Shown here piece by piece: positions 1 to 64,000 of a DNA stretch of 64,000 bases; position 1 is the stretch's first letter, and every line of letters begins with the position of its first letter. Under the pieces are notes generated by a model, which did not search any database, was not told the DNA's origin, and was given only the letters and a program-made list of their open reading frames with translations. Made by a program: the position numbers and the translations under genes. The stretch spans positions 32,001 to 96,000 of the forward strand of contig CAVSGG010000007.1 in the NCBI GenBank assembly GCA_963727455.1. Reading direction: 5' to 3'. This stretch comes from Candidatus Krumholzibacteriota bacterium (GTDB lineage: Bacteria > Krumholzibacteriota > Krumholzibacteriia > JAJRXK01).

Positions 1-354
1 ATTTTCTTCTCGTACTTCTACACCGCGGTCGTGCTGAATCCCGTCGATCTCGCGGACAACATGAAGAAGTACGGCGGCTTCATTCCCGGAATTCGCCCGG
101 GGAAGAGGACCGCAGAATACATCGACCGGGTACTCACGCGTGTGACTTTGCCCGGTTCGATTTTCTTGGCCGTGATCGCCGTATTGCCGGACATTTTGAT
201 CCGTCAGGCGAACGTGCCCTTCTATTTCGGCGGTACCGGGCTTCTGATCGTCGTGGGCGTGACTCTGGATACTTTGCAGCAGATCGAGAGCCACCTTCTC
301 ATGCGCCACTATGACGGGTTCATGAAGAAGGGGAAGCTGCGGGGACGGCGATAG
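1..354 (+). CDS. secY: Preprotein translocase SecY, C-terminal part (5' truncated by window)
   Basis: [10 protein letters not shown]...[17 protein letters not shown]...[12 protein letters not shown] motifs; upstream of adk. Confidence 0.97.
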
Positions 355-362
355 GAAGAAGA

Positions 363-943
363 ATGGCCAAACGAGTGCTCATCATGGGCCCTCCGGGGTC
401 CGGCAAGGGAACTCAGGCTGCCAAGATTTGCGCGAAGCGGGGTCTGGATCACGTCTCCACGGGAGACATTCTCCGCGAAGCGATGAGGGCCGGCAGCGAG
501 ATCGGTCGCAAGGTCAAGGCGGTCGTAGATAGCGGGAATCTGGTCGGCGACGAGCTCATGTGCGAGCTGGTCAAGGATCGTCTCGCCGAGGAGCGAGCCC
601 AGCCTGGATTCATGCTGGACGGCTTCCCGAGGACGGTTCCACAAGCCGAGGCCCTTCTGAGCATGCTCGGTAAGGGCGGGATCGAAGCGGTCCTTCTGCT
701 GAGGGTGCCCGAAGAGGAAATTGTCGAGCGCCTGCTGGCCGAGAGGCCGTACGGACGATACGAGAGAGACCATCCGACATCGGTTGGAGGTCTACGAGAA
801 GGAGACTGAGCCCGTTCTGCGTTATCTGGAAAGCCAGGGCGTGGACATCGTCGTCATCGACGGTCATGGGTTCGGTCGAGCTAATAGCGGAACGGATCGA
901 AAGTGTCTTGGACGCAGTCAATCAATCTGAAGAGCCCGCGTGA
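363..943 (+). CDS. adk: Adenylate kinase, short-LID type; apparent frameshifts near 740 and 870
   Basis: GPPGSGKGTQA P-loop, STGDILR, LDGFPRT; continues as RGRTDD...RLEVY in another frame, then SVELIAERIESVL to TGA at 941-943. Confidence 0.93.
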
Positions 944-1670
944 GATCGACCTCATGGCCGCTGCGGGTCGGAGCCTGGCGAAGGTCTTCCTGCGCCTGCG
1001 CGACGGTGAAGTGCGCGCGGGAGTCAAAACTCGCGATCTGGACACCAAGGTGGAGAAGTGGATTCGGGAGATGAACTGCGTGCCGTCATTCAAGGGCTAC
1101 CACGGGTATCCCGCCTCGGTCTGCATTTCGGTCAACGAGGAAGTCGTTCACGGAATCCCCGGTGATCGGATCATCGAGGACGGCGACATCGTGGGAATCG
1201 ACATCGGACTCATCCAGAACGGATGGCATGCCGACAGCGCCGAGACTTTCCAGGTCGGTGATGTCGGGCCCGAGTCCCGGGAGCTGTGCGAAACGACCCT
1301 GCAGGGGCTCCAGGCCGGCCTGGATGCCTGCGTGGCGGGGAACCGCATCGCCGACATCGGTCGCGCGGTCGAGAAGCACGCCAAGGAAAAAGGATACGGT
1401 GTGGTGGAACAACTCGTCGGGCATGGAATCGGAACCTCGCTTCATGAGGATCCACAGGTGCCCAACTACGAGTGCATGACGATGCCGAATCCCAAGCTCG
1501 AGGTGGGTTTGGTGCTCGCGATCGAGCCCATGTTCAATTTGGGAGGCAAGGAAGTCCTGACGCTCCCCGACGAATGGACCGTGATCACGGCTGACCGCAA
1601 GAGATCAGCTCATTACGAGCACACGGTAGCGATCACGGAGGAAGGCCCGAAAGTACTGACGGCCCGGTAG
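903..1670 (+). CDS. map: Methionine aminopeptidase type I
   Basis: CISVNEEVVHGIP, GHGIGTSLHEDP, AIEPM, SAHYEHTV motifs. Confidence 0.97.
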   Translation: MSWTQSINLKSPREIDLMAAAGRSLAKVFLRLRDGEVRAGVKTRDLDTKVEKWIREMNCVPSFKGYHGYPASVCISVNEEVVHGIPGDRIIEDGDIVGIDIGLIQNGWHADSAETFQVGDVGPESRELCETTLQGLQAGLDACVAGNRIADIGRAVEKHAKEKGYGVVEQLVGHGIGTSLHEDPQVPNYECMTMPNPKLEVGLVLAIEPMFNLGGKEVLTLPDEWTVITADRKRSAHYEHTVAITEEGPKVLTAR

Positions 1671-1702
1671 GGTCGCGGGGGCCGAAGGAAACGTAGAAGC
1701 AT

Positions 1703-1921
1703 ATGGCCAAAGAGGAATCAATTTCAGTCGAAGGAACGGTGGTCGAGGCTCTGCCCAACGCCATGTTCCGTGTCGAGCTCGAGAACAAGCATGTGGTATT
1801 GGCCCACGTATCGGGGAAGATGCGCATGCATTTCATCCGGATTCTGCCGGGGGACAAAGTCACGCTGGAGCTTTCTCCGTATGACCTGACCCGCGGACGA
1901 ATCGTGTACCGCTACAAGTGA
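1703..1921 (+). CDS. infA: Translation initiation factor IF-1
   Basis: [24 protein letters not shown]...[13 protein letters not shown]. Confidence 0.98.
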
Positions 1922-1929
1922 GGGATGCA

Positions 1930-2043
1930 ATGAAGGTGCGCGCGTCCGTCAAGAAAATCTGTGACAAGTGCAAGATCATCCGACGCAATGGCAAGATACG
2001 GGTGATCTGTGAGAACCGCCGCCATAAGCAGCGGCAGGGCTAG
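1930..2043 (+). CDS. rpmJ: 50S ribosomal protein L36 (absent from ORF track)
   Basis: Manual translation [37 protein letters not shown]. Confidence 0.97.
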
Positions 2044-2101
2044 CTCGAGCTAGCGAGGAGAGCTACCGCGCCGAGAATGGCGCGCGGAAAGGAGCCATGA
2101 G

Positions 2102-2470
2102 GTGGCACGCATTGCCGGAGTCGACATTCCCAACGAGAAGCGGATCGTGACCTCGTTGACGTACATCTACGGGATCGGACCGAGCCGCGCTCGCAAAATC
2201 TGCGAGAAGTGCCAGGTCGACACCGAGGTGAAGACAAAGGATCTCTCGGAGGAGCAATCCAAGCTCATCCGGAATCTCATCGAGAAGGACTATCAGGTCG
2301 AGGGTGCGTTGCGGGCGGAAGTCTCGATGAACATCCAGCGTCTCGAGGACATCGGATGCTATCGAGGTTTGCGCCACCGCCGTCATCTGCCGGCCCGGGG
2401 CCAGAATACCAAGAACAACGCTCGCACCCGCAAGGGGCCCAAGTCCCGGCCGGGCGCCAAGAAGAGCTAG
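2102..2470 (+). CDS. rpsM: 30S ribosomal protein S13
   Basis: [10 protein letters not shown]...YIYGIG...[26 protein letters not shown]. Confidence 0.98.
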
Positions 2471-2527
2471 CGTGTAAGCGTCAGGAAACCCAACTCGCCC
2501 CTGAACCGGGACTCGTTAGGAGGAAGC

Positions 2528-2914
2528 GTGGTTGCCAAGAAGGGCAAGAGCAGAAAAGTAAAGAAGAAGGTAGACGCGTTTGGTGTTGCCCACGTGAAGT
2601 CGAGTTTCAACAACACGATTATCACCATTACCGACACCAATGGAAACGTCGTCGCCTGGAACAGCGGTGGCAAAGTGGGGAACAAGGGTTCCCGCAAGAG
2701 CACCGCCTACGCCGCGCAGATGGCGGCGCGCCAGTGCGCCGATGAAGTGCAGCAGATGGGTATGAAGAAGATCGAGATCTGGGTGAAGGGGCCGGGTAGC
2801 GGACGCGAGGCCGCGATCCGCAGCCTCAAGTCTTCCGGCCTCGAGGTTGCCCGGATCAAGGATGTGACCGCGGTGCCACACAACGGCACGCGTCAACCAC
2901 GCAGACGTCGGTAA
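2528..2914 (+). CDS. rpsK: 30S ribosomal protein S11
   Basis: [44 protein letters not shown]. Confidence 0.98.
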
Positions 2915-2976
2915 GGACAGGATCATCATTCTCATTGTCGTTCCCATCAGGGGGCGGCCGGAGGTAGTACGGACAG

Positions 2977-3609
2977 ATGGCACGGTATCTCGATCCGAAG
3001 TGTAAGCTCTGTCGCCGCGAGGGCATGCAACTGTTCCTCAAGGGCGAACGCTGCTTCAGCGACAAGTGCGCAGTGGAGAAGCGCCCCTACGGGCCCGGCG
3101 AGCACGGTCGTCGCCGGCAAAGCAAGCCCTCGGAGTACAAGCTCCAGCTTCGTGAGAAGCAAAAGGTGCGTTCGATCTACGGAGTGCTCGAGCGGCAATT
3201 CCGCAGGAACTTCGCGGAAGCCACGCGACGGCGCGGCGAAACGGGTGGCAATCTCTTCAACATTCTGGAGGCGCGCCTGGACAACGTCGTCTACCGCATC
3301 GGTCTCGCTCCGAGCCGCAATGCCGCTCGCCAGCTCGTGAATCACAACCACGTTCTCGTGGATGGCAAGCGAGTCAACATCGCGAGCGCACCGGTCGGCG
3401 TGGGTCAGCGGGTGTCGATCCGACAAAGGAGCCGGAACATGCCGGTGGTCGTGGAATCGATCAAGTCGGCGAGCCGCCGCACTCCGCTGCCGTTCGCGGA
3501 GCTCGATGCCGCTTCGTTCAGCGGACAGCTCCTGCGGGAGCCCACGAAGGGCGATCTGCCGATCCCCATTCAGGAAAACCTGATCATCGAGCTCTATTCG
3601 AAGGTCTGA
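2977..3609 (+). CDS. rpsD: 30S ribosomal protein S4 (Cys-containing form)
   Basis: CKLCRREG...QLREKQK...LEARLDNVVYR...IIELYSK. Confidence 0.98.
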   Translation: MARYLDPKCKLCRREGMQLFLKGERCFSDKCAVEKRPYGPGEHGRRRQSKPSEYKLQLREKQKVRSIYGVLERQFRRNFAEATRRRGETGGNLFNILEARLDNVVYRIGLAPSRNAARQLVNHNHVLVDGKRVNIASAPVGVGQRVSIRQRSRNMPVVVESIKSASRRTPLPFAELDAASFSGQLLREPTKGDLPIPIQENLIIELYSKV

Positions 3610-3667
3610 TGCGCAAGAAGCCGAGCGACGATAGCCCACTAGCCCACCAAGGAAGAGGGATGCGAGC

Positions 3668-4681
3668 ATGAAGTGGAAAAATCTCCTGATGCCCAAAGGC
3701 ATTGATCCCGAGCTGAGCAAGATCGAAGGGAACAAAGCCCAGTTGGTGATTCAGCCTCTCGAGCGAGGCTTTGGTATGACCATCGGGAACGCATTCAGGC
3801 GCACGCTTTTGGCCGCCATTCAGGGCGCCGCGGTGACCGCAATAAAAATCGAGGGAGTGCGCCACGAGCTAAGCATCATCTCCGGCGTGATCGAGGACGT
3901 GACGGACATCCTGCTGAACTTCAAGCAGGTCGTGTTCAAGTTCGACCGGGACGAACCGTGCTGGATGAGCCTCGAGGCGGACCAGGAAGGCACCGTTACC
4001 GCGGGGATGATCAACTGCGCCACTGGCGTGAGCGTGGTCAACCCCGATCAGGTCATCTGCACTCTGGCCGAGGGCGGCGTGTTCAAGGCACAAATCTACG
4101 TGGATTACGGGCGCGGTTACGTCGATCGTGAAGAGACCGAGGTTCCCGATGATTCCATTGGCGTGATGAAGTTGGACGCGAGCTTTTCACCTTTGGTCAA
4201 GGTAGCCTATCGGGTGGAAGACACCCGCGTCGGGCAACGCACTGACTACGATCGTCTTATCCTCGAGATCGAGACGGACGGCAGCGTGACGCCCGAGGAT
4301 GCCCTGGCCTTCTCGGCCAAGATCCTCAAGGATCACATGCAGCTCTTCATCAATTTCGACGAAGAGCCGATCGATCAACCTCAGAGCGAGGTGGACGAGG
4401 ATACCGAGAAGTTGGCCGAGATGCTCAAGCGCAGCGTGGACGAGCTGGAGCTCTCCGTCAGGTCGGCCAACTGCCTCAAGGCGGGCCACATCGACTCCAT
4501 TTTCGATCTGGTGACCCGTTCGGAGAGCGAAATGCTCAAGTTTCGCAATTTCGGCCGCAAGAGTCTCAACGAGATCGGGGAGATCTTGGAGGGAATGGGA
4601 TTGCGGTTCGGGATGAGTTTCGAAGACGATGTCGTCCGTCTGGTCAAAGGCGAGAACGAAGCGGCGTCGGTCGCCTCCTAG
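3668..4681 (+). CDS. rpoA: RNA polymerase alpha subunit
   Basis: PLERGFGMTIGNAFRR, RVGQRTDYDRL, LELSVRSANCL, NFGRKSLNEI. Confidence 0.98.
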   Translation: MKWKNLLMPKGIDPELSKIEGNKAQLVIQPLERGFGMTIGNAFRRTLLAAIQGAAVTAIKIEGVRHELSIISGVIEDVTDILLNFKQVVFKFDRDEPCWMSLEADQEGTVTAGMINCATGVSVVNPDQVICTLAEGGVFKAQIYVDYGRGYVDREETEVPDDSIGVMKLDASFSPLVKVAYRVEDTRVGQRTDYDRLILEIETDGSVTPEDALAFSAKILKDHMQLFINFDEEPIDQPQSEVDEDTEKLAEMLKRSVDELELSVRSANCLKAGHIDSIFDLVTRSESEMLKFRNFGRKSLNEIGEILEGMGLRFGMSFEDDVVRLVKGENEAASVAS

Positions 4682-4708
4682 GAATTTCAGGCGCAAGGAA
4701 GAACGGCA

Positions 4709-5347
4709 ATGCGACACAGAGTTGACGGGCGGAAACTGGGGATCGATGCCACTCACCGCAAGGCGATGTATCGGAATCTGGTGATCGCTCTCATCACGCA
4801 CGAGAGAATCAAGACGACCACGCCGCGAGCCAAAGAAGCCCGCCGCCTGGCCGAGCGCATGATCACTTTCGCCAAGCGGGGTGACCTTCACGCGCGCCGG
4901 CACGTCGCCAGCATTCTCAACGACAAGAACGCGGTGCGGAAGCTCTTCGACGAGCTGGGACCGCGTTACGCGGATCGTCCTGGCGGATTCACCAGGGTGC
5001 TGAAGCTTTCCGGCGTGCGCAAAGGCGACGCAGCCGAAATGGCGCTGCTGGAGTTCGTGAAGGACGGCGAGCGGCCCAAGAAGAAGCGAGCCAGCAGCAA
5101 GACGGTCGTCAAAGCTGGCAAGTCAAAGCGGGGCAAAGCCCAGGACAAGACCGCCGCCAAGGCCAAGAGCAAGACCAAGTCCAAGGCGAAGAGCAAGAAG
5201 GAAGAGGCGGAGCCGGTGGAAGCGCACCCAGCGGAGGAGCCCGTGGAGAGCGAGAAGCTAGCCGAGGCAGCCGAGACCGCGGAAGTCGTCGAAGACGACG
5301 ATGCAGCGACCGGGGCGGAGTCCAGCGACGACACCAAGGACGCCTAG
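4709..5347 (+). CDS. rplQ: 50S ribosomal protein L17 with long Lys-rich then acidic C-terminal tail
   Basis: MRHRVDGRKLG...HERIKTT...RPGGFTRVLK; follows rpoA. Confidence 0.97.
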   Translation: MRHRVDGRKLGIDATHRKAMYRNLVIALITHERIKTTTPRAKEARRLAERMITFAKRGDLHARRHVASILNDKNAVRKLFDELGPRYADRPGGFTRVLKLSGVRKGDAAEMALLEFVKDGERPKKKRASSKTVVKAGKSKRGKAQDKTAAKAKSKTKSKAKSKKEEAEPVEAHPAEEPVESEKLAEAAETAEVVEDDDAATGAESSDDTKDA

Positions 5348-5376
5348 CCCTGCATTGGCCGTTCATGCTATAGAGT

Positions 5377-5411
5377 AGGGGGCGTCCGTGGGCGCCCCCT
5401 CGTCGCGTTTT
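5377..5411 (+). terminator. Probable intrinsic terminator of alpha operon
   Basis: Inverted repeat AGGGGGCGTC/GGCGCCCCCT; the T-run is displaced a few bases downstream. Confidence 0.5.
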
Positions 5412-5421
5412 GGAGGACCAC

Positions 5422-6144
5422 ATGGCGAAAGCGAATAGTCAGCCGCTGCCTTGGTTGGTCGCAGCCAGCCGTCTGGCGCCCTCGACCCACCGGCGACTCT
5501 TCTGGCTCTTCATCTTCGCCGTCGCGATGGCCCAGCTCGAAGCTTCGGTGGTGGTGTATCTGCGCGCCCTCTACTATCCCGCGGGTTTCGCATTTCCCAT
5601 CAAGGTGATTCCCGGCCACATCGCCTGGGTGGAGATCGCGCGCGAGTCGGCCACGTTGATCATGATCCTCTCTGTCGCGTGGCTCACCACGCGCGACCCC
5701 TGGCGTCGCTTTGCTGCCTTTCTTTTCGTCTTCGGAATCTGGGACATTTTCTATTATGCGTGGTTGTGGGTGATGCTGGCCTGGCCGCCGAGTTTTTTCA
5801 CCGAGGACATCCTCTTTCTCACTCCCATGCCCTGGGTGGGACCGGTATGGGCGCCGCTCTTGATCTCGTGTTGTATGGTGATTTCATCGGTGACGATCTT
5901 CAGCCTGCGGGACCGCTACCGCAAAATCCGTGTCCACCGTTGGGAGTGGACCGTGGTCTTGCTCTCGGCCATGAGCCTGGTGGGGATCTTCATGTGGCCA
6001 GCCTCCACGGTCCTGGATGGGGGGATGCCGCCGGGCTTCCCCTGGCTGCTCTTTCTCCTCGTCCTGGCTCCCGCGGTCACGGTCTGCGTGAGGACCTGGA
6101 ACCGGGCGGAACGGCCGCGGCACCCTTCACGACTCTTTCCGTAG
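5422..6144 (+). CDS. Integral membrane protein of unknown function
   Basis: GGAGG RBS; ~6 hydrophobic segments; EASVVVYLR, EIARESATL, GIWDIFYY, PWVGPVWAP. Confidence 0.75.
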   Translation: MAKANSQPLPWLVAASRLAPSTHRRLFWLFIFAVAMAQLEASVVVYLRALYYPAGFAFPIKVIPGHIAWVEIARESATLIMILSVAWLTTRDPWRRFAAFLFVFGIWDIFYYAWLWVMLAWPPSFFTEDILFLTPMPWVGPVWAPLLISCCMVISSVTIFSLRDRYRKIRVHRWEWTVVLLSAMSLVGIFMWPASTVLDGGMPPGFPWLLFLLVLAPAVTVCVRTWNRAERPRHPSRLFP

Positions 6145-6173
6145 AGCTTCAGCTCTGAAACTCTTGCAATTGG

Positions 6174-7374
6174 ATGGGAGAGTTTCGCGTGCAGATTCCC
6201 GCGATCGATTACCTGCGCTGGATCCGCCAGCCCTCGACCCACGAGGGCGTCCGCTATTCCTTCGTGCTCAGCGGAATGAGCCCTCCTGATGGCGAATTTC
6301 TGCGCGGCATCCCGCCCGAAGAACTGATCTGCGGGTTCGGGGTCGATCATCCATTGCTGGCCCATCGGATCGCAGCCGATCTGGGTCGCTCTTCCGAGGA
6401 AGTCGTGGTGCAGCCCGGTAGCCACTGGAACCTCGTTTTGGCGGTTGCGGCGCGCTTGGATCAACGTAGGGGACCGGTGATCGTGGAGGAGCCGGCCTAC
6501 GAACCGCTGCGGCGCATCCCGGGCGTCATGGGAGTTGAGATCTTACGCCTGCCGCGCCGTCTGGCCGACGGCAGGATGAAACTGGACCTGCAGCACCTCG
6601 CGGCGCTGGCGGAACGCTCTCCTAGCCTCCTCGTGCTCTCGCATCCCCACAATCCCACCATGTCCAGTCTCTCGCTCAGGGAAATGGAAGAGCTGGCCGC
6701 CTGGTCGCGGACCAGCGGCTGTGCTGTTCTCAGCGACGAGGTCTACCTGGAGTTTCTGCCCGACGAAACGCGGCACAGTCTGCACGAGGTCTTGCCCGAA
6801 GCGGCTGTCATCCGTTCCTTCACCAAGGTCATGGGGCTCGGCTCGATCCGGTGCAGCGTCCTGATCTGTGATCGCAAGTGGAGCGCGGGAGCACTCAAGC
6901 TCAGCGATTACGGACCTGCATTCTTGCCGATGCCATCCCAAGCCATGGCCCTGAGGGCTTGGGAGCAGCGCGAATGCTTTGTACGCGAGGGCCAGGGAAC
7001 TCGCGCAACGGCGGCGCCCTCTGTTGAGAGCCTGGGCCGAAGAGCTGCGGGCCCTTCTGGCCGTCGATCTCGCGGACGCGGGCATCATCACCTTTTGCCG
7101 CCTGCTACCCGCGGCGGCGCGGGCTGCAGCCGAAAGGGCGCGAGCAAGGGGCGTGAGCGGGCCCTTCGGCTATGGCCTCGACGGTGATCCGAATTCTACC
7201 ATCTGGTGGATCGAGGATCTGAAGCGGCGGCACGGGGTGCTCCTCACTCCCGGCGCGTTCTTCGAGGACCCGGCCGGCTTTCGCCTGGGATTCGGAGTCG
7301 AAGAAGAGACCCTGGTGGAAGGTCTGAAGATCCTCTCCACCTACCTCCACGAGGCGACCCGAGCCGCTTCGTGA
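6174..7374 (+). CDS. PLP-dependent aminotransferase class I/II; frameshift near 6975
   Basis: EEPAY, HPHNPT, SDEVY, SFTK (PLP lysine); PGAFF...FRLGFG in second frame. Confidence 0.85.
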
Positions 7375-7380
7375 GCGTGC

Positions 7381-7409
7381 TTGCACGCTGGCAAACACTG
7401 GCCTAAGGT
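7381..7409 (+). promoter_or_regulatory. Possible sigma70-type promoter of fabH
   Basis: TTGCAC-N17-TAAGGT upstream of GGAGG RBS and ATG 7441. Confidence 0.3.
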
Positions 7410-7440
7410 CACGAATCGCACCAACCCACCCGGAGGGGTC

Positions 7441-8476
7441 ATGACGCAGTCGACAAAGGCAACGGTCAACGTGGGAATCACGGGAGTGGGTCTCTATCTC
7501 CCGGAGCGAATTCTCACCAACCAGCGATCTGGAGAAGATGGTCGATACCGACGACCAGTGGATCGTGGAGCGTACGGGAATCAAGGAGCGCCACCTCGTG
7601 GAGAAGGGGACGCCCGCCAGCGACTTGGGCGCGCCCGCTGCGCTGCAGGCGCTCGAGATGGCCGGGGTCGATCCACTCGATGTGGGCTGCATCATCGTCG
7701 CCACCGTGACTCCCGACATGATCTTCCCTTCGACGGCCTGTATCCTCCAGGAGAAAATCGGCGCCAAGAATGCCTGGGCCTTCGATCTTTTGGGGGCCTG
7801 CAGCGGATATCTGTATTCCCTCGCCCTTGCGGATAGTCTGGTGCGCTCGGGTACGCACGACACGGTTCTCGTGGTGGGGGCGGAGATCATGTCGACCATC
7901 ACCAACTGGCAGGATCGCAATACCTGCATCCTCTTCGGCGACGCGGGAGCCGCCACCGTCATCCAGCGCTTGCCCGATGACACCGAAGGCATCTTGGCCT
8001 GGGAGAACGGTGCCGACGGTACGGGGGCGCAATACCTCTACATGAAGGGGGGCGGAAGCCTCCATCCGGCCTCTCACGAGACAGTCGAGGCCGGAATGCA
8101 CTATTTGTGGCAGGACGGAAAGGCTGTGTTCAAGGTCGCGGTGGAGGGAATCACCAAGATCAGCCAGAGGGTCCTCGACAAGGCGGGGCTCAAGAGCGAG
8201 GAGATCGACCTCTTCATCCCGCACCAGGCCAATCTGCGCATCATGGATTTCGCTCGCCGCAAGCTGCACCTGCCGCCCGAGCGCATGATGGTGACCATCG
8301 ATCGACTCGGAAACACCACCTCCGCCACCATTCCCGGTGCCCTCCGTATGGCGCACGACGAGAAGAAAATCAAGTCCGGTGACACCCTGCTCTTCGCCAC
8401 TTTCGGCGCCGGCTACACGTGGGGCGCTGCCGCACTTCGCTGGACGCCCGGGGGAGGGGTAACGACCCGGGCATGA
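7441..8476 (+). CDS. fabH: 3-oxoacyl-ACP synthase III; frameshift near 7525
   Basis: WIVERTGIKER, ACSG (catalytic Cys), LFGDAG, PHQANLRI, GNTTSATIP, FGAGYTW. Confidence 0.93.
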
Positions 8477-9437
8477 TCGAGGTCAGCGATCTCACCCATC
8501 GCTACGGTTCTCTTCTCGCGGTAGACGAGCTCAGCTTCACCGTACGCGAGGGAGAGGTCTTGGGACTGCTCGGTCCCAATGGAGCGGGCAAGAGTACGGC
8601 TCTGCGTGCCACGGTAGGTTTGCTCACCCCCAGCGCCGGTCGCATCAAGATCGGTGGACACGACATCGCTCAGGAGCCACTGGCTGCGCGTCGCTTGCTC
8701 GGTTTTCTTCCCGAAGCCGTGGCTCTCTACCCTGAATTGAAGGTACGGGAATTTTTGCGCTCGGTGGCGCGCTTGAAGGGCGTGGCGAGGGCCCGCGAGG
8801 AGGACGAACTACAACGAGTTTTCGAGCTCTGCGCGTTGCAGCCGGTCGCGAACCGGCTCATTGGGTTTTGCTCGAGAGGTTACCGGCAACGGATCGGATT
8901 GGCCCAGGCTCTCATCGGCGATCCGCCGGCACTCGTTCTCGACGAGCCCACGGTGGGCTTGGACCCGGGCCAGATCGTGGAAATCCGCGAACGCATCGCA
9001 GACACTGGCCCACGAGAAGGCCGTGATCCTCTCGACACACATCATTCCCGAGGCGCGGCGGCTCTGTACCCGGGTGCTCATTCTGAATCATGGACGATGC
9101 ATGGCGGAGGACGAGCCCACGCGTGCTCGAGCAGAGCCTCCACGGCGGCAACGCAGTGCGTTTGGTACTCGACCAGGTCGCGAGCGAAGAGACGGTCGAG
9201 GAGGCCAAGCGGCTTCTCACCCGTCTGGACTTCGTGCGCGCTTTCGAAACAAGGGAGAGCCAAAGAGCTCAGTGCACCTTCTCGGTGGAGTTGGAGCACC
9301 CTTCCTCCGCCGCGCGCTTGGTCGACGTACTCGTGCGTTCGGGCTTCAGGGTGTGCGAACTCACGCCGGAGAATCTGGGGCTGGAGGAAGTGTTTCTTCG
9401 CTTGGTGCGCGAGGAGAAAGGGGCAGCGGCACGATGA
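8473..9437 (+). CDS. ABC transporter ATP-binding protein (GldA-like); frameshifts near 9000 and 9115
   Basis: GPNGAGKS, SRGYRQRIG, LDEPTVGLDP, ILSTH, C-terminal LEEVFLRL; ATGA overlap with fabH stop. Confidence 0.88.
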
Positions 9438-10202
9438 GGAACGCTGTTTCCTTGGCGCAGATGGAGCTGCGCCGCAATTTCCGGGGTCCGGTGGGATTTG
9501 CGGTGGCGGGACTCTTCCTGCTGGTCCATGGCATCTACTTCGTGTCCTTGCTGGAGAACTACGCGGGAGCGAGCCTCATGGCGATGAGCGCCGGTCAGAC
9601 CCCGGCCCGGCTCAATCTGGTGGACGCGGTGCTCCAGCCGCTCGCCAGCGGCGACACCTTTCTGCTCTTGTTGCTTCTGCCCGGATTGACCATGCGGCTC
9701 TTGTCGGAGGAATGGCGCAGTGGTACCAGCGAACTTCTCTTGAGCTACCCCTGCGCGATTTTGACATCATTTTGGGCAAGTATCTTGGCCGCGGCTGCCA
9801 TGCTCGCGGGTCTGCTCGTTTGAGTCTGTTGGCCCCCCTCTGCGCCTCTTTTTCGGGGCGGTGGAATACCCACCGTCTTCTCGCAGCTCTTGGGTCTGTT
9901 GCTCTTCGGTCTCTGCTGTTTGGCTCTCGGCACCGTCTTCTCCGCGATCACCGCGAACCAGATTCTCGCCTACGGTGCGACCGTTGTCGTGCTCTTCAGT
10001 TCCTGGTTCTTGGGATGGTGGAGCCACAACCTCTTCGGCGTTTGGGCTCGGGTCACCGGCTGGATGTCTCTGGCAACTCACTTCAATCCGACGAGCTATG
10101 GTCTCATCCAACTCAGTGACCTCGTCTATTTTTGTCGGAGTTACCGGGTTTCTTCTCTATTTGGCCACTTCGATTCTGAGCTCGCGCCGTTCGGGGGGGT
10201 GA
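9434..10202 (+). CDS. ABC-2 permease (GldF-like); several frameshifts
   Basis: LTMRLLSEEWRSGTSELLL motif, SAITANQILA, multiple TM segments across frames. Confidence 0.82.
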
Positions 10203-10203
10203 G

Positions 10204-11723
10204 GTGCACACGGTGAATGATTCGAGACGAAGGGAAGGGCCAAGAGTGCCGGCAGCTGGTTTCTCGGGGGACTCTTGTGGGTCGTCGCGCTGGGCCTGGC
10301 CGGCGTGCTCAGCACGCGCCACGATCTTCGCGTCGATCTCTCTTACGGCGCCCGGCGCAGTCTCTCGCCGGAGACCGTGCATCTTCTGCGGAAGCTCGAA
10401 CAGCCGGTGCATGCCTACGCTTTTTACGCGGATGATCCCACCGCGCGCGGGCAGATCCATCTCCTCTTGGAACGCTATCGGCAACAGTCGCAGAAATTCA
10501 GCTACGAGTTCGTCGATCCGGACCGGCGTCCCGAGCTGGCGGAAAAATATGGCGTCAGCCTGAACCGGACTCTGGTCCTGAGCAGTGGGGAATTGAAGCT
10601 TCGCGTCCGGGACGTCACCGAGTCCCGACTCAGTGGTGCTCTTTTGCGACTCATCAGCCACGACACTCCGCGCGTGCTCTTCGTCACCGGTCACGGTGAG
10701 GCCTCCATCGAGAACCAAGGGGGTCGCGGTCTGAGCAAACTCGCCGAATCGCTCGGTCAGCAGAACTTCCAGGTGGAGGCTTTCGATCTGCCGGGCAGCA
10801 AGGCCGTCCCGGAGGATGCGGATTTGGTGATCCTCGCCGCCCCAGAGGGAGAGCTTCGTCCGCGTGAACGAGACATCCTCGAGCGTTACATCTTGGGTGG
10901 AGGGAGTCTCTTTGCCCTTTTGGAACCCATGGGCTCGGCCAGCGCGGACACTCTGGTGAGCGACTTCGGGGTGCACGCCGATCTCGATTTCGTGATCGAT
11001 CAAAGTCCCGCCCAGAAGAATGTGACCAACGGAGCGAGTGACCGCATCGCCATGGCCAGCCACGCCAATCCCAAATTCGAAGGAACCAGGAGTTTCAACC
11101 ACGTCACGCTCTATCCCATCGCCCGTTCTCTGACCTCGGTTCAGCCACCGCCTCCCGGCGTAACCGTCACTCGCATCGTGGAGACCGCGAAAGAGGCCTA
11201 CGGCGAGACAACGCTCTCTCAATTGGGCGATCCCGGGGCACGTTTCGATCCGGGAAGGGATCTCAAGGGACCGCTGGCGCTGGGCTATGCGGTCGACGTC
11301 GATCTGCGCATTTTCTCTCTCGATTGGCGCGACCAGAGCAAGGGCATCGAGCAGACACTCATGGACATGCATCCCGAAGACTTCGACCAGCGCGGGGCGG
11401 GCGACACCACGAAGGTAGGAAGAGAAGAGCTGGTCCAAAGGCCCGCGCGCGCGGCCAAGCTGGTGGTGATGGGCGATGTAGATTTCGTGAACAATGCCAA
11501 CCTGCTGGCCTGGGGAAACGGCGATCTTTTCCTCGATCTTGTGCTCTGGTTGACCGAAAAGGAGAACCGAATCGCGATCGGTCCCGGGCCGGAGCTGTTC
11601 GAGCCGGTCCTGCTCACGATTCATCAGAGAACCTGGTTGCGCATCATCGGGATCGGCGTCGTGCCGGGGATCTTTCTGCTCCTGGCCCTTGGAGCGGTAT
11701 GGTGGCGAAGGAAGTGGGTATGA
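10204..11723 (+). CDS. GldG-family ABC auxiliary protein (start uncertain, probable frameshift near 10235)
   Basis: DLS...SLSPET, EFVDPD, FVTGHGE, VMGDVDF, N- and C-terminal TM helices. Confidence 0.85.
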
Positions 11724-13102
11724 GACGGCGTGCCGTTCTCCCCTTGGTCGTGGTCATGCTCTTGGCCGCGATCCTCTTTCTGTGGGACCTTCCGCACCAG
11801 GGCCGTCAAGAGCGGCGCGAAGAATCAACGCTCCAGCTCAGCAAACTCGATCCCGAGCTGGTCGATACCCTGCGCATCCATCAACCCGACAATCTAATAA
11901 GTCTGGTTCGCTACCAGGGTCACTGGTGGCTCCGTACTCCGGTGAACGAGCGCGCAGACGACGACGCGAGCCGCGGGATGATCTCTGCCCTGTGCCGGGC
12001 ACGAGCCATGAAGGTGGTGAGGAGCGAGGTTGATACGACGGCTTTGGAGGCCTATGGCCTGGGGGGAATCCGCCGTCCCTCGCATTGGATCGAGCTGGTC
12101 GAGGCGGGCAAGACCCCGCTCATCTATTGGATCGGTCGAGAGAATCCCAGTGACAAGGGCAGCTACCTGCGTGTTGGGGGACGTCGCGAGGTCTTGCTGG
12201 TGCAGAAAGCCCTGGCCGAGTTGGCGCGGACCTCTTTCGAAGCGCTGCGCATCTACGACCTCTTCGATTACAAGACCGAGGACATCGTACAGATCGAGTT
12301 GCATACGAACAAAGCCTCCTTCAAGGCCAAGCGCGACGAACGGGGGCTATGGTTCACGACAGGCGACAATCCTCGTCAGCTCAAGCGACGCGACCTTTAT
12401 GCTCTGATCTACGATCTCGTGCACGCCCGCATCATCCGCTACGTGGCTGACGACGTGAGTGACTCGGTATTCTATGGTTACGGATTGAGTCAACCCATTC
12501 TGGATCTTCGCTTTCTCGCGAAGGGAAACTCGCACCGTCTGCGCTTGGGGAACGTGGACGAATATGGAGTGAACTACGCGCGGCGGGACGAGGAGCGCAC
12601 CCTCATCACCATCAGCTCGAAGATTCTCGAGAGTGGCGACAAGAGCTATGCGGAATTGCTCGAGACGAACCCGGTCCCTTTGAACTACACCTTGCTGGAC
12701 AGTATCCGCGTGATTTGGAAGACCGGGGAAGAGGTGACCGCCATTCCTGGGTACCGCCGAGAGTGGAGGCTTCGCCCGCCCCCAGGTTTCAGCGGCAAGA
12801 AAGAGTCTCTTCTCGTTGCGGCGCAGAATCTCAGATACGGAGTCGAGGAGCTGCAGTCCGATTCCCGCGTGCAACTGAGTTCACCGGATCAGCTGCACAA
12901 ATTTCTCGAAGTAACGAAGGTGCGCTGTGAGCTCTACTGGCCCGACAAGACGGTGGCCTACCAGATCGGCTGGAGAAAGAACGAGGAACAAAACTGGTTG
13001 CACATCCTGGGGGACGATACGGTGTACCGGATTCCGCGCGATCTCTTCTTTCGTCTCCGGGGGGCGTTGTTGACCGTAAAGCTCATAGATCCGCATTCGT
13101 AG
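11720..13102 (+). CDS. DUF4340-like periplasmic protein
   Basis: N-terminal TM helix; repeated YGL...P...IG/LG units; usual position after GldG; ATGA coupling. Confidence 0.72.
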   Translation: MRRRAVLPLVVVMLLAAILFLWDLPHQGRQERREESTLQLSKLDPELVDTLRIHQPDNLISLVRYQGHWWLRTPVNERADDDASRGMISALCRARAMKVVRSEVDTTALEAYGLGGIRRPSHWIELVEAGKTPLIYWIGRENPSDKGSYLRVGGRREVLLVQKALAELARTSFEALRIYDLFDYKTEDIVQIELHTNKASFKAKRDERGLWFTTGDNPRQLKRRDLYALIYDLVHARIIRYVADDVSDSVFYGYGLSQPILDLRFLAKGNSHRLRLGNVDEYGVNYARRDEERTLITISSKILESGDKSYAELLETNPVPLNYTLLDSIRVIWKTGEEVTAIPGYRREWRLRPPPGFSGKKESLLVAAQNLRYGVEELQSDSRVQLSSPDQLHKFLEVTKVRCELYWPDKTVAYQIGWRKNEEQNWLHILGDDTVYRIPRDLFFRLRGALLTVKLIDPHS

Positions 13103-13237
13103 GCGCGGGGAGACGCCACTTTCATCCGGGCCGCGGTCTATCTTATATTGTTGCAGTCGTTGGTGGGCCTCGCGTCCCGTTTTCTCGAGCTCCACTCACG
13201 CCGAAATAAGCTGCTTTTGCCATCGAGAGGAACACGA

Positions 13238-14248
13238 GTGCGCTCCAAATCGATTCTTCTGCTCGCTCTGCTCACGGCATTCTTCGGCGCCGGTGGATCT
13301 TGCTCGAATTCGAGCACCGGAGTTCCCTACGAGCGGCAAACCGGGGTCGAGTTCAGCGCCACCGAACTCTGGCCCCTTCGCTCCGGCCAGGGCTTCTACG
13401 AACTCTGGTTGGGAGTTCCCGCCAGTGCTCCGGGAGAGGGACAAGAGCCCTGGGAGGTTCCGCAAGAGTGGCACTCGGTGGTCGCCTTCCGCTATGACGG
13501 CGACGCGAAATTACGCGACCTCAGCGGCGAGCTGCTGGCGCGCGCGCCTTTGCCCGATGGACTGAATAGCGATGCCATCGCGCGCGCGGCGCTCAGCTAT
13601 CAGCCCCAGTCCGACGAGGGAGTAGCGCATTCCATCGGCATGATGCTGAGCGTCGGCGATTTTGTTTCCGGAGGGAGGACCATCTCCACCCCGCTTTCCT
13701 GGGACAGCTCTGCCATCATCGACAAGGAGTTGAGGGAACCCGAGGGCAGCTTCAGGCTTCTTGCCGCGACTGCCGAGGGCGGAGAAAGTTTGCCCGAAGG
13801 GGTGTGGTTCTACGATCCGGCCGTTCCTGAGACTCCATCACTCAATTTGGGCGCAGCGCTGCCCCATGAATTCGTCTACGAGGCTTGGGTGTTTCAGAGC
13901 GCGACTACCACTCTCTATCCCTCGCAGCTCTATTCTCTGGGCCGCTTCAGCTCGGCCGAAGGACCCGACAGCGACGGCGCCGGGCCCTACTCGGTTCCCG
14001 GCATCTTTCCACCCCAGTTTCCCGGACAGGATTTCGTGCAGGACGTGGTACTGACCCTGAACGATGGAAGCTGGACGGTGATGGTGACCATCGAACCCAA
14101 GGATGACCCCGAGCCGGCGGTACCCTCGAGTTTGCGTATCCTACAGGACACGATTTCGGTCATCGACGGCGTCAGTCTGCCCATCGCTCTTTCCAATCGC
14201 GCCCAGAACGATCGCCTCCCCAAGGGCGTCGTGACCGTGGTTCGGTGA
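13238..14248 (+). CDS. Lipoprotein of unknown function
   Basis: Signal peptide ending GGS-C; YEAW...SLGRF...GPYS...PPQFPGQDF...TIEP. Confidence 0.7.
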   Translation: MRSKSILLLALLTAFFGAGGSCSNSSTGVPYERQTGVEFSATELWPLRSGQGFYELWLGVPASAPGEGQEPWEVPQEWHSVVAFRYDGDAKLRDLSGELLARAPLPDGLNSDAIARAALSYQPQSDEGVAHSIGMMLSVGDFVSGGRTISTPLSWDSSAIIDKELREPEGSFRLLAATAEGGESLPEGVWFYDPAVPETPSLNLGAALPHEFVYEAWVFQSATTTLYPSQLYSLGRFSSAEGPDSDGAGPYSVPGIFPPQFPGQDFVQDVVLTLNDGSWTVMVTIEPKDDPEPAVPSSLRILQDTISVIDGVSLPIALSNRAQNDRLPKGVVTVVR

Positions 14249-15618
14249 GTACATCCCCGCTGTCGCGCAGTCTTGGTCTGGGTCGCAGTATCGCGCTCAG
14301 CGTGGGAGTGGTCGTGGGTTCGGGGATCTTCGTCCTTCCCGCCTTCGTCGCCGGCCAGCTCTCCACTCCCGCCGCGTTTCTCTCGGTATGGCAACTGGGG
14401 GCGCTGCTCGCCCTCTGTTCCGCCTTGAGCTACGCGGAATTGGCCACCCTCTTTCCTTCGACCGGAGGCTACGTCGTCTATCTGCGGCGCATCTTCGGCA
14501 CGCGCATGGCGTTCGTCTACGGTTGGGCCGCTCTCTTCGTGCTCTATCCCAGCAGCATCGCCGGGCTGGCCCGCGTGAGCGGACGGTCCTTCGCACAGCT
14601 TCTGGGTACAAAGGAGAGTTTCGTCACTCCGCTCGCCGGTGTGGTCGTTCTCTCGGCTACCGCGATCAACCTGGCCAAAGTGGTGGCCAGTACGCGCTTC
14701 ACCGCGGTGCTCAGCAGCATTAAATTGGGCGCCTTGCTCGTGCTCGCGGTCGTGGGACTCATGGTGGCTTTCGGACTTTGGCCCTGGGCTCCCTCGGGTG
14801 TCTCTGCCGGAGCGTTGAAGTCTGCCGCCGGCGCAGGAGCGCTTGCTGAAACGTCCTCCACGGTTCTCGGAGTAAGAGCGTGGTTCTTGGGACTGGTTGG
14901 CGTGCTCTGGTGTTACGAGGGGTTTCTCGAGATCGTGGTGGTGGCAGGGGAGGTGCGGCAGCCCTCACGCACCTTGGTTCGCGCCTTGGTGGCGAGCGTG
15001 TTGCTCATCGCGCTCGTGTACGGCGGATACACCCTCGCCCTGCAGCTCGATCTCGGACTTTCGAGAGTCGCGGCGTCACCCACTGTCGCAGCGGAACTCG
15101 CGCGAGTCCTGTTCGGACCGAGGGCATCCTGGATCATGAACGCGGTGGTGTTGCTCGCCACTTTTTCCGCAGCGCAGGTGCTACTCTTCAGCGGCCCCCG
15201 ACTGCTGATCGGTCTGGCCGAGAGCGGAGTGATCGATCCCAAGCTCGCGCGGCTCGGCTTCAAGAGACAAGTTCCCGTGCTCGCCGTGCTCGTCTGCGGT
15301 TCCGTTGCGTTGATCTACGCGTTGGCGGGCGAGTTTGAGGAATTGGTCAAGTACTTCGCCTTTGCCACGGGGATCTTCTCCTCCCTCATCCTGTTCGGCG
15401 GCATCTGGCTGCGTGCGCGCGGGCGAGTACCCAAGAAGGCCAGGCGAATTCCGATCTGGCCCCTGCCTTCCATCCTGGCGATCGTCGCGGCCCTGGGTGG
15501 CAGCTTCTGGGTTCTGCGCGACCAGCCGCGTTCGTCCTTGATTGGGCTGGCACTCATGCTGTGTTCCCTGCCATTGTGGCGCTTCTTCGGCAGCCAGAGT
15601 CCGCCCTCGCCCGAGTGA
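14245..15618 (+). CDS. APC-family amino acid permease
   Basis: VGVVVGSGIF, YAELAT.FP.TGG.VVYL, GEVRQP; ~12 TM segments. Confidence 0.9.
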   Translation: MSTSPLSRSLGLGRSIALSVGVVVGSGIFVLPAFVAGQLSTPAAFLSVWQLGALLALCSALSYAELATLFPSTGGYVVYLRRIFGTRMAFVYGWAALFVLYPSSIAGLARVSGRSFAQLLGTKESFVTPLAGVVVLSATAINLAKVVASTRFTAVLSSIKLGALLVLAVVGLMVAFGLWPWAPSGVSAGALKSAAGAGALAETSSTVLGVRAWFLGLVGVLWCYEGFLEIVVVAGEVRQPSRTLVRALVASVLLIALVYGGYTLALQLDLGLSRVAASPTVAAELARVLFGPRASWIMNAVVLLATFSAAQVLLFSGPRLLIGLAESGVIDPKLARLGFKRQVPVLAVLVCGSVALIYALAGEFEELVKYFAFATGIFSSLILFGGIWLRARGRVPKKARRIPIWPLPSILAIVAALGGSFWVLRDQPRSSLIGLALMLCSLPLWRFFGSQSPPSPE

Positions 15619-15692
15619 AAAACCGGGACTCGTCAGACGCGCAGCAGTGACCTAAGATCGGTGCCGTCAAGGGATCAGAGCCGGGAGAATTC

Positions 15693-16076
15693 ATGTACCG
15701 TCTACTTTCCATCGCCGCCGGCGGAGCCGTGGGCGCTAGCTTGCGCTACATGGTGTCCGGCCTGGTGCACCGGACAGCCAGCGCGTCCTTCCCCTGGGGA
15801 ACTCTCGTAGTCAACGTCTTGGGTTGCTTCGTACTGGGGCTCTTGGGCACCGCCATCGCGGGACCTCTACTGATGCGCGAGGAGCTTCGGCTGAGTCTGC
15901 TGGTGGGGCTCTTGGGCGCCTTTACCACCTTCTCTACCTTCGGCTGGGAGACCATGATGCTCTTGTCGAACGGACGCTGGGCGCTGGCCGCCGGGAATCT
16001 TCTTTTGAGCAACGGGCTGGGACTCTTGGCCGTCTTCTGCGGTTACCGCCTGGCGCAGCGAATCTGGGGGATTTGA
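15693..16076 (+). CDS. crcB: Fluoride efflux channel Fluc/CrcB
   Basis: GGAVGASLRY, FPWGTLVVN, GLLGAFTTFSTF. Confidence 0.96.
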   Translation: MYRLLSIAAGGAVGASLRYMVSGLVHRTASASFPWGTLVVNVLGCFVLGLLGTAIAGPLLMREELRLSLLVGLLGAFTTFSTFGWETMMLLSNGRWALAAGNLLLSNGLGLLAVFCGYRLAQRIWGI

Positions 16077-16077
16077 G

Positions 16078-16443
16078 ATGAACGCCATCGAACCCATTCC
16101 ACAACGGTCTTGGTTGCTGCGGATCTTCCTGGGAGAGGGAGATCGCTATCAGAGTAAGCCGCTATTCGAGATCATCGTGAAAAAAGCCAAAGAGATGGGT
16201 CTTGCCGGCGCCACCGTTTTGCGCGGTTCCATGGGCTTTGGAGCTCACAGCCGCCTGCACACTGCGCGCGTCCTGCGGCTCTCGGAAGACCTTCCCATCG
16301 TCATCGAAATCGTGGACGAAAGAAAGAAGATCGACCGCCTCCTCGCGGAGGCGGCCGAGATTCTCTCCGGGGGTTTGGTCACCCTCGAACGCGTCACCGT
16401 CGTGCGCTATTCACCGCACGAGGAGAAGCCGATCGAGAACTAA
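16078..16443 (+). CDS. DUF190 (PII-like) protein
   Basis: LLRIFLGEGD, GLAGATVLRG.MGFG, LSEDLPIVIEIVD; usual crcB neighbour. Confidence 0.9.
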   Translation: MNAIEPIPQRSWLLRIFLGEGDRYQSKPLFEIIVKKAKEMGLAGATVLRGSMGFGAHSRLHTARVLRLSEDLPIVIEIVDERKKIDRLLAEAAEILSGGLVTLERVTVVRYSPHEEKPIEN

Positions 16444-16497
16444 CGACCGCGCGGATAGGGCGGACGCTTCGGCAGCGGCTTCTGCTCGGCCAGCTCC

Positions 16498-16590
16498 TTC
16501 GGGATCGACGCCGTGATTCTCCACGATCCACTCGCCGCCACTTCCCGCAAACTCGTTCACCAAGAGGACTTTGGGCCCGAACATGGTGTC
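16498..16590 (-). pseudogene. Remnant of tricorn-like S41 protease C-terminus, internally deleted
   Basis: Translates DTMFGPKVLLVNEFAGSGGEWIVENHGVDPE: two tricorn motifs fused directly. Confidence 0.6.
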
Positions 16591-16665
16591 AGGTGGCCCC
16601 AGAGAGAGTTGCAGAGCTCGAGGCACCGAAGAACGAACTCGAGCGAGGCACTCTTCGAGTCTCGC

Positions 16666-18093
16666 TCAGTAGCCCTTCTGACGCACGCGGTCAAGATCCA
16701 TGCCGCCTCGCGCGAAGAGTTCTCGCAGGGAGCTTTCGTCCAAACGCGGCGGAATCGGCGGCGCCTCATGCGCCAGTGCCCACAGCGCCGCGCTCACGAG
16801 TTCCGCACTGCGCGCCAATCCCTCCGGATCCACGGCATCCAGGCGGTCGTAGACCGTGTGGATGCGTTCGCGTGCTTTTTCTCCCCGGTGGTAGGCCAGG
16901 GTGAAGGAAGGATATCCCGCCAGAAGAAAGGGCATGTGGTCGCTGTACAGGTCGAGCCGTTCCACCACTCCCAGATCCAGACCCAGGTCACGGTGCTCCA
17001 ACACGAGTCGATTCAAAAGGGGAGCCAGGGCCCTTCCCGAGTGGATCACGAATCCGGCGGGACTCTCACACATCTCCAAATTGAGAACCAAGTCGGGCGG
17101 TGACTCCTCGCCTTTTTCCACCCGCGTCAGATAGGCGCGGCTTCCTTCCAACCCGAGTTCTTCGCCGGTGAACAGTACGAAACGAATGGTACGTTCCAGC
17201 CCCGTCGCCCTTGAGCGCGCGAGTCGGGCACTTAGGAGGCGCGCAGTCTCGAGCAAGACACAGACTCCCGCTCCGTTGTCCAAGGCTCCCTGCCCGAGGT
17301 TCCAGGCATCGAGATGAGCGCTCACCAGGATCTGCCCTGCCGCTGGCTCGCTCCCCGGCAGCTCGGCAAGGAGGTTCGCCGAGGAGATCTCACGCCACGC
17401 GCCGCGAGCGCAGTTGCCTATGGTGAGAGAGATGGAAGGATTGTCTGCCAGCTCCTCTCGTACCGTCGAGATACGCGGTCCGCTGTAGGCGGGAATTCTG
17501 GACAGTCCCTTCCAGGCCACCACTCCCTGAATTTCGCATTGCAGTGGGCTCAAAAAGAGCACACCGGCCGCGCCTGCGGAAGCGGCCAGGTCCACCTTTT
17601 GGAGACGGTGAATCACTACCTCCTGATCCAAATTCACCGATTCCACGAGAACGACGCTGCCCGGTATGGACAGGGCCGCCGCGTGGAACTCCGCCGGGGT
17701 GCCACGTCCCAGATCGAGCAATCTGTGGCCACCCGAGAGAGTCCCGCCGCTCGCCCCCAGAGAGTGGAGCGTGAGAGCCGAGAAACTCCGGTCACCGTCC
17801 CGTAAGCGCACATGAAGCGTGTCAGGGAGGAAACGATGGACCGTCACTTCTTGACGGTGAGGGGTCAAGCTAATGGCGCGCAGGACCTGCTCCGAGTACT
17901 CGAGGGCTTCCTCGTAGCCGGGAGTGCCGGGGACGCGCCCTCCCTTCAGCGAGCACAGCGCCTGTAGGTCCTTGGCGATCCGTGCGGCGGAAGGCGAGCG
18001 CGCCTCGCTCGCGGCCAGCGGATCGGGCAGGGCAAGCTGCGTAGCGAGGACGACAGCAAACGCGAATCCCACGAACGACCCGAGTGTTCTCAT
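16666..18093 (-). CDS. Secreted M28-family peptidase with PA domain
   Basis: Signal peptide; SAHLD, GALDNGAG, FTGEELGLEGS, NLEM, SDH, IHT.YD. Confidence 0.9.
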   Translation of the reverse strand: MRTLGSFVGFAFAVVLATQLALPDPLAASEARSPSAARIAKDLQALCSLKGGRVPGTPGYEEALEYSEQVLRAISLTPHRQEVTVHRFLPDTLHVRLRDGDRSFSALTLHSLGASGGTLSGGHRLLDLGRGTPAEFHAAALSIPGSVVLVESVNLDQEVVIHRLQKVDLAASAGAAGVLFLSPLQCEIQGVVAWKGLSRIPAYSGPRISTVREELADNPSISLTIGNCARGAWREISSANLLAELPGSEPAAGQILVSAHLDAWNLGQGALDNGAGVCVLLETARLLSARLARSRATGLERTIRFVLFTGEELGLEGSRAYLTRVEKGEESPPDLVLNLEMCESPAGFVIHSGRALAPLLNRLVLEHRDLGLDLGVVERLDLYSDHMPFLLAGYPSFTLAYHRGEKARERIHTVYDRLDAVDPEGLARSAELVSAALWALAHEAPPIPPRLDESSLRELFARGGMDLDRVRQKGY

Positions 18094-20270
18094 TGGCTCG
18101 TCCCTTCCTCGCGCAAGCTCAGGATCTCGACTTCGCCGCGGCTACCATCCACGCGGACGCGTTTGACCGGCGCCAAAGAGGTGCAAGCGCCGGGCAGAAC
18201 CAGAGCGGGGATTTTCTTCTCGCGCGCCAGCACCGCGGCGTGTCCCAACACCGGGCCGCTCTCGCAGATGAGAGCGGCACAGCGCGAGAACACGATGGCG
18301 TCGGCGGGCAGAACCGAGGGAACCACCAGAACCGCCCCCCACGGCGGTCCCCCGGCGGATTGGGCCGAAGGCAGGATACACAGCTCGCCGCTCGCGCGCC
18401 CTTCGGCCAAAGCCTTTCCCTGCAAGATGCTTCCCCTCTGAATTCCTTCTTTCTCGCGCGGATGTTCGCGCGAGAACTCGCTCTCCCAGCGTGCCATGAG
18501 AGTCTTCCCGCGCGCGAGCGCACGCGCGAAATACTCCGCGCGCTTTGCGGGCGCGCAGCTGAGAAGTTCTTCGAGATCGTCGGGAAGCAACTCCAGGATT
18601 TCGGCCGATTCCGCCTCGGGCTCGAGCCAGGCTTGAAGGTCGAGTGCGCAGCCGCGGAAGAGGGCATAGGCGCGAGCCAGGAGATCGTCGTCGTCCTCCA
18701 GATACGCGAAAGCGCGCGCCGCCAGTTGTGCGACGGAGTTCAGTTCACCGCCGCGACTCTCGTGCGGCGCTTCGTGGGGGACCGCTCGTTCGCCTGCGGT
18801 CATCGAATCCGCGCGGCGCTTTAGCTCCTCCAAGAGCGGTGCCGCATCTTCCTGCCAGGGTACGGACCGGCCATCGGAAGGACCGGGGGCGACATGGCCG
18901 TGCCGCGCGAGGAAGTTCTCGAGGGCGCGATCTCTCTCCTCTTCGTCCATCTTCCCAAAGCGCATAGCGAGCCGGTCCAACTCCCTTTCGCGACGATCGG
19001 CAATGGTCGAGGGAAGCGGGGGCAGGGATTGACCCGAATGCTCCAGTTCTTCGCTCAGCGCCGCGGCCAGCTGGCGCAAGCTAGAGGCAGAACCGTCGAA
19101 GTACCGATCCTGCCAGGCCAGCCAGCCCTTCACGAACTCTGGCCAGGAGGAGGGAGAGGAAAGCGGAGAGTACCGCGCCGCAAGTTCTTGCAGTCCGCGT
19201 TCGAGCTCCGGCAGGCGGCGCTCATTCCAGTCGCGCAGAGCTTTCCGCAAGGAAGCCTCCGCTCGCGAAGGTTCTACCACCCGCTCCTTCTGTTCGCGAG
19301 CCGCCGCTTCGTACCATCGTCCGTGAATCACTCGCGCAGGATACTTCTCCCCCTTTCTTTTGATCCACTCAACGAAGATGCCGGCCAAGAGGGGGCACAA
19401 AGGTCCCGGGGAGTGCGCGGCGTCATGCTCCCACCGTGTTCTCATGTCGCCCCGAAAGAGAGGGAAATCGTGGAACGGCGGATCTTCTCTCGGTGTCGTC
19501 TCGCGCCGTGCCGCGCGCGTGCGCAAAGGAGAACGCTGCCCCACTGGCCGACGCTGCAGGAGTATTGGTCCCTGCGCGCTCGTCCCCAGCTCCAGGAGCC
19601 AAATTCCGACTTCCTCTTCGACGGCTCTCTGGGCCAGAGACAACACCGCCGCGATCGATTCGCGGTAAGTCTGAAGTTCTGCATCCTTCTCAGAGAGCGC
19701 TTTCTCGAACTCGGTCGTAGCGCTTGCGAAGGAAAAATCGAAATCGAAAGGCAGGAGGCCTTCGGCGGAATGCACCCTTCCTTCGACGCGCATTCGCCGC
19801 TCCTTTCCTGCCCGCAACTCGCATTCGATAGTGGCCCAAATCCGAAGCGCCAGATGTTCCTGAGCGAGTACCGCGAGTGTCACCGCCTCTGCTGGAGTTC
19901 GCAGTAAGCTGGCCAGATGCGGATTGCGTGCACTGTCCGCCATTTCGCGCAAGGCGTGCGCGAGGCTCTCTTCGTTGGCATCACTGGGAATGCTCTCAAA
20001 GAGCCCGGCCGCGCTCGATTCCGCTCGATCCTCCAAGGGAGAGGAGGAACGCAGCAGGAACCGCTCGATTTTGGGAGCGAGTTCCAGCAACTCGCGCGCG
20101 GCGAGGGTGGCCCGTTCCGCCTCTTCGCGGAGGCTTGCGAGCTGCGGACAGGAGAGCACCCACGAAGCGGGGAGAGGGAGTCCTCTTTTCAGGGGAGAAA
20201 TCAGACGGATTGCTTTGTGCCCGAAGCGTTCGCTTCTCTTAGGATCAATCTCACTGAGTGGCATCCACAT
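18090..20270 (-). CDS. PEP-utilising enzyme family protein (RPH/PPS-like order: ATP-grasp, central domain, His swivel)
   Basis: FGHKA, RSSSPLED...SAAGLFES, LLQRRPV; C-terminal ESGPVLGHAAVLAREKKIPA...VDGSRGEV. Confidence 0.82.
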   Translation of the reverse strand: MWMPLSEIDPKRSERFGHKAIRLISPLKRGLPLPASWVLSCPQLASLREEAERATLAARELLELAPKIERFLLRSSSPLEDRAESSAAGLFESIPSDANEESLAHALREMADSARNPHLASLLRTPAEAVTLAVLAQEHLALRIWATIECELRAGKERRMRVEGRVHSAEGLLPFDFDFSFASATTEFEKALSEKDAELQTYRESIAAVLSLAQRAVEEEVGIWLLELGTSAQGPILLQRRPVGQRSPLRTRAARRETTPREDPPFHDFPLFRGDMRTRWEHDAAHSPGPLCPLLAGIFVEWIKRKGEKYPARVIHGRWYEAAAREQKERVVEPSRAEASLRKALRDWNERRLPELERGLQELAARYSPLSSPSSWPEFVKGWLAWQDRYFDGSASSLRQLAAALSEELEHSGQSLPPLPSTIADRRERELDRLAMRFGKMDEEERDRALENFLARHGHVAPGPSDGRSVPWQEDAAPLLEELKRRADSMTAGERAVPHEAPHESRGGELNSVAQLAARAFAYLEDDDDLLARAYALFRGCALDLQAWLEPEAESAEILELLPDDLEELLSCAPAKRAEYFARALARGKTLMARWESEFSREHPREKEGIQRGSILQGKALAEGRASGELCILPSAQSAGGPPWGAVLVVPSVLPADAIVFSRCAALICESGPVLGHAAVLAREKKIPALVLPGACTSLAPVKRVRVDGSRGEVEILSLREEGTSQ

Positions 20271-20292
20271 GGCCGCGGCCTTCCGCGGGACT

Positions 20293-21695
20293 TCAGCGAC
20301 CGGTGGGTTCGACCGACGCCTTCGTCATTTCCCGCTCCAGAACGATGGTATCGCTCTTCACGTCGGCGATGCGGTCGAGTTCGCCGCGCAGCTCGTCTCG
20401 CCTCTGCTCGAAAAGCGCCAGGCGGTCTCTTTCGATCGGTGCGGCCGGCGGCAGATCGAGTTTGCGCGGATTCAGCCAGCGCCCGTTGTGTTTCACCCGG
20501 TAGTCGAGATGCGGCGCCGTGGCCTTGCCGGTCATGCCGACGTAACCGATGAGGTCACCCTGCTTCACCCTCTGTCCAATGTGGAGGCTGCGGGCGAAGC
20601 CGGAGAGGTGCAGGTAGTAGGTCTGGTATCCGTTACCGTGGCGCAGACGCACGTATTTGCCGTTCCCCCGAGTGCGTTCGCGCTTCTGGACCGTGCCGTT
20701 GGCCGTTGCATACACCGGCGTACCGGTGGGAGCCGCATAGTCCACACCATAGTGCGGGCGATAGACGTGATCGATGGGATGAAAACGATGCCGGGAGAAA
20801 TTGCTGCTGATGCGGCTGTACTTGAGCGGCGCGCGCAAGAACTGCTTCTCGAGTGAGCCGCCCTCGCTGTCGTAGTACGCGGGGAAGCCCAGCTTGTTCT
20901 TGAACAAAAACGCCGAATAGGTGTGCCCCTTGTTGGTGAACGTGGCGGCTAGTATGCGGCCATCACGGACGCGCTTTCCCTCGCGGGAGAACTCCTCATA
21001 CACCAGTTTGAAGGTATCGCCCTGGCGAAGGTCACGGAAGAAGTCGATGTCCCAGCCCAAAATCTCGCTCAACTCGGTGGCAAGCTGCGGGTCCGCATTT
21101 TCGTCGACGAGCGCTTCGAAGAGGCTGGTCTTGATGACGCCCTTCACGCCCTGGACCTTGCGCTTCAGCGGATAGGCGCCGATCTCGGTCTTCCATCCCG
21201 AAGGTGTGCGCGTGGCGAGAAGGTAGTGTTCGCCATCCAATTCTGAATGAAAGGCAGTGAGAGCCTGGTTTTCGTTGCGTTGAATCCGAAAGCTGTCGCC
21301 GGCCTGCACCCGTCGAAAGTTCGATTGGGGTTTGCAGGCCTTCACCAGTCCCATGATGTCCTCGTGAGAGACTCCGGCTCCGCGCATGGCCACGTAGAAG
21401 GACTGTCCACGGCCGATAGTGATGCTCTCCCAACCTTCCCTTTCCATAGCGGAATCGAACCGAAGAGAGAATCGTTCGCCGTGGTGGCGTCCACATTCTG
21501 ATCGGCCAGGGAGGTCTGGGCATCGGCATCTTCAGGCGAGACGCGCGTGAGGCTGGTCAGGGAATCCTCCTCGAGCTCCGCGTTGCTCGTGGGCGCGTCT
21601 GCGTTTGCCGTGAAGGCGACGCCGAATCCGCCGACGCGGGCGTAGAACCACCCCAGGACGAGGAGCAGTGTGAAGATGCCGAGATAGCGACGCAT
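20293..21695 (-). CDS. M23 peptidoglycan DD-endopeptidase (MepM-like); frameshift near 21450
   Basis: N-terminal TM; WDIDFFRDLRQGD, FLRAPL, HYGVDYAAPTGTP, YLHL, APHLDY. Confidence 0.9.
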
Positions 21696-21732
21696 GAAAA
21701 GTTCTCCCTGACTCTGCCATTGCGTAGGGACA

Positions 21733-21748
21733 GGCAAATGCCGCGCCG
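21733..21748 (-). promoter_or_regulatory. Possible sigma54 -24/-12 site upstream of M23 gene
   Basis: Minus strand CGGCGCGGCATTTGCC (GG-N10-GC with TTGC). Confidence 0.3.
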
Positions 21749-21884
21749 AAATGGCGAGACGGGTACCACCCTATCCACACCGGGGCGAGCCTGCAAGCTC
21801 GAACCGGTGTTCGGGTAAGTTGTTTTGGACGTTGAAGATCCAGGGACTATCGTTGCCCAGGCACTTTTGGAGGGAGGGTTCTCC

Positions 21885-24155
21885 ATGAGCAACGAGGAGC
21901 ATTTCAGCGAGGCTTTGGACTATCATCGGCGTGGTCGCCCGGGCAAAACCGAGGTTCGACCCACCAAACCTTGTTCCACCCAGCACGACCTGAGCATGGC
22001 CTACACGCCCGGTGTGGCCGAGCCGTGTCTGGAAATCGAGAAGAACCCGGACGATGCGTTCCTGTACACCAATCGCGGGAAATCTCGTCGCCGTGGTCAC
22101 CAACGGCACGGCGGTGCTGGGACTGGGAGACATCGGACCTCTGGCCGGCAAGCCGGTCATGGAGGGCAAGGGGGTGCTCTTCAAGCGATTCGCCGACATC
22201 GACGTCTTCGACATCGAGCTGGCTACCAAGGACGCCGACGAGATCATCCACGCCTGCGAGCTTCTCGAGCCCACATTCGGTGGCATCAATCTGGAGGACA
22301 TCAAGGCGCCCGAGTGTTTCTACATCGAGGAGACGCTCAAGAAGAAGCTCGACATTCCGGTCTTCCACGACGATCAGCACGGCACCGCCATCATCGCCGG
22401 CGCAGGGCTCTTGAACGCCTGTCAGTTGACGGGGCGGAAGCTCGCCGATCTGAAGATGGTGGTCAGTGGAGCCGGGGCGGCGGGCATCGCGTGTTCGCGC
22501 TTCATGGTCGAGCTGGGGGTGCGCAAGGAGAACATCATTCTCTGCGACTCCAAGGGCGTGGTCCACGAGGAACGCGACGATCTTAACCCGGTGAAATAGC
22601 AGTGGGTCGCCAAGACGAAGGCCCGCAGTCTCGCGGAGGCGTTGAAGGGCGCCGACGTTTTTCTCGGCGTCTCGATCAAGGACCTGGTCAGCCAGGACAT
22701 GGTCAAGAGCATGGCGAAAAAGCCGATCATCTTCGCCCTCGCCAACCCCTATCCCGAGATCACCTACGAGCGGCCAAAGAGGCCCGCCCCGATGCCATCG
22801 TGGCCACCGGCCGCAGCGACTATCCCAATCAGGTGAACAATGTGTTTGGGTTTCCCCTTCATCTTCCGCGGTGCGCTCGACGTGCGCGCACGGGGCATCA
22901 CCGAAGGGATGAAGGTGGCGGCGGCGCAGGCGCTGGCCAAGCTGGCGCAGGAGGACGTTCCCGATTCGGTGCTCAAGGCCTACAGCCTGGACCGCCTCGA
23001 GTTCGGGCCTGACTACATCATTCCCAAGCCCTTCGATCCGCGCGTTTTGTGGTACGTGGCTCCGGCCATCGCCAAGACCGCCAGCGAGGAAGGGGTGGCG
23101 CGCGTTCCTCTGTCCGACGTGCAAGCCTACGCCGATTCTCTCCAAGCGCGCTTCCAGGCCTCCTACAACCTCATGCAGGCGGTACGCGTGCGCGCGCAAC
23201 AGAAACCCAAGCAAGTGGTCTTCCCCGATGGCGCGGATCTGCGCTTCCTCCGCGCGGCGCGGCGGGTGGTGGACGAGAACATCGGGCTGCCCATCCTCTT
23301 GGGTGGTGAAGAGGAGATCGAGAAACTCGCGAAGGAGCGCCACATTTCCCTCGCCGGAATCGAAGTCCACGATCCCAACTCTGAACGACGGCTCCCACGA
23401 TGATCTGGCCGAAGCTCTTTTCCAGCTGCGCGCGCGCAAGGGTATGACTCTGGCCGACGCCAAGCGCGCCCTACGTGATTCCAACATGCATGCCGCGATG
23501 ATGCTGCAGTCGGGGAAAGCGGATGCGGTGGTAGGGAGGTCTTGACCAACTACTACCCGGAGACGATCCGTCCCGCACTGCAAGTGTTGCCCATGGCGCA
23601 GGGCCGTACCACGGTCTCGGCGGTATACGTCTGCATCCTGGGGCAGAAGCCTTACCTTCTGGCGGACTGCGCGGTGAATCAGGATCCCGACGCGGAGAAA
23701 TTGGCGGAGATCGCGCTTTCCACCGCCGAGATCGCGCGTAGCCTGCAGATCCAACCGCGCGTCGCGCTGCTTAGTTACAGCAATTTCGGGAGCGCACGCG
23801 GCCTGGAGGTGACGAAGGTTCGCGAGGCGGTACGGATCTGTCGCGAGAAGGAACCCGATCTGCCCCTGGACGGGGAAATGCACGCGGATACCGCAGTCGT
23901 GGAGGAATTGCTCATGAAGCGCCATCCCTTCAACCGGCTGGGACGAGCCGAGCGAACTGTCTCATCTTCCCCAACCTGGCTGCGGCGAACACCGCCTACA
24001 AGCTGTTGCACCGTCTGGGTGGTGCGGAGCTCATCGGCCCCATCCTGAACGGGCTCTCCAAGCCGGTTCACGTGCTCCAGCGCGACGCGGAAGTTGGCGA
24101 CATCGTCAATCTGACCGCGATCGCGGTGCTGGACGCCCAACGCCGCTCGATCTGA
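21885..24155 (+). CDS. maeB: NADP-dependent malic enzyme with PTA-like domain; several frameshifts and an in-frame TAG at 22597
   Basis: [45 protein letters not shown]; SYSNFGS, DGEMHAD, GPILNG in PTA part. Confidence 0.92.
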
Positions 24156-24199
24156 GCGAGAGGGCGCGGCTAGGGCTGAAAGAGCGGAGTTTTGGGCGA

Positions 24200-24232
24200 G
24201 GGCGGGCTCGGGATCGCGAGCCGGGCCCGCCC
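24200..24232. terminator. GC-rich hairpin downstream of maeB
   Basis: GGGCGGGCTCGG / CCGGGCCCGCCC 12-bp stem, no clear U-tract. Confidence 0.35.
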
Positions 24233-24391
24233 GCCACCGCAATCCTGTGGAAAGAATAAAAGCGTATAAATGAGCTCTCCGGCGAGGCCGGACTGGAAAC
24301 GGGCAGGGTCTATGCTCGATAATTGAGAGGTGCATTCATCGTGGCTTCAGTTCGTGGCCCGGTGTTTCTCGCAGTTCAGTCAGGAGTCGCC

Positions 24392-26369
24392 ATGGCCCGC
24401 CCCCGTCGCTTCCATTTCACCCCCCTCGCGCTCGTTTTCGCCCTACTCGCTGACGTGCGTCCTCGCCTGGACCGCTTCGGCCGGGGCCCAGACCATCACT
24501 TCCACCCTTTTCGGGCAGAGCGCCGCCGCGAACGGTCACTACAGCCAGTCCGTGCGCGACGCGGGGGATCTCAACCACGACGGCGAGCCGGACCTGGTCA
24601 TCGGCGCCCCTCTGGAAATGTTGAGCGGATTGGAAGAGGGCCGCGCCTTCATCTTCTTCGGAGGCAGCCAGGAACGTCTGCAGCTCCAGGGCACCGGCAC
24701 GCAGGAGCACTTCGGCTGGGCCGTGAGTGGCATTGGCGACGTGAACGGCGACGGCTTCGACGACCTTGCCGTGGGGGCTCCCCTGAACAACGCCGTGGCC
24801 AGTGAAGCGGGCCGGGTCTACGTCTTTTTCGGCGGCGACCCCATGGACGGCACTGCGGATCTGATTCTGAGCGGAGAGATCGCGGAGGACCACTTCGGCT
24901 GGAGCGTGTGCCGTGGCGGCGATCTCAACGGCGACGGCAAGCCGGACTTCCTCGTGGGCGCTCCTTTGGCAAATTCCCCCGGACAGGACCAAGGGGCGGT
25001 CTATCTCTATCTCGGCGCGATCGGTACACCCGCGAGCACCTACGCCAAACGTTTCACCGGGGAGCAAGCCGGCGATCAGTTCGGTTACTCGGTGGCCGAC
25101 GTGCCGAACTTCAAGGGCGACGGCACGCCCGGATTTCTGGTGGGCGCGCCGGACAAGGACCTTCCCATTCTCAACGGCGGGAAGGCCTATCTCTTCTTCG
25201 CCGGGATAGCCGGAGCACTTCCGGCCTCGACCGCGGCTGTGCAGTTCGTGCCGCCCGCCGGATCTCCTTCGGATCTGTATCTGGGATGGTCGCTCAGTCA
25301 GGCCGGGTATTTCAACGCGGACAGTCGCAGCGACGTGGTGATTGGCGCGCCAGGATACCTGGCCGACCGTGGCTACGTGGCCGTCTATTACGGTGCCGCC
25401 TCTCCTTCGGCACAGCCCGCGGCCGATCAGACTATCGAGGGAGCGACCGGTGGCGATCGCTTCGGCGAAGCGGTGGCCGACGTGGGGGACTTTTCCGGGA
25501 ACGGCCGTGGGGACCTGGTGGTGGGTGCACCCTACCGTGACACTTTGGGCATGGATGCGGGCGAGGCGTATTACTTCGAAGGTGGCGCGAGTTATACTTC
25601 GGCCAGCCAGGGTAGCTTGGTCATCCGTGGCGCTTCCGCACTACAGTCGCCGCCGGGAGATCTTCTCGGCAGTTCGATCTCCATCATCGGAGATCTCGAT
25701 GGCGACGGCCGGCCCGAGTTCGCCGTCGGCGCGCCGATGGGAAACAACCCCTCCAACGCAGTCACCGGCTACGCCGCTCTCGTTTCCTCGGCCGGCGTGC
25801 CGCTGCCGGTGCTTCCCACGCGCATGCGCCAGCGCTCGCTGATCGATGGCGGCATCGAGCTTCACTTCGTTGGTCAGGTAGTCGACGCCGCCAGTGCGGT
25901 TCTGCTCGCTACGGGCAACGGTGAGAGGATCTTGGCCAGCTTGGATCAGGGCCTGAGCCGCGAGGACCAGGGCCTGGTGGGGCGCTTTACGCGCGCGCAG
26001 CTTTCTGGAGTGGATCAACTCGAGCTGCAGTGGTCTTTCGGGGGTGACAGCCTGACGCGCGACGAGAACTTCACCCTGCAACTGCCCGAGCTGCGTTTCC
26101 GCTTACTCCCGCCGGTGCCGAATCCCTTCAATCCCTCCACGGAGTTGAGCCTCGATCTGCCACGCGCGATGCAGCTGCGCTTGCGCGTGGTGGATGCGAA
26201 GGGGCGTCAGGTGCGCACCCTGTTTCGGGGCATGGCCGGTCCCGGGCAAATCCGCCTGCACTTCGACGGACGCGATGACCGCGGACGGCTCCTGGCCAGC
26301 GGGGTCTACACCTTCGTGGTGCAGAGTGAGCGTTCCCAGGACTCGGTGCGCGCCCTCTTGCTGAAGTAG
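24392..26369 (+). CDS. Secreted FG-GAP repeat (integrin-alpha-like propeller) protein with C-terminal FlgD-Ig/T9SS-like domain; probable frameshift near 24450
   Basis: Seven GD.NGDG..D..VGAP-type repeats; PNPFNPST...GRQVRTL...DGRDDRG..LASGVY. Confidence 0.88.
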
Positions 26370-26410
26370 TCAATCCCTGGAGTAAATGCTCTTCCGGTCC
26401 TGGCCTGCGC

Positions 26411-26426
26411 TGGCCTGGCCTTTGCA
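26411..26426 (+). promoter_or_regulatory. Probable sigma54 -24/-12 site upstream of HD-GYP gene
   Basis: TGGCCTGGCCTTTGCA, 70 bp before ATG. Confidence 0.45.
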
Positions 26427-26495
26427 ATTCCTCTGCAGGCGGCGGAAGAGTCTCATTCCGCGGAGGGGAGCCACCGGCTTCCGCCGCAAGAAACT

Positions 26496-27971
26496 ATGGC
26501 GCAACCTAATACACCCCTTGAAGTTCCCGCGATTCGCAGCGAGGATTCCATTCTCCAGACCGGGTCGAAGCCCTCGCAGCTGATTTCGCTCACTGCGATG
26601 GTGTGCGGTGTGTTGCGCAATAGTGCCCGCTTCTCCTGGCTCGACCGCGAGGTCTACAACCAGACCCTGGTGCTGCAGCAGGTCATCTCCGACCTGGCCA
26701 AGGAGGAGCCTCTGAGCCTTCGCTTTACCCCCGACGGCCTGCAAATGGGGGAGGAGGTCATGGTGAGCCCTCCCAAGGCCGCGCGCCAATTTCATGCCAT
26801 GGCGCTGCGCAAATCCGTCCAGGAATTGGTCTTCGACTGCGAAACCACCGTCGGGGAAGTGATGACGCTTTTGCGCCTGCTGCAGAACAAAAGCAGCATC
26901 GTCTTTCTCGAAGAACGCAAGCGGATGCCCCACATCGAAATCAAGCATCAGATGGGAAAGGGCAGCATCGAACTCCCCGACGAGGAGGGATATCCCGCGC
27001 CGGCAGTCCTCGGACAGAGCCGGGTGAGCACCATGCTGGGCAGGGGAGAAAAGGAAGGCGACGCGGTGCGCAACATGGTCACGGGGATTACCAGCGCGAT
27101 CGACGCCATCACCGAAGCGAGAAACCGTGAAGAGGAGATCGAAGAGCAGCAGCCACTCTCCGATCTCGCCCATCATCTCGACGAAGCGACCGAAGTCACT
27201 CTCATTCTGGCGAGTTTGCGAGCGCACGATCCCTATACCTACGACCATTCGATCAACGTGGGACTTCTCTCCATTGCCCTGGCGCGCGCGATCGGTTGGA
27301 AGGGCGCTGATCTGCGTGAATTCGGCGTCGCCGCGCTGATCCACGACGTGGGGAAGCTCTACACCCCGCTCGAAGTGCTCAACAAGCCGGGTCGTTTCAC
27401 TCCCCAGGAGTGGGTGGTGATGAAGCGGCATCCCGCCGATGGCGCGGAGATTCTGCGCGAGGCGGGAGTTGGCAACGAGCTGGCACAGAAGATCGCAATC
27501 GAGCATCACACCAATCCCGACGGAACCGGCTATCCGCCGCTTCCCTACAGCGAGCTCCACACCGGTTCGAAGATCGTGAAGATCGCCGACTGCTACGACG
27601 CCTTTACCACCATCCGTCCCTATCGCAGCCAGGCCCGTCCCTTCGAGGTGCTGAAGATGCTGCGCCGGCAGGGGGGCACGCAATTCGACGCGGAACTCGT
27701 CGAGGTCTTCTGCGAGATGATGGGGGTCTATCCCATCGGCAGCGTGGTCAAAGTGACCACAGGTTCGATCGGTCTGGTGGTGCAGACGAATCTGGTTCTG
27801 CGGGAAAGGCCCATGATCCGCATCCTGCAGGACGAGCGCGGTAGGAAGCCCAAAGAGACCGTACTCGTCGATCTCGCGCGCAAGGACGAGAAGAGCGGCG
27901 AGTTCCTGGACGAGATCGTCGAGTGCATCGACCCCGTGATCCGCAACATCCCGGTGGGGCGTTACGTGTAG
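26496..27971 (+). CDS. HD-GYP domain phosphodiesterase
   Basis: YTYDHSINV, IHDVGK, EHH...DGTGYP, IADCYDA.TT.RPY, GTQFD. Confidence 0.92.
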   Translation: MAQPNTPLEVPAIRSEDSILQTGSKPSQLISLTAMVCGVLRNSARFSWLDREVYNQTLVLQQVISDLAKEEPLSLRFTPDGLQMGEEVMVSPPKAARQFHAMALRKSVQELVFDCETTVGEVMTLLRLLQNKSSIVFLEERKRMPHIEIKHQMGKGSIELPDEEGYPAPAVLGQSRVSTMLGRGEKEGDAVRNMVTGITSAIDAITEARNREEEIEEQQPLSDLAHHLDEATEVTLILASLRAHDPYTYDHSINVGLLSIALARAIGWKGADLREFGVAALIHDVGKLYTPLEVLNKPGRFTPQEWVVMKRHPADGAEILREAGVGNELAQKIAIEHHTNPDGTGYPPLPYSELHTGSKIVKIADCYDAFTTIRPYRSQARPFEVLKMLRRQGGTQFDAELVEVFCEMMGVYPIGSVVKVTTGSIGLVVQTNLVLRERPMIRILQDERGRKPKETVLVDLARKDEKSGEFLDEIVECIDPVIRNIPVGRYV

Positions 27972-28012
27972 GTAGGCGCTGCCCTCTTTCTGCGCTATCA
28001 TGAGCCGCACTC

Positions 28013-29012
28013 ATGAGCGCACTCTCGCGGCCTCCCCTGGTCGAACTCCATCTTCATCTGGAAGGCTGTCTCACTGCTGCCCGCGCGCGGGCGCTGTGGA
28101 GCGAGCGTCCTTCCATCGCGCCAGCCCCTCGTGGGCGGGCTTCAGGACGGAAGCTGGCGCTTTCGCGATCTGGAGGAGTTTTTGCGGCTCTTCGCATGGG
28201 CCGCCGGCTCTTGGACTGACCTGCGGCCTATCTGCAATTGCTGCAGGACACCGCCGGCTTCCTCGAAGTCGCAGGGCATCGTGTACGCCGAGCTCTTCGT
28301 GGCCTTCGGAGTGATGCATCATTTCGGCCGCGATCCCAAGGAGATCGTGCCCGAGCTGGCGCGACTGGGCGAAGGCACACGCGCGCGAAGGGAGGAGTCG
28401 ATCTTCGCTTCATCGCCGACGGGGTGAGGCAGTTCGGGCCACAGGCCGCGGCGCGCGTGCTCGAGGACGCGCTGGCGCATGCGCGAGCGGAGGGTGGTGG
28501 GCCTGGGGATCGGGGGAGACGAGAACTCGCTGCCCGCAAGCGCCTTCGCGGAGGTCTACGCGCGGGCGCGCGAAGCGGGTCTGGGAACCACTCTGCACGC
28601 CGGGGAAGGAACCAGCCCATGGGCGGTCGCTGAGGCGATGGAACTCGGGGTGACCCGCATCGGCCACGGCATCGCGGCGGTTGAGGATCCCGGCCTGATG
28701 CGCGAATTGGCAGAACGGGGAGTCGTTCTCGAGGTGTGCCCGGGCTCGAATCTGTGCTCGGGGGCCTGGAGGCAGGGCAGGGCCAGCCATCCCTTGAAGC
28801 GACTGGCCGAAGCGGGGGTGCGCGTGTGTCTGGGCAGCGACGATCCCAGCTTCTTCAAGACGAGCTTGAAGGGCGAGTGGGAGGAGTGCCTGGCTCACGG
28901 CATCTCGCATCTCCGAACTGCGCGCGTGGAACGAGGGAGCGGTTGCGGCCGCCTTCTTGTCCGAAGAAGAAGCTCTGACGGCGTCTTGCAGCGCGTCCGG
29001 AAAGAACCCTGA
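28013..29012 (+). CDS. add: Adenosine deaminase; multiple frameshifts
   Basis: ELHLHLEG, YAELF, GIGGDE, LHAGE, RIGHG, EVCPGSN, SDDP. Confidence 0.85.
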
Positions 29013-29062
29013 GATCCGGCGGCAAGACGGTCGATTCGCAAGAAAGGACGAGAGACGAATTC

Positions 29063-29841
29063 ATGGCCTTTCGAAGCATCTATTCCTGGAACGTCAACGG
29101 CGCCCGTTCGGTTTTCAAGAAGGGCTTCATGGATTGGTTCGAAGGGACGCGTCCCGACGTTCTCTTTTTGCAGGAAGTGCGCGCCGAACTGAATCAGGTC
29201 CCCGAGGCCATGGCACAGCCCGCCGGATACCACGTGTTCTGGAATCCCTCCCGCGCTCGAGAAAGGGCTACAGCGGCACCGCTCTGTACAGCCGGAGAGC
29301 ACCTCTCCGCGTGGAATTCGGAACCGGGGTGCAGAAGTACGACAGGGAGGGACGCACCATCCTGGCCGAGTACGAAGACCACTATCTCCTCGGCTGCTAC
29401 TTTCCCAACGGCGGGAACGATCACGGACGCGTTCCCTTCAAGCTGGGCTTCTATCGCGCGTTCTTACGCCTATGCGAGGAGCTTCGCCAAGAAAAGCCGT
29501 TGATCTTCTGCGGCGACGTCAACACGGCCCACAACGAGATCGACCTCGCGCGTCCCGCGGCCAACCGCAATACGACCGGCTTCTTGCCCGAGGAAAGAGC
29601 CTGGTTGGACAAGGTGCAGGCGAAGGGCTACGTGGATGCGTTTCGGCACTATCACCAGGGCGAGCCCGATCACTACACCTGGTGGTCGCACCGTATGAAC
29701 GCGCGCGAGCGCAATGTGGGGTGGAGAATCGATCACTTCTGGGTGGCCGAGGAAATCATGGAACGCTCGAAGAGTTGCTTTCATCTGCCTCAGGTGCGGG
29801 GCAGCGATCACTGCCCGATCGCTCTGCAGCTGAGAGCCTGA
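29063..29841 (+). CDS. xth: Exodeoxyribonuclease III / AP endonuclease; frameshift near 29255
   Basis: SWNVNG, LQE, GYSGTA, YFPNG, GDVNTAH, YTWW, GWRIDH, GSDHCP. Confidence 0.93.
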
Positions 29842-29861
29842 GCTCAGAGGAAGGCGGCCGC

Positions 29862-30500
29862 ATGAAATGTCCCCTCTGCGGAAGCGAGGCGACCGCGCCC
29901 TATCTCCCGGAATCTCTCGACGCCTACCGCGAATGCGCGGAGTGCCGCCTTGTCTTCCTGGAACCGCGCGCCCGCATCGGCCTTCAGGCCGAACGTGCGC
30001 GCTATCTGCAGCACCACAATTCTCCTTCGGACGAGGGTTACCGTCAGCATCTCATGGGCGCCATCGAGCCCCTGGTGGAGGGCCTGAAGTCTCGCAGCGC
30101 GCGGCGGCAAGAGCTGGGCGAAAGTGGGGGCGGGGCGGGCTGTCTCGGTCTGGATTTCGGTTGTGGTCCCGAGCCGGTGGCGCAGCTCCTCATGCAAGAG
30201 AGGGGCTATCCTTGTCTCAACTACGATCCCTTCTTCGCCTTCGAGCCCGAGCTGCTGCAACGCCGCTACGATTTCGTGCTCTGCATCGAAGTCGTCGAAC
30301 ATCTGCGCGAGCCCGGTCTGGCTTGGCAGCTTCTCCATCGGCTGCTTCGACCAGAAGGGGCACTCGTCGTGCGCACCGAATTGCTGGATGCGAAGATCGA
30401 TTTTCCCACTTGGTGGTATCGACAGGATTCCACGCACATCTGCTTCTATCGCGCGGGCACCATGCGTTGGCTGGAGGAGCGTTACGCTTGGAGGAAATGA
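29862..30500 (+). CDS. Class I SAM methyltransferase with N-terminal zinc finger
   Basis: CPLC...CAEC, LDFGCGP, EVVEH, WWY..D.THICFY; end may extend to 30547 through a frameshift. Confidence 0.85.
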   Translation: MKCPLCGSEATAPYLPESLDAYRECAECRLVFLEPRARIGLQAERARYLQHHNSPSDEGYRQHLMGAIEPLVEGLKSRSARRQELGESGGGAGCLGLDFGCGPEPVAQLLMQERGYPCLNYDPFFAFEPELLQRRYDFVLCIEVVEHLREPGLAWQLLHRLLRPEGALVVRTELLDAKIDFPTWWYRQDSTHICFYRAGTMRWLEERYAWRK

Positions 30501-30556
30501 CGCAGCCGAACGAGTCGGTGCGAATCTTCGTCAGGCAGGAAACATGAAGCGGCAAT

Positions 30557-30718
30557 TCATCCCAGATATTCGCGCAGGAAGCGCCGCGTAAAGTAGGTTC
30601 CCGCCGCGAGCCCGATGACGCTCAGGAAGAAGGCCGTCATGAAGCCGAGAAACGCGCCGAGCCACCAGCCGAGATAGGACCCGACGGATGCTCCGACCAT
30701 GACCAGCAGGCGATTCAT
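30557..30718 (-). CDS. Small (53 aa) Gly-rich membrane protein
   Basis: MNRLLVMVGASVGSYLGWWLGAFLGFMTAFFLSVIGLAAGTYFTRRF...; purine-rich RBS. Confidence 0.6.
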   Translation of the reverse strand: MNRLLVMVGASVGSYLGWWLGAFLGFMTAFFLSVIGLAAGTYFTRRFLREYLG

Positions 30719-30862
30719 TCCAATATCCCTTCTCACCAGAAATGAGCGTGATCTTCCCTGAAATTCCGCGGAAGGGGGGACACTGCCGCGGAAATGCGCG
30801 GAACTAGCAATCGCACAAAGCATAAAGCGAACCGGAAGCGCTACTGAGAGAGGGGTGGGAAA

Positions 30863-32551
30863 TCAGCCGGCGATCTCCCGGAGACGTTCCTTCTCGTGTG
30901 CGATGCGGTCGTCATCGATCTTCTCGAAGAGGATCCCCGGATTGCCCAGAGGATGGGCTTCCTTCAGCATCCAATCGTCCTGCACCCAACCGCTCGCGAA
31001 GAGGTCATCTTTCAGGTTCAACGCGTCCCATAGTCTCTGCATGGAGAAGGGCAGGATCATTGCCCACAGCCCGGCGAAGGCCCGGATGAATTGACAGCAG
31101 ACGAAGAGGCTGGTCGCGCAGCGCGCCATGTCGCTCTTGCGCGAGACCCAGGGCTGCGCTTCGTCGAAGTAGCGGTTCGCTTCCTTGCTCAAAAGAAGGA
31201 GCTGTTCGGCAGCGGAGCGCATCTGGAAACTTTCCATCAGCTGGCGTACTTCGGTGGCGACCTCCTCGATGCCTGCGAGCGCCTTCCGGTCTCTCTCCTC
31301 GAGCGTTCCTTCGGCTGGAACCTTCCCGTCGAAGTAGCGGCTTACGAAGGTGAGGGTGCGGTTGATGAAGTTCCCCAAGACGTCCGCCAGCTCGTTGTTG
31401 TGGCGCGCCTGAAAATCGTCCCAGGTGAAATTGGTGTCGCGCGATTCGGGGAGGTTGCGCGCGAGGCAGTAGCGCAAGCTGTCCGGCTCGAAGCTCTTCA
31501 AATAATCGGGCAGCCACACCGCATAGCCGCGTGAGGTCGAGAGCTTCTTCCCTTCGAGGTTGAGAAATTCGTTGGCAGGGACGTTGTCCGGCAGCACGTA
31601 GGCCTCGCTGTTCGCATGGAGCATCGCAGGGAAGAGAAGCGCATGGAAGACGATGTTGTCCTTGCCGATGAAGTGGATGAGTCGGGTCTTATCGTCTTGC
31701 CACCAGCTGCGCCACTCCTCGGAGTTTCCTCTGGCCTCCGCCCATTCGCGCGTGGCCGAGATATAGCCGATGGGGGCTTCGAACCAGACGTACATGACCT
31801 TGCCCTCGTGCTCCGGCAGGGGAACCGGGACTCCCCAGTTCAAGTCCCGGGTCACCGCACGATCTCCCAGACCCTGCTGAAACCAGCCGCGGCAGTAGTT
31901 GAGTACGTTTTCCCTCCAGTCGGGATGCGAGCCAATCCACTTCTCCAGGAACTCCTGCATTTCGCCCATGGGGAAGAACCAGTGCTCGCTCTCTTTCAGT
32001 CCCACGCTTTCACCGTCGACCACGCTGTGCGGATCCATGAGCTTGTCCGGTTCCATCTGCGAGCCACAACTCTCGCACTGGTCACCGCGCGCACCCTCGG
32101 CGCCGCAATAGGGACAGGTTCCCTCGACGTAGCGATCTGGCAGGAAGCGGCCGGCCGACTCGCTGTAGAACTGCAGGGTCGATTTCTTTTTCAGGATTCC
32201 CTGGCCAAAAAGATCGAGAAAGAACTCGCTGGAGGTGCGGTAGTGAATTTCCCGGCTCGTCTGCGAGTAGTTGTCGAACTGCACTCCGAGGGCCTCGAAG
32301 CTCTCCTTCATCGTGAGGTAGTTCCGATCGACCAGCATTTTGGGAGAGATGCCCTCTTTCTCGGCCGCGAGGGTGATGGGGACGCCGTGCTCGTCGCTCC
32401 CGCAAATGAAGAGAACCTCATCCCCGATGATCTTCTTGAAGCGAACGAAGATGTCCGCCGGGACGTAGACTCCGGCGAGGTGTCCGAGGTGGATCGGGCC
32501 GTTCGCATAGGGCAGAGCGGCCGTGACGAGGGTTCGCGCGAAATCCGTCAT
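30863..32551 (-). CDS. metG: Methionyl-tRNA synthetase without C-terminal tRNA-binding/dimerisation domain
   Basis: ALPYANGPIHLGH, GSDEHG, CPYC/CESC knuckle, FIGKDN, KLSTS. Confidence 0.96.
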   Translation of the reverse strand: MTDFARTLVTAALPYANGPIHLGHLAGVYVPADIFVRFKKIIGDEVLFICGSDEHGVPITLAAEKEGISPKMLVDRNYLTMKESFEALGVQFDNYSQTSREIHYRTSSEFFLDLFGQGILKKKSTLQFYSESAGRFLPDRYVEGTCPYCGAEGARGDQCESCGSQMEPDKLMDPHSVVDGESVGLKESEHWFFPMGEMQEFLEKWIGSHPDWRENVLNYCRGWFQQGLGDRAVTRDLNWGVPVPLPEHEGKVMYVWFEAPIGYISATREWAEARGNSEEWRSWWQDDKTRLIHFIGKDNIVFHALLFPAMLHANSEAYVLPDNVPANEFLNLEGKKLSTSRGYAVWLPDYLKSFEPDSLRYCLARNLPESRDTNFTWDDFQARHNNELADVLGNFINRTLTFVSRYFDGKVPAEGTLEERDRKALAGIEEVATEVRQLMESFQMRSAAEQLLLLSKEANRYFDEAQPWVSRKSDMARCATSLFVCCQFIRAFAGLWAMILPFSMQRLWDALNLKDDLFASGWVQDDWMLKEAHPLGNPGILFEKIDDDRIAHEKERLREIAG

Positions 32552-32674
32552 CGTGTTCCTCTTCGTTCGATACGAGCTGCGAAGCCGCCAGTGTAGGGGG
32601 CCCATCCCTCGGCGGCAAGCGGGGGAGCGTCTTTGGCGCAATCCTTCGCTAGCGCGCAGCAGGGTTCAAAAGCT

Positions 32675-34461
32675 ATGCTGGTGCCTGAAATGGAACAGAT
32701 CCTCGTATTCAGCACGCTCGTGGCCGCTCTCATCCTCTTTCTCTGGGGGCGACTGCGGCCCGATCTGGTCGCGATTCTGAGCCTTGATGGTTCTGGCGGT
32801 GACCAGGGTGATCGAACCAGTCCGCGTATTCGCCGGCTTCGGGAACGAAGCCGTGATCTCGGTGGCGGCGATCTTCATGATGGGCCGGGCGGTGGAGAAC
32901 GCCGGTCTCACCGATCCCCTCGCTCGCCTGCTCAGCGCCAAGAAACGGGGAACGATCGCTCAGAACGCCACGCTCTTCGGAAGCACGGCCATTCTCTCGG
33001 CGACCATGAACAACACCGGCGCCCTGGCCATCTTCATGCCCCTGGCGATTCGCCTGGCCCGCGATGCCCGCCAGATGGCCTCGAAGGTGCTGATGCCGCT
33101 GGCCTTCGCGTCGCTTCTGGGCGGGCTCATCACCCTCATCGGCACTCCCCCCAACATCCTGGTCGCGCAGATTCGCGCCGAACACGTAGGCGAGCCCTTC
33201 AGGATGTTCGATTTCACTCCGGTGGGGTTGGGGCTGGCCATCGCGGGAGTGGCGTTTCTCGCGGTCTGGGGTTGGCGCTTTCTGCCGGCGCGCCGAGGTG
33301 CCGCTTCCACCCGCGGCTTCTACCGCCTGGGAAAGTACTTTGCCGAGGTGGTGGTGCCCTCCGCAGAGCAAGCTGGTGGGCCGATCGCTCGCATCCTTCT
33401 CGGGCTTGGACCTCGACGTGAACGTGGTGGGGCTCGTCCGCGGGGAGAAACGCATTCCGGCGCCCGCTCCCGAGGAGATTTTACAGAGCGGAGACGCCCT
33501 TCTGGTGGAGGCGGCCAGCGACGAACTGAGAAAGCTCTTGCGGATCGGCGACCTTCAGCTGGGCACCGACCGTCCGATTGCCGAGAGCGAGTTGGGGGCG
33601 GGGGAGATCGTGCTACAGGAAGTGGTGATCACGCAGAGCTCTGTCCTCGTGGGCCGCACCGCCCGCGGCATGGCCTTGCGCAGCCGAATGGGCCTGAACG
33701 TCCTGGCCATTCACCGGCAGGGGGAGAGCATCGTGGCGCGCCTGCGCGAGACGCGCTTCCAGACGGGCGACGTCCTCTTGGTGCAAGTCGAGGGCCGAAG
33801 AGTGGGACGAGACCCTGCACGATCTGCGCATTCTTCCGCTGCGGGAACGCGAGCTGGAATTGGTTTCGACCCCCCGCGCGCTCAAGTGCCTTTTGATCTT
33901 CGCCGCCGCAGTGGTGGGAATCGCGACCGGGATACTCTCTCTGGGCGTGGCGTTCAGCTCGGCCGCGTTCTGATGATTCTCACTGGGGTTCTCACTCTCA
34001 AGGAGGCCTACAGCGCGGTGGATTGGCCGGTGATCGTGCTCCTGGGGGCGACCTTGCCGTTGGGTTGGGCGCTGGAAAGCAGCGGCGGGGCGAGCACCAT
34101 CGCTCACTCGCTGATGGAACTCGAGCCGGGTGCGCCGGGTTACATACTCGTGGGGACCATGTTAGTGACGACCATGTTGCTTTCGAATCTCATCAACAAC
34201 GCGGCCACCGCAGTCATCATGGCACCGATTGCATTTCGCTTCGCAATCCAGCTCGGTTACAGCCCGGATACCTTCTTCATGGCGGTGGCGGTGGGAGCTT
34301 CCTGTGCGTTTTTGACTCCAATCGGGCATCAGTGCAATCTTCTGGTCCTGGGTCCGGGTGGCTATCGGTTCTCCGACTACTCTCGCCTGGGCATTCCGAT
34401 GTCCATTTTGACGGTACTGGTGGCAGTGCCTCTCATCCTATTCTTTTGGCCCCTGAGCTGA
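32675..34461 (+). CDS. SLC13/CitMHS-type permease with two TrkA-C domains; several frameshifts
   Basis: MNNTGA, TLIGTPPN, TrkA-C repeats, INNAATA, FLTPIGHQCN, GPGGYRFSDY. Confidence 0.88.
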
Positions 34462-34551
34462 CTCGATCGCGAGGAAGTGCCGGATCGCCTTTTGCCCTTA
34501 TTTTGATAGCCTTTCGTAGCGCCATCGTGAGCGCATCGCCGAGGTGAACTC

Positions 34552-36825
34552 ATGCTCAGACGATTGCATTCGAGCTGGCTCGTGTTGCTCCTGCTCCTGC
34601 TTTGCTCGGACATGGCACGGGCGATTCCCGGCCAAGGAAGCGACGGCCAAGCGGATTTCACTCCGCCGGAGATCGACCCCAACGCGGTCACCGCCCGCCT
34701 GCTCTCCAGCTCCAAGACCATCGTAGCGGGCAAAACGCTAGAGCTGGGGATTCATCTGCACATGAAACCCGGATGGCACACCTATTGGCAGAACGGTGGG
34801 GATGCCGGCCTGCCCACTTCGGTACAGTGGACCCTGCCTAAAGGGCTGAAGGCTGGGAAGATTCTCTGGCCCACGCCCCACCGCTACGTAGAAGGCGGCG
34901 AGCTCGTCACCTACGGCTACATGGACGAGGTGCTGCTCCTCACCGAGATTACCGTGCCCCCCGATCTGCCATCCTCGGGCAGTGTCGAAATCGGTGCCAA
35001 AGTGAGCTGGCTCATGTGCAAGGCGCTTTGCATTCCGGGCGAAGCCGAGTTGAGCTTGAGCTTGCCCATCGCATCCCAGCTCGAACCCGATTCCTCGGTG
35101 GCGGGACTCTTTCGCGCCGCTCACGAGCGCCTGCCGCGCACCGCCGATCAGTACGAGGGAATGAAATCGCAAGCCTATCTCAGCATGAACGCAGTTCCCT
35201 TGGGCCAGAGCGCGCACGCCGCCTTCGTGGTGGAAGGTCCGGTGGACTTCAGCGAAGCCGAGTTGACCTGGTTCCCCCGGGCTGAAGCGGGAATCCAAGT
35301 TTCCCAAGCCAGCTTCGAGAGGAAGAAGGGAAAGCTGAGCTTGTTGGTGCCCTTCGCTCTCGACCCGGATCTCGCCCCCGGCAGCGAGACTGACCGCCTC
35401 AGCGGGGTCCTGGAAATCCACCAGGGCTCGAAAGAGTGGTACCTGAGTCTCTCCACCCCGGTTCCGGTGGCGAAGGAGGGCGAGTCCATTCATGCCACTC
35501 ATTCGCAGATCTTCGCCGCTCTGAGCGGTGCGGGACCCGTGGAGGCGCCGCCCTTGGCGAAAGGACCGCTCTGGCACTATCTGCTTCTGGCTCTCGTGGG
35601 TGGAGTGATCCTGAACGTAATGCCCTGCGTGTTGCCTGTGCTCTCACTCAAGGTGATGAGTTTCGTCACGCACTCCGATCGTGATCGCGCAACCGTCTTG
35701 AAACTCAGCCTGGCCTTTTCCTTGGGGGTGCTGGCGAGCTTCCTGGCGCTCGCTCTGACGATCGTCGCCCTCCAGGGCGCGGGACAGCTGCTCGGCTGGG
35801 GCTTTCAGTTCCAGAATCCCACTTTCGTGGTGGTGATGATCGCGATCGTCTTCGGCTTCGGATTGAGCCTCTTCGGACTTTTCGAAATCATCCCTCCCGC
35901 CGGCAGCTTCCAGGGTAGCCACGGATTGTACGGCGAGCAGTTCTTCAACGGAGTTTTGGCCACCATACTGGCCACGCCCTGTAGCGCGCCGTTCTTGGGA
36001 AGCGCCCTCGGTTTCGCTTTCACTCAGCCGCCGCTTTCCATCATCGCGGTCTTCTTGACCATCGGGGTGGGACTCGCGCTGCCCTACGTCCTGTTGTCGG
36101 TCAATCCAGCCTGGCTGCGCTTCGTGCCCAAGCCGGGGCCCTGGATGGAACGCTTCAAACAATTTATGGGATTTTTGCTCATGGCAACCGTTGTGTGGCT
36201 GCTCTGGGTCGTCTCCCAACAACTGGGCACTACGGGACTCGTCCGCGTGTTGTGGTTCATATTGGTCCTGGCGCTCGCGCTGTGGATCCATGGGACTTAT
36301 CTCAGTTTGAGTTCTTCTGTGCCGCGGCGGTTGTTGGTCTGGACAGTGACCCTGGCGCTCGTGGTGGGTGGATGGCAGTACTTCCTGCAGGAAACTCTTT
36401 CAGCGGAGGGCATCGCGCAGGCGCAGGTCACCAGGGGGGCCGTGGCCGAAGAGCGCGTGGAGGGAGTTCGTTGGGTTCCCTTCAGTCCCGACGCGCTCAG
36501 CGAGGCAGTGAAGAGCGGGAATACGGTTTTCGTCGATTTCACGGCCGCCTGGTGCCTGACCTGCAAGGCCAACGAGAAGGCGGTCATCGATACCAAAGAA
36601 GTGACGAACAAGTTCAAGGAACTCGGCGTCGTCACCATGTTGGGAGATTGGACTCAGCGCGATCCCGTCATCTCGAAGGTGTTACGCGAACACGGCAGGA
36701 GCGGAGTTCCGTTCTATGCCGTGTTTCCCGCCAACCGGCTTGACGATCCGATCGTTTTGCCCGAGATCATCGACAAGTCGTTGGTGATCGATGCCCTCGA
36801 GAAAGCGGACGCGAGTCGAAGCTGA
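34552..36825 (+). CDS. DsbD-like thiol:disulfide interchange protein
   Basis: GWHTYWQNGGDAG, CKALC, LNVMPCVLP, ATPCSAP, WCLTC thioredoxin motif. Confidence 0.92.
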   Translation: MLRRLHSSWLVLLLLLLCSDMARAIPGQGSDGQADFTPPEIDPNAVTARLLSSSKTIVAGKTLELGIHLHMKPGWHTYWQNGGDAGLPTSVQWTLPKGLKAGKILWPTPHRYVEGGELVTYGYMDEVLLLTEITVPPDLPSSGSVEIGAKVSWLMCKALCIPGEAELSLSLPIASQLEPDSSVAGLFRAAHERLPRTADQYEGMKSQAYLSMNAVPLGQSAHAAFVVEGPVDFSEAELTWFPRAEAGIQVSQASFERKKGKLSLLVPFALDPDLAPGSETDRLSGVLEIHQGSKEWYLSLSTPVPVAKEGESIHATHSQIFAALSGAGPVEAPPLAKGPLWHYLLLALVGGVILNVMPCVLPVLSLKVMSFVTHSDRDRATVLKLSLAFSLGVLASFLALALTIVALQGAGQLLGWGFQFQNPTFVVVMIAIVFGFGLSLFGLFEIIPPAGSFQGSHGLYGEQFFNGVLATILATPCSAPFLGSALGFAFTQPPLSIIAVFLTIGVGLALPYVLLSVNPAWLRFVPKPGPWMERFKQFMGFLLMATVVWLLWVVSQQLGTTGLVRVLWFILVLALALWIHGTYLSLSSSVPRRLLVWTVTLALVVGGWQYFLQETLSAEGIAQAQVTRGAVAEERVEGVRWVPFSPDALSEAVKSGNTVFVDFTAAWCLTCKANEKAVIDTKEVTNKFKELGVVTMLGDWTQRDPVISKVLREHGRSGVPFYAVFPANRLDDPIVLPEIIDKSLVIDALEKADASRS

Positions 36826-36879
36826 GTCTTGTCGTGTTTTCAAATTTCCCCCGCCATCATCAAGCGTAGGAGGAATCTC

Positions 36880-37482
36880 ATGCAACGAGCTCTTCGAATT
36901 GCCGGACTGGCGCTTCTTTTGGCAAGCATGATCGCGCCATGTACCGCCCTGGCCGGAGAACTCACAGTGGGCTCGAAAGTGCCCGATTTCACTCTCACCG
37001 ATTTTAAGGGCGAGACGCACACGCTGAGCGACTATGAGGGTAAGATCGTGGTTCTGGAATGGACCAATCCCCAGTGTCCCTTCGTGCAGAACGTCTACGC
37101 CAACAATCTCATGTCCGATCTGGATGCCTTCTGCAAGCAGAACGGGGTGGTGCACTTGGGCGTTGACAGCTCGCACTTCGTAACGGCCGAAGCCGAAAAG
37201 AAGTGGGCGGAGAGTCAGGACATCAAGAACCCGATTCTCTTGGATCCCAGCGGGGCGGTCGGCCTGAAGTACGGGGCGAAGACGACACCCCACATGTTCG
37301 TGATCGGCAAGAACGGCACTTTGCTCTACAGTGGCGCCATCGACGACAACCCGAAGCCCTCTGGCCGGGGCGCGACGAACTACGTGACGAGCGCGCTGAA
37401 AGCGGCGCTTGCCGGCAAGGCTGTCGAAGTCACTCACGAGAAGCCCTACGGTTGCTCGGTGAAATACGCGAAGGGTACATGA
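36880..37482 (+). CDS. Exported redoxin (AhpC/TSA-like thioredoxin family)
   Basis: Signal peptide; VLEWTNPQCPFV, YGAKTTPHMF, YSGAIDD, PYGCSVKY. Confidence 0.88.
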   Translation: MQRALRIAGLALLLASMIAPCTALAGELTVGSKVPDFTLTDFKGETHTLSDYEGKIVVLEWTNPQCPFVQNVYANNLMSDLDAFCKQNGVVHLGVDSSHFVTAEAEKKWAESQDIKNPILLDPSGAVGLKYGAKTTPHMFVIGKNGTLLYSGAIDDNPKPSGRGATNYVTSALKAALAGKAVEVTHEKPYGCSVKYAKGT

Positions 37483-38303
37483 GAGAAGACGACCACACTT
37501 CACGGGAAGCCTCCCGTGACCCGCATCCCTCCTCCGGGACGCGAGCTTCCGACCTGAGCGGAGAGATCGACTTCTGGGATGATCGCGCGGCCGCAAGCGA
37601 CTACCGCGAGCGGCTCGCGATCACTCCGGAACAATACATGGATCAGGAAATCTGGCTCGCCGCCTGGAAGAAGATCCTGCCCCCTCTGCAGGGACTGACC
37701 GTACTCGATTGCGGCAGCGGAATGGGGGCCATTGCGGCTTGGTGCGCACTCGCCGGCGCGCGCGTCGTCGGGTTCGACATCGCCCAGAACATGGCTCGTC
37801 TCGCCAAGGAGTACGCCATCCATCACGGAGCTGCGGTTTCGATGATGGCTTCCACGTTCGAGGAATTGCCCCTGAAGGACCACTGCATCGACCTCGCGGT
37901 GGGCCAGTACATCCTTCACCACACCGACGTCGACCGCTCGATCGATGAACTGAAGCGGGTCGTCAAACCCAACGGAATGGGTCTGTTCGTGGAGAACATG
38001 GCGCTCAATCCGCTGATTCGCCGCTATCTGGCATCGAGTCTCTTCGAGGAGGGAGTGATGCGGGAGGGATCTCCCGAGGAGTGTCCGATCTTTCCCGAGC
38101 GAGTGCAGCACATGAAGAGCGTCTGCCGCGAGGTGCGCATGCACTGGCCCAGCTTCGTGTTCTTCGAAATTTTGTTCTCCAGACTGCCAGTTCTGCGGCG
38201 CCGCTGGGGACAAGCATTCGATGACGGCCTCTATCGGCTCAACCGAAACCGTGAGAGCTTCTTGCGCAACAGCTACTTCGCGATCCTGGAATTGCGCTTC
38301 TAG
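37479..38303 (+). CDS. Class I SAM-dependent methyltransferase
   Basis: VLDCGSGMG, GFDIA, ILHH, RVVKPNG; ATGA overlap with redoxin. Confidence 0.82.
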   Translation: MREDDHTSREASRDPHPSSGTRASDLSGEIDFWDDRAAASDYRERLAITPEQYMDQEIWLAAWKKILPPLQGLTVLDCGSGMGAIAAWCALAGARVVGFDIAQNMARLAKEYAIHHGAAVSMMASTFEELPLKDHCIDLAVGQYILHHTDVDRSIDELKRVVKPNGMGLFVENMALNPLIRRYLASSLFEEGVMREGSPEECPIFPERVQHMKSVCREVRMHWPSFVFFEILFSRLPVLRRRWGQAFDDGLYRLNRNRESFLRNSYFAILELRF

Positions 38304-38315
38304 AGATCCGCGCGC

Positions 38316-39038
38316 TCAACCGCGGCCGAAGTGAGAGAGCAGAATCCCGGCCGCGACGTTTACGTTCAGAGACTCCATCTCGACTTCACCGCGTGCAACC
38401 CGGGGAATTCGTACCAGCATCTCGCAGCGCTTGCGCGTGAGCTGGCGCAATCCACCGCCCTCGTTTCCCAGCACGAGGACACAGCGCTCCCTTGGCTCGA
38501 CTTCGTGAAAGTCGACCGCCTCTTCCAGGGCCGCTCCAACGATGAAGTATCCCGCGTCGGCGAGGCTCAGCAGGGCCATGGAGAGATTCGACACTTCCGC
38601 CACTTTGAAGAACTCGAGCGCTCCGGCCGAAGCGCGGGAAGCGGCCGGCGAGAGCGGGGCCGAATGGGATCGGAGTACGAGCATCGCGTCGGCTCCCAAA
38701 AACGCAGCCGAGCGCGCTATCCCGCCCAGATTTTGCGGATCCTCGATCTGGTCCAGTGCCACCAGAAGAGAGCGCATCCCCGCTTCCGCGCTCAGCTCCT
38801 CCAGGCTGAGAAGCGGCAGTGCCCCGCACTCGAGCACCACGCCCTGATGGTAGCGGCTCTTGGCCAGAGTGCTCAGCTCGTGCGCGGATTTTTCCTGGTA
38901 GGGGACTTCGGCGGCACGCGCGAGTTGCAAGATCTCCTTGATGCGCGCCGAGGACTTGCCGGCTTTCAAGTAGAGCCGGACGAGCTGACGCCGCTGCTGT
39001 CTGAGGGCTTCGGCCACCGGTAGAATTCCGTAGAGCAT
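38316..39038 (-). CDS. rlmB: 23S rRNA Gm2251 methyltransferase (TrmH family)
   Basis: HQGV, LDQIEDPQNLG, SAGA, LGNEG.G, ESLNVNVA. Confidence 0.88.
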   Translation of the reverse strand: MLYGILPVAEALRQQRRQLVRLYLKAGKSSARIKEILQLARAAEVPYQEKSAHELSTLAKSRYHQGVVLECGALPLLSLEELSAEAGMRSLLVALDQIEDPQNLGGIARSAAFLGADAMLVLRSHSAPLSPAASRASAGALEFFKVAEVSNLSMALLSLADAGYFIVGAALEEAVDFHEVEPRERCVLVLGNEGGGLRQLTRKRCEMLVRIPRVARGEVEMESLNVNVAAGILLSHFGRG

Positions 39039-39151
39039 CCTCGCGATTTCTCCTTCGAGGCAGGAGAGAGTCGAGAGGATGACATCTAGCTCGGCCTGAG
39101 GCTACAATTCTCTGTGGTCGACCTGATTTCCCTGTGAGCAGGAGTGAAACG

Positions 39152-40177
39152 ATGAGCTACCGACTATTGGGCAGAACGGGCCTCCTGGTTCATCCTCTCT
39201 GTCTGGGTACCATGAACTTCGGGAATGAACGCTGGGGTTGCGACGAGAAGACCAGTCTGGACATTCTGGCTGCCTACGTCGATCGCGGCGGGAATTTCAT
39301 CGACACTGCCAACCGCTATGCCGCGGGGCGAAGCGAGGAGATCATCGGCAAGTTCCTCAAGGGACGAAGAGAGGAAATCGTTCTGGCCACCAAGTGCTTC
39401 TTTCCGGAGGGCGATGGTCCCAATCAGATCGGTCTCAGCCGCAAGAACATTTTCGAACAGGTGGAATACTCTCTGCGCCGTCTCGACACCGACTACATCG
39501 ACCTCTACCAGGTCCACATCTGGGACCCCTTGACTCCGATCGAAGAGACGCTCTCTGCGCTGAGCGACCTCGTGCATCAGGGGAAAGTCCGCTATCTGGG
39601 CTGCTGCAATTTCACCGGGTGGCAGCTTGTGATGGCAATGGAACGCGCGCGCGCGGAAGGACTGGAGAGCTTCGCGGTTACCCAGCCCCAATACAACCTC
39701 CTGTGCCGCGACATCGAGGTGAGTCTCATCCCGGCCTGCGAGGAATACGATCTGGGGATTCTGGCCTGGAGTCCTCTGGCCTTTGGGCTGCTGGCGGGGA
39801 AGTACTCCTTCGAAGGCGGCCCCGAGGGCTCGCGGATGAGCGCACCTTCGCAGGACGACGTCATGTACTCCTGGCGAGAGCGCATGTGGACGAAGCAGAA
39901 TTTCGAGATCATCGAGCTGCTGAAACTGAAAGCCGCCGAGTTGGAGGCGAGTCCGGTGGCGTTGGCCCTGGATTGGGTATTGAGCCAGGAGCTCGTCACC
40001 AGCGCGATTATCGGCCCCCGCACCCTCGAGCAACTCGAGGGAAACTGGGAGGCCGTCACCTGTCAGGTACCGGTGGAGCTGCTCGAGGATCTCGATGATC
40101 GCAGCGCACCCTTCGAAAACTATCTCGACTTCATGCAGGGCGGAGTGACGATGCGCAGGATCGAACAGATGGAATGA
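39152..40177 (+). CDS. Aldo/keto reductase
   Basis: LCLGTMNFG, FIDTANRY, LATK, DYIDLYQVH, QPQYNLL, WSPLA.G. Confidence 0.93.
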   Translation: MSYRLLGRTGLLVHPLCLGTMNFGNERWGCDEKTSLDILAAYVDRGGNFIDTANRYAAGRSEEIIGKFLKGRREEIVLATKCFFPEGDGPNQIGLSRKNIFEQVEYSLRRLDTDYIDLYQVHIWDPLTPIEETLSALSDLVHQGKVRYLGCCNFTGWQLVMAMERARAEGLESFAVTQPQYNLLCRDIEVSLIPACEEYDLGILAWSPLAFGLLAGKYSFEGGPEGSRMSAPSQDDVMYSWRERMWTKQNFEIIELLKLKAAELEASPVALALDWVLSQELVTSAIIGPRTLEQLEGNWEAVTCQVPVELLEDLDDRSAPFENYLDFMQGGVTMRRIEQME

Positions 40178-40190
40178 AAGCGCTTCGCTT

Positions 40191-41600
40191 TCAGCGCATC
40201 GCCATCTCGCGGGTGATGTACGAAGGAAGACGCGGAGTTTCGGTGGAATAGACGTAACTCTGCAGCCAGTCGTGGAATTCGAATCCTGTCAGTTCGCGAA
40301 GACCTCTCTCCAGAGTTTGCCGGGTGAGGACGAAGTCGGGGTTCTTCGAGGCCTTTTGGGCCAAAAGGTACATGAGGTCGTCGAGGCTATATTTTTGTTG
40401 CGAGAGCTCGTCGATTTCGGCGTCGAGCGCGGAAGCCACGAAGAGGCCGCAGCTGTACATGAATCGGGTGGTCTCTGAGTCGATGAGCACTTCCTTGCCG
40501 GCGTCGGCGAGACTCACTTTTCCGCGCAACGGGCTGAGCTCGAATTCCGTGTGATAGCGTTCGTTGAGCACACGCGCGTACTCGGAGAAGCTCATGATTC
40601 CGGCTTCGAGCCGGGTCTGATAAGCGTAGAACTCGGTCACCCCCTCGATGAACCAGTTCATGTCATAGCGGTGCTGGCCAATCAACTCCCCGCACCAGTT
40701 GTGATAGAACTCGTGAGCGCAGAGTTGCGCGGGTTCCTTCTGCAAGCGATCACGATCGGTGTTGGAATCGATGAGCAGGATCATGCTCCCATCGTAGTGC
40801 AGTCCGAAGTAGCGCAGCGTCTCGGGGTCGCCGGAGCGGGGATGGGGATTCACCAAGAAGACGTACTCCTTGCGCAACGCTCCACCGAAAATGTCCATCT
40901 GCACCGCTGCGAGTTGACTGACGGTGTCCAGGAGATCCTGATCGCGGAAGCGGTACTTGCCGCGGATCGCGACTCGCAGGCGGCAGTCGCGAACCGTGCG
41001 CTCGAGAGTGCGATACTCGCCCAATCCCACGGCGGAGTGATAGAGGGATCTCACATTGGGATACACCGCAGTGTTCGCGCCGGTCTGGAAGGGATTGATC
41101 AGGGACCACGAGTCGGGTAGCTCGTAGTTGACCTGGATGTTTCTTGGGGCGCCGAAAACGGGGAACACGAAGAGATCGCTTCCCACCAGGCGGGCGCCGT
41201 GTTCGTCGATGTGACTCAGAATCTGCTGGGTAAATTCACCGCCGGCGAGGCCCGCCTTCAGCCAGATCTCATAGCGGAGCTTTACGCCACCCCCCTTGGC
41301 TCTGATCTTCCAGTGATTTTCGCCACGTTCCACCGGAGTCGAAGTTCCCGCGGCATTCAGCGCTTCACGCAAGCGAATGCGCGCGGGTACTTCGGAGTTC
41401 TGCGCATCGGTGCTCGCGGTCGTGAGATAGAGGTTGCGCGCTTTCATGCGTGAGGCATTCACGCGTACTTCGAGCACGCCATTTTTCGCGTCGACGACTC
41501 TGATGTGGTAACTGAGATCGAACTGTTCGCCGTTGGGATCGGGACGCAGAGTGACGCCAAGGACGACGCCTCCGACCACCGCGGCGAGAACTGCCACCAC
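40191..41600 (-). CDS. M61-like (gluzincin) metallopeptidase, membrane anchored; true start probably upstream (~41710)
   Basis: AHEFYHNW followed by WFIEGVTEFY; N-terminal hydrophobic helix. Confidence 0.78.
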   Translation of the reverse strand: MVAVLAAVVGGVVLGVTLRPDPNGEQFDLSYHIRVVDAKNGVLEVRVNASRMKARNLYLTTASTDAQNSEVPARIRLREALNAAGTSTPVERGENHWKIRAKGGGVKLRYEIWLKAGLAGGEFTQQILSHIDEHGARLVGSDLFVFPVFGAPRNIQVNYELPDSWSLINPFQTGANTAVYPNVRSLYHSAVGLGEYRTLERTVRDCRLRVAIRGKYRFRDQDLLDTVSQLAAVQMDIFGGALRKEYVFLVNPHPRSGDPETLRYFGLHYDGSMILLIDSNTDRDRLQKEPAQLCAHEFYHNWCGELIGQHRYDMNWFIEGVTEFYAYQTRLEAGIMSFSEYARVLNERYHTEFELSPLRGKVSLADAGKEVLIDSETTRFMYSCGLFVASALDAEIDELSQQKYSLDDLMYLLAQKASKNPDFVLTRQTLERGLRELTGFEFHDWLQSYVYSTETPRLPSYITREMAMR

Positions 41601-41736
41601 CAGCGCTCGCCACAGCGAGCGACGGGCATGCTGCCGCTTCGGCTCGCCGAGGATCGACAGACTGCTGGGAGTCTGGTTGTTCCCGTAAATGGCGTTTCCG
41701 TCCCCGGCATGCCCCCCAGAGCATCCGAATCAAAAC

Positions 41737-41752
41737 AGCACGGGGCGTGCCA
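41737..41752 (-). promoter_or_regulatory. Probable sigma54 -24/-12 site upstream of M61-like gene
   Basis: Minus strand TGGCACGCCCCGTGCT, near consensus TGGCACG-N4-TTGCW. Confidence 0.5.
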
Positions 41753-41760
41753 GGGAAGGA

Positions 41761-42579
41761 TTAGAAGCGGACCCGAAGCAGAGGCAAGCCCAGGTCCGAA
41801 GGCCCCGGCAGAGGGAGCCAGGCCACTGAAGAGGACGCGGGGTCCGTCTCGCCGCGACGCGGCTGGTAAGCCTTCCCCAGGATCGAACTCACGGTATAGC
41901 CCAGCGTCCAGCCGAAGATCACGTCACTCAGGTAGTGCTTCTTGCCCTGCACGCGCGAGAGTCCGATGTAGCCGGCAGCAGCATAGGCAGGGGCTCCCAC
42001 CCACCAGCCGAAGCGCAATTGGAGGATCCTGGCCGAGGCCATGGCGGCACTGGCGTGCCCTGAAGGAAAGCTCTTGTCGTTGCTCTCGTCGGGCCGAACC
42101 CGGCCGACGCCCTTCTTCAAGAGGGTGGTGAAGCCAGCCGTGATCAAGTTCGATTCCAGGTAGAGGATTCCCGTATCCCGGACTTTCCGGTTGCCGATCA
42201 ATTGTCCCGAAGCGGTGAGCCCCAGACTCATCAGTGCGACGTATTTGCGGTGCCCCATCTCACGCCCAATTCGCTGCGCGTCGGGGCCCAGCGGCTTTTG
42301 CCGGTAGAAACGATCCGAGACCTCGTCATCCGACGGGAGCGCGCACAGACTCGCGGCCAGGCCGGCTCCCAGACCGAGAAGGGTCCCCCTGGTTCCTGCT
42401 TCTTGCCAGGCTCGCTCGAAGTGTCCGGGGGTGAAGGGAAAGGGTGGATGTGGGGCCGTCTGTGCGCTCGTGCTCATGGGCGGGGCCGCATCCTGGGCCC
42501 GCGCGGGTCCGCACCAAGCCGAGAGAGCGAGCGTGAAGAGGAGAATGAGATGCAGAAGGAGTGCGAGAGTTTTCGACAT
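41761..42579 (-). CDS. PAP2-family phosphatase
   Basis: KKGVGRVRP, SFPSGH, SRVQGKKHYLSDV. Confidence 0.9.
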   Translation of the reverse strand: MSKTLALLLHLILLFTLALSAWCGPARAQDAAPPMSTSAQTAPHPPFPFTPGHFERAWQEAGTRGTLLGLGAGLAASLCALPSDDEVSDRFYRQKPLGPDAQRIGREMGHRKYVALMSLGLTASGQLIGNRKVRDTGILYLESNLITAGFTTLLKKGVGRVRPDESNDKSFPSGHASAAMASARILQLRFGWWVGAPAYAAAGYIGLSRVQGKKHYLSDVIFGWTLGYTVSSILGKAYQPRRGETDPASSSVAWLPLPGPSDLGLPLLRVRF

Positions 42580-42811
42580 CGACGAGCCCCATGAGTTGAA
42601 GCTCCGACCGCGCCGACCCCTCTCGGTCTTCTCGATCGAAGAGCTGGCGCCAAGATGCCCCAGAGCCCGCAACTTGGCAAGGGCGTGCCGCCAGACCGCT
42701 TGAATTGTCCGCCACTCTACCGTACCCTGCTTTGGTCGTGGATGAAGCCGCTACGCGGGGCTCTGTCCCTATCCAACCTTTTTTCTTGCTGGCTCAGTAC
42801 TGGAGGCCCCG

Positions 42812-43153
42812 GTGAAGATCAAACAGCGCGAAAGTGGAGATGTCGTGGTTCTCGAGCTCTCGGGAAAGATCATGGGCGGCGACGACTTCAATCTCTTCCA
42901 CGACACCATCAAGAAGCTCGTTGGCGAGGGCAAGATCGACATCCTCTTGAACATGTCGAGGGTGAAGTGGATCAACAGTACCGGTCTGGGGCTGATGGTC
43001 TCCGCATATACCAGTCTGGTGAAGAACGGCGGACGGATGAAGATCTGCGAGATGAGCGATCGCATCGATAACATCCTCCACGTAACGCAACTGGGATTGG
43101 TCTTCGAGAACTACGACAAGGAAGGTGAGGCGGTCGCCTCCTTTGACGACTGA
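42812..43153 (+). CDS. STAS-domain anti-sigma factor antagonist
   Basis: LELSGKIMGG, LLNMSRVKWINSTGLG, VTQL..VF. Confidence 0.9.
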   Translation: MKIKQRESGDVVVLELSGKIMGGDDFNLFHDTIKKLVGEGKIDILLNMSRVKWINSTGLGLMVSAYTSLVKNGGRMKICEMSDRIDNILHVTQLGLVFENYDKEGEAVASFDD

Positions 43154-43274
43154 GGCGAAGCCGGCGCATTGCCGCGGCGAGTTTCGTTCAGCGGGCCGGC
43201 GTGGCCCTCTTGGAAGACATTCTGAGTAACAACTGGAAAGCGTGGGTAATCGGAACCACGCGCCCGCGGCTGAA

Positions 43275-43290
43275 CGGCCCGAAGCTTGCC
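43275..43290 (+). promoter_or_regulatory. Possible sigma54 -24/-12 site
   Basis: CGGCCCGAAGCTTGCC (GG-N10-GC with TTGC) ~70 bp before ATG 43359. Confidence 0.3.
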
Positions 43291-43358
43291 ACACGGAGGG
43301 TGGAAACTCCGGGCCAGAGTGTGTCCGGAAGCAATCGCCCGGGATCCGAGGAGTCGTC

Positions 43359-43976
43359 ATGCCGGACCGTTCTCAAGCTCCAGGTCGTCCATCGACGGTG
43401 CTGTCCAACGATCAGGCCACAGCCAGCGTCATCGATACGCTCAAGTCGAACGAGCACCTCGCGGCGGAAAATCCGCGCGAGGCTCTCGACGAGATGCTCG
43501 CGTTCCTCGCGGCGCGAGGACCGCACGCACTGGTCCTGAGCCGCATCGCCGTTCTCAAGCAGAAGCTCGGCGAGGAAGACGCGCTGAGCACCGTGAAGGA
43601 GGCGGTGCAGCTGGCGGTATCGGTGGGCAATCTCTCTGCCATCAGCGAAACTCTGGCCCCCTTCGGCGAGCAGTGGGACGCCCTGGAACTCGAGCCCGAG
43701 CAGTGGATCAAGTTGGGGGCGGTGCAGCGCTCGACGCACCATTTTGACCTCGCGCAGCGGATCTACGCCTATTTGCTGGAAGAGGATCCCAGCCGCCTGA
43801 AAGCGGTGAAGGGAATGCTGCAGCTGGCGGACGATCATCTCCGTCGCCCGGAGACCACGGAAAAGGCCCTTCGGGTCTACGACCAGCTCGAAGAACTCGC
43901 GCCGGACCATCCTTTCGAGGAATACGTCGAAATGGGCCGCGAGCTGGCCGCGCGCCAGCTGGAACCGAGCACTTAG
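43359..43976 (+). CDS. Alpha-helical, TPR-like hypothetical protein
   Basis: GAGGAG RBS; AQRIYAYLLEEDP, ALRVYDQLEELAPDHP. Confidence 0.6.
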   Translation: MPDRSQAPGRPSTVLSNDQATASVIDTLKSNEHLAAENPREALDEMLAFLAARGPHALVLSRIAVLKQKLGEEDALSTVKEAVQLAVSVGNLSAISETLAPFGEQWDALELEPEQWIKLGAVQRSTHHFDLAQRIYAYLLEEDPSRLKAVKGMLQLADDHLRRPETTEKALRVYDQLEELAPDHPFEEYVEMGRELAARQLEPST

Positions 43977-44734
43977 TCGTCGCCCTTCAGGTGGCGGATC
44001 CAGAGCTTCACGTCACGGAGAAAGCGCCCGAGGACGGTGAGGCTTGCCCAGAGGAACCCCGGGAATCCGTCGCGCCATCCCCCCCGGAAGAAATACACCC
44101 GGCAAAAGGTCGAAGGCGGGCTCGTGATGAGATGCCAGGTGTCGAAACTGCGTGAGCCTTCACGAATCTCCAGCGTGGTGTAGAGGTCCATCTTGCGTAG
44201 ATAGCTGTCGACCCCGCCGAAGGTGTAATGATCCAGCGGCTCGTTGAGCAGTCCGATCGCCGTTCCGGGTGGCAGGGTCACTCCCTCGTGAACCAGATGG
44301 CCGTTGTACCTGGCTTCCGCGCGCCGAAAGAGACGCAGCTGAGTGTCGCGCTCCAGACCCATCGAAGTCATTTGCCGTCCAAGGACGAAATTGCGCCGGC
44401 GCAAGCGAAATCCGCCCATTCCCACCAGTTGCTGATTCGCCTCCAGCTGCCGGATCTTCCGCGCCAGTTCCGAGGAGACTCTCTCGTCGGCGTCCAAGGC
44501 CAGCACCCATTCCTTTTGGGCCTCGTCCAAAGCTCTCTGTTTGGCCTGACTGAAATCCTCAAAGGGGGCTTCCAGCAGTCGCAAATTCTTCTCGGCTCGC
44601 GCGATTGCGAGCGTGGAGTCGGTGCTGCCCGTGTCCACCAACACGATCTCATCGGCCAGCTCACGCACGCTGGCCAGCGCTCCGGCGAGCTTGTCCTCTT
44701 CGTTGCGCGTGATGATGATGACGCTCAATGTCAT
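43973..44734 (-). CDS. Glycosyltransferase family 2 (WaaE/LgtF-like)
   Basis: IITRNEE, VDTGSTD, LDADE, VHE, GWRDGFPG. Confidence 0.9.
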   Translation of the reverse strand: MTLSVIIITRNEEDKLAGALASVRELADEIVLVDTGSTDSTLAIARAEKNLRLLEAPFEDFSQAKQRALDEAQKEWVLALDADERVSSELARKIRQLEANQQLVGMGGFRLRRRNFVLGRQMTSMGLERDTQLRLFRRAEARYNGHLVHEGVTLPPGTAIGLLNEPLDHYTFGGVDSYLRKMDLYTTLEIREGSRSFDTWHLITSPPSTFCRVYFFRGGWRDGFPGFLWASLTVLGRFLRDVKLWIRHLKGDD

Positions 44735-44890
44735 GGGAAGTGCGCCCCGGCCGGGATTCTTCGGCTTGCCCCCTGGGGCTTGCCATACTTGTTTGAAGGC
44801 TCGCGGGAGCGAGTATCCGCGGCCGCCACGGCGGACGTCAACGCCCGGGGTAGAATCCCCGACCTCATCTCAGGCAGGAAAGAACGGACC

Positions 44891-46009
44891 ATGGCCCATC
44901 TCACCCAGCAGCAAGTCGAAGATACGTTGAAAACGGTGAAATATCCGGGATTTCGGCGCGATATCGTCTCCTTCGGACTGGTCAAGGAGATCCGGATCGA
45001 GGGCGCCACGGTACACGTCCTGCTGGAGCACGGCATCGACGACCTTCAGACCCTACGCTCGATTCAGAAGGATGCCCAGGCGGCTCTGGATGCCCTGCCA
45101 GGAGTGCAGGCGGCCCACCTGGAGCTGCGGGGCAAGGCCAGCGCCCCGAAGGCGGCGCCCAGGAAACCCGGCCCCTCAGCGCACGGCCACCCTCCCGCCG
45201 GCTCGGGCGATCCGTGGGCGGGACAGGCGGCACTGCCCCAAGTGAAATCCATTCTGGCCGTGGCGAGCGCGAAGGGCGGCGTGGGAAAATCGACGGTGGC
45301 TACCAATCTGGCCCTGGCCCTCGCCCGCCGTGGGCAGAAGGTGGGATTGCTCGACGCGGACATCTACGGTCCAAGCCTCCCCACGATGCTGGGGATCGAC
45401 GAGCAGCCGCAGATCTCCGAGGATCGCAAGATCCTGCCGATCCACAAAGAGGGCATCGCCTGCATGTCCATCGGCTTTCTCGTGCCGCGCGACAAGGCCA
45501 TGATCTGGCGCGGCCCCATGGTGATGGGCGCGGTGACCCAGTTCTTGAACGAGGTGGTCTGGGGCGATCTGGACGTGCTCGTGGTGGATCTGCCGCCGGG
45601 CACCGGCGATGCGCAGCTCACGCTCGTACAGAGAGTTCCGCTGAGTGGGGTGATCATGGTGACCACGCCGCAGGATGTCGCACTCATCGACGTGGTGCGC
45701 GGTATTCAGATGTTCGAGGAGACCAAGGTTCCCATCGTCGGCGTGGTGGAGAACATGAGTGGATTCATCTGTCCGCATTGCGGTCACGAGGAAGATGTGT
45801 TTGGAAAGGGTGGGGGCAAGCGGACCAGTGATCGCTTCGGTGTTCCCTATCTGGGGAGCATACCGATCGAGGCCCGCGTCCGCGAGTGCGGAGATACGGG
45901 TCTTCCGGTGGTCGCATCTTCCTCCGAGAGTCCCGCCACCCGGGCCTTCATGGAAGTGGCCCGGCAGGTGGAACTCTTTCTGCGCGAACGAGTCCTCTCT
46001 CGCAGCTAA
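44891..46009 (+). CDS. mrp: Mrp/ApbC Fe-S cluster carrier ATPase
   Basis: KGGVGKST, DADIYGPS, WRGPM, DLPPGTGD, ENMS.FICPHC. Confidence 0.93.
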   Translation: MAHLTQQQVEDTLKTVKYPGFRRDIVSFGLVKEIRIEGATVHVLLEHGIDDLQTLRSIQKDAQAALDALPGVQAAHLELRGKASAPKAAPRKPGPSAHGHPPAGSGDPWAGQAALPQVKSILAVASAKGGVGKSTVATNLALALARRGQKVGLLDADIYGPSLPTMLGIDEQPQISEDRKILPIHKEGIACMSIGFLVPRDKAMIWRGPMVMGAVTQFLNEVVWGDLDVLVVDLPPGTGDAQLTLVQRVPLSGVIMVTTPQDVALIDVVRGIQMFEETKVPIVGVVENMSGFICPHCGHEEDVFGKGGGKRTSDRFGVPYLGSIPIEARVRECGDTGLPVVASSSESPATRAFMEVARQVELFLRERVLSRS

Positions 46010-46042
46010 GTGCTTAGGATCCATGGCCGAGAGGAGAGACCC

Positions 46043-46513
46043 ATGGTGATGAAACTCCTCAATTACTGTTCGCCCGAACTCTGCTTTGCCTCGTTGAAGG
46101 CGGCGGACCGCAGAGAATGCCTCGAAGTGCTTGTCGACCGCCTGGCCGAGCTCGGGCGCATCAACGACTCACCGGCCCTTCTGGATGCGGTCCTGGCGCG
46201 CGAAGAGATGGAGTCCACCGGAATCGGCGGCGGAATGGCGCTGCCCCACGTGCGCAGCGAGCAGCTCGCGGGCAGCGTGGTGATGATTGCCCATCTGGCC
46301 GAGCCCATCGATTTCAACGCGGCCGACGGTGAGCCCGTCGATCTGATCTTTCTTCTCGTGGGTTCGCGGGAACTCCCCGGTCAACAGCTGCGGGTCCTGG
46401 CCCGGATCTCCAAACTACTGCGTATCGATTCCTTCCTCGCCGCGCTGCGATCGGCGGAGACTCCCGCTGCCATTATGGCCGCTCTGCGCGAAGTCGAAGC
46501 CAAACACTTCTAG
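46043..46513 (+). CDS. Stand-alone PTS EIIA (Ntr/fructose-type) protein
   Basis: ARE..ESTGIGGG.ALPH, DFNAADGEPVDLIFLL. Confidence 0.88.
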   Translation: MVMKLLNYCSPELCFASLKAADRRECLEVLVDRLAELGRINDSPALLDAVLAREEMESTGIGGGMALPHVRSEQLAGSVVMIAHLAEPIDFNAADGEPVDLIFLLVGSRELPGQQLRVLARISKLLRIDSFLAALRSAETPAAIMAALREVEAKHF

Positions 46514-46729
46514 AAGTTTTCGCCTCGGCTCTCTCGCCTTTCCATTTCCCCGCGCTCGCGCGGGCTGCTCGAGAGAAAGAAAAATCTGGGGACTATCGAA
46601 TCTTCTTCTTCCCCATCTCTTTCCAGTTTGCTAGCGTAGTTGCTCTTTCCCGCGGGTAGTAGCGGTCCACGCAGCCAGGGAGGATTTTTCACATCCTGCC
46701 CGTCGTGACTCTCGACCGCTCCTCGCTCG

Positions 46730-49700
46730 ATGATCCGATCGGCGGCCCTTCGCGGCCGTCAGCCAAGGAGCTGGACCTTGCGACGCAAACTGGGAATGGC
46801 CGCAACGCTGGCCGTCACGACCCTTTGGGTTCTTCTCGCGCTGGGCGCAACGACCGCGGTGGCACAGCCCACACTGGTCAGCGTTCAGAACACCGACTTG
46901 TCCACTGTGGTCGTCACCTTTTCCGAGAACATCGACACTGTGACCGGGGAAACGGCCTCCAACTACTTTCTTTTCGAGAAGGACACCCCGGGGAATCAAC
47001 CTGGCATTTCCAGCGCGTCAGTCTCGGGAACGGAGGTGACGCTCGCGCTCGCCACTCCCCTCACCGGAGGTGTGGTCTACACCCTGCGGGTGCAGAACGT
47101 GGAGAACACTTCGAACCAGCCCATCTCTGGCGTGCCCGCTTTGGATTTCACTGCCACGGGAGGCAGCAGCGCCACTCCGATCGCAGACATTCAAGGAAAC
47201 GAAGCTGCCTACGACGGTCAGGTCGTCACGGTGGAAGGCGTGGTGTACATCCCGACCAATTACCGGGGCACCACGATTTCCGGTTACATCCAGGACAGCT
47301 CGGGACGCGGGATCAACCTCTTCGGCAGCGGGATGGACGTGGCCGAGCTTCAGGCCGTGGGCAATCGCGTGAGCGTCACCGGCACCGTATCTACTTACTT
47401 CACCACGGTGGAAATCACCAATCCCACCGACGTGACGCTCCTCTCTAGCGGCAATCCCCTGCCCACCGCGGCGCAGCTTTCTACGGGGGCGGCGGCCAAC
47501 GCGCAGTGGGAAGGGACTTTCATCGAGGTCACCGGGACCATCAGCGCGCAGGCCGTGTCAGGACCGGGGACCAACTACACGATTAACGACGGTTCGGGAC
47601 CGATTGACGTGCGCGTCGTGGACACACTTAGCGCTCCTAACTTCAGTAACGGCACCACCATCACCGCGCGTGGCGCGGGAGGAGCTTTCTCCACCACCTT
47701 CCAGGTCTTGGTGGGCGCGGCTTCTGACGTTTCTACTGCGGGTCCTACGGAGCTCGCGGTGAGCGACGCCTCGGCCAGCGACGCGACCACGGTGGTCGTC
47801 AACTTCAACAAGGCCATCGATGCGGCTAGCGCGAGCGATCCTGGATCGTTCAGCGTCTATCCCACGGGGCAGCCGGGAAGTCCCTTCAGCGTGACCGCAG
47901 TGAGCCCCGCCAGCGCGAGCGTCACTCTCACTCTGGGATCTTCGCTCAGTGACGGAGTGTCCTACACCGTCGAGGTGGCCGACGTCGAAGACACCGGCGG
48001 CGGCGTCATCGGCAGCAGCAACTCGGCGAGCTTCACCTTCACTGCCTCGAGCGCGACTTCCATTGCCACCATTCAGGCCAATCCCTCTTCCTATGATGGC
48101 CAGGTGGTCACGGTGGAAGGCGTGGTCTACATCCCCAGCGACTATCGCGGGGCCACCATTTCCGGTTACATCCAGGACAGTTCGGGTCGGGGGATCAATC
48201 TCTTCGGCTCGGGCTTTGACGTTCCGGCCGCCCAGACCGTGGGCAACCGGATCCGAGTGACCGGTACCGTCTCCCTGTACTTCAGTACCGTGGAGATTTC
48301 CAATCCGACCGAAGTGACGGTGCTCTCGGGCGACAATCCGCGGCCGTCGGCGGTGCAGCTCAGCACGGGCGCTGCGTCCAGCAGCGACTGGGAAGGTACT
48401 TTCATCGAGGTCACCGGAACCATCAGCTCGCAGGCGGTGGGAGGACCGGGGACCAACTACACGGTGAATGACGGCTCGGGTACGATCGTCGTTAGGGTCG
48501 TGGACACTCTGGGCGCGCCGAGCTACAGCAACGGCACCACGATCACCGCGCGGGGTGCGGGTGGATACTTCGACCCCGACTACCAGGTACTGGTGGGTCT
48601 GGTCAGCGACATCAGCACCGGCGGCGGGGCCGATACCGATCCCCCCACCGTGACCGGAGCCAGCGCTACTTCTGCCAACTCCGTCAGCGTGAATTTCAAC
48701 GAGCCTCTGGACTCGACCACCGCGCAGAGTGCGAGCAACTATCAGCTTTATGAGACCTCCGCTCCGGCCAACACCATCATGGTGAGCGGTGCGACGCTGG
48801 TCGGAAGCAAGGTCACCCTGAGCCTCGGCTCCGACATGACGGATGGGACTTCTTATACCGTTTCGGTCACGGGCGTGGAGGACCTCGCGGGAAACGTGAT
48901 CGCGGGCAGCAACACTGCTTCCTTCACCTACACCGCATCCAACGCCACTCCCATTGCCACCATTCAGGCCAATCCCTCTTCCTATGATGGCCAGGTGGTC
49001 ACGGTGGAAGGCGTGGTCTACATCCCCAGCGACTATCGCGGGGCCACCATTTCCGGTTACATCCAGGACAGTTCGGGTCGGGGGATCAATCTCTTCGGCT
49101 CGGGCTTTGACGTTCCGGCCGCCCAGACCGTGGGCAACCGGATCCGAGTGACCGGTACCGTCTCCCTGTACTTCAGTACCGTGGAGATTTCCAATCCGAC
49201 CGAAGTGACGGTGCTCTCGGGTGACAATCCGCGGCCGTCGGCGGTGCAGCTCAGCACGGGCGCTGCGTCCAGCAGCGACTGGGAAGGTACTTTCATCGAG
49301 GTTACCGGAACCATCAGCTCGCAGGCGGTGGGAGGACCGGGGACCAACTACACGGTGAATGACGGCTCGGGTACGATCGTCGTTAGGGTCGTGGACACTC
49401 TGGGCGCGCCGAGCTACAGCAACGGCACCACGATCACCGCGCGGGGTGCGGGTGGATACTTCGACCCCGACTACCAGGTACTGGTGGGTCTGGTCAGCGA
49501 CATCAGCACCGGCGGCGGAGCCGATACCGATCCCCCCACCGTGACGACCGCAAACGCCAGCTCTGCAACTTCCGTCAGCGTGAACTTCAATGAAGCCCTG
49601 GACACCGCGACGGCGCAGACCGCGAGCAACTACCAGGTGTTCGAGACCGCCACTCCCGCGAATACCTTCGCGGTGAGCAGCGCCGCTCTCAACGGCAGCC

Positions 49701-51088
49701 GCGTTACTTTGACTCTGGCGTCCGGGCTGACCGAGGGTACCTCGTACACCGTCTCCGTGAGCAACGTGGAGGATGTGGCGGGGAACGTGATCGCGGGGAG
49801 TAATACGGCGGTCTTTACCTACACTGCATCCAATGCGATTCCCATCGCCACCATTCAGGCCGATCCCGAGAGCTACGATGGCCAGGTGGTCACGGTGCAG
49901 GGCGTGGTGTACATCCCCAGCGACTACCGCGGCGCCACGACCTCGGGTTACATCCAGGATTCCTCGGGTCGAGGGATTAACGTCTTCGGCAGCGGCTTCA
50001 ACGTCGCGGCCACACAAACCGTGGGCAACCAGGTCGAGGTGACGGGAACGGTCTCTCTCTACTTCACCACGGTCGAAATCACCAATCCGACGACGGTGAA
50101 GGTGCTTTCGGGCGGCAATCCGCGACCGCCGGTAGCCCAGCTCTCCACTGGGGCGGCGGCCAACGGGCAGTGGGAGGGGACCTTCATCGAGGTCTCCGGA
50201 CCGATCACTGCGCAAGCGGTTGCGGGTCCCGGCGTGAATTACACGGTGAACGACGGCTCGGGGCCGATCGACATTCGCGTGGTGGACACGCTTAGCGCAC
50301 CCACCTTCAGCAACGGCACCACCATCACGGCACGCGGCGCGGGTGGTTTGTTCGGGAGCACCTATCAGGTGAATGTGGGATTGGCGAGCGACATTTTCGA
50401 GGGCAAGCCTGACGACACCTCGCCTCCAAGAATCGACCGAGCCAGCCTGGAAACCGCCTCGACGGTGATCATCGATTTCAGCGAGGGGCTGGAGCCGAGT
50501 TCCGCCACTGCGAGTTCCAATTACCAGGTCTATCGCACCAACGCTCCCTCGCAAACCGCCGGGGTGGTCAGTGCCGAATTCGCGTCGGGATCGGCGAACC
50601 GTATCCGTCTGACCCTCGACCGTAACCTGGGACTGGAGGAGAACTGGTCGGTGCGCGTGACGGGGGTGGCCGACCTGAATGGCAACGCCATCCCGGCGCC
50701 CGGGCTGACCGCCAACCTCGCACCTCTCCTGGTGGACGCCATCAAGTTGGAGGGTCCACCCTTCACTTTCCTGCCTCGCGACGGCGAGCGCTATCCGCTG
50801 ACCATCAATCTCACTTCCGATCTCATCGCGAAAAACGGCGAAGTGATCCTGAGAATCTTCAACATGAACGGGACTCTCGTGAAGACTCTATTCGACAGTC
50901 GAGTGACGACACTCGAGTCCGTATTCAACGACAACCGGGCGACCTTCGAGTGGGACGGCAAGGACGAATTCGGCGAGTTTGTACCGGCCGGCGCATACGT
51001 AGCACACCTGCAGACGCGCTCCACCGGTAGCGACGGATCCAAAGAGAAGCAGATGCCCGTGGTCGTGGCATCGCGCTTGGACCGATAG
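46730..51088 (+). CDS. Large secreted protein: (Ig-like + two OB folds) x4, fifth Ig-like, C-terminal FlgD-Ig/T9SS-like domain
   Basis: Signal peptide ending AVA-Q; V.FSE/FNE..D..TA...SNY Ig units; IA.IQ...GQVVTVEGVV...YIQD..G.GI OB units; IFNMNG.LVKTL...WDGKD..GE.VPAG.Y; start may be 46796. Confidence 0.85.
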   Translation: MIRSAALRGRQPRSWTLRRKLGMAATLAVTTLWVLLALGATTAVAQPTLVSVQNTDLSTVVVTFSENIDTVTGETASNYFLFEKDTPGNQPGISSASVSGTEVTLALATPLTGGVVYTLRVQNVENTSNQPISGVPALDFTATGGSSATPIADIQGNEAAYDGQVVTVEGVVYIPTNYRGTTISGYIQDSSGRGINLFGSGMDVAELQAVGNRVSVTGTVSTYFTTVEITNPTDVTLLSSGNPLPTAAQLSTGAAANAQWEGTFIEVTGTISAQAVSGPGTNYTINDGSGPIDVRVVDTLSAPNFSNGTTITARGAGGAFSTTFQVLVGAASDVSTAGPTELAVSDASASDATTVVVNFNKAIDAASASDPGSFSVYPTGQPGSPFSVTAVSPASASVTLTLGSSLSDGVSYTVEVADVEDTGGGVIGSSNSASFTFTASSATSIATIQANPSSYDGQVVTVEGVVYIPSDYRGATISGYIQDSSGRGINLFGSGFDVPAAQTVGNRIRVTGTVSLYFSTVEISNPTEVTVLSGDNPRPSAVQLSTGAASSSDWEGTFIEVTGTISSQAVGGPGTNYTVNDGSGTIVVRVVDTLGAPSYSNGTTITARGAGGYFDPDYQVLVGLVSDISTGGGADTDPPTVTGASATSANSVSVNFNEPLDSTTAQSASNYQLYETSAPANTIMVSGATLVGSKVTLSLGSDMTDGTSYTVSVTGVEDLAGNVIAGSNTASFTYTASNATPIATIQANPSSYDGQVVTVEGVVYIPSDYRGATISGYIQDSSGRGINLFGSGFDVPAAQTVGNRIRVTGTVSLYFSTVEISNPTEVTVLSGDNPRPSAVQLSTGAASSSDWEGTFIEVTGTISSQAVGGPGTNYTVNDGSGTIVVRVVDTLGAPSYSNGTTITARGAGGYFDPDYQVLVGLVSDISTGGGADTDPPTVTTANASSATSVSVNFNEALDTATAQTASNYQVFETATPANTFAVSSAALNGSRVTLTLASGLTEGTSYTVSVSNVEDVAGNVIAGSNTAVFTYTASNAIPIATIQADPESYDGQVVTVQGVVYIPSDYRGATTSGYIQDSSGRGINVFGSGFNVAATQTVGNQVEVTGTVSLYFTTVEITNPTTVKVLSGGNPRPPVAQLSTGAAANGQWEGTFIEVSGPITAQAVAGPGVNYTVNDGSGPIDIRVVDTLSAPTFSNGTTITARGAGGLFGSTYQVNVGLASDIFEGKPDDTSPPRIDRASLETASTVIIDFSEGLEPSSATASSNYQVYRTNAPSQTAGVVSAEFASGSANRIRLTLDRNLGLEENWSVRVTGVADLNGNAIPAPGLTANLAPLLVDAIKLEGPPFTFLPRDGERYPLTINLTSDLIAKNGEVILRIFNMNGTLVKTLFDSRVTTLESVFNDNRATFEWDGKDEFGEFVPAGAYVAHLQTRSTGSDGSKEKQMPVVVASRLDR
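48060..48654 (+). repeat. Intragenic direct repeat copy 1 (~595 bp)
   Basis: Matches 48951-49545 at 891-bp offset; 3 mismatches seen by eye. Confidence 0.9.
48951..49545 (+). repeat. Intragenic direct repeat copy 2 (~595 bp)
   Basis: Near-identical to 48060-48654; shadow ORFs are also duplicated in the ORF track. Confidence 0.9.
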
Positions 51089-51101
51089 GAGGCACGGCTC
51101 A

Positions 51102-52016
51102 ATGCAATCGAAACGAACTCCGATTCTCCTGCTGCTGCCTCTGCTCTTGCTGGTCGCGACCAGCGCCCGGGCGGCCTTCGACGACCTCGCGGTGAGTCCG
51201 CGAGCGCGCGCCATGGGTTCGGCCGTGGTTGCGGTCGACGGCGATGCCTGGAGTTTTTACAACAACCCGGCGCTCTTGCCCTGGTTGGATAAGCCGGCAG
51301 CGGCCGCGGCGACTGCCGAACCCAACAACGGCGGGTACAACCGTCTGAGCACTCTGGGGGGAGCGATGCCCCTCCCGGGAAACTGGGGCGGTCTGGCAAT
51401 AGGCCTTCGGCACCTGGGTGTCGACAACAACGGCACGAGCCTTTTGAGCGAATACACGATCTCCGTTTCCAACGGATTTCAACTCTTCAAGGACGAAGCT
51501 TCCGGCGCGGCGGTGGGTTGGACCCTGAACTTCTACAACCTCGACTTCGGGCAGAGCATCGGGCTGGCCGGGGACGGAAGCAACGGGATCGACCCGGGCA
51601 ATGCCTGGGCTACCGGGCTGGATCTCGCTGGAATCGTGGAGGTATGGGACCGCACGAAGATTGGCTTCGTCGCCAAGAATATCAACAATCCCACGATTGG
51701 TGACGACAACGAGGAACTCATCCAGCAGGTGGCCATCGGAGTGAGCTATCAGCCTTACGAACAGGTCACGACCGCGTTCGACATCCGTAGCCGCGTGGGG
51801 GAGGAGTTCCGGGTCCACGGCGGGGCCGAGTTCGGTGTTCTCGACGTACTCGATCTGAGGGCGGGGCTCGAAACCGATCCCAACAAACTCTGCGCCGGAT
51901 TCGGAGTTCACTTTCACGGCGCCACGCTCGACTACGCTTTCTCCACCGGGGGAGGCGTTCTCGAGTCGACGCATCAATTCGGTCTGAGCTATCGCTTCTC
52001 GGGAGGGGGGGAGTAG
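51102..52016 (+). CDS. PorV/PorQ-like outer-membrane beta-barrel
   Basis: Signal peptide; SPRARAMG.A.VA..GD......NPA; C-terminal LDYAF...THQFGLSYRF. Confidence 0.75.
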   Translation: MQSKRTPILLLLPLLLLVATSARAAFDDLAVSPRARAMGSAVVAVDGDAWSFYNNPALLPWLDKPAAAAATAEPNNGGYNRLSTLGGAMPLPGNWGGLAIGLRHLGVDNNGTSLLSEYTISVSNGFQLFKDEASGAAVGWTLNFYNLDFGQSIGLAGDGSNGIDPGNAWATGLDLAGIVEVWDRTKIGFVAKNINNPTIGDDNEELIQQVAIGVSYQPYEQVTTAFDIRSRVGEEFRVHGGAEFGVLDVLDLRAGLETDPNKLCAGFGVHFHGATLDYAFSTGGGVLESTHQFGLSYRFSGGGE

Positions 52017-52017
52017 C

Positions 52018-54600
52018 GTGAACGCTCCGCGCGAGAGCATGCGGCGCGGACTCCTCCTGGCGGCGGCCTTGTGTCTGTTGCCCGTGGCGAGTTCTCATGC
52101 CCAATACGAGCAAGGGGACACCCGCCGGGAAGCCATCGAGGCTGGCAAACTCCAGGCGGACGAATCTTTGACTCGGGGAAAGCTCGACCTCAACCGTGCG
52201 ACGCGACAGCAGCTGAAGAAGCTGCCGATCCCCGCCGATGTGGCCGACGCCATCTACGAGTACCGCACTTACCGCAGTTACTTCGATTCGATCTACGATC
52301 TGCGCCATGTCGAGGGCGTCACTCCGGAAATGATCAAGGAACTCCTGCCTCTCGTCGCGACGATGCCGCCCAAGACCCAGGAAGACTGGGTACGACGTTA
52401 CGACGAGTCATTTCGGCAATTGCAGAGATTCTTGAGCCGGGAGGGCGCGAGCGAGGAGTTGGCGGATGAATACCGTGACCAGCTGCTCGAACCTCGTGAC
52501 ATCAACGAACTCTCGCTCTACGACCTGCAGAGCTACCAGAATGTCTCGCCGGTGGATGCAACTGCGATCATCAAGGCGCGCGAGCGCTCGGGAAAGATCC
52601 AGAGCCAGCGTCAGCTGCGCAGCGCGGATGGTCTGACTTACTGGGCGTACCGGAATCTGCGCGACTACGTGGTCTACGAGCCGCCGGAGCAGGACATGAA
52701 GCTCCACGGCAGCATGCAGTTGCAGACCTTCAATACTCCCTATCTACTGGATGAGAAGGATCTTTTGACCGAGACCTTCCATCCGGCAGTCACTAGTACC
52801 GAGCCGCCAGAGTTCTCAGAGGAAACTCCCTACGGGCTCAAACATCTGGACAGCCCCAACCCGGCGGTACTGACCAAGCTGCGACTGCGCATGGGACTGC
52901 AGTGGAAGGCCGGAGTGAGCACTTTCCGCGACGTCGGGGAGAAGAATCTGGCTGAAACCGCCAAGTACTTCCTCGAATGGCGTAATCAAAACAATAATAG
53001 GAACCAGCTGGACAAAGTGGTGCTGGGCAACTTCCGTGTCGCGTTCGGGCAGGGTTTGGTGATGGACAACACCGACTACTTCCTGAGCCGTAAGACAGGC
53101 ACGGGCTTCAACAAGCGTCCCCAGGGACTCTTGGGCGACATGAGCCGTTCCTACGAGTTTGCTCTTCGCGGCGCAGCGGCCGAAGCGTCGCTGGGGAAGT
53201 TCCAGCTCCTGGGTTTCGTCAGCAGCGGGAAGAAGGATGGAATCCTCAATTACGATTCCGATGGCAACGCGCTGAGTATCAACAAGTACATCGTGGGAAG
53301 CCCGCGCTTCGAAAATTCCGAGTACGAGCAGATGGAAAGCAACATCCGCCGGGGTGCCTTTGACGAAGATCTGTACGGTGGCTTGGCGCGCTACGAACTC
53401 TGGCCCGGAACCTACGTGGGCCTTTCCGGTTACGAGGCGCACTACAACCTTCCCTTCGATCCCAACGTGAACACGATCGTGGCCCGCACTGATCTTTTGG
53501 ATGGCAGAGATTCCGAGCTGTTCAACGCCTACGATTCCAGACAATTGGGCAAGTTCCGACGGGTGCTGGGGGCCGAGTTCCAGACCGTGGTGGACAACGT
53601 CGCCTTCCAGGGTGAGTACGCGAAACTCGATTCGAATCCCGACGGGGGACTGCTCTCCAACGCTCCGGACGCCATGGTGTTCACCGGCTACACGCAGTGG
53701 GAGAACTTCAACATCTTTGCCCTCTATCGCGACTACGACGTGGGCTTCGACAATCCCTACGCGCGACCCTTCGGTGAGGACAGTCGCTACGAGCAGACTC
53801 TGCTCACCGATCCCTTCCGCCTGAATTCACCGCTCTACTCTTGGCTCGAGACGAGCACGCCGCAGACCAAGGCCGAGCGCGGCATCTTCTTGCAGACGCG
53901 CTACCGCATCAGCCGGCAGATCACCATCAGCGGTCTGGAATTCGACCAGTGGGTGCGCAAGGCTGATGGTCAGAGTCAGCGCCGCTACACCTTACGGGTG
54001 GAATACGCGCCCGTGTGGCCGATTCGATTCCGCGTGCGCCAGCGCTATAGCGATCGCGCCGGCGAGGAGCTCTTGGACAACCGGCGCTTCAAGAGCTGGG
54101 ACAGTCGCTTCGAGGTACGGGGGCGTCTCTCGGCCTACGACGAACTGCGCTTGCTCTACAGCAATACCAACACCCAGTTCGCCCCACGTCCGCGTCTGAG
54201 CGGCTTGGCTGAGCCCACCGATCCCCAGGGCTACACTTACACCCCCTTATCGCAAGCCGCCAGCCCCAGCAAGGCCATCCAGGGCATGCTGATCCACAAC
54301 GTCAACGATCGCCTCCAGTTCACGCTGAGCACGGAAGTCTACGACGGCTTCTTGTGGAACTTCGAGGACAACGAGTTCATCGCAGTCGATGGTCAGGGCA
54401 TCCGCAGCTGGTTCCTCGTTCAGAGTCGGCTCTCGGACAGCATGCTCGTACGCTTCAAGATGACCCACGACCGGCAACGCACGCGAAACAACTTGCAGAT
54501 TCGCGATTATCCCAATTCCGCGCCGAGACCTGAAGATTTCCATACGGGCGACAAGCGGGAAATCACGGCCTTCCGCCTCCAGCTCGACTACAACTTCTAG
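52018..54600 (+). CDS. ComEA-like helix-hairpin-helix protein fused to outer-membrane beta-barrel
   Basis: LDLNRAT..QLKKLP...ADAI.EYR...F.SIYDL..VEGV and a second DINELS...AII.AR unit; LGNFRVAFGQGL; terminal FRLQLDYNF. Confidence 0.8.
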   Translation: MNAPRESMRRGLLLAAALCLLPVASSHAQYEQGDTRREAIEAGKLQADESLTRGKLDLNRATRQQLKKLPIPADVADAIYEYRTYRSYFDSIYDLRHVEGVTPEMIKELLPLVATMPPKTQEDWVRRYDESFRQLQRFLSREGASEELADEYRDQLLEPRDINELSLYDLQSYQNVSPVDATAIIKARERSGKIQSQRQLRSADGLTYWAYRNLRDYVVYEPPEQDMKLHGSMQLQTFNTPYLLDEKDLLTETFHPAVTSTEPPEFSEETPYGLKHLDSPNPAVLTKLRLRMGLQWKAGVSTFRDVGEKNLAETAKYFLEWRNQNNNRNQLDKVVLGNFRVAFGQGLVMDNTDYFLSRKTGTGFNKRPQGLLGDMSRSYEFALRGAAAEASLGKFQLLGFVSSGKKDGILNYDSDGNALSINKYIVGSPRFENSEYEQMESNIRRGAFDEDLYGGLARYELWPGTYVGLSGYEAHYNLPFDPNVNTIVARTDLLDGRDSELFNAYDSRQLGKFRRVLGAEFQTVVDNVAFQGEYAKLDSNPDGGLLSNAPDAMVFTGYTQWENFNIFALYRDYDVGFDNPYARPFGEDSRYEQTLLTDPFRLNSPLYSWLETSTPQTKAERGIFLQTRYRISRQITISGLEFDQWVRKADGQSQRRYTLRVEYAPVWPIRFRVRQRYSDRAGEELLDNRRFKSWDSRFEVRGRLSAYDELRLLYSNTNTQFAPRPRLSGLAEPTDPQGYTYTPLSQAASPSKAIQGMLIHNVNDRLQFTLSTEVYDGFLWNFEDNEFIAVDGQGIRSWFLVQSRLSDSMLVRFKMTHDRQRTRNNLQIRDYPNSAPRPEDFHTGDKREITAFRLQLDYNF

Positions 54601-54610
54601 GGAGTATCCC

Positions 54611-55978
54611 ATGCGTGGCACGATTCGTAGAAGCTCACTGTTCATCCTGTTGGTTCTGCTGTTGCAGGCAGTGGCAGTTCCCGGAGCGGTGGCAACGACC
54701 ACTTTGGATGCGGCCTTCGGGACGCCCTTCGGCGCGCAAACTCCACGAGCGGCGGCCATGGGCTCGGTGGGGGCGGCCCTCTACCAGGGCAGCGCCAATC
54801 TCGTCGCGAACCCGGCGATGCTGTCGCGGATGGACGGCCGGCTGCGGGTCGAATTCAATGGCGGCATTTCCCAGGTCAACGAGGATCGTTACCAGCCGCT
54901 CTTCGACTCCTTCGAGTCCTACCTGACGGACACCGTGGTGGCCAGCAATCGCAACAGCTACGGCCTCTTGCAGGGTGGCGCAATCTATCAGCTTCTGCCC
55001 GAACATCAGGTGACGGTGGGGATTGGGATCTTCGACCGCTACAGCTTCGACTACGACTACTTCGAGGAGATTCGCGATACCAACACCTCCAACGTTCCCT
55101 CCCGTGACGCGGTGGTTCAGTTACGCGACTACCAGATCGACGGCAGGCTGCGCTCGATCACCTTTGGCTATGGAATGGAGATCACGCCCCGGCTCAGAAT
55201 GGGGATCAGCCTCCATCGCTACACCGGCACACTGACGCACACGGCCAACACGCGCACCACCGCCCTCTATCTGAATACCTTCACTAGCGATCCGGGATCG
55301 GCCGCCTTCGAGCATGAACTTCGCGGTTGGGGCTGGACGGCCGGACTCGCCGGCACGGTGAACGAGCGCCTGGATGTGGGAGCGAGCTTCGAGGGGCCGT
55401 TCACGGTGCAGGGAGCGATCAGTTCCATGGACTCGACGATCGGCAGCTGGATGCCCTACGATCAGAGCGTTGTCGTGATGCCGGTGACGAGTGGCGACGT
55501 CAAGGTCAAGTACCCCGGAACGCTGCGGGCGGGCGTTAGCTATCGCCCCCGCAACCTCTTGACCACCGTGTTTTCGGTGGACCTCGTGCGCCGCTTCTGG
55601 GAAGGCGTGGCCGACGAGAGCTACCGGACCGCGGCCTTCGTTTCTCGCGGTACTCTGCGCGATACCTGGGACCTGCGCTTCGGGCTGGAGCACGTCTTCT
55701 ACAACAACGTGCCAGCGCGTTTCGGCTTCCGCTACCTCGAGAACTACGCCGATCCGGAATCGAATCGCTCGATCTTTTCCGGCGGCGTGGGCTACGAATC
55801 CGCGGGATACAAGTTCGACGTGACTCTGCAGTACCATCGGCAAACCAGCCGGCAGGCCTTCATTTTCGACCGCACTCTGACCTGGTCGGACGGTCAGGTC
55901 GATCCGGGGCCTACCAGCCTCTCGAAAGTGGAAGATGGAATGGTGAGTCTGTTGCTGGGGGTCTCCCGAAATTTCTAA
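54611..55978 (+). CDS. FadL/OmpP1-like outer-membrane beta-barrel
   Basis: Signal peptide; PRAAAMG...ANPAML hatch-like motif; amphipathic strands; terminal LLLGVSRNF. Confidence 0.7.
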   Translation: MRGTIRRSSLFILLVLLLQAVAVPGAVATTTLDAAFGTPFGAQTPRAAAMGSVGAALYQGSANLVANPAMLSRMDGRLRVEFNGGISQVNEDRYQPLFDSFESYLTDTVVASNRNSYGLLQGGAIYQLLPEHQVTVGIGIFDRYSFDYDYFEEIRDTNTSNVPSRDAVVQLRDYQIDGRLRSITFGYGMEITPRLRMGISLHRYTGTLTHTANTRTTALYLNTFTSDPGSAAFEHELRGWGWTAGLAGTVNERLDVGASFEGPFTVQGAISSMDSTIGSWMPYDQSVVVMPVTSGDVKVKYPGTLRAGVSYRPRNLLTTVFSVDLVRRFWEGVADESYRTAAFVSRGTLRDTWDLRFGLEHVFYNNVPARFGFRYLENYADPESNRSIFSGGVGYESAGYKFDVTLQYHRQTSRQAFIFDRTLTWSDGQVDPGPTSLSKVEDGMVSLLLGVSRNF

Positions 55979-56039
55979 TTTTACTATCTTCCTAGGAAGG
56001 ACGAAGCCCACCCACGGCGGAAACCCCCGGGAGTCAGCC

Positions 56040-57719
56040 ATGCGAGCCAAAACCCTACTTCTCATCTTCAGCCTCAGCATTCTCCTCGTCCCCAGCGCGC
56101 GGGCCGAAGACGAGGGGATGATCCGTCTCCATCTCTTGTGGACGAACGACATCCACGGCCACGTTGGGCCCGAGGAAGCGCGCTTCATGAATCCCGACTT
56201 CCCGCCTCCTCTGGGCGGTGGCGCGGCGGCGGCGGCCTACGTGCACAAGGTGAGGGCCGAGGTCAAAGGCGATCCCAACCAGGCAGTCCTCTTGGTCGAT
56301 GCGGGGGATACCTGGCAGGGAGCCCCGGTGGGCACCTTGAGCCAGGGCAGGGTCATGGAGACCTACTTCAACACCATGCACTACGACGCGGTGACGGTGG
56401 GGAATCACGAATTCGACAAGGGCAAGGACGTTCCCATTCGCATGTCGGCCGCGATGAAGCAGAAGTTCGTCTGCGCCAACATCTACAAGGAGGGCACCGA
56501 CGAGCTGGTCGACTGGGTCGTGCCCTATCGCGTGGTTGAGAAGGCCGGCCTCAAGATCGGGATCATCGGCGCCATCACTCCGGCGACCAAGTCCATGGCC
56601 TTCGACGAGAACGTGAAGGGTCTGGATTTTAGGCCCATTCCTCCCGCGCTCGAAAAGTACCGCGATATCCTGAAGAACAAAGAACACGTCGACCTGGTCT
56701 TTGCGCTCATCCACGAGGGTTTGCCCTACGATCCCGAAACTGGCTGGAAGCAGTTGGTGAAGCGGGTGAAGGAGGGCGACGATCTCCAGGACCACGCTCA
56801 GGGCGACATGGGCATCGCGCACGTGGTCACGGGAATTCCCGTCGTCATCGGCGGCCACACGCACCGGGGCTACCGCAAGCCTTGGATCGATCCGGTGACG
56901 CAGGCCATGGTCTTCGAGACCTTTGGAAACGGCTCCTCCATCGGACACGTGGAGATCCTCATCGACCGGGCGACCAAGCAGGTGATGGGCTACGAGAGCC
57001 CGCGCCGCGACGGTACCCTCATCACGCTCTTCGAGGACCAGTACTGGCCGGACCCCGAGATGGCCAAGGATCTGGAGCCCTACATCGCCGACGCCCGTAA
57101 GGGCCTGGACAAGACGGTGGGAAGGTCGGCGGTGGAGCTCTCGCGCAACGGCGGACCGCTCTCGCGTATGGGAATCCTCGTAACCTCGGCCATGCTGGAG
57201 GCGCAGAACGGCGATTTCGCCTTCACGAACCTGGGCGGGCTGCGAGCGAACCTCTCGGCAGGCCGCATCACCATGGGTGATCTGATGCAGGTCTTGCCCT
57301 TCGGCAACGCCTTGGCCACGGTCCAGATGGATGGCTCGATGATCCGCCGCATCTTCGAGCGCAAGACGGGTCGCAACAGCAGTGGCATTGCCTACAGTGG
57401 AGTGAAGGCCGTAGTCGATCCGGATGCGCCGTACGGTCAGCGGGTGCTGCAGCTCACCCTGCTCGATGGAACCCCCATCGTGCCAGGGAAGGACTATAAG
57501 GTCGTCACCAGCGACTTCCTCATGGAGGGAAACAGCGGACTGGACTTCCTGGCCGAGATCCCGCCCGACAAGATCAACTACACCGGCATGCTGACCCGGG
57601 AGGCCCTGGCGGACTACATCAAGGCCCACTCGCCGGTCTCCCCGCATTCGGATGACCGTTTCAAGGAGGACGTGGGGGGCGCCCGCGCCACATACCTGAA
57701 GCCCCTGGACCTGCAGTAA
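56040..57719 (+). CDS. Exported bifunctional metallophosphatase / 5'-nucleotidase (UshA/CpdB family)
   Basis: TNDIHG, DAGD, GNHEFD, GGHTH; C-domain NLGGLR, VLPFGN. Confidence 0.93.
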   Translation: MRAKTLLLIFSLSILLVPSARAEDEGMIRLHLLWTNDIHGHVGPEEARFMNPDFPPPLGGGAAAAAYVHKVRAEVKGDPNQAVLLVDAGDTWQGAPVGTLSQGRVMETYFNTMHYDAVTVGNHEFDKGKDVPIRMSAAMKQKFVCANIYKEGTDELVDWVVPYRVVEKAGLKIGIIGAITPATKSMAFDENVKGLDFRPIPPALEKYRDILKNKEHVDLVFALIHEGLPYDPETGWKQLVKRVKEGDDLQDHAQGDMGIAHVVTGIPVVIGGHTHRGYRKPWIDPVTQAMVFETFGNGSSIGHVEILIDRATKQVMGYESPRRDGTLITLFEDQYWPDPEMAKDLEPYIADARKGLDKTVGRSAVELSRNGGPLSRMGILVTSAMLEAQNGDFAFTNLGGLRANLSAGRITMGDLMQVLPFGNALATVQMDGSMIRRIFERKTGRNSSGIAYSGVKAVVDPDAPYGQRVLQLTLLDGTPIVPGKDYKVVTSDFLMEGNSGLDFLAEIPPDKINYTGMLTREALADYIKAHSPVSPHSDDRFKEDVGGARATYLKPLDLQ

Positions 57720-57761
57720 AGTCCCCGGAGCCGCTGCCCCAGGAGGTCGAATTTTGGTCAG

Positions 57762-57799
57762 GGGAGTCTTGCCGCGATGCGAGACTCCCTTTTCCTTTT
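57762..57799 (+). terminator. Intrinsic terminator closing the 46.7-57.7 kb operon
   Basis: GGGAGTCTTGC-cgcgat-GCGAGACTCCC followed by TTTTCCTTTT. Confidence 0.8.
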
Positions 57800-58121
57800 G
57801 CAAGCCTCCCCGCTTCCTCCCGTGGCGTTTTCCCTGAGCAAAATTCCCTGAATTTGTCGCCGCCGTGCGTCGGCGAAGCCTCCCCTGCGAGGTAGCTCAG
57901 GGGCGCTGCCCTTCCCATGATTCCCCATGGGGGAGCGCTCTTCCCCGCCATCTGTGGGACGAGGCCCTGGGGCTGGACCATGGGTCAGAAGGCCTAGGAG
58001 CGGGGATTCGCTTCCGGTCTTTATCCTGCATGTCCGTCAGCTACCAAGAGCGTCGCTTCGTGCGCCGGGGGGGCGCAGAGGTCACGACCGCGGCTCGCCC
58101 GCCCATCTGGAGGAGATTCCC

Positions 58122-59399
58122 TTGGCTCAACCGGCACGGTGCCTCGTGACTTCCGATCGCGTCCGGCTCGATCCGAGTCAGCGCAACCCTCAACTCACCC
58201 GATTTCATGAACTGATGCAGAAAATGGTGGTCGGCCAGCCGAGCGCCCTGGAGACCGTCACCAATTCCTTTTCCAGGCTCTTGGCGGGGATCCACGACCC
58301 GGAAAGTCCCATTCTCACCATGATGCTCCTGGGGCCGACCGGAGTGGGGAAGACCGAGACCGTTCGCTGTTTGGCCGAAGCCCTCTTCGGCAGCCGTAAG
58401 GCCTTCACCCGCGTGAACTGTCAGGAATATTCGGCCCACTACAACCTCTCGAAGCTCTTGGGAAGCCCACCAGGCTACGTGGGGGGCGAGATCAAGCCGC
58501 TGCTCTCCTCGGAGAACTTGGAGCGGCACTACAAGAAGGCGGTCGAGGAAGGACTGGGCCTCTTCCAGGACAGCCTGGGTAGCTTTTCCAACGCGGACGA
58601 GGAGGGAGGGCTCTCGCTCGTGCTCTTCGACGAGATCGAAAAGGCCCATCCCAAGCTCTGGAGCATGTTGCTTGGCATCCTGGAGGACGGGAATCTGGTG
58701 CTGGGGAACAACGAGGAAGTCGATTTCCGGCGCAGCATCATCGTGCTCACCACCAACGTGGGGAGCGAGGCCATGGGCAAGCACCTCTCGCATCAGGACA
58801 TCGGTTTCTACGACGACGACGACGAGGAACGCGTCGACCGCGATGTACACGAAGCCGCCCTGCGCGAAGCCCGCAAGGTCTTTCCTTTTGAGTTCTTGAA
58901 TCGCTTCGACGAGCTGATCAGCTACGACACCCTCAAGGAATCGCACCTCTACCAGATTCTGGACAATCTCATCGCTGACATCCACATCCGCAGCATCAGT
59001 TGCACCGAACCCTTCCTCTTGCGCGTCAGCCCCAAGGCGAAAGAGATACTGGTGCAGGAGGGGCACGACCCGCGCTTTGGCGCGCGTCCCCTGCGCCGCG
59101 CGGTCGAGAGCAAGCTCGTGACGCCCATCGGCCACCTCATCTCGAGCGGGCAGGTGGTACGCGGAGATCTCATCACGGTCGATTTCACAGACGAATTCAT
59201 TTTCGAGAAGGAACCCGGGGTAATGACTGCGGAGGAAATCGCGGCCTTCGAACGGCAGAAGCTCGAGAAGGAGAAGAGCCGCGATCTGGACGGAATCGAC
59301 GACGGTGGCGAAGCCAATCGCATCGTGGAAGAAGTCGACGAGGTGCTGGCGCGGGGCCTGACCCTGAGAGAGAGCAGCAGCATTCCCGGCGACATCTGA
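58122..59399 (+). CDS. Stand-alone Clp/Hsp100 D2-type AAA+ ATPase
   Basis: GGAGGAG RBS before TTG; VVGQ, GPTGVGKT, GSPPGYVG, LFDEIEKAH, EFLNRFD, GARPLRR; no N-domain or D1. Confidence 0.85.
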   Translation: MAQPARCLVTSDRVRLDPSQRNPQLTRFHELMQKMVVGQPSALETVTNSFSRLLAGIHDPESPILTMMLLGPTGVGKTETVRCLAEALFGSRKAFTRVNCQEYSAHYNLSKLLGSPPGYVGGEIKPLLSSENLERHYKKAVEEGLGLFQDSLGSFSNADEEGGLSLVLFDEIEKAHPKLWSMLLGILEDGNLVLGNNEEVDFRRSIIVLTTNVGSEAMGKHLSHQDIGFYDDDDEERVDRDVHEAALREARKVFPFEFLNRFDELISYDTLKESHLYQILDNLIADIHIRSISCTEPFLLRVSPKAKEILVQEGHDPRFGARPLRRAVESKLVTPIGHLISSGQVVRGDLITVDFTDEFIFEKEPGVMTAEEIAAFERQKLEKEKSRDLDGIDDGGEANRIVEEVDEVLARGLTLRESSSIPGDI

Positions 59400-59424
59400 G
59401 ACGCCTCGCCACTTTGCTCGCAGC

Positions 59425-59465
59425 AAAAGGCCGGATCCCTTTCGGGACCCGGCCTTCTTCTCTTT
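59425..59465. terminator. Bidirectional intrinsic terminator between convergent genes
   Basis: AAAAGGCCGGATCCC-tttc-GGGACCCGGCCTTCTTCTCTTT. Confidence 0.75.
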
Positions 59466-59490
59466 GGAGTCGATCGGTAGAGATTCTAGC

Positions 59491-60018
59491 TCAGTCCTTG
59501 GTGCTTCCCACTGCGTCCACGATTTCCTCGACGCTCTCTTTCTTCTCGCTCGCCTGCGAGTTGCTCTCGCTCCTCTTGGACTGGATCCGCGTGCCCGAGG
59601 CCGAGGGCATCGAACAGGAACCCTGGAAAATCACCGTCTCGTCCATCTGCAAGGAAGGTGTCACGATGTCTCCCTGCAGCTCGCCGTTGCCCTGGAGCTC
59701 GACTCGCTCCGAGGCCTGGATGCTGCCCTTGACCTTGCCCTTGATGGCGATGGTCTTGGTGGTGATCTGTGCGTCGACCTCGGCGTTCTCACCGATGATC
59801 AGGCTGCCTCCACTCTCGATCTCGCCGTTGAACCGGCCCTCGATGAGAACCGAGTTCTGAAAGCTCAGCTTACCCTCGATGTGAACGTCCGGTCCCAGGT
59901 AGGCCGTAATCTGGTCCTTGTTCTGGCTCTTGGACTTGGGAGTCGAGTTCAAGCTAGGTGTGCTTGGAGTCGGGGGAATCGAATCGAAATCTTGCGGCTT
60001 CTCTTTGCCTCCGAACAT
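59491..60018 (-). CDS. Bactofilin (polymer-forming cytoskeletal protein)
   Basis: GGAGG RBS; YLGPDVHIEGKL...IEGRFNGEI...IKGKVKGSIQA...LQGDI..PSL. Confidence 0.9.
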   Translation of the reverse strand: MFGGKEKPQDFDSIPPTPSTPSLNSTPKSKSQNKDQITAYLGPDVHIEGKLSFQNSVLIEGRFNGEIESGGSLIIGENAEVDAQITTKTIAIKGKVKGSIQASERVELQGNGELQGDIVTPSLQMDETVIFQGSCSMPSASGTRIQSKRSESNSQASEKKESVEEIVDAVGSTKD

Positions 60019-60115
60019 GCTTCCTCCAATGTCGCGGCCCGTTGCGGATACGGGGCTGAAGTTAGGTGCCAAAGGGAAGATGTCGCCAAAGAACCTCCCC
60101 CTGACCGCCCCCTGG

Positions 60116-60131
60116 TGCAACGGCGATGCCC
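60116..60131 (-). promoter_or_regulatory. Possible sigma54 -24/-12 site upstream of bactofilin
   Basis: Minus strand GGGCATCGCCGTTGCA. Confidence 0.4.
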
Positions 60132-60286
60132 ACCCCAGGAACCAGCGGCAAGTAGTTGCAATCAAAGACGATACAAATGAGCTCTCGTTGTGGACCCGTC
60201 ACGTCCCATGGTCGGATTCTGGTCGCGCTGAACGCTCAGAAGCCGCCGTCGGCGCAAGGGGAAGAGTGAGGGGGATGCGGTCGCGC

Positions 60287-60637
60287 CTAGGGCCAGAAGA
60301 GCATCCGGCCGCAGGTCTCGCAGAACATGACTTTGTTCTCGTTGATCGCGCTGGTGAAGATCGCGGGGACGTTGGTGAAGCAGCCGGTGCAGGTGCTGTC
60401 GACCACGGGGACCAGTGCCCGCCCGGTCCGTTCTTTGATGCGCTTGTAACGACGTACCAGCTGCGGAGGAAGCTGGGACTCCAGCTTCTTGTGGGCCTTT
60501 CGCAATTCGTCTAGCCCGCTCACGGGAAAGCCCATCTTCTCCAGAGCCTCGCGGTTCTTGGTGTCTTCTGCTTCGCGGATCATCTGATCCAGGTCTTGGA
60601 GAGCGACGAGGAGCTGGACGTTGTTGGCAGGGCTCAA
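60287..60637 (-). CDS. Short C4 zinc-ribbon protein (DUF164/CT398-like)
   Basis: LVALQDLD start; Y.RI...G.ALVPV...CTGC...CETCGRMLF. Confidence 0.82.
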   Translation of the reverse strand: MSPANNVQLLVALQDLDQMIREAEDTKNREALEKMGFPVSGLDELRKAHKKLESQLPPQLVRRYKRIKERTGRALVPVVDSTCTGCFTNVPAIFTSAINENKVMFCETCGRMLFWP

Positions 60638-60640
60638 GCC

Positions 60641-61102
60641 TCAGGCCTCCTTGAGCACGGTCATCATGGCATCGAAGTTCGTGGCCTTCAGCAGCTTCTC
60701 CCGAACCTCGTCGCGCTGGACGAGACCGGTGATCACCCCGAGGGCCTGCAGATAGACGTTCCCCCGGTCCTGCGGAGGCGCCAGGAGCAGAAAGAAGAGC
60801 TTGGTCTTCTTGCCGTCGATGCTGTCGAAGTCGACTCCTTTGGGGCTGCGGGCGACCAGGATGATCAGATCGGAGATGGCGACGGAGCGACCGTGCGGAA
60901 AGGCCACGCCACTGCCCACTGCGGTGGATCCCAGGGCCTCGCGATTCCGCAGCATTTCCAGAATGACCGCGCCATTCTTGACTTTTCCCGACGAAACCAG
61001 GACTTCCGTCAGCTTTTGCAGGACTTCGTCTTTGTTGCGTGCGGAGAGATTTCCGATCCAGAGGGAAGGGTCGACATGCTGCATCAATTGTTCGACGTTC
61101 AT
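60641..61102 (-). CDS. Stand-alone PTS EIIA (Ntr/fructose-type) protein
   Basis: REALGSTAVGSGVAFPHGR, GVDFDSIDGK..KLFFLLLAP. Confidence 0.9.
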   Translation of the reverse strand: MNVEQLMQHVDPSLWIGNLSARNKDEVLQKLTEVLVSSGKVKNGAVILEMLRNREALGSTAVGSGVAFPHGRSVAISDLIILVARSPKGVDFDSIDGKKTKLFFLLLAPPQDRGNVYLQALGVITGLVQRDEVREKLLKATNFDAMMTVLKEA

Positions 61103-61214
61103 CGGTGGGGCCAGGTGGAGTCGTGATGACGGAGCCCGGCGGGAATAGAGGATTTCTCAAGAAGATGGTGAAACAGTAGCAAAAGGGAGTGAGCTAGACA
61201 AGTCCGGGGAACTG

Positions 61215-62258
61215 TTGTTCCCTCGTTCCCATGGGAAGAACCCATCAGGAGGGCCAGTTGGGGCGAGAGTCTCGCGAGGACCTCCACGGGGGTGTGCGAT
61301 CGAAGGTCTCGTCATTCAACACGGCGCCAACCGCTATCTGGTGCAGGCTAACTCCGAGGATGGCGGGGAAACCTGGGCCTGCGCCATTGCGGGCCGCTTG
61401 CTCCGTGGCCGTCAGGTACAGGTGCGGGTCGCCGTCATCGGCGATCGCGTTCGCTTCAGGAAGGAGCCCAGCTCGCAGGGGCTGCACGGCGTCATCCAGG
61501 AAATTCTGCCCCGGGACAACCAAATCTCGCGTCCCGCACCCAGTGGAGGACGTCGCAAGTATCAGGAGCAGGTGGTCATCGCGAACCTGGACCGCCTCTG
61601 GATCATCGCTTCTCTGGCCGAGCCAGCGCTCAATCTGATGTTCGTCGATCGAATCCTCGCGGCCGCCATCCATCAGGCGGTGGACAGTGGCTTGGTACTG
61701 AACAAGGTGGATCTGCCGGAGGCGGCCGATGCCGCCCCGGTCCGCGCGCTCTACGGATCGCTGGGGCTTCCCGTACAGCTCTGCTCGGCTCTCAAGGGTG
61801 AGGGAATCGAGGAGCTGCGCAAGGCTCTGTCCCGCGGGATCGGCGCCTTCGTTGGGCTCAGCGGAGTGGGCAAGTCCAGCCTCATTACGGCGCTGGAGCC
61901 GGGACTGAAGCTGCGCACCTCCCAGGTCGCCGAAAAGAGCGGACAGGGACGCCACACCACCTCGACCAGCCGACTCTTTCCCTTGAGCTGTGGCGGGTAT
62001 TTAGCCGACACCCCCGGCATGCGTGAGTTCGGACTGTGGGGGATGGCGCGGTCCGATCTCGCGACCTGCTTCGTCGAGTTCCGTGCGCACGAAGAAGGCT
62101 GCCGCTTCCGGGACTGTCTCCACGATCACGAACCTAGCTGCGCAGTGCGCGCGGCGGTGGAGAGGGGGGAACTGGATGCGGGTCGCTACCGGCGCTACCT
62201 CGGGCTGCTCGAAGAGCTGCCGACGAGCCTTTCGGATTGGCGCGAGCGCCGCAACTGA
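61215..62258 (+). CDS. rsgA: Ribosome small subunit-dependent GTPase A (start uncertain)
   Basis: IGDRV, ANLD, NKVDL, GLSGVGKSS, GRHTT, DTPG, CRFRDCLH.HEP.C. Confidence 0.93.
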   Translation: MFPRSHGKNPSGGPVGARVSRGPPRGCAIEGLVIQHGANRYLVQANSEDGGETWACAIAGRLLRGRQVQVRVAVIGDRVRFRKEPSSQGLHGVIQEILPRDNQISRPAPSGGRRKYQEQVVIANLDRLWIIASLAEPALNLMFVDRILAAAIHQAVDSGLVLNKVDLPEAADAAPVRALYGSLGLPVQLCSALKGEGIEELRKALSRGIGAFVGLSGVGKSSLITALEPGLKLRTSQVAEKSGQGRHTTSTSRLFPLSCGGYLADTPGMREFGLWGMARSDLATCFVEFRAHEEGCRFRDCLHDHEPSCAVRAAVERGELDAGRYRRYLGLLEELPTSLSDWRERRN

Positions 62259-62261
62259 GGA

Positions 62262-63419
62262 ATGGGACGGGTGAATCGCAAGCGGGACCGCTGGCTCAAG
62301 CGGGGGCTGGAATGGCTCCTGCGGCCCTTCTTCCACCGGCCGCGGCGGAGTCTAAAGGAGATCGTGGCGGAAAAGCCCGGGCGCATCCTGATCGTCCGCC
62401 AGCACAACCAAATGGGTGACATGCTCTGCGCGGTGCCGGCCATTCGCGCCATCGCCGAGACCTTTTCCGGCGCGCGGCTGGCGATCGTGACCGCACCGGT
62501 GAACGACGGCGTGGTGCGGGGCAATCCCTACCTCGAGAAGGTCTTCCTCTTCGACAAGGTGAGCTTGCGGCGCTCTCCCGCGCGAGCCATGCACTTCCTT
62601 CGCTCGCTGCGTGCCTTCGATCCCGATCTCGCGATTGTTCTCAACAGCGTGTCCTACAGCGGGACCTCCTCGTGGATCGCGGTATTGAGCGGCGCGCGGC
62701 GCATCATCGGTGGGGACAGTCGGCCCTTCGGTTGGTCCTTCAGCCAGTGGCTCTACAATCTACAGATGCCCAGCAGTGAGCGGGTGGAGGGGCACGCGAT
62801 CGATCACGGTCTGCGGCCGCTCGCGAGCATCGGAATCACCACGAACGACAGGAGTACCGTGCTCATCCTCTCGCCAGAGGACGAAGAGAGCGCGGCGCGA
62901 TTCCTTGCAACAGTGGGGGACGGGCCCTACTTCGCCGTCCACCCCGGGGCTGGAAAGCGGGCCAACCGATGGCCGGTAGAGCGATTCGCGAGCGTGGTGC
63001 AGGGCCTCTACGAGGCGGGGTGGTCGCCCTGGTGCGTGGAAGGTCCGGCGGATGGGGAGGCCACGTCCCAGCTACAGGCGCTCCTGAGCTTTCCTCTCCC
63101 CGTTCTGGGTGGGGTTTCGGTACGCACGGTGGGAGCGGCCCTGGCCTCCTCCGACCTGGCCCTGGTGAACGACACCGGCATCATGCACGTGGCTGGAGCT
63201 CTGGGGGTGCCCACCCTGGCTCTCTTCGGTCCCACACCGGCGAGTAGCTGGAAGCCTCCGGCGGAGCAGGTGGTGGCCCTACAGAGCCCTGACGGCACCA
63301 TGGAGGGGCTTTCCGAGGATCGAGTGCGGAAGGCGCTGTACGAGCTGCATCCGCTGCTCAGGGCAGCTGGCGGCTCAACTACGATTTCTTCGACGAGTCC
63401 TGATTCATCCCGGCCGTGA
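62262..63419 (+). CDS. Glycosyltransferase family 9 (heptosyltransferase-like)
   Basis: MGDML, HPGAG...RWP, NDTGIMHVAGALGVPTLALFGPT. Confidence 0.92.
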   Translation: MGRVNRKRDRWLKRGLEWLLRPFFHRPRRSLKEIVAEKPGRILIVRQHNQMGDMLCAVPAIRAIAETFSGARLAIVTAPVNDGVVRGNPYLEKVFLFDKVSLRRSPARAMHFLRSLRAFDPDLAIVLNSVSYSGTSSWIAVLSGARRIIGGDSRPFGWSFSQWLYNLQMPSSERVEGHAIDHGLRPLASIGITTNDRSTVLILSPEDEESAARFLATVGDGPYFAVHPGAGKRANRWPVERFASVVQGLYEAGWSPWCVEGPADGEATSQLQALLSFPLPVLGGVSVRTVGAALASSDLALVNDTGIMHVAGALGVPTLALFGPTPASSWKPPAEQVVALQSPDGTMEGLSEDRVRKALYELHPLLRAAGGSTTISSTSPDSSRP

Positions 63420-63999
63420 CCTGCTCCAGGTAGGACTGCGCGCGCTCGTTGCCCGGATCGGCCTCCAGCGCATGCTGCCAGGCCTGTACCGCCTTCTCGG
63501 TCTCTCCCAGCTTGTGGTGCGCGTTGCCGAGATTGGTCCAGGCTGCGCTGACGTCGCAGTGGCGCCCCACCGCTTCCTTGTACATTTGGATGGCGGCTTC
63601 GTAGTTCTCCTGGAGGAAGAGCGCATAGCCCAAGTTGTTGTAGGTCGCGCCCAACTCGGGATCCAACTCGAGCGCCGACTCGAAGGCGTTCTGCGCTTCC
63701 TCATGCCGATTCAGTTCGGTCAGAGTGAGTCCCAGGTTGTTGAACGCCTGGCTGAACTGGACGTTGCGATCGATCGCTTTCTCGAAGAGACCGCGCGCGG
63801 TCTCGAATTCACCCGCGTGGTAGGCGCTCACTCCGGCATTGTTGAGACGGCGCGCCTCCTCCTTGCGCTGGCGTTCCTCTTCGGCCTGCGCGCGCTTTCT
63901 CTGATCCTCGAAGAACTCCGAGATCTCTCCGTGGCTTTTCTCGATGCGCTCACCCATGGAGCTTAGCTCTTTGGTTTCGCTTTCGATCTGGGAGATGCG
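63379..63999 (-). CDS. TPR-repeat protein, 5' truncated by window end
   Basis: Repeated NNLG/TNLG TPR units; frame stays open to the window edge (RISQIESETKELSSMGE...). Confidence 0.88.
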   Translation of the reverse strand, partial: RISQIESETKELSSMGERIEKSHGEISEFFEDQRKRAQAEEERQRKEEARRLNNAGVSAYHAGEFETARGLFEKAIDRNVQFSQAFNNLGLTLTELNRHEEAQNAFESALELDPELGATYNNLGYALFLQENYEAAIQMYKEAVGRHCDVSAAWTNLGNAHHKLGETEKAVQAWQHALEADPGNERAQSYLEQVTAGMNQDSSKKS

Positions 64000-64000
64000 C

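Follow-up and report, generated by a model that had tools for sequence, protein, structure and literature searches.

The accessible part of PMC8289736 treats extracellular DNA as a large pool of phosphorus, nitrogen and carbon about whose consumers and uptake routes little is known. According to the available portion of PMC12478041, the DNA-utilization locus ddbABCDEF of Bacteroides thetaiotaomicron feeds on DNA and is required to deplete it. Its TonB-dependent transporter, DdbC, has DdbD (DUF5689, HIN-like) as a lid, and surface and periplasmic hydrolases belong to the locus too. For the transformation machinery of Riemerella anatipestifer, the accessible sections of PMC8459023 present a model that does without a pilus and is built from a DUF5689 protein at the surface, a barrel and a separate HhH protein. 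The excerpts at hand further report that the nuclease ExeM bears both LTD and OB accessory domains (PMC6085458), and that the K63E substitution in ComEA abolishes transformation in Vibrio cholerae (PMC3879209).

Here we analyze a five-gene envelope locus, A to E, in a window of 64,000 nucleotides, the whole stretch of Candidatus Krumholzibacteriota DNA under study. To our knowledge, nucleic acid has two described routes across the outer membrane, secretins and, added in 2025, the TonB-dependent transporter of the Ddb locus; the present locus is a candidate third. We read it, with a probability of about 0.6, as a locus for nutrient uptake from nucleic acid, comparable in function to ddbABCDEF without being a member of that system. 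The five genes would probably form a surface machine that catches DNA or RNA, moves fragments across the outer membrane by way of a large pore not described before, and removes the phosphate for food.

Organization of the five-gene operon

The ORF coordinates bear out the co-oriented layout described in an earlier note on this DNA, with all five genes on the + strand and intergenic gaps of 13, 1, 10, and 61 nt. Signal peptides of the five genes were judged by eye. Gene A probably starts at an internal TTG rather than at the first codon of its longest ORF, as suggested by an upstream AGGAG and by a close relative (L062) whose A ORF starts at the same TTG. The closing terminator proposed earlier is likewise borne out by a hairpin with a T tail (folding z −4.6, equalled by 0/200 shuffles), within a 16-kb region whose nine terminator-like sites are not above shuffles (mean 11). 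A sigma-70 scan found no operon promoter.

Table 1. Features of the locus, in window positions
Feature	Position	Strand	Description
Gene A, longest ORF	46730-51088	+	1452 aa; probable TTG start 46778
Gene A	46778..51088	+	surface protein of T9SS type; four tandem-OB units in alternation with five Big_5 Ig domains; C-terminal domain resembling PorU/FlgD
Four tandem-OB units of A	47174..50395 (about 47174-47731, 48056-48616, 48947-49507, 49838-50395)	+	only unit 4 modelled
C-terminal sorting domain of A	50729..51085	+	PorU CTD-like structure; own conserved subfamily
Gene B	51102..52016	+	304 aa; PorV/PorQ/SprF-like barrel
Gene C	52018..54600	+	860 aa; two ComEA-fold HhH domains, acidic helical linker, roughly 24-strand outer-membrane barrel
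N-terminal part of C	52177..52680	+	HhH domain 1, aa 54-116; linker; HhH domain 2, aa 158-221
Arginine ladder of C, one barrel strand	54022..54057	+	R670, R672, R674, R676, R680
Gene D	54611..55978	+	455 aa; FadL/OmpP1-family barrel
Gene E	56040..57719	+	559 aa; UshA-family 5'-nucleotidase
Intrinsic terminator-like hairpin	57760..57799	+	13-pair stem with T tail at 57760-57791

Gene order is conserved among relatives

The earlier note had let its proposal depend on the five genes staying together elsewhere, and they do: where the flank is long enough to tell, nearly every relative holds the order A-B-C-D-E. Among such genome loci the partner is in place for B in 80/80, A in 73/73, D in 73/73, and E in 61/61; the metagenome loci give 69/69, 54/55, 78/78, and 67/67, so that E is present in all 128 testable loci. 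The conserved order spans loci at 26-70% GC and several uncultured phyla; C relatives with a named source come from Marinimicrobia, WOR-3, Cloacimonadota, and Eisenbacteria. In 60 genome loci there is a 4-nt overlap between B and C.

Across 41 related genomes, C and strong matches to D occur in the same 17, and an orthologue of E in those 17 plus one where it stands alone; C, D, and E are gained or lost as a block. SprA (41/41) and ComEC (40/41) are found with or without the operon. A NupC-family protein is encoded in 15 of the 17 operon genomes vs 4 of the 24 others, kin that are not independent.

Gene A encodes a tandem-OB protein probably paired with a PorV-like barrel

Domain searches of A yield five Big_5 matches and a FlgD/PorU-type tail, with the ExeM/NucH N-part match below cut-off. 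The repeats have a period of 891, beyond the limit of Tandem Repeats Finder, which reported none, and OB units 2 and 3 share 99% protein and 90% DNA identity. The model of unit 4 matches the OB domains of tRNA synthetases, RPA, and Stn1 (Z 11-12.6, rmsd about 2), and its Foldseek matches include HIN DNA-binding domains. The claim that the repeats model as OB folds, on which the earlier note had staked its reading, therefore stands, with the correction that each repeat comprises two OB folds, not one. In the alignment of A, 16 of 110 rows match DUF5689, the DdbD family (best 1.9e-6), which suggests at the level of sequence an OB type related to DUF5689 rather than an orthologue; DUF5689 itself has no match in this genome. 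Over 75 genome loci the module type is LTD in 59, OB in 10, both in 3, and neither in 3, the relatives replacing OB repeats by lamin-tail (LTD) repeats. Counting against nucleic-acid capture, the OB units are acidic (5-7 K+R vs 14-16 D+E), and the same taxa have stand-alone T9SS proteins with LTD and OB domains as well.

The tail of A folds like the PorU C-terminal domain (Foldseek match to 6za2, E 4e-10; Z 11.4, rmsd 3.0, 102 residues aligned), and SprA is present in the genome, as expected of a T9SS cargo. A lies directly upstream of B, as cargo genes immediately precede their carrier genes in the type B T9SS pattern (available text of PMC12398890, which treats the cargo-carrier pairs PorU-PorV, PorZ-PorQ, and SprB-SprF). 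B scores under all family cut-offs (PorV_fam NF033709, 58 bits vs 90), while its profile matches solved PorV 6h3i at 1.4e-7. B is a probable dedicated anchor for A, in a predicted pairing that differs from the pairs in that text also by its OB/LTD-array cargo. A complex prediction of the C barrel with B (score 0.01, mark 0.32) counts neither way.

Gene C fuses ComEA-fold HhH domains to a large barrel

Pfam HHH_3 matches C twice (57 bits vs a cut-off of 27), and the HhH model superposes on the ComEA fold with Z 11.7 and rmsd 1.3 over 64 residues. The fold proposed in the earlier note is thereby upheld; the DNA-binding motif is not there. The GIG hairpin and K62/K63 of ComEA are replaced by LP-IPADVA and QNVSPVDA, and D180 of domain 2 falls at the K63 position, which is acidic in 99% of 394 rows with Asp near-invariant, so that DNA binding by these domains is not supported. 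As a caveat on this motif test, the genome's own short ComEA-like protein likewise lacks the lysine pair. Domain 1 has a mean net charge of −3.6, domain 2 retains R198, R201, R212, and R215, and the linker has conserved E142/G143/E146/D150/D154. Relative to ComEA as covered in the accessible part of PMC3879209 (with PDB 8dss and 2duy), C shares the fold and a probable periplasmic side, and differs in its fusion to a barrel and its lost motif.

Twenty-four strands were counted in the barrel, which structurally comes closest to FimD (Z 13.2) and PapC (Z 12.6), at an rmsd of about 5 and at most 10% identity. Those ushers have a 24-strand barrel, a mid-barrel plug and chaperone-pilin neighbours; C fits the strand count, and no usher Pfam or pilin match was found among the five proteins. 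Each ladder position is basic in 0.8-1.0 of 70 rows, and the ladder is inferred to face the barrel lumen. Arginine ladders are also known from other porins, which counts against reading this one as a sign of nucleic acid. Alignments with TonB receptors, starting at residues 134-147, hint only that residues 134-225 may plug the barrel. Covariation by MI-APC between the N-terminal part and the barrel (394 rows, Neff 178) is dominated by clade signal.

Genes D and E and nuclease-type domains of relatives

D matches Toluene_X/FadL at 33.3 bits (cut-off 29.7) and has no nucleic-acid link, which counts against our reading. It was also considered as BamG, a FadL-family protein that the accessible text of PMC12611786 describes as a core BAM subunit; this was rejected on a weak match to NF053685 (49.8 bits vs 250) and a patchy distribution (17/41).

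E combines Metallophos and 5_nucleotid_C, the UshA-type make-up, with nucleotidase 3ivd as closest solved relative (1.7e-60), and scores 170 bits against the named NCBIfam UshA equivalog, under its cut-off of 600. The motifs GNHE, GHxH, NxGGxR, and PFxN are present in 62/62 E proteins of genome loci, the DxH pattern in 51/62 and the strict AGD pattern in 20/62. E is probably periplasmic; no T9SS tail was found in it.

A domain search of the five proteins found no nuclease domain in this operon copy, which counts against the reading; this genome encodes nuclease-type domains only outside the operon, whereas relatives have them inside. Among 58 full-length metagenome E proteins, 24 match E in the N half only, and both of the two scanned carry an EEP domain. 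EEP is encoded by a separate gene in 27/80 metagenome loci, and 19/160 loci contain a gene for a ComEC-like metallo-beta-lactamase. These additions strengthen the nucleic-acid link, with the reservation that EEP and metallo-beta-lactamase folds include non-nucleases.

Comparison with known systems and proposed mechanism

Like ddbABCDEF, the locus unites a surface OB-type binding protein, an outer-membrane transporter, and hydrolases. As far as the available text of PMC12478041 goes, it differs in its pore, an HhH-fused barrel without a TonB-receptor match; in its binding protein, a T9SS cargo with its own PorV-like carrier; in the additional FadL barrel and a 5'-nucleotidase as the fixed enzyme; and in the absence of secreted nucleases from this copy, with nuclease-type domains in some relatives. 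It shares with ExeM/NucH and YhcR the LTD and OB accessory domains and, in relatives' operons, the EEP domain, and departs from them, as described in the excerpt of PMC6085458, in that A lacks a catalytic domain and the modules are spread over genes. The Riemerella machinery offers a similar set of parts, with another barrel family in the accessible sections of PMC8459023. The earlier note knew of no described system with this composition; ddbABCDEF is a described functional analogue, of different composition. Full-text literature searches, which covered only a minority of subscription journals, turned up no publication that deals with the operon or with its barrel.

In the mechanism that we propose, A would exit via Sec and the SprA translocon and be kept on the surface by its uncleaved tail in B. 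Its modelled OB arrays, or the LTD arrays of relatives, could then tether extracellular DNA or RNA for a nuclease to cut. Oligo- and mononucleotides may cross the outer membrane through the large arginine-lined barrel of C, whose N-terminal helical/HhH part is more likely a gate or substrate catcher than a ComEA ratchet. In the periplasm E, given its motifs, would strip phosphate, and nucleosides might enter the cell through a NupC-type carrier; D could act as a further anchor or as a scaffold, or else conduct nucleosides or bases. The capture, import, and salvage scheme of the earlier note is supported in part: co-conservation and OB folds bear it out, and the nuclease-type domains of relatives strengthen its nucleic-acid link. 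Against it, the ComEA motif is missing from C and this copy has no nuclease. Its independence of TonB is not supported: none of the five proteins matches TonB-receptor, plug, or carboxypeptidase-regulatory families, yet the genome has six TonB_C matches.

Tentatively, and at less than even odds, C would be the founding member of a class of outer-membrane nucleic-acid channel not described before, neither secretin nor TonB-dependent receptor. Together with a T9SS-anchored OB/LTD capture protein it would make up an uptake machine that needs neither pilus nor TonB and is used in several uncultured phyla, marine Marinimicrobia among them. C could serve as a marker gene for nucleic-acid feeders among uncultured phyla. 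The locus also points to accessory T9SS cargo-carrier pairs outside Bacteroidota, and its parts can be expressed and assayed singly.

Alternative explanations

Scavenging of free nucleotides or cofactors (NMPs, NAD, UDP-sugars) without polymer handling is unlikely. E is the sole always-present enzyme and closest to a nucleotidase, this copy lacks a nuclease, and a UgpB-like ABC binding protein adjoins 5/160 loci; monomer uptake, however, would hardly call for OB units in tandem arrays, for so large a barrel, or for the repeated recruitment of EEP and ComEC-like domains. We judge it quite unlikely that the locus serves transformation by taking up intact DNA without a pilus, with C as pore and its own ComEA ratchet passing DNA to ComEC. 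The ComEA fold, the arginines of HhH domain 2, the resemblance to 24-strand ushers, and the relation of Ddb to the Riemerella system speak for it. Against it stand the lost DNA-binding motif, a constant nucleotidase that suits breakdown, ComEC occurring irrespective of the operon, and the short ComEA, ComEC, and presumed pilB/pilT/pilC-like genes (named from sequence) already encoded elsewhere in the genome.

It is more doubtful still that C is an usher-like export or assembly platform for A, for example an eDNA-matrix adhesin, with E ancillary. The FimD/PapC matches and the B/C overlap are in line with such a platform, as is the scaffold or anchor role that FadL-family barrels have in BAM and T9SS, but the usher match is weak in identity, SprA already gives an export route, and E is kept in every testable locus. 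Neighbouring genes tend strongly to stay together in this phylum, since a ClpB-like ATPase gene comes next after the operon in 43/56 genome loci and a PTS EIIA gene precedes it in 40/60, which would suit unrelated genes kept adjacent by lineage. In the 15 distant loci listed, however, these two genes are absent from the flank positions while the five remain, for which they were rejected as operon members; with the block gain and loss of C, D, and E, the conserved order largely refutes that explanation and leaves it barely credible.

Ddb was considered as a substitute in operon-less genomes and set aside: one family (f6) matches DUF5689 in 6/6, but the two loci opened hold stand-alone T9SS proteins. 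On contig C8, a second triad consists of an LTD gene, a small barrel-like gene with no match to B (single sequence vs profile), and an HhH-barrel gene whose likeness to C is confined to the HhH domain.

The operon is a conserved accessory block

Re-reading of the sequence bore out the five open reading frames (see table), the intergenic gaps (13, 1, 10 and 61 bp) and the terminator described in the earlier note. Gene A probably starts at TTG 46778, since AGGAG lies directly 5' of this codon and the frame opens at the same codon in a close relative, L062. All five proteins, judged by eye, have Sec-signal-peptide-like N termini. A genome scan for C gave 179 relatives, mostly from Krumholzibacteriota, Eisenbacteria and uncultured bacteria, and a metagenome scan with a distant alignment gave at least 479; the best 80 of each were kept, those from metagenomes at GC 26–70%. 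As the earlier note's reading requires, the neighbours recur, in the same order, in nearly all loci with enough flank: B in 80/80, the A tail in 73/73, D in 73/73 and E in 61/61 of the best genome loci, and B in 69/69, A in 54/55, D in 78/78 and E in 67/67 of the best metagenome loci, counts that overstate independence because many loci are close kin.

Cluster names for C include Marinimicrobia, WOR-3, Cloacimonadota and Gemmatimonadota; Atlas gives the same groups and, as a lead, a 664-aa Bacteroidota cluster. Gene neighbourhoods were viewed for Marinimicrobia-type loci, WOR-3 and Cloacimonadota being known from cluster names. Among 41 related genomes, SprA occurs in 41 and ComEC in 40; C occurs in 17, exactly those with a strong D match, and E (≥45% identity) is found in those 17 plus G031, a genome without a C or D match. 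Phylum-wide, C is present in 75 of 155 genomes and 3 of 9 families. The locus is thus an accessory block, not a housekeeping one. In L062 (G001:C5) and L082, C and D are frameshifted, which may reflect either assembly error or decay.

A is a probable OB-fold surface protein encoded next to a PorV-like barrel

Gene A encodes five Big_5 domains alternating with four repeats that weakly match the N-terminal part of the ExeM/NucH model. Its last 417 residues were modelled from a 110-row alignment (pLDDT 95), and the OB folds predicted earlier held: the single modelled repeat forms two, resembling tRNA-synthetase anticodon domains, RPA, Stn1 and MCM (Z 11–12.6, rmsd ~2). Foldseek matches of this part include HIN DNA-binding domains, and in model comparison the tail matches the PorU C-terminal sorting domain. 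Several aromatic and basic residues are conserved in the OB folds (among them Tyr1074, Arg1081, Phe1086, Tyr1111, Arg1183 and Phe1208), but every OB unit is acidic overall. Close relatives carry 1 to 4 repeats; the four-unit array, with units 2 and 3 90% identical in DNA, is no assembly artefact, since locus L021 carries the same four. Lamin-tail repeats take the place of OB in 59 of the 75 A ORFs from genome loci; of the others, 10 have OB, 3 both and 3, short or broken, neither. ExeM bears both accessory types and its activity depends on the OB part, according to the available text (PMC6085458). Directly upstream of A, distant loci L141, L153, L157, L190 and L195 have an extra T9SS cargo gene (lamin-tail, PKD, OB, Por secretion tail).

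B falls in the PorV/PorQ family with a score below cut-off; its 81-row alignment has family matches to FadL (25), PorV (14) and PorP/SprF (7), and its profile retrieves the solved PorV structure. The A-B order is the type B T9SS layout, in which a sorting-domain gene lies directly upstream of its carrier gene (available text of PMC12398890), and we infer that A is anchored by B. The host's T9SS repertoire is large, and outside Bacteroidota: SprA, at least seven PorV-family genes above cut-off and about 60 proteins with FlgD-like tails.

C is modelled as HhH domains joined to an undescribed barrel

C has 225 relatives among 7998 scored candidates. In the genome scan the closest relatives (91% and 88%) lie in Candidatus Krumholzibacteriota records; one relative, P0186 (1251 aa), has ~430 extra N-terminal residues. 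The model (pLDDT 83) comprises two HhH domains and a barrel with 24 long strands, counted from its secondary structure. The modelled barrel best matches FimD (Z 13.2) and PapC (Z 12.6) at rmsd ~5, and the N domain ComEA 8dss (Z 11.7, rmsd 1.3); Foldseek with C returned only generic barrels (query TM ≤0.33). With faces assigned by alternation, five conserved arginines on one strand point to the non-lipid side, which over all strands sums to 28.8 basic versus 18.3 acidic.

The earlier note expected these HhH domains to bind nucleic acid, which their sequences make doubtful. Vibrio cholerae ComEA requires a GIG hairpin and Lys62/Lys63, and K63E abolishes transformation (PMC3879209, available text); C has LP-IPADVA and QNVSPVDA at these positions, its HhH domain 1 is acidic, and an acidic residue occupies the Asp180 position in 99% of the 394 alignment rows. 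The doubt goes no further, because domain 2 retains four other arginines and the lysine pair is likewise absent from the short ComEA-like protein that the host itself encodes.

Literature searches, confined to open papers without supplements, found no published account of either the operon or C; as far as open papers go, the operon is built on an undescribed barrel family. That C represents a new class of nucleic-acid channel is possible, at somewhat under even odds.

E and the variable genes

D belongs to the FadL family, and its BamG score falls well short of the cut-off. Both nucleotidase domains, with their motifs, are present in E, whose closest solved relative is 3ivd. Of the 58 full-length E proteins from metagenomes, 24 are without the 5_nucleotid_C half, and both of the two such proteins scanned carry a nuclease-type EEP domain. 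An EEP gene separate from E is present at 27 of the 80 metagenome loci, after exclusion of a 28th that is a cut E. Of all 160 loci, 19 have a ComEC-like metallo-beta-lactamase gene and 5 a gene for a UgpB-like ABC binding protein. An EEP homologue lies unlinked to the operon in the host genome, which also encodes NupC and deoC; NupC is present in 15/17 operon genomes versus 4/24 others, a difference confounded by family.

Nucleic-acid uptake is the most likely function

Nucleic-acid uptake is the most likely reading (probability about 0.6). Gene content, conservation and motifs of the operon are established and the folds modelled; binding, transport and formation of a complex are proposed. A, seated on B, would capture nucleic acid at the surface; this would be cut, the fragments would enter through the modelled barrel of C, E would strip phosphate, and the nucleosides would then be imported. 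In this proposed role the operon resembles ddbABCDEF, the Bacteroides thetaiotaomicron DNA-utilisation locus (available text of PMC12478041). Membership in the ddbABCDEF type was rejected, because the operon lacks a TonB-dependent transporter, the host's copy has no in-locus nuclease, and A's OB units are only distantly akin to DUF5689 of Ddb.

Other readings were weighed against nucleic-acid uptake. Scavenging of monomers is unlikely, DNA uptake for transformation very slightly more so, and a platform for export or adhesion has about one chance in ten. That the five genes stand together by chance synteny is very improbable.

Operon genes and other features observed in the host and related genomes
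Feature	Location	Strand	Observation
A	46730-51088	+	T9SS-type surface protein
B	51102-52016	+	PorV-like barrel
C	52018-54600	+	HhH + barrel
D	54611-55978	+	FadL-like barrel
E	56040-57719	+	5'-nucleotidase
ClpB-like ATPase	window 57927-59399		D2 module only; directly 3' of operon in 43/56 genome loci
FG-GAP repeat protein	window 24330-26369		FlgD tail; further probable T9SS cargo
E orthologue (L206)	G031:C1:3523229-3524854		57% identity; alone 3' of ATP synthase genes
EEP lipoprotein	G000:C9:516705-517668	-	Candidate unlinked nuclease; matches marine operon's EEP domain at 1.3e-32; split near C terminus into two frames
Secreted OB-type protein	G000:C3:145262-147208	-	Unlinked; T9SS tail
Secreted OB-type protein	G000:C5:97656-98483	+	Unlinked
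Second triad (L203)	G000:C8:58564-62548	-	Layout as A-B-C: 545-aa protein (lamin-tail-like start by eye, weak FlgD tail), 263-aa barrel-like ORF, 531-aa HhH-barrel-like ORF; homology to A-B-C supported for HhH; only 7 matches in search
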